Position numbers and translations under genes: made by a program
Notes under the pieces: generated by a model
Databases searched by the model: none
The model's input: only the letters and a program-made list of their open reading frames with translations
What the model was told of the DNA's origin: nothing
IMG/VR virus record: IMGVR_UViG_3300012172_000013
Coordinates: 1-29,899 of that record
Strand: one strand, 5' to 3'
Origin: a virus
Taxonomy: Duplodnaviria > Caudoviricetes
Length of the DNA stretch: 29,899 nucleotides
Part shown: one piece after another, positions 1 through 29,899 of the stretch
Position numbering within the stretch: position 1 is the stretch's first letter
Layout of the letters: each line of letters opens with the position of its first letter

Positions 1-1058
1 CAGAAGTGTAAGTAGCCCTCTTTGTCTATATCGTCTTCTATATCGCCGTACACGCTATCCAGCTTTTGGAGCTTGTTGTACTCTAGGAGGTCAGGGATAA
101 ACTCCGGTAGGTCTTCTGTATACTGCTTGAGGGATACCTTATCAACTGCCGGCTTACCACTCTGGGTAACTCTAGTAGGAGTTAGCCTGAGAAGATCAAA
201 TAACAAATGCCGTATATCGTCGTCTTTCGTCGGGCAGAATGGCTCTGGCTTAGACCACCCCCTCCCAACCGCGCCGGCTATAAGCTTAATATGAACTTGC
301 GCCATATTAATAGCCGTGCCAGTCTTAAATGCTGTTAGGTACTCTCGATCAACCTTAGCGCCAGCTAGCCCTATACGATACAGAGTCATACTAATACGAT
401 GCAATGTTTCTACTAACAAGCGCGTCTGTACATCCCAAGCTAACTTAGGGTAAAGCTTCTTCGCTAGCATGAGCGTAGCCCAGGCGTCCAACCTACATCT
501 CTGAACACGCTGCTTTGGCGTCCAGTCCGTTGCGTCATGGGTCTCTTTGAACTTCTCGTCGGTCTCTGCTTTCCAGGGCGGTACGTTGTAGCTGGTCAGC
601 ATTAATGGCTCTAGGCCATATGACCCACGTGGTTTATTCTCATCTTCAAGCTTAGCAAGGACCATCGTGTCGATGATCTTCTTACCCTTATACCAGTCAT
701 CTTTTACCACACGACCATTCTTTGCTAGATGATCTATGTCACCAGGGATATTATGGCCTACTAACCAGTCTGTCGCCTGTAATGACTTGTTCTCTAGCGC
801 GGACTTACGCCCTTCCCACTCACCATTAACCTCATGCGCCCAAGCGCCAGTGCTACCAGCTAGGCCAATAGTCAGCAGCCTGAAATCAGGATCATACTCG
901 GTATCTATGCCCTTCACTGGCTCTTTATCCGGCCACAATTCCTTGGGCAACGGAGTAGCGGGAGCAGCAAGCATCTTAAGATCGTTGATGATATGCTGCT
1001 CGTGATAAACAGCCCCCTCTAACACCTTGTCTATCCCGTATGTGACTCTTACTTTCAT
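1..1058 (-). CDS. polA: Family A DNA polymerase, N-terminal part (3'-5' exonuclease + start of polymerase domain); runs off the left edge
   Basis: Not in ORF track; hand translation from ATG at 1058: MKVRVTYGIDKVLEG...GIDTEYD (ExoI)...LVGHNIPGD (ExoII)...IDTMVLAKL...RCRLDAWAT (ExoIII-like)...GAKVDREYL...TQSGKPAVDK...LLEYNKLQKL (thumb); open to position 1; ATGA overlap with upstream ORF. Confidence 0.92.
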   Translation of the reverse strand, partial: MKVRVTYGIDKVLEGAVYHEQHIINDLKMLAAPATPLPKELWPDKEPVKGIDTEYDPDFRLLTIGLAGSTGAWAHEVNGEWEGRKSALENKSLQATDWLVGHNIPGDIDHLAKNGRVVKDDWYKGKKIIDTMVLAKLEDENKPRGSYGLEPLMLTSYNVPPWKAETDEKFKETHDATDWTPKQRVQRCRLDAWATLMLAKKLYPKLAWDVQTRLLVETLHRISMTLYRIGLAGAKVDREYLTAFKTGTAINMAQVHIKLIAGAVGRGWSKPEPFCPTKDDDIRHLLFDLLRLTPTRVTQSGKPAVDKVSLKQYTEDLPEFIPDLLEYNKLQKLDSVYGDIEDDIDKEGYLHF

Positions 1059-1237
1059 TCGCGCCACCCTTCGCGCCACGCCCAGTGTATAACTAGGAAG
1101 TCGTCTAACGCATCCGTATCGTCAGAGTAACGGTGGCCCTTCTTCGCCGCTAACTCTTTCATCTGTCTTATAGCTTCCTTTTCAGTAATCCTTGTGCGCT
1201 GGGTGCCATCAGGAGCAGGAGTATCGTAGACGATCAT
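1055..1237 (-). CDS. Hypothetical protein (60 aa)
   Basis: ORF track; tightly packed between neighbours, stop overlaps polymerase start. Confidence 0.75.
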   Translation of the reverse strand: MIVYDTPAPDGTQRTRITEKEAIRQMKELAAKKGHRYSDDTDALDDFLVIHWAWREGWRE

Positions 1238-1239
1238 AC

Positions 1240-1800
1240 CTATCTCCCGTTGTCGCTCTTGCCATTAGGAGAGCCATCATTACCGCCGTTACCAAAACCA
1301 TTATTACCGTGACCATGACTTGTCGCTGGGGGCGTATTAGTATTAGTAGTAGTAGTAGTAGTAGTGACACCACCAGTCATACTCTGGCTCTGGGATTGAT
1401 TAAGATTCTGTACACCAGAGTAGTAACCTTCGGCGTTGTTAGTGTTAGCGTTGTTAATCTCCAGCGTGTTACTAGCATTCGCCGCCGCCTTAGCTGCACG
1501 CGCTGCCCCATTAGCGATAAGAGCCGCGCCCCCGAGAGTACCACCAGCCCGGAAAGCTTCCACTGTGAGGTCACAGTGCAGTGCATTACCGCGAGCGTCT
1601 TTAGAGTCGATAAGCTTACCGTCCAGCCACGTCTGTGTTACATTCATAGTACCACAGTCTGCGAAGCGTACATCACTCCGATGGCGAACAACATCAATCT
1701 TCATACCGTTAGATAGCGTGACTTCGTTGATAGTCGAGTAAGCATAACATCCTTGTAAAGCCAGCCCTGCCACTAGCACTGTTATAATCGAAGCTTTCAT
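1240..1800 (-). CDS. Predicted lipoprotein with low-complexity Asn/Thr/Gly tail
   Basis: AGGAG RBS; signal MKASIITVLVAGLALQG-C (lipobox); C-terminal TTTTTTT and GNNGFGNGGNDG. Confidence 0.8.
   Translation of the reverse strand: MKASIITVLVAGLALQGCYAYSTINEVTLSNGMKIDVVRHRSDVRFADCGTMNVTQTWLDGKLIDSKDARGNALHCDLTVEAFRAGGTLGGAALIANGAARAAKAAANASNTLEINNANTNNAEGYYSGVQNLNQSQSQSMTGGVTTTTTTTNTNTPPATSHGHGNNGFGNGGNDGSPNGKSDNGR
1345..1365. repeat. (AGT)7 microsatellite encoding poly-Thr
   Basis: Read directly from sequence. Confidence 0.95.
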
Positions 1801-1828
1801 ATCTCTCCTTCTGGTTATTGGTTAATAT

Positions 1829-2035
1829 TTAAACATCAATCTCAGTCACTTCTGGTTCCTCGATACTAGCAATCACCTTGCGCCGGATATCCAGTATAGC
1901 CTCTTCCTTAGTCGGCTTAAACGAGCATAAGAAAGCAGCAGTGCCCCACCAACCACGCTTAAAGTTAACAGTTGCGCACCAGCGTATCTCAGGCGCTAAG
2001 TCTGGATGCTCAGTTACTTTCACTAGAATTTTCAT
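1829..2035 (-). CDS. Hypothetical protein, possibly HicB-N-like fold
   Basis: 68 aa; beta strands then PTKEEAILDIRRKV, resembling the T-x-EEA helix of HicB-like proteins; GAGG RBS. Confidence 0.55.
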   Translation of the reverse strand: MKILVKVTEHPDLAPEIRWCATVNFKRGWWGTAAFLCSFKPTKEEAILDIRRKVIASIEEPEVTEIDV

Positions 2036-2393
2036 TTCCTCTTTCCTCCTTCTGGTTAGGGTTAGTATTCTGCTCCTTAGATTTCTTCTTTATGTCTTTG
2101 ACTCCAAACTTAAACTCATAATCCCTCCCACGCATCTTATTGATATTAACTGAGCTAGTATCGAGCACCAACCTAGCCGCTGTCTCACCGGCTGCGAAAA
2201 TATAATCAAAGCCGGCCCCGGCGATATAGTCAAACTCCTGCTCTTTCACCTTACGTAGGAATTTCATGCTAGGCTTACTTTCGATCTCATTAAACAAATA
2301 AGCCAGCTCATAGTCTTTAATGTCTGCTCTCGCGAGCAAGTTCCTCATAGGAGCTAGCTCTGATTCTTCAGCTACTACTACTAGGAGCCTCAC
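2010..2393 (-). CDS. Degenerate uracil-DNA-glycosylase-like (family 4 fold) N-terminal fragment
   Basis: YIFAAGETAARLVLDTSSVNINKMRGR matches the UDG4-like 'ivalG..A...ll....i...RG' segment; no Fe-S cysteines or GEAPG motif; the terminal TYHP strand is absent. Confidence 0.65.
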   Translation of the reverse strand: MRLLVVVAEESELAPMRNLLARADIKDYELAYLFNEIESKPSMKFLRKVKEQEFDYIAGAGFDYIFAAGETAARLVLDTSSVNINKMRGRDYEFKFGVKDIKKKSKEQNTNPNQKEERGNENSSESN

Positions 2394-2396
2394 TCT

Positions 2397-2699
2397 TTAC
2401 TTCCCCTTCACCTTGTTAATCTCGGCACGTAGTGCGGCGATTTCCTCTAGCCCTTGCTCGAACCTATCCCGCTCGAAAACTAACTGCCGCATAGAATAGT
2501 TAGTCTGTACGGCCAAAGATTCCTTAAGCCGCTTGATTTCAGCTGCTTGATGATCTAGGGCATCTCTTAGTGACTTGTTAAGCGCGTCCGCTGTTGCAAG
2601 TAAACTATCCCGCTGGCGCAGCCAGGCGGCGACGGCGGGACGTGCCCACCACGCGCTAGGCAACAACTCTTCCGCGTCTTTATCGGCTTGGTCGGTCAT
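2397..2699 (-). CDS. Hypothetical coiled-coil protein
   Basis: ORF track; heptad pattern; ATGA overlap with primase. Confidence 0.75.
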   Translation of the reverse strand: MTDQADKDAEELLPSAWWARPAVAAWLRQRDSLLATADALNKSLRDALDHQAAEIKRLKESLAVQTNYSMRQLVFERDRFEQGLEEIAALRAEINKVKGK

Positions 2700-3316
2700 A
2701 CTGAACCCCCTAATAACTTCTCACGCTCCCATCGTGGCATAGCGGCTAGGTCTTTGTTCGTAGGCGTTATCACTTCAAAATCTCTACCTTCCTCGTATAA
2801 CAGAGACACAAGAGAGATATTATCACGGTCTGGTATAATAAGCCATTTAGTAAACCCTAGAATTTCAGACTGTCTGTGCATATAATCTAGAACTTCTCCG
2901 CTCGGGCAGCCGCCCATGATCGCAATACTAGGGTAGAACTCAGCAGCAGCAAGCGCGTCCATAGGCCCTTCAGTTATTACAACTATCTTACTAACTGTGA
3001 AAGTCTTCTTAGGTGGCCATAGTAGTACGATAGAATCTTTCCTAGGAACAGCAGGCGAATCGTACCGTAGCTCGTTATCATCCATCGCTCGGGCTTGCCA
3101 GTAGTTAAATCCAGCGTTATTAGTACAGGGAATAACCACACGTGGCCCCCTTGTCCTAGTCGGATACCAGCCATTCTGCCTAGCCAAATCATAATCTAGC
3201 TCCCGGTCATGTAGATACGCAAACATCATTGGGTTAAGGTTAGGTGCATAATCTGGCATGGGGGTATGAACTATATCCCGAGGTTCTTTACGCTCTTTGT
3301 ACTCATGCTCATACAT
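2696..3316 (-). CDS. DnaG-type primase, catalytic/TOPRIM domain only
   Basis: AYLHDRE, RVVIP, YWQAR, RYDSP, ITEGPMDAL, IIPDRD, KDL motifs; no N-terminal Zn-binding domain. Confidence 0.85.
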   Translation of the reverse strand: MYEHEYKERKEPRDIVHTPMPDYAPNLNPMMFAYLHDRELDYDLARQNGWYPTRTRGPRVVIPCTNNAGFNYWQARAMDDNELRYDSPAVPRKDSIVLLWPPKKTFTVSKIVVITEGPMDALAAAEFYPSIAIMGGCPSGEVLDYMHRQSEILGFTKWLIIPDRDNISLVSLLYEEGRDFEVITPTNKDLAAMPRWEREKLLGGSV

Positions 3317-3458
3317 TTTTAGATACCCCGCAGACTGTGCATCGACGGCCCTTATCTTTGTCGACTTTAGGGGCCTTGTTATGTACTCTCATCCCTTTCC
3401 CGTACTTTTTATCCTGGTACTCATGCGGGCAGGTACATTTTTCAATCGTGACTGCCAT
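3309..3458 (-). CDS. Small Zn-finger protein (49 aa)
   Basis: AAGGAG RBS before ATG 3458; CTCPH...RCTVCG. Confidence 0.75.
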   Translation of the reverse strand: MAVTIEKCTCPHEYQDKKYGKGMRVHNKAPKVDKDKGRRCTVCGVSKNV

Positions 3459-3714
3459 TGCCAGCTCCTTTCTCGATAGCCCTATCAGCGAGTACGCTAT
3501 CATATGCTATATCAGGCTGTCTGCCCATGTTCCGTTTCCGGTCTATCAGCATATTCTTAATAAGCTTCCTTATGTATGCCCTAGACACATGAGTAGCCTT
3601 TGACTGTAGTAGCCTGACGCTGATATCCTGTATCATGTCTTCTTTATCCTCTAGGGATACATAGCGTTTATAACCTACCTCACGCTTAATGAGCTGATAG
3701 TCTGCGGAGTCCAT
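3442..3714 (-). CDS. Sigma70/ECF region-2-only protein (90 aa)
   Basis: EDKEDMIQDISVRLL (region 2.2) and AYIRKLIKNMLIDRKR (2.3-2.4); no region 4 HTH. Confidence 0.75.
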   Translation of the reverse strand: MDSADYQLIKREVGYKRYVSLEDKEDMIQDISVRLLQSKATHVSRAYIRKLIKNMLIDRKRNMGRQPDIAYDSVLADRAIEKGAGNGSHD

Positions 3715-3737
3715 TGTTAGGTTTCATATCCATTTCC

Positions 3738-3974
3738 TTAGTGTAGTAGCACAACACGCGCATAGTTAGATTCTAAGTATGATTTAATAGTTGTCAAGGT
3801 CTTGTTAAGGGCTATAACTTCTTCCTCTATAGGCAAAGCTTCTCTAAGCTTACCGTCTTTTAGCAAGCAAAGCGCTTTGATAATCTTGTCGTCCATTTCT
3901 ACCCTCAAATGGTCTGCTAGTGTCTGGATTGACACAAGAATTTCACTTCTCTCTACTCTGCTTAGCTCAAGCAT
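3738..3974 (-). CDS. Hypothetical helical protein
   Basis: ORF track; starts directly after integrase stop. Confidence 0.7.
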   Translation of the reverse strand: MLELSRVERSEILVSIQTLADHLRVEMDDKIIKALCLLKDGKLREALPIEEEVIALNKTLTTIKSYLESNYARVVLLH

Positions 3975-5105
3975 TTAATCGTCTGCCTTTCTAGTGATAG
4001 TTCGCCATAGCCTGGTGAAAAATCCTTGCTGTTCTACTGGCTTAGCCTTGGGTTGTTGACTCGAAATCAGGTAATCGCTAACGCGGTTCGCGGGTTCGAA
4101 TCCCGCCCTCTCCGCCATAACTTCTGGTAACCCCTGCTGATTTTCAGTAGCCATGCCCACTTGTGGGATAGCCACTGTAAGTTCTTCGCTATCCTTGTCC
4201 AAGTATGCCTCGACTTGCTTGACCGCGTTCCTAACACTTTCTATTGAATGCTGATTATAATTATTATAAATCGTGTCCGTCTTATGCCCTGTGATCTTCT
4301 TGCCAGTCTCTTTATCTACTCCGGCGCGATTCAGGTTAGTAGTGCAGCTCCTACGGAGATTGTGGAAAAAATGCTCTTTGTTTTCGATCTTCGCTAGATC
4401 GCATACAGTAGAACAGATTCGCCGGATACTCCGTACTGGCTTACCAGACCTATGAAACAACAACCCATCAGGACTAGGATGAACTAGCCTACGCTCAATC
4501 ATATGCCAAACCTTGCCCTCAAGCGGATATATCTTAGGGCGTTTATTCTTATGCTTGCTCCGTGGTAGGACCGCTAGCTTCTCTTGTGGCTTTATCCAGT
4601 CCTTGTGTAACCCAAGGCACTCACGCAAGCGCCAGCCTGAGTAATACGCGAACAGGACTATGTCTGCCGTAACTTCGCCGTCATAGTTTCGGCCAGCTCC
4701 TAGCTGGCGGCAAGCATCCTGGAACTTTAAAAACTCATCATGCTCATAGTGGCCTTCCCTAGGCTCTGGCTCGGGATATAGTTTAATAACTGGCTTACGT
4801 TCGACTAACTCATCTTCTATGCCTAGCGTGAAAGCCCGCTTGAGTATTGCCAGCTCTCGATTGACTGTCACTTCGCTAGCCCCCTCTTTCTTGCGTGTGC
4901 TTTTATAATCCTCAACATGGCTCTTACGGACATGCTCGGCGATTCTCGCTCCAAGCTTTGGCGCTAGCTGGTTCCGTATGTACATGTCAACCAAGGGCTT
5001 GCTACGCTTGCCGTTTATCTCATAGTCGCGCTGCACTAGCTTTAACAAGTCTGATACTCTGGCTCCAGGGGCTTTCATCTTAGCTCCACATTCTCCGCAG
5101 TGCAT
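3975..5105 (-). CDS. int: Tyrosine integrase
   Basis: Core-binding domain (TVNRELAILKRAF); catalytic R (SGWRLRE), K (KHKNK), HxxR (HNLRR), H (TGHK), Y (YNNYN). Confidence 0.95.
   Translation of the reverse strand: MHCGECGAKMKAPGARVSDLLKLVQRDYEINGKRSKPLVDMYIRNQLAPKLGARIAEHVRKSHVEDYKSTRKKEGASEVTVNRELAILKRAFTLGIEDELVERKPVIKLYPEPEPREGHYEHDEFLKFQDACRQLGAGRNYDGEVTADIVLFAYYSGWRLRECLGLHKDWIKPQEKLAVLPRSKHKNKRPKIYPLEGKVWHMIERRLVHPSPDGLLFHRSGKPVRSIRRICSTVCDLAKIENKEHFFHNLRRSCTTNLNRAGVDKETGKKITGHKTDTIYNNYNQHSIESVRNAVKQVEAYLDKDSEELTVAIPQVGMATENQQGLPEVMAERAGFEPANRVSDYLISSQQPKAKPVEQQGFFTRLWRTITRKADD
4057..4117 (+). other. attP core: 3' portion of a tRNA-Ser(CGA) gene
   Basis: Anticodon loop CTCGAAA (CGA 4062-4064), long variable arm AATCGC/GCGGTT, T-arm GCGGG-TTCGAAT-CCCGC, acceptor strand CCTCTCC-G-CCA; no 5' half (GGAGAGG, D-arm) upstream. 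Confidence 0.9.
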
Positions 5106-5202
5106 AGTAACCGCGCACTAGAGCAATAGATCGGCCATGTACCAAAAACATAACTCGCCGCGATTCTATGAATTTTTACGTGTAGCATAATTTGTCAATC
5201 CG

Positions 5203-5655
5203 TCAAATTGATGCCACTAATTGGCTATCTGGATTTTCCTTGCCGCGTGATTTGTAAAACCCTACGCCTTTTTGGTATGTGATTTGGTGTGCACCGTCTT
5301 TGCTCCACTTCTTTAGCAAACTGTGAATATACGCATACAGCGAAGAATCTTTGCCCTGCACACCATACTCGGCTTTCAGAGTCTTGATAGCCGAGCCTAC
5401 GTTGACTACATCATCGTATTTCAGTGATGCGATATAGTCTGTTACTTGCTTGGATAAATTCAGATTGTAACGGACTACTGGTTTAGCCGTAACTTTCTCC
5501 TGGTCTCTTAGTGCATGCTTCCCCTCTAGCATGCGCGGAGCATCACCAAGAACGCGAATCATTTCTTGTACTTCCCGTAATTCCCCTTCCAGCTCGCCCT
5601 TGCGCCCGAGTAGACGTTTCCGTAATGCTTCTATATGCTCCGAATCCGTCACCAT
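5203..5655 (-). CDS. Hypothetical protein: N-terminal coiled coil + possible winged-helix domain
   Basis: ORF track; heptads, then helices ending in a beta-wing-like ITYQKGVGFY. Confidence 0.65.
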   Translation of the reverse strand: MVTDSEHIEALRKRLLGRKGELEGELREVQEMIRVLGDAPRMLEGKHALRDQEKVTAKPVVRYNLNLSKQVTDYIASLKYDDVVNVGSAIKTLKAEYGVQGKDSSLYAYIHSLLKKWSKDGAHQITYQKGVGFYKSRGKENPDSQLVASI

Positions 5656-5677
5656 ATCCCTATCCCCCTTCCTGGTT

Positions 5678-5893
5678 TTATTCGTCCGCTGGGTTTACAC
5701 TGCCCTTTATTGTTAAGCCAATTAACCCCGCTTTTAACCCAGCAAGCCACGCCTGTTGTAAAGCCAACCTAATCTGTCCCGCTTGCTCTATCACATCATC
5801 GGGGCATCTGAGACCATCTATACCACAATAACGGCAATGTGCGATAGTTGCAATCGCCTTTGCTACCTCATTGAAGTTAGGCAAGCTTGTCAT
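5678..5893 (-). CDS. Hypothetical protein (HCxxC)
   Basis: ATG 5893 after GGGGG RBS, ATGA overlap. Confidence 0.65.
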   Translation of the reverse strand: MTSLPNFNEVAKAIATIAHCRYCGIDGLRCPDDVIEQAGQIRLALQQAWLAGLKAGLIGLTIKGSVNPADE

Positions 5894-6021
5894 ATATCCC
5901 CCCAATAGTCAAACGCTGGTTTCTCCTGATCAGCAGAAGCTAACATAATCCGCATTTGGTCATATGTCAAGCCCTTCTTAGCTGGAAATAGTTTCGATAA
6001 TATATATGCGATTAGCCTCAT
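5890..6021 (-). CDS. Small hypothetical protein (43 aa, MRLIAYILSK...)
   Basis: Hand translation; ATGA overlaps at both ends. Confidence 0.6.
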   Translation of the reverse strand: MRLIAYILSKLFPAKKGLTYDQMRIMLASADQEKPAFDYWGDI

Positions 6022-6209
6022 CGTTTCATCCTCCTGGATATTTTACTAGCGGCAAGCGTACCGATTAGAAATAACCGCTTAAACTCCACAAGAGCTGGTT
6101 TCTGGACTTCATATGCTCCTGTATCGTCTATCTGGTAGTTTGCGTATAACTTTGCTAACTCCGCCTTACCGGCCTTACCGATCAATGCTGTGTACTTTGG
6201 TAATTTCAT
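6018..6209 (-). CDS. Hypothetical protein (MKLPKY...)
   Basis: GGAGG RBS before ATG 6209. Confidence 0.7.
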   Translation of the reverse strand: MKLPKYTALIGKAGKAELAKLYANYQIDDTGAYEVQKPALVEFKRLFLIGTLAASKISRRMKR

Positions 6210-6327
6210 CTTTACCTCCATCTTTTGGTCTGAACACACCAAATATTCCTAGTGACCATATCAAACGGCCCTTTCCCCAGCCATAATCTGAGATAAGGAG
6301 CAGATACAGAAAATCATTTATAGTCAT
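6175..6327 (-). CDS. Small hypothetical protein (50 aa)
   Basis: Hand translation MTINDFLYLLL...; GGGAG RBS. Confidence 0.55.
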   Translation of the reverse strand: MTINDFLYLLLISDYGWGKGRLIWSLGIFGVFRPKDGGKDEITKVHSIDR

Positions 6328-6455
6328 TTAAACTCCCTGAGCAGAGTCGTGCCCGCTATAAGTAACACCATGCCTACACCTATTAATGGGTCTAGTGTAA
6401 CTGCTAGTATAAATGCAGACCCTACTGTAATGAGTAGTAAAGCAAGCTTATACAT
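6324..6455 (-). CDS. Small two-TM membrane protein (43 aa)
   Basis: MYKLALLLITVGSAFILAVTLDPLIGVGMVLLIAGTTLLREFK; GGAGG RBS. Confidence 0.65.
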   Translation of the reverse strand: MYKLALLLITVGSAFILAVTLDPLIGVGMVLLIAGTTLLREFK

Positions 6456-6456
6456 G

Positions 6457-6609
6457 TCACGCCTCCACCGTAGCAAGGACTCTACGTATACGTTCAAGCA
6501 ATTGCGTTGATGGTAGGTCTATCCCTTCCCGAATGCCGGTTAAGTTTAACTCTGCGGCTTTTAACAAGCCAAGCAGCTCTGCTATAACTTCGATTGTCTT
6601 ATCATTCAT
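6457..6609 (-). CDS. Small hypothetical protein (50 aa)
   Basis: Hand translation MNDKTIEVIAELL...; GGAGG RBS. Confidence 0.65.
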   Translation of the reverse strand: MNDKTIEVIAELLGLLKAAELNLTGIREGIDLPSTQLLERIRRVLATVEA

Positions 6610-6621
6610 ATAACCTCCATG

Positions 6622-7116
6622 TTAGTATGCTGGTATTACTCCACAAGGGCAAAGGATTGTCTTTGTTGCCAGTAATATCCAATAGTCTTTAGCCGACATA
6701 GGCCCATCTTGGTTACCGCAGTACATCTTGCCCCGTTCATACGCTGCTATATGTCCACCAGCCTGGCTTTTCAGCCTAGTGCACATTAGCACCGCGCCTT
6801 TGCCTTCTGAAGTCTTCAGCCTATAGTCGTTATAGCTCATAAATAGCCCCCTTGTTGCTACATCTATAGCATTCACAGGCCGTACATGGTCAAGCAGGTA
6901 AGGTGCGTACTTGCGACATATAGCGCGGTATGTAAGGGTTACTTCATCAAGTATGTTGGGGTCTGGCGTTGGATTAGATGCTAGAAAACTGGCCCAGTCA
7001 TGCCTTGTTGTACTGGTTATTTGGAATTCTGCAATAATAGCATCAACGTCCATGTCATTTAGCATCGCGATAACAGTAGGAAAACATTCGTTAAGGCGTT
7101 GTTTTATGTGTCGCAT
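6622..7116 (-). CDS. Putative papain-fold (C39-like) cysteine peptidase
   Basis: IKQRLNECFPTVIAM (Q...C) and GHIAAYE (catalytic His); third catalytic residue unclear. Confidence 0.6.
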   Translation of the reverse strand: MRHIKQRLNECFPTVIAMLNDMDVDAIIAEFQITSTTRHDWASFLASNPTPDPNILDEVTLTYRAICRKYAPYLLDHVRPVNAIDVATRGLFMSYNDYRLKTSEGKGAVLMCTRLKSQAGGHIAAYERGKMYCGNQDGPMSAKDYWILLATKTILCPCGVIPAY

Positions 7117-7179
7117 ATATAGCCCCCCTTGTTCTATGTGTCGTATATACAGCTATCTGTTGTTTTATGTGTCGCATAC
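7099..7179. repeat. Three tandem ~21-bp imperfect repeats, period 30-31 bp
   Basis: TTGTTYTATGTGTCGYATA at 7099, 7129, 7160. Confidence 0.9.
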
Positions 7180-7183
7180 AGGG

Positions 7184-8029
7184 CTATACGTGGAATTCCA
7201 CCCCGTAACGTCTAAGCGTTTCGATTAACCATTTTTTTGTCTCTTCAAGGCCACTCCATGCCGGTAAATGCCAGCTCGCACATCCGATATAAATATCCTT
7301 CTCGCCGATATCTGATTTCTCAATCTCGCGTGGTGTTCCGTACGAAGAACCGATATCAATTTTACCACGGACCTGGGCATTCTCGCGTTCCATAGTAGCA
7401 AACTGTAAGCGCCGGAAGGCGCTAGGGTCGGTAAGGAAAAAGGCTAGTCTATCCATTTCAACAGTTTGCTCGAAAGCTTTCAGGATCACACTATGCTGCA
7501 AATGGTAGCCGCTGCCCTCTACAGCATAAGCAAGCTTGACTGCTACCCTATAACCATGTAATTGTAGAATATCCACTAATGCGAATACTGCTGCCCCCCG
7601 TTTCTCCATTACTGGGAGGCTAACCCCACAGCTAGCTGTACCATTAAGGATAACGCTGACGAACTTTTTCGACTCGACCGGGGAGACTACGTTACATACT
7701 TCTGGAATCCCTTTGCAATAGTTATCCAGTAGAAAGTTACCACCCGCATAGCGTTGCGGCTTATACCCGCGTTTCATGCCTTTAACAGTGCGTAGGAATG
7801 GAGTTAGCTGCATACTTAACTTCCGAGCCTCAGCTAATCCCTGCGGGTATCCCTTCGTATAACGCTTTTTAGTCTCATCTAAACTATCTGAACCAGCAAA
7901 AGCAGCAGTGTTAGATATGCTCTGCATCTTACTCTGGTCTATGTCTGTCGGACCTAGGCTCCAAGTGTAGTACTCTGCTATGTTATCAAAGTAGCGTTTA
8001 GTTTTATTTGCTTCTTCTATAACTTGCAT
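7184..8029 (-). CDS. vWA-like (CobT-like) partner of AAA ATPase
   Basis: VSVILNGTASCGVS (degenerate MIDAS), RGAAVFALVDILQLHGYRV, FRRLQF, YGTP; adjacent to AAA gene. Confidence 0.7.
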   Translation of the reverse strand: MQVIEEANKTKRYFDNIAEYYTWSLGPTDIDQSKMQSISNTAAFAGSDSLDETKKRYTKGYPQGLAEARKLSMQLTPFLRTVKGMKRGYKPQRYAGGNFLLDNYCKGIPEVCNVVSPVESKKFVSVILNGTASCGVSLPVMEKRGAAVFALVDILQLHGYRVAVKLAYAVEGSGYHLQHSVILKAFEQTVEMDRLAFFLTDPSAFRRLQFATMERENAQVRGKIDIGSSYGTPREIEKSDIGEKDIYIGCASWHLPAWSGLEETKKWLIETLRRYGVEFHV

Positions 8030-9555
8030 GCATCCTCCCTGGCTATGGTCGGGAAGGGAAAAGCCGTCAGAAGTTTTTCTTTACTCGCTAAGTCTAATCC
8101 TCTAAGAATACCATCAAGTAAAGTATGCTCGGGTAGATTAGTAGTAGCGAGAAGCTTCGCCATCTTGTAGGACTCGCTTGGCCCAAGAACTACATGCATT
8201 CCTTGGACTAGAGCAAAGTTAGAAGCCCGCTCAAACCATTGAACAACTGGCGCGGCTTGCTTATTCAGACCTACAGTTATATGCTTAGCTAGCTGCCAAT
8301 CATATTCCCATTGTAAGAAAAAAAACCGGCGACTGAAGGCAGCATCAAATGCAGTGCGGGAGGGAAAAGCAGGATGAGCACCGCGGCCACACGTATTCCC
8401 GTCACCAATTAGGTAAAAATCCTTATGGCGTTGAATCATGCCTTTGTCTGTAGATAAGAATCCGTTATCAAGCGCCGTGTTCAACGATACTCGAAAATTA
8501 TCATTCGCTGCATCTAACTCAGACCATTGAAACAAACCCCCATTCCCATAGAAGTCAACGAACGTAGAACCATAGTACTTGCCATCTATAGGGCTTGAGT
8601 ATCCTTTAACTAAATACTCTGGCGATTGCTCTGATAATGAACAACCATCAAAACGCACACCTAACGCCTCTGCGAGCTGGGGCCCTACTGTAGTTTTATG
8701 GCCACCCGGTGCGCCGTGCAGATAGATATTTTCCCCAGCCTGTAACAAAATCAACGCTTGTTTGAATTGCTTATGGACGTTGTGTATTTTGATATCTGGA
8801 AAATCTGGGCGTTTGACGATGATTGACGGTATTTCAAGACGTTCAAGCTTCTCACGAGCAACCTTATCAATTGCATTGATTGCGCTGTCTAACTTGCGTG
8901 TAATGTCTGCTACCACTTTCTCGTGCACTCTACCACTGATAATGTCTAGCAATGCATCGGGACTATTGGATTGGCTTGTCATAGGATTTCTCATCTCCGT
9001 TGTTCTAGGTTGCGGATCATCCGTTGGCAGCTCCATTTTATGTACTTCATCATCACCAAAGTCAGGGACGCTGAATGGTCTCGGGCGTGGGATTGTTTCA
9101 TTCTTAGGAGGCGGAGCGGGTTTAATCTCTGCCTTAGGAGGAACAGCCCCTTTAGAAGTAAACTTGTTTGTTGGATGCCATCGGATTGGCTCGCCTTTTA
9201 TCTGCTCGCTAAACGGTAAAGGGCATCTATCGTCCATCTCTAGCCTTGCAGAATGGGAGCCGTATGGTTGGTCACAGGCAGCACAAACCTCAAACAGTGG
9301 GGGTTTGGCCCACTTAGGTTTGGGGGCTTGCTCATGCTCTTCTAGTACCGCTTCGTAAGGCCAGACTTTCGGCGCTTTGCAATTAATATGAAAGCGCCTC
9401 CGTGATTCACCGGGTTTAACTGTTTTATCCCATTGGATATATTCTCCAGGTGTAATAAGGCCTTGGCACACTGAGCAAGTGCAAGCATAGTGTGCCTTAC
9501 TCTGCATTGGCATGGTATCTGTTATCGCGCCGGTTATTGTATTCTTGTATTTCAT
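8017..9555 (-). CDS. MoxR/CbbQ/CobS-like AAA+ ATPase with Cys/His-rich N-terminal extension
   Basis: Walker A HGAPGGHKTT, Walker B variant FQWSELD, RHKDF, GNTCGRG, DAAFSRRF; AGGAG RBS before ATG 9555. Confidence 0.88.
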   Translation of the reverse strand: MKYKNTITGAITDTMPMQSKAHYACTCSVCQGLITPGEYIQWDKTVKPGESRRRFHINCKAPKVWPYEAVLEEHEQAPKPKWAKPPLFEVCAACDQPYGSHSARLEMDDRCPLPFSEQIKGEPIRWHPTNKFTSKGAVPPKAEIKPAPPPKNETIPRPRPFSVPDFGDDEVHKMELPTDDPQPRTTEMRNPMTSQSNSPDALLDIISGRVHEKVVADITRKLDSAINAIDKVAREKLERLEIPSIIVKRPDFPDIKIHNVHKQFKQALILLQAGENIYLHGAPGGHKTTVGPQLAEALGVRFDGCSLSEQSPEYLVKGYSSPIDGKYYGSTFVDFYGNGGLFQWSELDAANDNFRVSLNTALDNGFLSTDKGMIQRHKDFYLIGDGNTCGRGAHPAFPSRTAFDAAFSRRFFFLQWEYDWQLAKHITVGLNKQAAPVVQWFERASNFALVQGMHVVLGPSESYKMAKLLATTNLPEHTLLDGILRGLDLASKEKLLTAFPFPTIAREDACKL

Positions 9556-9583
9556 ATTATATACTCCTATAAGTACGTGTTGG

Positions 9584-10042
9584 TTACTTGTCAAGCTTGA
9601 TATGGTGATACTCTGCTACGGCCCTTATACCAGCCTCTTGAAAAGGTACGCCCTCGGCCTTAAGCCGTCCGTATACGACCTTAACATCTATAAGCTTTTG
9701 CAGATATAACCTAGCTTCTTCCGGCATGGTATGCCCAAAAGAATCAAAGAATTCTCGGGCTTGTTCTAGCTCGCAGTACTCGTTAAGGCCATCCCAAGAT
9801 ATATGGCCATTATCTGTATCCATGAGCATAACCCCGCCTAGACTCCGATATGTGCTACACTTGGGCTTGTTCCACCAATCTCCGGGCTTGCGTGGGTCTG
9901 TAGTCTGTGAACAGAATCTAAAGCCCTTCCCCTTTTTAAACTCCAACCAATAGCGTATTTTACAGCGTAGTCGGAATCCATACGGATAATCATTGACTAC
10001 GTATGCAGTTTCCGGGCTTATGTGGCCAGTTAATGGTATCAT
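9584..10042 (-). CDS. Hypothetical phage protein
   Basis: GGAG RBS; 152 aa with protein-like composition (DYPYGFRLRC). Confidence 0.8.
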   Translation of the reverse strand: MIPLTGHISPETAYVVNDYPYGFRLRCKIRYWLEFKKGKGFRFCSQTTDPRKPGDWWNKPKCSTYRSLGGVMLMDTDNGHISWDGLNEYCELEQAREFFDSFGHTMPEEARLYLQKLIDVKVVYGRLKAEGVPFQEAGIRAVAEYHHIKLDK

Positions 10043-10106
10043 GCTATCTCCAATCTTAGGTTAAAGGTAATTATTCTATAAACTCCATCAGTTAAGTCTA
10101 AACACA

Positions 10107-10280
10107 TTAAAAGCAGCGTATTTGTGTAGATAGTTTTTGAATTAGTCCATATTCTATGATGTAACCTACATCAATAGCCGTAGGACTAAGTTGGCGAGCC
10201 TCTATAATGGTTCGACATTTATCACAGTATTGAGTATCGTTAACGCAAATCTGACAATCTGCTAGTGATATGGTGTTCAT
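10107..10280 (-). CDS. Small CxxC-CxxC protein (57 aa)
   Basis: Hand translation MNTISLADCQIC...YCDKC. Confidence 0.5.
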   Translation of the reverse strand: MNTISLADCQICVNDTQYCDKCRTIIEARQLSPTAIDVGYIIEYGLIQKLSTQIRCF

Positions 10281-10541
10281 CTCCATATATCCCTTAAGTC
10301 ATCGCAAGTATCTTCAACCAAGCATAACCAATCGGTAAACCGTACTTTCAGGACATGCCTGGTGTCGGAATTCCATAGCTTATAGAGATATCTCATATTA
10401 ACTCCATCCTAACGTAGGTTAAGCATAACAAGCTTAATCGCGCCGATAACCAATATTCCGAGCATCCAGTAATATAATACATCAAACATGTAAAGCTTAT
10501 AGAGCATATACTGTGCCAGCGTAGGAGTGTATATATATCAA

Positions 10542-10556
10542 GGGGCCGAAGGCCCC
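10542..10556. other. GC hairpin GGGGCC-GAA-GGCCCC
   Basis: Perfect 6-bp stem; no clear U-tract; nested in a GAGCATATA/TATATGCTC inverted pair. Confidence 0.6.
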
Positions 10557-10567
10557 CTATATGCTCA

Positions 10568-10589
10568 TATGTGACATGGCTGTCACATA
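10568..10589. promoter_or_regulatory. Operator-like palindrome TATGTGACA-N4-TGTCACATA
   Basis: Perfect 9-bp inverted repeat in the intergenic divider. Confidence 0.6.
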
Positions 10590-10619
10590 ATATCGGACAA
10601 TCGGAAGCATATGTCATAT

Positions 10620-10632
10620 TATCAAGCACTTA
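10620..10632 (+). promoter_or_regulatory. IHF-consensus site
   Basis: TATCAAGCACTTA matches WATCAANNNNTTR. Confidence 0.55.
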
Positions 10633-11225
10633 GCGATTGTCATATTTGTCAATTTAGTATGTCATTGTCATAGCTGTCATGTGCTGGGCACTGTACCGGG
10701 TAAGATGCCCGGAATCATTGATGAAAAAGTACGTTGGAGTATATATATAGTAGAGAGTTAAGAAACGTTTGGAGCATAGTTAAGATTCTATGCAAGGGTT
10801 GTACGTCTTGACTCATTACCGCGGACACCTCATCGACCGTCGTATATATTCGTATATACTTTAAGATACTCTCTTAGTATATACGATGGGAGATAGGAAA
10901 CGTAGGGGCTAACAAGCAATAGCAAGCGCTAACCCTAGGGGAAGTATATTCATATTAAGAAGAGCATATATAGTAAGCATATTAGATATAATGCACTCGC
11001 GAGCCTAGGGTTCAAGTGCATTAACTGCCATGCAATCAAAGACCTGCATGTTACCCATCGTGAAGGTTATGCCGCTCATAAGAAGCTAGTACGATTGCTC
11101 GATTATGATTATCTAGCAGCAATAGTGAAGATTCAGCAAATACGAGCTTGTTATATACTGCTATGTACTAGCTGTAGAACTAAGCATGATGGGCAGAATG
11201 ATACTACTAATAGTGATAATGCGAG

Positions 11226-11254
11226 TTGACTATACTAGCAATAGTGGTTATACT
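11226..11254 (+). promoter_or_regulatory. Sigma70-type promoter facing the morphogenesis arm
   Basis: TTGACT-17 nt-TATACT. Confidence 0.65.
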
Positions 11255-11777
11255 TGTATATATAAACTTGTGACTAGTATTTAGGAGTCTGTTACTAGGA
11301 AATTGTTCTATATTATAAGCTAGTTAGCATATGGCGCGTATAATTCCCAAAAATGAGAATGCTAGTCAACTTGACATAGCATCAAGTGTGCACGGTTTAC
11401 TAAGTATGCAATCTTGCTACTATATTACGCATATTCTAGCCCCCTGTTTGGTCTATCTACCCACCATAGTGGCATCCTTAACGGGGGGCATGGTTAGCAC
11501 TAGCATCCTAGCATTAGCTATGTACTTGATATCATTAGGATTGTCTTTGTTGGCTTGATTAGCTTTGTGCCCCGATCCCACCTGGTGGGTGGGCTCCGCC
11601 CCGCATACTGTAAGCCCGGTAGCAGGCTCATTTTGAAACAAGCATATAAAGCTAACAATATCAAGCATATAGCCCCCGCTGGCATGTATCTAGCCTAAGC
11701 ATAGCCTAACCAAGCATATAACTAAGCACGCTACCCTAGCTAGAATCGAATCCTTGTGCGTTTAAAAGGCTATCCTA

Positions 11778-11954
11778 ATGGCTTCCAGTATGACCGTTGA
11801 CTGCCCCCATTGCGGGTACTTAAACATAATCGAGAACTCAGCCTTTTGCTACCACTGCCGTTTGTTCCTGGTTCCAGAAGAGAAACTAGAGATGGATAAG
11901 GGTGCTCCAATAGACGTATGGCTAAAGAAACAGCGTAATGGGTATCTCAATTGA
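11778..11954 (+). CDS. Small Zn-ribbon protein (58 aa)
   Basis: Hand translation; CPHC...CYHC. Confidence 0.6.
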   Translation: MASSMTVDCPHCGYLNIIENSAFCYHCRLFLVPEEKLEMDKGAPIDVWLKKQRNGYLN

Positions 11955-12084
11955 TCTGTACCCTATGGTTGGTTTAAGCATCATCATGCGCCTAGACTAT
12001 CCCATGCTATCATTCATTATAGGCCCTTTTCTTATACGTACCGGGGACTTAGACAACATTAACGAGCAGGCTAGTGATGAGTAG
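11938..12084 (+). CDS. Small hydrophobic protein (48 aa)
   Basis: Hand translation MGISIDLYPMVG...; overlaps both neighbours. Confidence 0.45.
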   Translation: MGISIDLYPMVGLSIIMRLDYPMLSFIIGPFLIRTGDLDNINEQASDE

Positions 12085-12490
12085 CGGGGGTAAGTTCAAG
12101 AAATCAGATCATGGGCAGGATATACTTGATTCGGATGGTAATGTAACTGCCCGTATTTGCATAGATTGCCATGAAGCTAAGCCCCTAGACCAGTACCAGA
12201 TACAGGTAGGTGGTAAGAAAGCTAGAGACTGTAAGGTCTGTAGGCGGGCTAAGTTTGTTAGGGGCATGGAAGCCGCTAAGCAAGATGGCGTAGAAGTAGA
12301 TAAAGCTTGGGTAATTAAAGAAGCTAAGAAGCTCTACCTGGAAACTAATAAGTATAACGATAAGATCAAGCTACTAGATACTATCTCTAGGAATCTAGGA
12401 GAAAAGAATCCCGGGCTGACAGACGATGCTAAGCTAGTCAGAGACCTGATCGCTAGTAAGAAGAAAGCACAAGAAATTAAGGGCCGGTAG
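12077..12490 (+). CDS. terS: Probable terminase small subunit with N-terminal Zn finger
   Basis: CIDC...CKVC, then VDKAWVIKE...DKIKLLDTISRNLG resembling TerS oligomerisation helices; position at the start of the packaging module. Confidence 0.65.
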   Translation: MSSGGKFKKSDHGQDILDSDGNVTARICIDCHEAKPLDQYQIQVGGKKARDCKVCRRAKFVRGMEAAKQDGVEVDKAWVIKEAKKLYLETNKYNDKIKLLDTISRNLGEKNPGLTDDAKLVRDLIASKKKAQEIKGR

Positions 12491-12554
12491 TGTAGTGCGA
12501 GCACACCTGGTTTGCACCCAGTTAGCGTGGGTTGGAATCCCACCTGGTCCACCA
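12481..12554 (+). tRNA. tRNA-Ala(TGC) with non-canonical D/T loops
   Basis: Acceptor GGGCCGG/CTGGTCC with G3:U70, A73, encoded CCA; anticodon loop TTTGCAC; T-arm GTGGG-TTGGAAT-CCCAC. Confidence 0.85.
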
Positions 12555-12588
12555 AGAGTTGACACGGCTTCGCCGGGTCCACCAAAAT

Positions 12589-13425
12589 ATGGCAAACGAT
12601 CTAAAACCCGAGAATGACGCAGAACTAGGCGATGGTTTCCAGATCATCCGCCTAGGGTTCTGGGCCGATCCTGATAAAGATGAGAAGTGGGCTAACAGAG
12701 TCAGGGCAGAGTACCCCACTGAAGACTTTGAGCGTGAGTTTGAGCTTAAGCCCGTTGGCCTAAAAGATGTACGCCCCGTATTCGGGGATTATAAAAAGAA
12801 CTTCCACGAGAGCGATACGCTCATATGGCGACCTAGCGCAGGTCGGTTAATACTACGCGGCTGGGACTTCGGGAAGGTTCACCCAGCCGTAGAATTCTTA
12901 CAAGTTATCGGGCTGGAGAAGAACTTCATTGACGAGATAGCACCAGACAATATTATGGAAGAACAATTTGTCCAAATGGTGCTAGCTCATTCTAGCCAGA
13001 ACTTCCGTGGTTGTACGTTTGAAGACTGGGTAGATATTACTGGCCGGAATGAGGATCGTTGGGGCAACTCTAGCCTTAAGACCCTTAGGAGCTATGGCAT
13101 TACCCCGAGAGGTAAAGACCAGGAAGTAGAAGATGGAATTCTTCAAATGTGTAAGGAATTGGTTCTTACTACCAATGGTAGACCTTACATTATGGTTAAT
13201 CCCAAGAAGTGCCCTAGACTTGCTGCTAGTATGCGCGGTGGCTACAAGCGTAACAAGAAAGGCGAGATCATCAAAGATGGTATCAATGACCACTACGTGG
13301 ATGCTGCTCGCTACCCTATTATGGGCTGTACGTTCACGCGGGGTAAAAGCTGGGATGTAGTCCGCCAGAAGATGAAGAATCAGTACGGTAAATTTCCTAA
13401 GCAGGGGAGAGATATACGAAGATAG
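12589..13425 (+). CDS. terL: Terminase large subunit, C-terminal piece (ATPase lid + RNase H-like nuclease)
   Basis: ADPDKDEKW...FEREFE (lid), RGWDFG, WVDITG, DHYVDAARY; ATG 12589 preferred because the track start lies inside the tRNA. Confidence 0.88.
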   Translation: MANDLKPENDAELGDGFQIIRLGFWADPDKDEKWANRVRAEYPTEDFEREFELKPVGLKDVRPVFGDYKKNFHESDTLIWRPSAGRLILRGWDFGKVHPAVEFLQVIGLEKNFIDEIAPDNIMEEQFVQMVLAHSSQNFRGCTFEDWVDITGRNEDRWGNSSLKTLRSYGITPRGKDQEVEDGILQMCKELVLTTNGRPYIMVNPKKCPRLAASMRGGYKRNKKGEIIKDGINDHYVDAARYPIMGCTFTRGKSWDVVRQKMKNQYGKFPKQGRDIRR

Positions 13426-13664
13426 AACTAGGAGATAGGGTTATAGTTGACCCTCATCATCACGCGCGGGGAAGCCAGCATGGTACTGTCGTAGATGCTA
13501 GCGAAGAAGACCTAGACATACTTAACCCGCCCCCGAATAGGTACTGTATTAAGTTTGATAAAGACGGGACAGGTGTCAGGCTTAGGTATTTATTTCTGGG
13601 CGAGAGGGATTTCACAGTGGAGCAAAATGATCTTTACACGTCCAGACCAAGTAAAACCGAATAG
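13416..13664 (+). CDS. Small SH3/KOW-like protein lacking a canonical start codon (ACG)
   Basis: Open frame (T)KIELGDRVIVD...GTVVD...YCIKFD fills the gap; GGGGAG 6 nt before ACG; in-frame TAA at 13398. Confidence 0.5.
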   Translation, partial: TKIELGDRVIVDPHHHARGSQHGTVVDASEEDLDILNPPPNRYCIKFDKDGTGVRLRYLFLGERDFTVEQNDLYTSRPSKTE

Positions 13665-14574
13665 CCAACTCTATATTGTCACAAGTCTCTTTAACCCAAT
13701 CCGCTGGAAGTCACGATGGAAATTATATCTTGACTTTGCACGCCATGTTCAAGAGTCAGAAGGCGAGCTGTTCACTGCTGAGGTATCGTTCAGGAAACGT
13801 GAACATGTATTACCAGTGAACGACCATAACCTCCGGCTTACAACTAAGCATGAGTTCTGGCTTAAAGAGAATGCACTTAACCTAGCTATACAAAGACTCC
13901 CTGATGACTGGGAGTATGTTGCATGGGTAGATGCGGACGTTCAGTTTGTTCGAGAAGACTGGTGTAACGAGACAGTTCACCAGCTTCAGCATTACGACAT
14001 GGTGCAGATGTTTTCTGAGGCTGCTGACTTAGACTCGCAGCATCAATTGCATCAGAAGCATAAAGGCTTCGCGTGGTGCTATCACAATAACATTCCTATC
14101 TGCCAGGCAGATAATAACTACTACTACCCGCCTGCGAAGAAGGGCTTGGTTTATTGGCATCCTGGTTTCGCTTGGGCGATTAGGAGAGATGCTTTCGATA
14201 AGCTTGGTGGGTTGATTGACTTCTCCGTATTTGGCTCCGCTGATTGGTTGATGGCGAGAGCACTGATAGACAAGCTTCCTGAAGCTCTCTATCTCGGCGA
14301 GCATGGGCTACGCTGGTTGGAGATATGGAATGAGAGAGCGAAGCTACTCAATCATAATATTGGTTATGTTGATGGGTTGCTCCTTCATAACTGGCATGGT
14401 CCTAAAGCTGATCGCAAGTATAAACAGAGAGCATTAGACTTTCATGCTACTAACTTCAATCCTGAAGTAGACTTGAAAAGAGACTGGCAAGGGCTCTGGC
14501 AGCTAACAAATAATAACTTGCTCTTGCGGGATGCTCTACGTAACTACTTCAGGGGCCGCAACGAGGATGCGTAA
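13627..14574 (+). CDS. GT-A fold glycosyltransferase
   Basis: KENALNLA, AWVDADV (DxD), HPGFAWA, GSAD, HNWHG; GGAG RBS before ATG 13627. Confidence 0.82.
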   Translation: MIFTRPDQVKPNSQLYIVTSLFNPIRWKSRWKLYLDFARHVQESEGELFTAEVSFRKREHVLPVNDHNLRLTTKHEFWLKENALNLAIQRLPDDWEYVAWVDADVQFVREDWCNETVHQLQHYDMVQMFSEAADLDSQHQLHQKHKGFAWCYHNNIPICQADNNYYYPPAKKGLVYWHPGFAWAIRRDAFDKLGGLIDFSVFGSADWLMARALIDKLPEALYLGEHGLRWLEIWNERAKLLNHNIGYVDGLLLHNWHGPKADRKYKQRALDFHATNFNPEVDLKRDWQGLWQLTNNNLLLRDALRNYFRGRNEDA

Positions 14575-14662
14575 AAAGCCGCGAATAAAAGGCAGACGTA
14601 ATAAAGCCTATACGCAACTAAAGACACCAAAGGCGCGAATAAAATTAGACAAGCGCAAGTAA
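14567..14662 (+). CDS. Very basic 31-aa peptide
   Basis: MRKKPRIKGRRNKAYTQLKTPKARIKLDKRK; fills the gap exactly. Confidence 0.5.
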   Translation: MRKKPRIKGRRNKAYTQLKTPKARIKLDKRK

Positions 14663-14666
14663 ATGA

Positions 14667-15368
14667 ATGAGTCAACCAGAATTCACAAGACGAGAAGCAT
14701 TAGAGGCTACAGCAGATCAACTGCTATGGGCTGCTGAAGATATACTTTTCTTCTCTAACTTTGTTAAGACGCATGATAGCCATGCTAAGGGCGATAGAAT
14801 ACAGCCCTTCCCTGTTGATAAGAAGTATATCAGTAAGCTTCTCCTAGCTGGGGGTAAGCTTCCTAGGTTAGCAGTTTATAAGTCCAGGCAGATGCTAGTA
14901 ACCTGGATTATGTGCATTGTGTGTATATGGGAAGCTTTATTCAAACCCGGCAGCGTCATCGCGCTAATCTCTCTCAAAGAGGAAGACGCCGGAAAACTTA
15001 TCGGGCGGATGAAGGTGATATACGATCACCTACCAGAGCACTGGAAGCTAGCTCTGCCTCCTGTCAAGTTCTACAGAGGGAAGAAGGGTATTATACTGCG
15101 GATGATCGTAGAGCATCCGCTAAGTGAAGGCCCACCTAGCACGATAGAGGCGTTCCCTCAAAACGGTAATCCTGGGCGCGGTGAAACTCTCTCACTAGTT
15201 TACTGGGATGAAGTAGGTGAGTGCGATGATAGAGAGTGTAGGAATATGTACGCTTCACTTCGTCCTACACTAGAGAACGGTGGGCGCTTAATTATGTCCA
15301 GCACTCCTCCGCGTGACCCTGAGCATTTCTGGGAGCATTTTTGTACTAACCAATATTTCGGAGATTAA
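14667..15368 (+). CDS. terL: Terminase large subunit, N-terminal ATPase piece
   Basis: VYKSRQMLVTW (Walker A variant), GRGETL, VYWDEV (Walker B), IMSSTP (coupling motif); stops 19 aa later. Confidence 0.9.
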   Translation: MSQPEFTRREALEATADQLLWAAEDILFFSNFVKTHDSHAKGDRIQPFPVDKKYISKLLLAGGKLPRLAVYKSRQMLVTWIMCIVCIWEALFKPGSVIALISLKEEDAGKLIGRMKVIYDHLPEHWKLALPPVKFYRGKKGIILRMIVEHPLSEGPPSTIEAFPQNGNPGRGETLSLVYWDEVGECDDRECRNMYASLRPTLENGGRLIMSSTPPRDPEHFWEHFCTNQYFGD

Positions 15369-15547
15369 TGAAAACATATTTATTTATAATTTGCCTGTTC
15401 CTAGTAGCCTATGAAGGGGTTGCTCTTATCAATAGGCCCGCAGGGGATACTATCTCCGAAGTCGTGTGGTACTTAAGCCGCCGACCCATAGTTCCTTTCT
15501 TGTTCGGTCTTTTATGCGGGCACTTCTTTTGGCAGAGGCTTGACTAA
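15368..15547 (+). CDS. Small two-TM membrane protein (59 aa), holin-like candidate
   Basis: MKTYLFIICLFLVAYEG...DTISE...PFLFGLLCGHFFW; TAATG overlaps on both sides. Confidence 0.7.
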   Translation: MKTYLFIICLFLVAYEGVALINRPAGDTISEVVWYLSRRPIVPFLFGLLCGHFFWQRLD

Positions 15548-17712
15548 TGCCCACTCCCTACACACAAGCAGAACCGCAGGCCCCTATTGAGGGTGTCGAG
15601 CCTATCGAACTTAAAAACTTCGCTAGCAACGAGACTGTTGTAGCTGATCTCAAAAAGAAGATTCAGATTGCGACTAAGGCTCGCGATAACCGGCGCGCTA
15701 AGGTAGAGGGAGACTGGACGCGCTACCGTAACGTCTACAATCTTAGGCGTACTCAGTCATTCTATGATGGTCGCAGCAAGTTATTCTTAGGCGTCCTGAA
15801 AGACGCCGTAGATACTCTTACTAGAATTGCTAAAGACTCTATCATGTCCGATCCCTACATAGCTGTAGAGACTCCCCTTGATAGTAAGTTCGGTGAAGTG
15901 GCAGTTGATTTCTATAAGAGCTTGTTAGAAGACCAAGCTAAGATTCGTGGTAAGGTTAGTATGCTGCTTCGCCAGCTTTACATCATCGGAACTACTTGTG
16001 TGAAGTTTGGATGGAAAGAAGTAGAGAGACAAGTCAAGTACCGCGAGAAGAGCAGTGAGACAGGCGACCGAGAGATTAAATCACGAAAGCAGTATGAGTG
16101 CTATGGCCCTACTCTTGATGTTGTCGATATGTCTCATGTCTATGTGTGGCCTGAGACTGCTACCGACTACAACGACCTACGGATGGTCTGGGAAGATGCC
16201 ACTATTACATTCGATAAGCTTAACGTACGAGCCAGGAAGGGCTGGTACTCCCAATCTGCGGTAGATGAAGTCATTCACGAGAAGTGTGATAAGCTAGAGA
16301 AAGAGAAGAAAGCTACTTCTCAGTCTAAGCAAGAGACTGGGAACGAGATTGATCTAGCAGAAGACGAAGTAGATATAACGGACTTGTGGGTTCGTTATCG
16401 CCTACCGGACGCTGACAAGGAAGAAGATGAGACTTGGGTTTGGGTGACGTACTCAGGAGAAACTATTCTTCGAGTCCAAGAGAATCCCTGGTGGTTTAAT
16501 ACTCCACCTTACCTGTTTGGTGCTCTCTTCCGCGAGCATGACTACTTCTACGGACATGGAATCGTAGAAGGCTTGGAAATGTGGCAGTACATGACTAACG
16601 ATCTAGTCAACCAGACTATGGACGCTGGCACATTCTCCCTCAATCCTATCACTATTTTTGATCCCGCTGGTGTAGACGACCCGGACATGTACCAAATTGA
16701 GCCGATGGCTAAGTGGCTTATCGCCCCTGACGCCGTACGCTTCGAGAGACCCCCTGCACAGATGAGCATTGAAGGGCTTAACATGGTTAAGTTCCTTATC
16801 AATGTTATGCAAGACCAGTCTAAGGCGAATGGAATCGTTAGCGGATCACCAAGAGAAGGCATGGGGCGTGCTGTAGGCACAGCAACAGGAGTTAGTCAGA
16901 TTGCGGCTGCTGGGAATTCGGCAGTGATAGACCAAGTTGAGGAACTAGAGACTCAACTGTTCACGCCCCTTTTGAAAATGAACGAGATAGCATGTCACCA
17001 GTTCATGGATGACAGTGTGACTATCCGTATGACAGGGCCTGACGGTGTGCTTTTAACAGGACGGATCATAGAACCGCAGGACTTGGTGCTGTCTAGCGAC
17101 ATTCGTTGGATAGCAAGCTTGCGCCTGAGAGAGAAACTAAGCAAGTCTCAGCAGATGTTGAACTTACTTAACATCGCGATAGGCATCCCGCCTGACCTAG
17201 CACGTCAGCAGGGCTTCGAGATTAACTATAAAGACCTGCTTATTGACACAGCTACAGGCATTGGGGTGGATCATGCCAACAAATATGTGCATGACCTTAC
17301 AGTAAGCTTACCCGGTATTCCTCCCGAGCTAGAAAGAGAGCTTACTAACGCAGGTCGTAAGGTAGAAGCTCCCTCTGGTATGCCTATGGAATTCTACATG
17401 GCTAGAATTCAAGCTCATATGACCATGCCGATGCCAGATAGCCCGCTTGCTAAGATGAGAATGATGGAATTAGTCCACTCTTACCAAGCAAAGATGGAAC
17501 AAGCGCAGCAAATGCAGATGATGCAGCTACAACAGGCTACACAAGCCGGCGCGAGTGGCGCAGGAGGGGTGCAAGCTGTCCCAGGTGGCGCGAATAGGGG
17601 GCCAGTAGGCGGATCGCCGGCGGTACGCCCCCAAGAACAACCCAACGGAGCTAGCGAAGGCGAAGCCGGAGCTGGCCTGATGAGCCTTTTAGGCGGAAAT
17701 ACGGGCCAATGA
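15547..17712 (+). CDS. Portal protein (P22-like podovirus type)
   Basis: 721 aa after terminase; YGHGIVE, TATG motif, Q/M-rich C-terminal barrel and disordered tail. Confidence 0.9.
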   Translation: MPTPYTQAEPQAPIEGVEPIELKNFASNETVVADLKKKIQIATKARDNRRAKVEGDWTRYRNVYNLRRTQSFYDGRSKLFLGVLKDAVDTLTRIAKDSIMSDPYIAVETPLDSKFGEVAVDFYKSLLEDQAKIRGKVSMLLRQLYIIGTTCVKFGWKEVERQVKYREKSSETGDREIKSRKQYECYGPTLDVVDMSHVYVWPETATDYNDLRMVWEDATITFDKLNVRARKGWYSQSAVDEVIHEKCDKLEKEKKATSQSKQETGNEIDLAEDEVDITDLWVRYRLPDADKEEDETWVWVTYSGETILRVQENPWWFNTPPYLFGALFREHDYFYGHGIVEGLEMWQYMTNDLVNQTMDAGTFSLNPITIFDPAGVDDPDMYQIEPMAKWLIAPDAVRFERPPAQMSIEGLNMVKFLINVMQDQSKANGIVSGSPREGMGRAVGTATGVSQIAAAGNSAVIDQVEELETQLFTPLLKMNEIACHQFMDDSVTIRMTGPDGVLLTGRIIEPQDLVLSSDIRWIASLRLREKLSKSQQMLNLLNIAIGIPPDLARQQGFEINYKDLLIDTATGIGVDHANKYVHDLTVSLPGIPPELERELTNAGRKVEAPSGMPMEFYMARIQAHMTMPMPDSPLAKMRMMELVHSYQAKMEQAQQMQMMQLQQATQAGASGAGGVQAVPGGANRGPVGGSPAVRPQEQPNGASEGEAGAGLMSLLGGNTGQ

Positions 17713-17966
17713 TAGATATTAAAGAGCTTAGCAAAGAAGACGAGCTAGTAATCCTAGAAGAAGGTCTCAAATCACGCTTCTGGGAAGTAGTTACAGCACG
17801 ATATCAGCATATGATCTTTACTACTATGGGCGCGGCCTTGTCCGAACGGACAGAATCTAGGGAATGGACAGCAGGTAAGGCAACAGGGATGAAAGATGCT
17901 CTAGCTTACCCAGCAACTAGGGTAAGAAACTTACGAACCATGACTAAGGAGAAGAAGGAGGAATAA
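17709..17966 (+). CDS. Small protein between portal and scaffold
   Basis: ATGA overlap; conserved position in podoviral head modules. Confidence 0.75.
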   Translation: MIDIKELSKEDELVILEEGLKSRFWEVVTARYQHMIFTTMGAALSERTESREWTAGKATGMKDALAYPATRVRNLRTMTKEKKEE

Positions 17967-17969
17967 ATA

Positions 17970-18380
17970 GTGAAGAGATTTCTACCAATTATCGGTTTGA
18001 TTGTAGCTTTGACGGGCTGCTCAGTAGTGGGCGATACTATTAAGCCAATTTTGACGAATGACCTTGTTAGGACCAGTGAGATAGCAGAGAAGTATGGTAA
18101 ACCGGACGTTAAGCAGTGCGCAGACTTCCTAAATGCGGCGCTTAATGCGGAAGATTCGAGAAGTTCCCAGATTGACGCACTCTTGAAAGAGCCTACGGAC
18201 GGTATTCTGAGTTCCGCCCTTAAAGCGGCCATCTTAGCGGACTTAGTACGCTCTTTTAACGACCCTGCGATGCAGGCCAAGCTTCGAGCTGACTTTGACG
18301 CTAATTGCTCGAAGGTTGCAGGCCAGATCATGCTTGATCTAGCCCGGCAGGCCCGTAAAGGATTCACCCGGCAGTTTTAA
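17970..18380 (+). CDS. Predicted lipoprotein
   Basis: MKRFLPIIGLIVALTG-C lipobox; GGAGG RBS. Confidence 0.8.
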   Translation: MKRFLPIIGLIVALTGCSVVGDTIKPILTNDLVRTSEIAEKYGKPDVKQCADFLNAALNAEDSRSSQIDALLKEPTDGILSSALKAAILADLVRSFNDPAMQAKLRADFDANCSKVAGQIMLDLARQARKGFTRQF

Positions 18381-18387
18381 ACAAAAA

Positions 18388-18411
18388 CCTTACAGTTAAT
18401 GTAAGGATTTT
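18388..18411 (+). terminator. Possible intrinsic terminator
   Basis: CCTTACA-GTTAA-TGTAAGG followed by ATTTT, preceded by an A run. Confidence 0.5.
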
Positions 18412-18481
18412 GCAAGTTAGTAAATTCGTGACACCCGGCATTTAGCCATTTAGCCGGCAAACACGTAAACAGGAGGGAATT

Positions 18482-19252
18482 ATGGCAGAAGACACAGAAC
18501 AGGTTGAAGGCCAAAATTTAGACCCGGCTGAAGACCAAACATCGACGGAAAACACTGAGGAAACTCAGTCTCAGGAGTCGTCACCTGATAAAGAAGATTG
18601 GCAGGGCAAGGCTCGTGCTTATGAAGTGCAGCTTGCTCGGCAGGAAGAACGTAACCGCTACCTAGAACAGACTGCTAGGTTGCTTGAAGAGAATAGCAGG
18701 CGGAATATCCCGCAGCCAGTGCCGGATAGTCTGAGTCCTGAATTAACGGAGCTAGACCGTACACTAGACCCACTATTCTCGAAGCGTATTAAAGGTCAAT
18801 TTGAACCGCTACAAAGCGCTATCGCTGAGGCTAAAGATGGCTTAGATGCTGTCCGGTTTGAGACCTATCTTACGAGAAATAACCCTGATGTATTCGACAA
18901 CGAAGACTCACTTAATAGGGTTTATCAGCAAGTAGAGCAGATCAGACAACAGGCCGCGCAACTATACGGAAAGTATCTTACTCGCGTGGACGCTTATACA
19001 TACCTGCAAGGGTTGGAAGCTAGTCACACGAAGAAGCAGGCGCGACAGACTAAGAAGTCTACCCAAGTGACAGAAGAAGCCAAGAGGCAGCTTCAGAACC
19101 AAGCCGCAAAAGGCGGGGATAACAAGGGAGACGCTAAGAAGGTAGAGGGCGGAAACATAGACGCAATTCGTCGGCGCGCAATGGCCGGTGAGAGGCTAAC
19201 TCCTGTCGAGAAGGCGGCCTTTAAGAAGCATTTGGAGAATGCTCAGTTTTAA
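18482..19252 (+). CDS. Capsid scaffolding protein
   Basis: Acidic N-terminus, coiled coil, directly upstream of MCP; AGGAGG RBS. Confidence 0.8.
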   Translation: MAEDTEQVEGQNLDPAEDQTSTENTEETQSQESSPDKEDWQGKARAYEVQLARQEERNRYLEQTARLLEENSRRNIPQPVPDSLSPELTELDRTLDPLFSKRIKGQFEPLQSAIAEAKDGLDAVRFETYLTRNNPDVFDNEDSLNRVYQQVEQIRQQAAQLYGKYLTRVDAYTYLQGLEASHTKKQARQTKKSTQVTEEAKRQLQNQAAKGGDNKGDAKKVEGGNIDAIRRRAMAGERLTPVEKAAFKKHLENAQF

Positions 19253-19284
19253 TCTTCTAGCTAATTCCTAGGAGAGATTCTTAA

Positions 19285-20550
19285 ATGGCTATTACCACAA
19301 GTGCAACTCTCGCTGATGATGTATCTCTATACATCCGCGATGAGTTGTTAGACATTGCTGAGAGGAATGTCACCTTCGCACAACATGCGTTGATGGCTCC
19401 TATTCCCCAGCATAACGGCAAGACTTGCCAATTCTCGCGCTACCCGCGCTTGGCGTTGCCGATGATCCCTGCGACGGAAGGTGAAACTCCTACGTCAGTT
19501 GCTTACTCGGTTGAGGAAGTGCACGCGGTTGTCGATCAATGGATTTTGATCGTTGCGATGACTGACCTAGCGCAGATCACCATTAAGCATCCGCAGGTTC
19601 CAATTGTTACCGAGCTGCTTGGCTTGGCGGAGGCGGAACTAGTTGACCGTGAGATTCAAAAGGCTCTCATGGCCGGCTCAGATGTCGTGTTCGCTAATGC
19701 GGTTGCTGGCTCTAACACCGTACGGTCTAACTTGACCACCACGGACGTAGTGAATGCTACCGAGATGCGTAAGCTATGGGCTATCCTTAGCCGTAATGGC
19801 GCGCGCCGAATTGGTGTTAACTATGTGTTTATTTGCGATCCCGAAGTGTCGCAGGACATTGCGGGAGAAGATAAGTTCCTGAACGCTCACGAGCTGGCGA
19901 ACGCCAAGCAAATCTACAACAACATGATTGGCTCGTGGCTAGGGTTTGACGTTGAGGTGAGTAACTTCATCCCGACTGTCGCCCTTGGCGGTGCAGGTGA
20001 CTGGACAGTCGCGGCTGCGACCATCACTAACACTTTTAACAATGGCGAGACTGTTAACGTCATGTTGGAAGCGATCAATTCGAGCACGGGCTTGGTTGAG
20101 AAGGTGTTTGCTGTTGCGGTGACGACTGTTACCACGGCTGAAGGCGTTAACGTGACCGTGCCTTCGACTGCTGGTTTCTTGTATAACGTGTACGTGTCCA
20201 ATACTAACAACGACGCGACCATCGCTAAGCAACAGCTATACGCAGAAGCGCAGGCTCCTAGTACGGTTGTGGCTGTGTCTGGTTTCCCGACTTCCGATGA
20301 TGAGGCTCGACGGCCCCAGCAAGCTCCTGCTTCTGGTGTTACCGTGCATACTTCATATGCTATCGGAAAAGAAGCGTATGGGATGGTGAAGCTCAGCGGC
20401 GATAACCTTCGTGTCCTTATGACCGATGGCAAGCCGTCTGATAGCGATCCGGCTGCCCAACGTAAAAAGATTTCCCTCAAGGGGTCTTTCAAGGCGTTGG
20501 TCCTTAATGCGGACTGGGTACAGCGCATTGAGTCCGGTTCAGCGTTCTAG
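19285..20550 (+). CDS. Major capsid protein (HK97 fold, N4-gp56-like) with inserted beta-rich domain
   Basis: IPQHNGKTCQFSRY, TEGETP, IGSWLGFDVEVSNF, IGKEAYG, SDPAAQR, WVQRIESG. Confidence 0.92.
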   Translation: MAITTSATLADDVSLYIRDELLDIAERNVTFAQHALMAPIPQHNGKTCQFSRYPRLALPMIPATEGETPTSVAYSVEEVHAVVDQWILIVAMTDLAQITIKHPQVPIVTELLGLAEAELVDREIQKALMAGSDVVFANAVAGSNTVRSNLTTTDVVNATEMRKLWAILSRNGARRIGVNYVFICDPEVSQDIAGEDKFLNAHELANAKQIYNNMIGSWLGFDVEVSNFIPTVALGGAGDWTVAAATITNTFNNGETVNVMLEAINSSTGLVEKVFAVAVTTVTTAEGVNVTVPSTAGFLYNVYVSNTNNDATIAKQQLYAEAQAPSTVVAVSGFPTSDDEARRPQQAPASGVTVHTSYAIGKEAYGMVKLSGDNLRVLMTDGKPSDSDPAAQRKKISLKGSFKALVLNADWVQRIESGSAF

Positions 20551-20616
20551 AGATTAACTTCCTAAACGTGCGTTGGAGAGCGTTATACCCCAACTTCTAA
20601 CTAGGTAGAACGATGT

Positions 20617-20648
20617 TAGGGGCAGCCTAGTTAACTGCCCCTAGCTTT
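20617..20648 (+). terminator. Hairpin after MCP
   Basis: TAGGGGCAG-N9-CTGCCCCTA then GCTTT. Confidence 0.6.
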
Positions 20649-20666
20649 AATAAGGGAGATTCCCGA

Positions 20667-21044
20667 ATGATTTCATTAGAAGAAAAAGACGAAGCAGCTA
20701 ATAGCGCCGTCTCAAAAGACTTCGCCACTGCGGTACAAGATGGCCGCAAAGACGTAGTGAAGAAGAAAGTAATTCAAGTATCTAAAGCCGGTACGCCCGG
20801 GGATGTTGCTCATTACCACAAAGCAGAGAATGCAGTCGAGGAATGGCAAGCTCCTTGTCACTGGGTTAAGCATAGGGTCAGCACTAAAGGTGGCTTTATG
20901 ATTAACGAAGTACGCTATGATGGTGAAGTAGTCGTACCCCAATGCACTGCTGACTATCTTGCTTGGCAAGAAAGCATGCGTGCTCAGTATGAGCAGGGTA
21001 TCTATCGTAGCAAGAAGATCAACAAGGTTATCGGCAACGTCTAA
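20667..21044 (+). CDS. Hypothetical protein following MCP
   Basis: GGGAG RBS; ORF track. Confidence 0.8.
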   Translation: MISLEEKDEAANSAVSKDFATAVQDGRKDVVKKKVIQVSKAGTPGDVAHYHKAENAVEEWQAPCHWVKHRVSTKGGFMINEVRYDGEVVVPQCTADYLAWQESMRAQYEQGIYRSKKINKVIGNV

Positions 21045-21634
21045 TGGCCGCCCCTAAGACATTACCTGGAGTCAAGAAGGTTCCTGTAATCTGCCCCACT
21101 CGGGATGAGCAGGGGGCAGTAGCACGCACAGTAGCCCTCTTATGGAATACGATCTTTGCTACAGGCAGGCTGCCTGTTTACGTTCACGCTAGCTGCTATG
21201 GCTACGCAAGAGTGCGCACTTCATCGTTCGAAGAAGCCCGGAAGAATGTTGATAGTGATATAGTACGTGGCTTTCTAATTGATGACGACATTCTCATCAG
21301 CGATGGTGATGCACTGTACGACGCAGTAATAACTGCTGACAAATATAACTGGAACATTGTAGCGCCTTATCGTACGAAGCATAATCATATATGCCTCTGT
21401 GATGAGACAGGCACGATGCTCACAGTAGAACAGTTTAGTAAGCTAGAACCCTATGCCCAAATCCCACTAGCAGGCTTAGGATTCTATTATGGCGACATAC
21501 CCCTTAAGTATGAATTCCATGCTGACGGTAAACCATTCGCCGGAGAAGACTTGAACTTCTGGCATGACAACCCACAGCTGAAGCCTAGGGTTGCTCCCCT
21601 GCCACTAAAACATCTGAAAGTAATCCCAATTTAA
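21044..21634 (+). CDS. Second GT-A-like glycosyltransferase (short)
   Basis: ICPTR, FLIDDD (DxD), GLGF, GEDLNF, LKH motifs of GT2-like enzymes. Confidence 0.7.
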   Translation: MAAPKTLPGVKKVPVICPTRDEQGAVARTVALLWNTIFATGRLPVYVHASCYGYARVRTSSFEEARKNVDSDIVRGFLIDDDILISDGDALYDAVITADKYNWNIVAPYRTKHNHICLCDETGTMLTVEQFSKLEPYAQIPLAGLGFYYGDIPLKYEFHADGKPFAGEDLNFWHDNPQLKPRVAPLPLKHLKVIPI

Positions 21635-21646
21635 GGAGTACCTACA

Positions 21647-21910
21647 ATGTCCGATGAGAAGAAAGAACCAGGATACGTTATCCAGTACATGAAGCAGACT
21701 AGCATGCTTGGTGAGTCGATTAGTGTTAGCACTAGCCTCCCCAAAGAAGCTACCCAAGACCAGCTTGAATTTGAGTTCATCAAGATCGGTAACGCGCTTG
21801 ATGGACGGATGCGTGCTTTCAACAAACAGGTGCTAGAGAATACCGGCAAGAGTCTAAAGGACATGAACCTAGAGCCTGGAACGATATTTGTAAAACCTGG
21901 AGAGGAATAA
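21647..21910 (+). CDS. Hypothetical protein
   Basis: AAGGAG RBS. Confidence 0.75.
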   Translation: MSDEKKEPGYVIQYMKQTSMLGESISVSTSLPKEATQDQLEFEFIKIGNALDGRMRAFNKQVLENTGKSLKDMNLEPGTIFVKPGEE

Positions 21911-21915
21911 CTAAA

Positions 21916-22971
21916 GTGGGCGCATTCAGCAAGCATTTTGTTAAGCTTATTAACCAAGATGGGCCAAGCAGTGGGGTAGAGGTATTAATACCGCTTGGTG
22001 ATAGCTTGGATGTTGGTGATGACGGGCAGCTTAATGTCGTCGGAACTGTTGGCGGTGGACCCCAGGGTGAGACAGGCCCGGCAGGGCCACAGGGCGAGAC
22101 CGGACCCCAAGGTATTCAAGGTATTCCCGGTAACGATGGTGCAGAGGGTCCGCAGGGTATCCCCGGCGCTCCCGGGAACGATGGGGCAGACGGGGACCAG
22201 GGGATTCAAGGCATCCAAGGCGCCCCTGGTAATGATGGCGCCCCCGGAGCTGACGGCGCGCCGGGAGCTGATGGTGCGGATGGTGCCGATGGTGCGCCAG
22301 GCGAGCAGGGTATCCAAGGTATCCAGGGGATACAGGGCATACAAGGGGAGCAGGGTGACCCTGGCACGCCAGCGGACCTATCAGCAGTCTACCCCGTAGG
22401 TTCAATCTATCTTTCTGTTCTCTCAACAAATCCTAACACTCTATTTGGTTTTGGTACATGGGCAGCTTTTGCAGCAGGCAAGGTCTTAGTTGGCCTTAAC
22501 GGCGCCGACGCTGACTTTGATACAGCAGAAGAAACAGGCGGAGCTAAGACAGCCTCTTCAGCAGGTACTATCGGTAATACTGGCTCTGAGTCTGCTCATA
22601 CTCACGGTGTTACATCAAATGTAACCGTAGCGGACCACAGCAGCCACACGCATGTTTACTCTGAAGTTCCGAACCATGTCCATGTTCAAAACCTACCAAC
22701 TTCACAGACAGGCGGCCAAAGTAGTGGCACCCGGGATACATCTACGACCGGGTCTGGTGCAGACGCCCTGTCAACAGCTAATCCAACAGGCGGAGTCGCG
22801 AGCGGTACGACTCAAGGTCCGGGAGCAACGATAACCCATGCCCCCACCAACAACGCGGTGACAAGCGCAGCCGGCTCTTCCCACAACCATACTGGTGGAA
22901 CATTTACAGGTAGCGCGACGAGTGTAGTACAGCCGTATATCGTAGTCTATATGTGGAAACGAACATCGTAG
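21916..22971 (+). CDS. Collagen-like fibre protein with gp10/collar-like C-terminal domain
   Basis: Long G-X-Y run, YPVGSIY, FGFGTW, HxH metal motifs, VQPYIVVYMWKRT. Confidence 0.88.
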   Translation: MGAFSKHFVKLINQDGPSSGVEVLIPLGDSLDVGDDGQLNVVGTVGGGPQGETGPAGPQGETGPQGIQGIPGNDGAEGPQGIPGAPGNDGADGDQGIQGIQGAPGNDGAPGADGAPGADGADGADGAPGEQGIQGIQGIQGIQGEQGDPGTPADLSAVYPVGSIYLSVLSTNPNTLFGFGTWAAFAAGKVLVGLNGADADFDTAEETGGAKTASSAGTIGNTGSESAHTHGVTSNVTVADHSSHTHVYSEVPNHVHVQNLPTSQTGGQSSGTRDTSTTGSGADALSTANPTGGVASGTTQGPGATITHAPTNNAVTSAAGSSHNHTGGTFTGSATSVVQPYIVVYMWKRTS

Positions 22972-23003
22972 GATATCAAACAAAGGGAGAATAAGAAACA
23001 TAA

Positions 23004-23582
23004 ATGGCGTTCACAAAGTATTTTGCTTGGTTGGTTAAGCAAGAGGGCCCATTCGAAAAGTCAGAAGTAATGGTCCCCCTTGGGGAAGGGCTGATTATTG
23101 ATAGTGATGGCCAGCTTAAGCCTGAAGTTATTTCTTCAAACCTTGTCACTGAGGTGGTCACAGAGAATAAGATAGGCCCTGGCGCGGTTACCGCTGTCAA
23201 GATTGCAGCGGGTGCTGCTAAGCCCTCTAAGATTAAGAATACCCAGGCTGTCACTGCTACAGACACCGGCTCGGGTACGGGCACCATAGATGATGACACT
23301 TCACATGCTATCGTGACTTCTGCTGCCAGTAGCAAGATCGTTGTCTTACCGACTCCTACACCAGGGCGCCCTCCGCTTGTGATTGATGTAGGAGCTAACG
23401 GCTTCGAGCTTGCATCCTCGGCTCCCGCGACCGTAGCTATCAACGGGGGAGCTGGTTCTAGCTTCTCTAGTGCCATTGCTGCTAACAGCACTTTGATTAT
23501 GATTTGTGTGTCAGCCACGGCATGGAAAGGATTCTTCCTTGACGCAGACAGTGATGTTGCGAAAGTCGAAGCCGCCAACTGA
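23004..23582 (+). CDS. Virion fibre/decoration protein
   Basis: N-terminus paralogous to 21916 ORF; AVTAVKIA fibre repeats; beta-rich tip. Confidence 0.75.
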   Translation: MAFTKYFAWLVKQEGPFEKSEVMVPLGEGLIIDSDGQLKPEVISSNLVTEVVTENKIGPGAVTAVKIAAGAAKPSKIKNTQAVTATDTGSGTGTIDDDTSHAIVTSAASSKIVVLPTPTPGRPPLVIDVGANGFELASSAPATVAINGGAGSSFSSAIAANSTLIMICVSATAWKGFFLDADSDVAKVEAAN

Positions 23583-23583
23583 A

Positions 23584-23844
23584 GTGAGTAACAAAGTTAC
23601 TCTTGCGACGCTTGACCAGAAGTTAGAAAACTTCATAGAATTCATGCGCCAACACTCGCAGGATGATCGGTCGGCCTTTGTTAAAATATTCGAGGCTCTT
23701 GATGGTAATGGAAAGCCCGGCCTTAAAACCCGGCTGGAAGTTATGGAAGTCAAGGAAGTAACACGATGGCGCGTGTTTGTTGCTCTATGGAGTGCAGTTA
23801 GCGCGATTGGAGTTGGACTAATTATTAAATTTATTGGCGGTTAA
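23584..23844 (+). CDS. Coiled-coil + C-terminal TM protein (holin/XhlA-like architecture)
   Basis: GTG start after previous stop; LDGNGKPGLKTRL then a hydrophobic helix. Confidence 0.65.
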   Translation: MSNKVTLATLDQKLENFIEFMRQHSQDDRSAFVKIFEALDGNGKPGLKTRLEVMEVKEVTRWRVFVALWSAVSAIGVGLIIKFIGG

Positions 23845-23848
23845 CAAA

Positions 23849-24064
23849 ATGAAAAAGAAACTCTTCTTAGTTGCCTTGGTTTGGTACTTCGGTGTCCGCT
23901 TCGAGACTGAGACTGAAGGCATCTTTATCTCTGCTGCGCAAGGCCCTTATAAGACCGAGCGAGAGTGTAAGATAGGATACCGCGAGACTGTAGACCAGCT
24001 CGGCCAGATATTCCCTGATCTGAAGACCGTGCCTTGTAAAGAGATGAAAGGTACAGAGCTTTAA
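23849..24064 (+). CDS. Small exported/membrane protein
   Basis: MKKKLFLVALVW; GPY...C...C. Confidence 0.6.
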   Translation: MKKKLFLVALVWYFGVRFETETEGIFISAAQGPYKTERECKIGYRETVDQLGQIFPDLKTVPCKEMKGTEL

Positions 24065-24717
24065 TGAGCGCATTAGATAGTGACGCCCTTATAAGTACAG
24101 CCCTTAAGAAGCTTGGTAATGAAACTATTACCGAAGACGCACAAGTCTGGATATTTAACATCCTAGATCGGTTGTATGAAGATTTTAAATGGCCCTTCCT
24201 AGAGAAAGTTGCTACAGGGGCGCTTACTGTAGGCCAAAGTGTAGTCACGCTTCCTACGGACTTTGACTCTCCGTATGATGTGGACTCCTTCGTACTTATT
24301 AACGGCACGGGTGGGTATATCCCTCTTAAGTTCTTTACACAGTACGACCTGGACCTACAGGTTAATCCCAGCCTCAGTGGTCCGCCCTCACAAGCCCTTA
24401 TTGACCTAGCAGCAATGACGTGGCGGCCCTTTCCGCTTCCAGACCAGTCTTATACGTGGCAGATACGCTACCGGATGAAGCCTGAGCGCCTTGATGAGTA
24501 TACTACTTTCACTCCGGTATTCCCGAATGACCAGATAATCATCCAAGCTCTCTTCGTAGAGGGCTTACAGCACGAAGACGATGACCGTTACCCTAACGAG
24601 ATGAAAGTGCTGATGATGATGCTCTCGCGCTACAAGGCCAAGTTTAACCTTCAGCCTAACAAAGCCCAGAAGCTACGTTACTCTCGTAAGTTCTCTAGCC
24701 CTATCGAGTACAGATAA
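24064..24717 (+). CDS. Head-tail adaptor protein
   Basis: WPFLE, TLPTDF, GPP, FPLPDQSY pattern of podoviral adaptors; position. Confidence 0.75.
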   Translation: MSALDSDALISTALKKLGNETITEDAQVWIFNILDRLYEDFKWPFLEKVATGALTVGQSVVTLPTDFDSPYDVDSFVLINGTGGYIPLKFFTQYDLDLQVNPSLSGPPSQALIDLAAMTWRPFPLPDQSYTWQIRYRMKPERLDEYTTFTPVFPNDQIIIQALFVEGLQHEDDDRYPNEMKVLMMMLSRYKAKFNLQPNKAQKLRYSRKFSSPIEYR

Positions 24718-25259
24718 TGCCTAATATCCCCCGCAGTGGATACGTTACAGCTAAGACTGGCCGCACAGAAGTTGGCAGGGACCAGCTCAAGCTCCCGGGC
24801 ATACCCTCGACTACCTTGCTGACTATCGAGATTAGTGGCACCGCAGAAGTCGTCATAGAGTATAGTGAAGATGAAGTCTTATTCATTCCTGTTTCTACTG
24901 TTAATGAAACTAGCGGTATACAGTTTGCTATTCCTGCTAGCGTTCTTGCTGTCAATGTTACTTCGATCAGCAGTGGCTACGTTAGAGTCATCTATCGAAC
25001 AGTCATTCTCGATAACATCCCCTCCCAGACCCTAATTGTCTATGGTAACGGGATTGTTACTAGTCCCGTTATTAACTCAGTAGATCATGGGGCACTAAGC
25101 GGGCTAGGGGATGACGATCATACTCAGTATGTGCTTAGAAATATTCTTACGAATGACGGCGATATGTTCGTGCGAGATGGTGGGCAGATAGTTAGGCTCC
25201 CCAAGGGCACAAATGGGCAAGTCCTAACAATCGTCGCCAACTTCCCTACATGGGTCTAA
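24717..25259 (+). CDS. Virion/fibre-associated protein
   Basis: DHGALSGLGDDDHTQY and RLPKGTNGQVLT...PTW fibre-type repeats. Confidence 0.7.
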   Translation: MPNIPRSGYVTAKTGRTEVGRDQLKLPGIPSTTLLTIEISGTAEVVIEYSEDEVLFIPVSTVNETSGIQFAIPASVLAVNVTSISSGYVRVIYRTVILDNIPSQTLIVYGNGIVTSPVINSVDHGALSGLGDDDHTQYVLRNILTNDGDMFVRDGGQIVRLPKGTNGQVLTIVANFPTWV

Positions 25260-25260
25260 C

Positions 25261-25599
25261 ATGGCCCTACGCAACCGTAAGCAAGAAGAGACTAGCAAGC
25301 TCCTTGGTGTAAACCAAGTAGATGAAGAGTCTGACCTAGAGCTAGGTGCTTTTACTCTTCTACAGAACTGGATTCAAGCTGAGATATACTCCGTTAAGAA
25401 GAAGCGGGGAGTAACAACTCTAGCGGCTAGGTTCTTAATAACAGAAGATGAGATACAGCTTATCACAGAAGACGGGCGTCCTATTATCATAGAAGAGGGC
25501 ACAGTAACCATCCCGGATACCGTTCTACTTATCTCCACAGAAGATAGTGCACCAATCCTTATCGAAACCGGAATATCATTGACTACCGAAGGGGTCTAA
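25261..25599 (+). CDS. Nozzle-N-terminal-like segment fused to LITEDG repeats
   Basis: LLGVNQVD...LQNWI...KKKRG then LITEDE, LITEDG, ISTEDS, LIETG. Confidence 0.7.
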   Translation: MALRNRKQEETSKLLGVNQVDEESDLELGAFTLLQNWIQAEIYSVKKKRGVTTLAARFLITEDEIQLITEDGRPIIIEEGTVTIPDTVLLISTEDSAPILIETGISLTTEGV

Positions 25600-26442
25600 A
25601 TGCCAGCAGAAATTAAAGTAACAGAATTACCAGCGGGTACCGTACCTGATGATACTGACCTAGTAATGGTCGTGCAGGACGTGGCAACTACTCCTGTAAG
25701 TAAGAAGATGACACGCTCTAACTTCCTAGGTTCTAGCGCATATACAGACGAGAAGGCGCAGGATGCAGTAGGAACGATACTTAGTGATGCTGGTGATATT
25801 GATTTTGATTATGTCGATGCCACACCTTCTATCTCGGCGGCTATCAAGACGGCTTCTGTATCCTACGCTAAGATGCAGGACGTTAGTGGGGCTTCTAAGC
25901 TCCTAGGGCGTGGTAGTGCAGGCGGGGCTGGTGATGTTGAAGAGATAGCGTTAGGTAGTGGGCTTAGTATGTCCGGTACTACGCTAAGTGGCACTGTGTC
26001 TGCATATACCGATGAGCAGGCCCAAGATGCAGTAGGAACTATCCTAAGTGATGCGGGGGATATAGACTTTGACTATGCGGATGCTACCCCAGCTATCACT
26101 GCTACAGTCAAGAGTCCACTTACCATCGCTAAGATCATACTAACCCAAGGTGCAGACGTAGCTGTTAACGCACAAACTCTATCTGGCACGCTGACGTTGA
26201 CTACATCTTCCAAGCGCTATCAGTCGCTTGACCCAGACGGCTCCGCCCGTAACGTCGATCTGCCCGCTGAAGCTGAAGGGCTAGCATTCTTCATAGTTAA
26301 TAGAGGCAACGGAGCGGAAGTCATCACAGTTCGTAATGATGCAGCCGGAACCGTAGACACCATCGACAACGATGAGGGTCTTAGTGTGATCTGCGATGGC
26401 ACAAGATGGATTTCAGCTAAAGCCACCCTAGTAATTGTCTAG
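25600..26442 (+). CDS. Tail fibre protein with internal duplication
   Basis: IKVTELPA N-terminal motif; two copies of SAYTDExAQDAVGTILSDAGDIDFDYxDATP; KLLGR...GDVEEIALGSGLSMSGTTL. Confidence 0.8.
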   Translation: MPAEIKVTELPAGTVPDDTDLVMVVQDVATTPVSKKMTRSNFLGSSAYTDEKAQDAVGTILSDAGDIDFDYVDATPSISAAIKTASVSYAKMQDVSGASKLLGRGSAGGAGDVEEIALGSGLSMSGTTLSGTVSAYTDEQAQDAVGTILSDAGDIDFDYADATPAITATVKSPLTIAKIILTQGADVAVNAQTLSGTLTLTTSSKRYQSLDPDGSARNVDLPAEAEGLAFFIVNRGNGAEVITVRNDAAGTVDTIDNDEGLSVICDGTRWISAKATLVIV

Positions 26443-26443
26443 T

Positions 26444-27289
26444 ATGAAATTCTCTAAACAAAACGGCTTGTGGTTGCCAAAACCGCTACGAAACCAGCGT
26501 GGGATGGTCGCACCCGGGATTATGCCGATGACTGGTCCACAAGGGGCACCACCAAGCCCCCCACTGACTGGCCTGTTTGTCTGGCTGAAAACTCCCATCG
26601 CCGGCCTGGTTGATAATGACGTGTTTACGGACTTTGGCGTTGGTGCCGATATCCAATGGCCTGACTCAAGCGGTAATGGTTGGGATGCGGCCCATGATGC
26701 CAATGTTACTAGCCCGGTCTATCGAACGACTAGCGTTACAATCAATGGCCTTCCGGTTGTTAGCTTTAATGCAGCGATACCCCATGGAATGCACACCGAT
26801 AACATTCGGTCTGTAGCTGACGGCCTGACTGAAGCAAGTATCTACATAGTTGGGCGGATTAACAACGATCCCCCTGCTTCACAAGCTAAAGCTGGCCTAA
26901 TCACCCTTAATAATGTTGGTGACTTCCTTACGGAATTTCCGGGTGTTCTTAGTAGCGACGAGATTCTAAGCTCCACATTCCGATCCGCCCGCGTCAATAT
27001 CGGCGACCCAGCAACATCGTTAGCAAGCCCCTTTTACTATGGTGTGCTGAGCCAAAGCGCTGATTACAAAGTACGCCTGAACGGTTCTGAGATATTCTCT
27101 ACAGGTACGAACACCTTTGCTACAACAGACGCAGGCGTCCCTAGTTATCTGATTGGCCATTCCTTTTCAGGGACTTTTAACTTCTGGTATGACGGTGTTA
27201 TCGCGGAGATACTTATCTACGACCACTTCCTAGATGCCGGAGAGATTACCGACATAGAGACTTACTTAGCTGACAGATTCGCGATCTAA
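26444..27289 (+). CDS. LamG/ConA-like lectin-fold receptor-binding protein
   Basis: GLFVWL, WPDSSGNG, INGLPVVSF, DGVIAEILIYD, IETYLADRF. Confidence 0.78.
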   Translation: MKFSKQNGLWLPKPLRNQRGMVAPGIMPMTGPQGAPPSPPLTGLFVWLKTPIAGLVDNDVFTDFGVGADIQWPDSSGNGWDAAHDANVTSPVYRTTSVTINGLPVVSFNAAIPHGMHTDNIRSVADGLTEASIYIVGRINNDPPASQAKAGLITLNNVGDFLTEFPGVLSSDEILSSTFRSARVNIGDPATSLASPFYYGVLSQSADYKVRLNGSEIFSTGTNTFATTDAGVPSYLIGHSFSGTFNFWYDGVIAEILIYDHFLDAGEITDIETYLADRFAI

Positions 27290-27293
27290 TACT

Positions 27294-27824
27294 ATGCTCC
27301 GTAACCGCCAAGACGTAGAAGAGAAGAAGCTAGTAGGCGTCAACCGTGTAGCAGACCCGACTAAGCTGAAGCTTGGTACGTTTAGTGAGCTAGCTAACTG
27401 GATACAAGCTAAGCGATATAAGATTAAGAAGAAGCGTGGGCCTGAGTTGCTTAGTGGTGATGAGGATATTACTATACCCAGCCCCTGTACCATAGAAATC
27501 TCCTGCGCAGACTCTACTGCACGTGGACAACAGTCGTTGTTTCTTGAGACCCGATTCGATCAACAAAGCTCATTCCCGCCTAATGGGAATCTCAGAACCA
27601 GCTGGGGTTATATAACCGCAGCAGAAGAAGTTTGGGCTTTAATCGGGGAGGCGAGTTGTGCTGGCGGAAACATGACCTATCAATCTACATGCTGCCAGCT
27701 CAATCGTTGGCAAACTCCCCTGAGCGTTGTACACCCGGATTTGATCGAGCCTAACCCACTCAATCCGGCTATCAACACACTGACGGGTACTTCTGATGAG
27801 CCAATTTACGGGTACGTTTTCTAG
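27294..27824 (+). CDS. Second nozzle-N-terminal-like segment fused to a Cys-containing domain
   Basis: LVGVNRVA...LANWI...KKKRG, clearly paralogous to the 25261 ORF. Confidence 0.7.
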   Translation: MLRNRQDVEEKKLVGVNRVADPTKLKLGTFSELANWIQAKRYKIKKKRGPELLSGDEDITIPSPCTIEISCADSTARGQQSLFLETRFDQQSSFPPNGNLRTSWGYITAAEEVWALIGEASCAGGNMTYQSTCCQLNRWQTPLSVVHPDLIEPNPLNPAINTLTGTSDEPIYGYVF

Positions 27825-27826
27825 CC

Positions 27827-28762
27827 ATGCCTTCAACTAATGGAATAAATTTCTACTATCCTGACAGCGACACGCATGTTCTCTATGCGTATGGTACAAA
27901 TTTGTTTCCAACTTTTTCAAGCGGTGAAGGAATCTTCGCTAAACGCGATACTAAGTTTTATCTCTATAGTCACAACTCCGGTGTTGCTGAGCCTAATAAG
28001 CGCGTTCTGGAATTTGACGCCGTAAGTGGTGTCCAGCTTAATGAGTGGGATTCGATAGCGGATTTTGATATCGGGCAAATGGCGGCGACTGCTGACTTTT
28101 TATACTGCCTAGGCACGACCCAGGGTGATGCGAACGGTCAAGCACTCAAAAGGATTGATCGTGCAACAGGTTTAGTCACGGGCACATTCATGCTTGATAA
28201 TATCAGCCCCAACGCGCTTGGGCTCGTAAGCGACGACCTGATTTATGTTGTATGTAACGGAACTCCGGTAGCGCTTTACTATATCGAAAATTTTACAGAT
28301 TTGGTTTTTGTAGGCTACACACCAGGGCAAGGACTCAACCCGTTTGGCTTTGCTACGGGCGCTTTTGTTAACGGCGCTATGTATTTCGGTAGCAGCGGGT
28401 TCGGTGGATTCAGCGTCGATATTTTCAGAATCACCGTCGAGTGCCCAGACGGCGGTGCAGTGATCGCCTCGGTCAGTCGAGATGCTAGTTCAGTTGCAGC
28501 GGGTAGCCCGATCAACGTGAGTTGGGCCGATGTTTTAACACCTGATGCAGGTGATACAATCCAATTGCACAGTGCACCAGCTGGCGATGATTTGGGGTTC
28601 ACTGGGGCTTCGCTGATTGACTCTCAACCAACGGATGGACTCGGAACCAGCTCCATAGTTTATACAATTCCTGGGGGCACGCCAGCAGGAACTTACGTTT
28701 TTACATACGCCGCGCTAGATTCTATTTATGTGGCGATAAGCCCTACTTTCACAGTGACCTGA
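27827..28762 (+). CDS. Putative receptor-binding protein (beta-propeller-like + Ig-like C-terminus)
   Basis: Beta-rich repeats (RIDRATG); C-terminal INVSW...TIPGGTPAGTYVFTY...SPTFTVT. Confidence 0.65.
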   Translation: MPSTNGINFYYPDSDTHVLYAYGTNLFPTFSSGEGIFAKRDTKFYLYSHNSGVAEPNKRVLEFDAVSGVQLNEWDSIADFDIGQMAATADFLYCLGTTQGDANGQALKRIDRATGLVTGTFMLDNISPNALGLVSDDLIYVVCNGTPVALYYIENFTDLVFVGYTPGQGLNPFGFATGAFVNGAMYFGSSGFGGFSVDIFRITVECPDGGAVIASVSRDASSVAAGSPINVSWADVLTPDAGDTIQLHSAPAGDDLGFTGASLIDSQPTDGLGTSSIVYTIPGGTPAGTYVFTYAALDSIYVAISPTFTVT

Positions 28763-29112
28763 TGCCTCAGCCCCGATTGTTTCCAAGAACCAACGGTACA
28801 CCAGAAGCCCCTGCTATACAAAGAACGGCGAGAGCTAAGCAGCAGGCAATAGCACGGGCTAATACTAGAGCTAAACTGCTGGTCTATGCTACAGAGTTAG
28901 GCGTACCCCTCCCTACGCTCCTAATGGCTGGTATATGGCTAAGCAAGAAGAAATGCCCATACTGTGAGCTAGGTAATCGTGTCCTTCGCCAGATTAAGCT
29001 ATTAGGTAAAGAGAAAGCCATAGCGGTCCTTACGCAGATACTAGAAGCAAAATCAAGAAAAGACTACGCTACTCTAATTCAGATCAGAGAAGAGCTAAAT
29101 GCCGGCAATTAA
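28762..29112 (+). CDS. Hypothetical basic protein (CPYC)
   Basis: ORF track; TGATG overlap. Confidence 0.7.
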   Translation: MPQPRLFPRTNGTPEAPAIQRTARAKQQAIARANTRAKLLVYATELGVPLPTLLMAGIWLSKKKCPYCELGNRVLRQIKLLGKEKAIAVLTQILEAKSRKDYATLIQIREELNAGN

Positions 29113-29899
29113 GCACATACACACCTATAGGCGGCCTGGGGAAGTAGACCTACTACTCTCGTGGCAGACCCGTACAGATGATACAGATGGGTTATTCCTA
29201 TGGAATGGCACAGGCTGGACTCTCATATGGGAGCTAGAAGGCACCGACCTAATTTACGATTCTGTTACCTGGAAGAGCAAGGTATTCTGGTGTGACGGCA
29301 AGCACCATATCTGGTGGTACGATGCGGACTTTGATCTTATCTGTGAAGTTGAAGAATCACCGCCTGTCCAGTACCTAATAGTCTTCCAAGAGCGCCTTGT
29401 CGGTGCAGGGGATGCTAGGACCAAGGAAGAGATAGAAGCTGCTAGCCTAGTATGGCCTGCTGACTCCAACAGAGACCGCGTGCTATGGTCCGAAGCCCTA
29501 GACTTCGAGCGCTGGGCGCCTAATAACTTTATCGACGCCCAGACCGGCAACGGTGAGACTATTAGCGGACTAGGAGTTAACTCCATCACGTCCTCAGACC
29601 GGGGTGCTCAGAGCCAGCTCGTAGTCTTCAAGCCTAGCTCGGTACTTATCAACGATGGTGTGCTCGGCGCTGCTGAGCAGAGACTAAACATCGTCAGTGA
29701 AGTTATAGGCTGCCCGGGCTATCATAGCATCGTCAATACCCCCTTCGGACTCATGTTCGGTGCTCGTGAGACCGTGTGCTTGATCGATACGAACGCTAAA
29801 GAACCTAATCAAGTTGGTTTCTTCATCAACCCTGATATACGGAAGACCCGCAACGACTTTAGCTTACAACGCTGGCAGGCTGCGATATTACACGATAAC
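29099..29899 (+). CDS. Tail nozzle / DNA-stabilisation protein (P22 gp10/T7 gp12-like beta-propeller), lacking its usual N-terminal segment; runs off right edge
   Basis: Not in ORF track; hand translation MPAIKHIHTYRRPG...FQERLVGAG...RVLWSEALDFERW...GETISGL...LVVFKPSS...IGCPGYHSIV. Confidence 0.8.
   Translation, partial: MPAIKHIHTYRRPGEVDLLLSWQTRTDDTDGLFLWNGTGWTLIWELEGTDLIYDSVTWKSKVFWCDGKHHIWWYDADFDLICEVEESPPVQYLIVFQERLVGAGDARTKEEIEAASLVWPADSNRDRVLWSEALDFERWAPNNFIDAQTGNGETISGLGVNSITSSDRGAQSQLVVFKPSSVLINDGVLGAAEQRLNIVSEVIGCPGYHSIVNTPFGLMFGARETVCLIDTNAKEPNQVGFFINPDIRKTRNDFSLQRWQAAILHDN

Follow-up and report, generated by a model that had tools for sequence, protein, structure and literature searches.

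A nozzle N-terminal segment is duplicated and encoded apart from a truncated tail nozzle in apparently short-tailed uncultured phages

Results

Gene arrangement at the locus

The window, by which we mean the whole 29,899-nt stretch of virus record IMGVR_UViG_3300012172_000013, ends in the genes listed in Table 1. Two of them encode small proteins that begin with the same segment, and these are called plug A and plug B below.

Table 1. Features at the nozzle end of the window.
Feature	Position	Strand	Evidence
Head-to-tail adaptor, 217 aa	24064..24717	+	Pfam SU10_adaptor PF24175, E 5e-11
Accessory tail gene, 180 aa	24717..25259	+	PHROG 9851 tail fibre, E 7e-5 on residues 141-179
Plug A, 112 aa: nozzle N-terminal segment (25261-25422), LITEDG-type repeats	25261..25599	+	
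Fibre-like protein, 280 aa, beginning with a KVTELP-type motif	25600..26442	+	DUF5907, E 6e-8
LamG/concanavalin-like protein, 281 aa	26444..27289	+	PHROG 10356, E 1e-10; Pfam Laminin_G_3 PF13385, E 0.007, below cut-off
Plug B, 176 aa: nozzle N-terminal segment (27294-27452), followed by a Cys linker and the opening portion of a beta-propeller	27294..27824	+	
Rest of B propeller and Ig-like domain, 311 aa	27827..28762	+	Model; part of the B protein in L011 and L020
Helical CxxC (CPYC) protein, 116 aa, matching no known family, immediately upstream of the nozzle	28762..29112	+	
Nozzle/tail hub without N-terminal platform segment; gene runs past the end of the window	29099..29899	+	

The nozzle gene has a tail-module setting, with SU10_portal, major head protein and SU10_adaptor genes upstream. 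Its product starts with MPAIKHIHTYRR and is 461 aa long in L001, a record with 0 mismatches to the window over 4,639 nt. Downstream of the nozzle gene in L001 lie GNAT and Gly/Ala-rich genes, the latter with products that may be ejection-like. By synteny, several relatives also keep the 180-aa accessory gene ahead of A, and the Atlas neighbours of the 25600 protein were viral hypothetical proteins. The genome also encodes a tyrosine integrase.

The initial annotation did not list the CxxC gene that separates cassette B from the nozzle gene. Both Cys residues of its product are invariant in 14 aligned proteins, and the CxxC motif is present in 36/36 homologues, as CPYC or CPFC in 31. Its best PDB match was a weak one, glutaredoxin-like with E 0.24, and its Atlas neighbours gave no usable match.

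Plugs A and B share their N-terminal segment only

The ORFs at 25261 and 27294 had been described as sharing about 55 N-terminal residues before diverging, and BLASTP agreed. Residues 3-56 of A matched residues 2-55 of B with 28/54 identities (52%, E 2e-17), and this was the sole match, with nothing beyond it. The segment DNA of A and B is identical at 94/159 positions. Eleven positions are identical across the 22 segments of A and B, and the two types also carry type-specific residues. B is more basic than A in 11/11 loci, all from related phages, with a small difference in L019 and L020.

Two proteins (P0085 and P0087) were dropped from the 73 segment matches as repetitive and non-N-terminal (E 4e-6 and 4e-4), and the partial P0088 was left out of the enriched segment profile. 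In the other 71 proteins, of 42-743 aa, the segment sits at the N-terminus only and none carries a nozzle body; a search for nozzle body in the matches gave 0/73, with a best E of 0.5. Where the context is visible, segment-bearing proteins are encoded only upstream of a truncated nozzle. Searched by sequence against PDB sequences, Pfam and PHROGs, the segment had no match. In the model of B alone it is unfolded, with pLDDT below 50 for most of residues 1-66.

The nozzle body starts where the N-terminal segment of solved nozzles ends

By sequence, the nozzle body had no useful match in PDB sequences, Pfam or PHROGs. An AF2 model of the nozzle was made without the segment and reached a mean pLDDT of 79.7. 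Foldseek with this model returned podophage nozzles at ranks 1-15 (Pa223, E 1e-14). Like P22 gp10 and T7 gp12, the model consists of a beta-propeller followed by a C-terminal beta-sandwich platform. VIA-align placed its residue 1 on residue 55 of Pa223 (Z 22.7, rmsd 7.3, 395 aligned), residue 56 of P22 (Z 22.6, rmsd 6.5, 379 aligned) and of Sf6, residue 54 of VP1, 53 of Pan3, 58-59 of SU10 and 68 of the crAss muzzle. Model residues 1-449 span Pa223 55-511, with no second missing stretch of segment size. Both methods thus agree with the initial annotation that 29099 encodes a nozzle starting abruptly, without the first ~55 residues of solved nozzles.

The N-terminal platform segment of ~45-55 residues is absent from the nozzle chain in relatives too: 0/56 close nozzles matched the segment, and each of the 56 is either partial or starts close to, or at, the first propeller strand. 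The close nozzles show variable N-terminal extensions, and in 11/11 loci a purine-rich stretch precedes a start codon belonging to the nozzle itself. A sequencing error as the origin of the split was ruled out, given that the 56 relatives share the start point and L001 matches the window without mismatch. It had also been stated that a nozzle folding completely without the segment would speak against completion by A or B. The nozzle was modelled at pLDDT 79.7 without it, so the model gives no sign that the segment is needed.

The segment resembles the N-termini of intact nozzles

Three intact outgroup nozzles (L033, L034 and P0131) were found by the nozzle body alone. The best window of the segment profile fell at residue 10 of L033, 9 of L034 and 11 of P0131 (z 5.7, 6.7 and 5.0), and among the 20,373 windows of the L034 and L033 loci these two sites took the highest ranks. 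Comparison of profiles (hhalign) of the segment with the intact N-termini gave E 2.9e-6 and a probability of 88. With hmmsearch the segment profile found L034 at E 4e-5, the other two being weak or absent, and single-sequence comparisons were weak for two of the three intact nozzles (E 0.059 and 0.17), with E 1.8e-4 otherwise. From the profile position in 3/3 nozzles and the hhalign result, the shared segment aligns to nozzle N-termini, as had been proposed.

Two copies are conserved among relatives

A survey of relatives for cassette number, suggested at the outset, found exactly two copies, A then B, in 12 distinct loci and never three. Two copies with one nozzle occur in 21/33 locus records, and the remaining 12 records are short upstream. 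L038 is the twelfth distinct two-copy locus; the nozzle is in view in 11 loci. Among GTDB genomes no relative was found (0/90 and 0/58 candidate stretches; no match in 185,579 prokaryote genomes), nor was a close isolate among GenBank phages. Judged from sequence, the family appears to be one of uncultured short-tailed phages.

Both plugs are under purifying selection, with pN 0.05-0.26 against pS 0.27-0.96 in 10/10 pairs. The A/B label changes 2 times on the tree compared with 7.5 when shuffled; A and B thus cluster by type, and the duplication is old. A as a single clade was not rejected (p-AU 0.29). Within-lineage duplication was rejected for L019/L020 (p 0.005) and not for the window/L011 (p 0.06). 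Tree labels and topology tests together do not favour a recent within-genome duplication.

Domains carried by the plugs

The two plugs had been taken for parts of two receptor-binding cassettes, and their layout in the window was as described: A runs into LITEDE/LITEDG-type repeats and is followed by the fibre-like (25600) and LamG-like (26444) genes, and B, with 5 Cys, precedes 27827, which was modelled as propeller and Ig-like domain. L011 and L020 each have a single 484-aa protein instead, the second half of which aligns with the 27827 product. The break between B and its propeller is unlikely to be an error, as P0025, with 47% identity to L011 B, stops at that point too.

Among relatives, A is a bare peptide of 67-79 aa in 6/12 loci. 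It bears FN3 and LamG in L019 and L020, and FN3 in P0051 (E 4e-4). The LamG of 26444 is 33-40% identical to that fused to A in L019 and L020; in L002 LamG was found at E 2.5e-7. B always carries a variable domain, in the window the propeller and Ig-like domain. Cargo identity is 41-45% in a comparison with a phage sharing 98% nozzle identity with the window. With adhesin-type folds and mosaic exchange between relatives, the cargo looks, as predicted from sequence, like receptor-binding proteins.

The LITEDG-type repeats of the window and L011 A were read from translations. The KVTELP-type motif was present in 3/11 loci, all of one clade, and these are the loci whose A has repeats. The fibre-like 25600 protein possibly docks on the repeats of A. 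Two putative receptor-binding cassettes occur in some lineages only and are not a general feature, A being bare in 6/12 loci. The conserved feature is two different plugs, not two receptor cassettes.

Discussion

Proposed completion of the nozzle in trans

We put at roughly three in four the probability that the nozzle is split after about residue 55 and completed in trans by a duplicated piece, A or B. The complementary parts lie on separate neighbouring genes, as in split nozzles, but in the 11 loci with the nozzle in view there are two paralogues and not a single partner per body. In T7 gp12 the first 45 residues give three platform strands, and the platform of podophage nozzles consists of the N-terminal ~45 residues and the C-terminus (PMC6702177, PMC9728967, 10.1101/2025.06.11.659172). 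By analogy, the segment would supply the strands missing from the platform sandwich and dock non-covalently. A or B would complete each nozzle subunit, and the tail would carry both plugs with their fused domains.

With one slot per subunit, six slots would be divided between A and B. One slot and two conserved plugs would lead to a mixed stoichiometry, in which B may do most of the display while A serves either as another display plug or just as a spacer. Since A is consistently less basic and B more basic, we prefer an ordered 3+3 alternation, though tentatively and at somewhat below even odds. A little more doubtful is the fuller picture of a hetero-hexamer with alternating A and B, reduced from C6 to C3, that displays three copies each of two swappable appendages and relies on a phage-encoded CxxC protein dedicated to disulphide formation in the Cys-rich cargo. 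A random mix of A and B is unlikely. No long or invertible repeat and no intron or bypass signal was found, in keeping with the initial claim that DNA inversion is not needed. The initial interpretation also held for the nozzle identity, the lost N-terminus and the homology of the segment, and overstated the receptor cassettes.

Other explanations

Each nozzle subunit might hold both plugs (6 A + 6 B), one in the canonical slot and the other at a second site on the nozzle or the 12-fold adaptor. The constant two copies in 12 loci, never three, and the type-specific residues would suit this arrangement, as would the 2:1 adaptor-to-nozzle contact reported for T7 and Sf6. However, all 22 segments have the same set of 11 invariant residues, as expected for one kind of slot, and the structural alignments leave no second gap of segment size, which makes 6 A + 6 B improbable.

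It is less probable still that A is an assembly placeholder or chaperone replaced by B, or that A and B occupy separate virion types. A bare A in 6/12 loci would fit either role, whereas the FN3 and LamG of A in L019 and L020 and the FN3 in P0051 are suited to display on the particle. No switch signal was found, promoter- and terminator-like sites being at chance and long or invertible repeats absent.

Restoration of a covalent chain, joining A or B to the body by recombination, splicing or ribosomal bypass, is very improbable. The order A, B, nozzle on one strand and the integrase would allow it, but Rfam searches of four loci found one tRNA only and no intron, no long repeat links the segment ends to the nozzle start, and no fused form occurs among the 73 segment matches. 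The nozzle's own start with its purine-rich stretch and the variable N-terminal extensions argue in the same direction. Least probable of all is a segment that has become a generic tail anchor beside a self-sufficient truncated nozzle: the nozzle models well alone and the homology to intact N-termini is distant, but the missing length equals the segment length, the segment is only N-terminal and, in visible context, only upstream of a truncated nozzle, and these strands belong to the platform barrel in T7 and Pa223.

Significance and comparison with known nozzles

The solved podophage nozzles found in our searches are made of six identical chains or six identical heterodimers. If completion by A or B is true, two old paralogous plugs sharing one slot would offer a tail a new means of choosing how many appendages it bears and of which kind, and of breaking its symmetry with no rearrangement of DNA. 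Cargo of ~12 to 690 residues is tolerated by the 55-aa plug, which is thus a natural display anchor. The analysis also names a family missed entirely by Pfam and PHROGs. Searches of the main texts of open full-text papers turned up neither a duplicated nozzle fragment nor a hetero-hexameric nozzle.

Like the single-chain nozzles (P22 gp10, Sf6 gp8, Pa223 gp59, T7 gp12, SU10, VP1, Pan3), the nozzle of the window has a propeller and a C-terminal platform, and its gene follows the adaptor and precedes putative ejection-protein-like genes. It differs from them in having the segment on separate genes, with 8-13% identity and no family profile match.

Split nozzles were first described in 2026 as carrying appendages and complementing strands in trans (PMC13730344; bioRxiv 10.64898/2026.02.16.706137). 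In Xanthomonas phage PhiXacm4-11, the gp30:gp31 heterodimer, present six times, likewise forms one fold from two gene products with extra domains outward (bioRxiv 10.64898/2026.02.16.706137). Its split lies near the middle and gives two large chains in fixed C6, with no duplicated alternative piece. Pseudomonas phage A1002 (gp39 nozzle-rope and gp42 nozzle-base, PMC13730344) likewise has one ancestral nozzle spread over two genes, mutual completion of platform and propeller strands, and appendages on the detached part. As described there, the main body of A1002 retains the N-terminal platform strands and has lost the C-terminal part to the other gene, with one partner in a six plus six arrangement, whereas the window detaches only the ~55-aa N-terminal segment, in two paralogues per nozzle gene. 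The split nozzle of the window is of a known kind; the duplicated plug for one nozzle gene appears to be new.

Genome context

The window, an assembly by itself, holds most of a podophage genome that looks temperate. DNA polymerase, primase and integrase are encoded on the minus strand, and the plus strand carries, in order, the terminase pieces, an SU10-type portal, the major capsid protein and an SU10-type adaptor. The first terminase ORF corresponds to PHROG 2 profile positions 429-608 and the second to 278-415; a family-2 glycosyltransferase-like gene separates the two. L001, a related locus in another contig, is identical to the window across 4,639 nt and extends beyond its end. The full ORF 29099 product (461 aa) was read from L001, where a GNAT gene and then Gly/Ala-rich genes lie 3′ of the nozzle gene.

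Features of the window and of the related locus L001
Feature	Position	Strand	Remarks
Tyrosine integrase	window 3975-5105	−	
tRNA-Ala(TGC)	window 12481-12554	+	Just 5′ of the first terminase piece
Large terminase as two ORFs, order reversed	window 12532-13425, 13555-14574, 14667-15368	+	PHROG 2; three ORFs including the intervening gene
Collagen-repeat fibre, T4 Gp10_C-type tip	window 21916-22971	+	Locus L003 is without it at the same place
ORF A	window 25261-25599		
LITEDG-type repeats ending A, then a gene opening with K(I/V)(S/T)ELP	window 25420-25680	+	Also in L002 and L011
Direct repeat, 112 nt, 78% identical, spacing 264	window 25738-26113	+	Inside the fibre-like gene; shorter by one unit in L011
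ORF B	window 27294-27824		
B propeller divided over two genes	window 27294-28762	+	Related protein P0025 stops at the same point; one ORF in L011 and L020
Helical CxxC protein, no known family	window 28762-29112	+	Directly 5′ of nozzle
GNAT acetyltransferase-like gene	L001 11397-11945	+	PHROG 1249, E 2e-12; directly after nozzle, kept in relatives

A nozzle lacking its N-terminus

The ORF 29099 product had no sequence match in Pfam, PHROG or PDB. With its AlphaFold2 model (16 sequences, pLDDT 79.7, pTM 0.74) as query, podophage nozzles occupied ranks 1-15 in Foldseek. VIA-align placed model residue 1 opposite residue 55 of Pa223 gp59 (Z 22.7, rmsd 7.3, 395 aligned), residue 56 of P22 gp10 (Z 22.6, rmsd 6.5, 379 aligned) and of Sf6 gp8, and residues 54, 53, 58-59 and 68 of VP1, Pan3, SU10 and the crAss muzzle, respectively. 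The alignment reached the C-terminus of every solved nozzle compared. The missing stretch belongs to the adaptor-binding platform of solved nozzles (PMC6702177; 10.1101/2025.06.11.659172): the first 45 residues of T7 gp12 supply 3 of 9 platform strands (PMC6702177), and residues 2-46 of Pa223 are paired with 403-512 (10.1101/2025.06.11.659172). The 56 close nozzle relatives retrieved (40-100% identity) are either partial or begin no more than about 25 residues from the first propeller strand; not one of them is matched by the profile of the segment, the N-terminal piece of about 55 aa common to A and B. As the initial annotation proposed, the ORF 29099 product is, judged by its predicted fold, a podophage nozzle minus its N-terminus.

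The missing N-terminus on two separate genes

The likeness of A and B noticed earlier covers 54 residues at 52% identity (E 2e-17), with no similarity beyond, and the genes 3′ of each match their description as a fibre with a LamG lectin and a propeller/Ig protein. Eleven positions are invariant across all 22 segments (A and B of 11 loci). A search of 1.84 billion representatives returned 73 matches, 71 once two repetitive ones were dropped; the segment is N-terminal in these proteins of 42-743 aa, and the nozzle body is absent from every match.

Three intact distant nozzles (from L033 and L034, and protein P0131; 649-848 aa) were picked by nozzle-body similarity alone (E 5e-3 and 7e-3 for L033 and L034; hhalign E 3.5e-10 for L033). 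The segment profile, built from 70 sequences, found its best site at residues 10, 9 and 11 of L033, L034 and P0131 (z 5.7, 6.7 and 5.0); among all 20,373 six-frame windows of L033 and L034, the L034 site ranked first and the L033 site second. It scored 15.4-32.0 in intact nozzles versus at most 11.3 in the 56 truncated ones. Against the three aligned intact N-termini the profile gave E 2.9e-6 (probability 88); matched singly, two of the three were weak. These alignments uphold the proposed relationship, and by profile comparison the segment is predicted to be the missing nozzle N-terminus. When the fused B protein of L011 was modelled, its propeller and Ig-like domains folded and most of residues 1-66 had pLDDT <50, which fits a peptide whose folding takes place on a partner.

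Of 69 segment proteins, 45 have a Cys 14-19 residues past the KRG motif. The CxxC protein gave no significant family match; its homologues carry CPYC or CPFC (31 of 36), and L016 has a different CxxC ORF (62 aa) at the same place. We would only guess at a disulphide-forming role for the product.

Cargo of the two putative plugs

B is extended in 12 of 12 loci (176-521 aa in total). Its cargo is propeller plus Ig in the window and other domains elsewhere; related proteins P0028 and P0042 add a LamG-like tail to propeller plus Ig. A is bare (67-79 aa) in L013, L016, L017, L018, L029 and L038, carries short repeats in the window, L002, L011 and L028, and FN3 plus LamG in L019 and L020. Between window and L011 the nozzle is 98% and the adaptor 96% identical, the B cargo only 41-45%; between window and L020 the B cargo is 64-69% identical and the nozzle 58%. 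Such identities indicate that cargo is swapped between phages. Exchange of this kind is typical of host-recognition modules. The propeller matched generic propellers only. The two receptor-binding cassettes once envisaged would apply to some lineages only, A being bare in half of the loci; since bare A is retained there, what is conserved seems to be a need for two distinct plugs rather than for two receptors. The LITEDG-type repeats form a possible docking pair with the K(I/V)(S/T)ELP motif, which the other 8 loci lack.

Copy number and history

Two segment copies with one nozzle gene occur in 21 of 33 locus records. B stands alone in one, whose contig begins 2,010 nt before B; a near twin has A 2,164 nt before B. 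In the 11 records with no copy, the sequence 5′ of the nozzle spans no more than 1,186 nt, the B-to-nozzle distance in other loci being 1,143-2,393 nt, and L014 (1,186 nt) is borderline. The 21 records represent 11 distinct loci, whose nozzles share 48-98% identity; L038, whose contig ends before the nozzle, is a twelfth. None of the 12 has three copies.

Purifying selection acts on A and on B (10 of 10 pairwise comparisons). On the segment tree the A/B label takes 2 changes versus 7.5 with shuffled labels, A and B of one genome are never sisters, and subgroups roughly track the nozzle tree. A single origin of the duplication was not rejected (p-AU 0.29). B is the more basic in 11 of 11 loci (net charge +7 to +12 versus 0 to +6 for A), which are all related and not 11 independent observations. 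Most A copies have an acidic loop, and most B copies a basic patch before KKRG.

Proposed assembly and comparison with known split nozzles

In the most likely history, the loop that joins the platform segment to the first propeller strand would have acquired a cargo domain; a break in the gene behind this domain followed, and then duplication of the gene for segment plus cargo. Each nozzle body would offer one vacancy, and because A and B retain the same invariant residues, the six slots would be common to both and divided between them. Ordered alternation (3+3) would best explain why there are exactly two copies and why A and B differ in charge. Random mixing of A and B over the slots is possible, as is their placement at two distinct sites. 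Covalent rejoining of A or B to the nozzle body is without support. So is DNA switching, in keeping with the suggestion that no inversion is needed.

Split nozzles are already known from A1002 (gp39/gp42; PMC13730344) and PhiXacm4-11 (gp30/gp31; 10.64898/2026.02.16.706137). A duplicated nozzle fragment was not found in full-text literature searches. The nozzle of A1002 is a fixed six-plus-six assembly cut at another point (PMC13730344), and the same is described for PhiXacm4-11 (10.64898/2026.02.16.706137). The duplicated-segment arrangement is real and conserved, a form of split nozzle that differs from these published ones.
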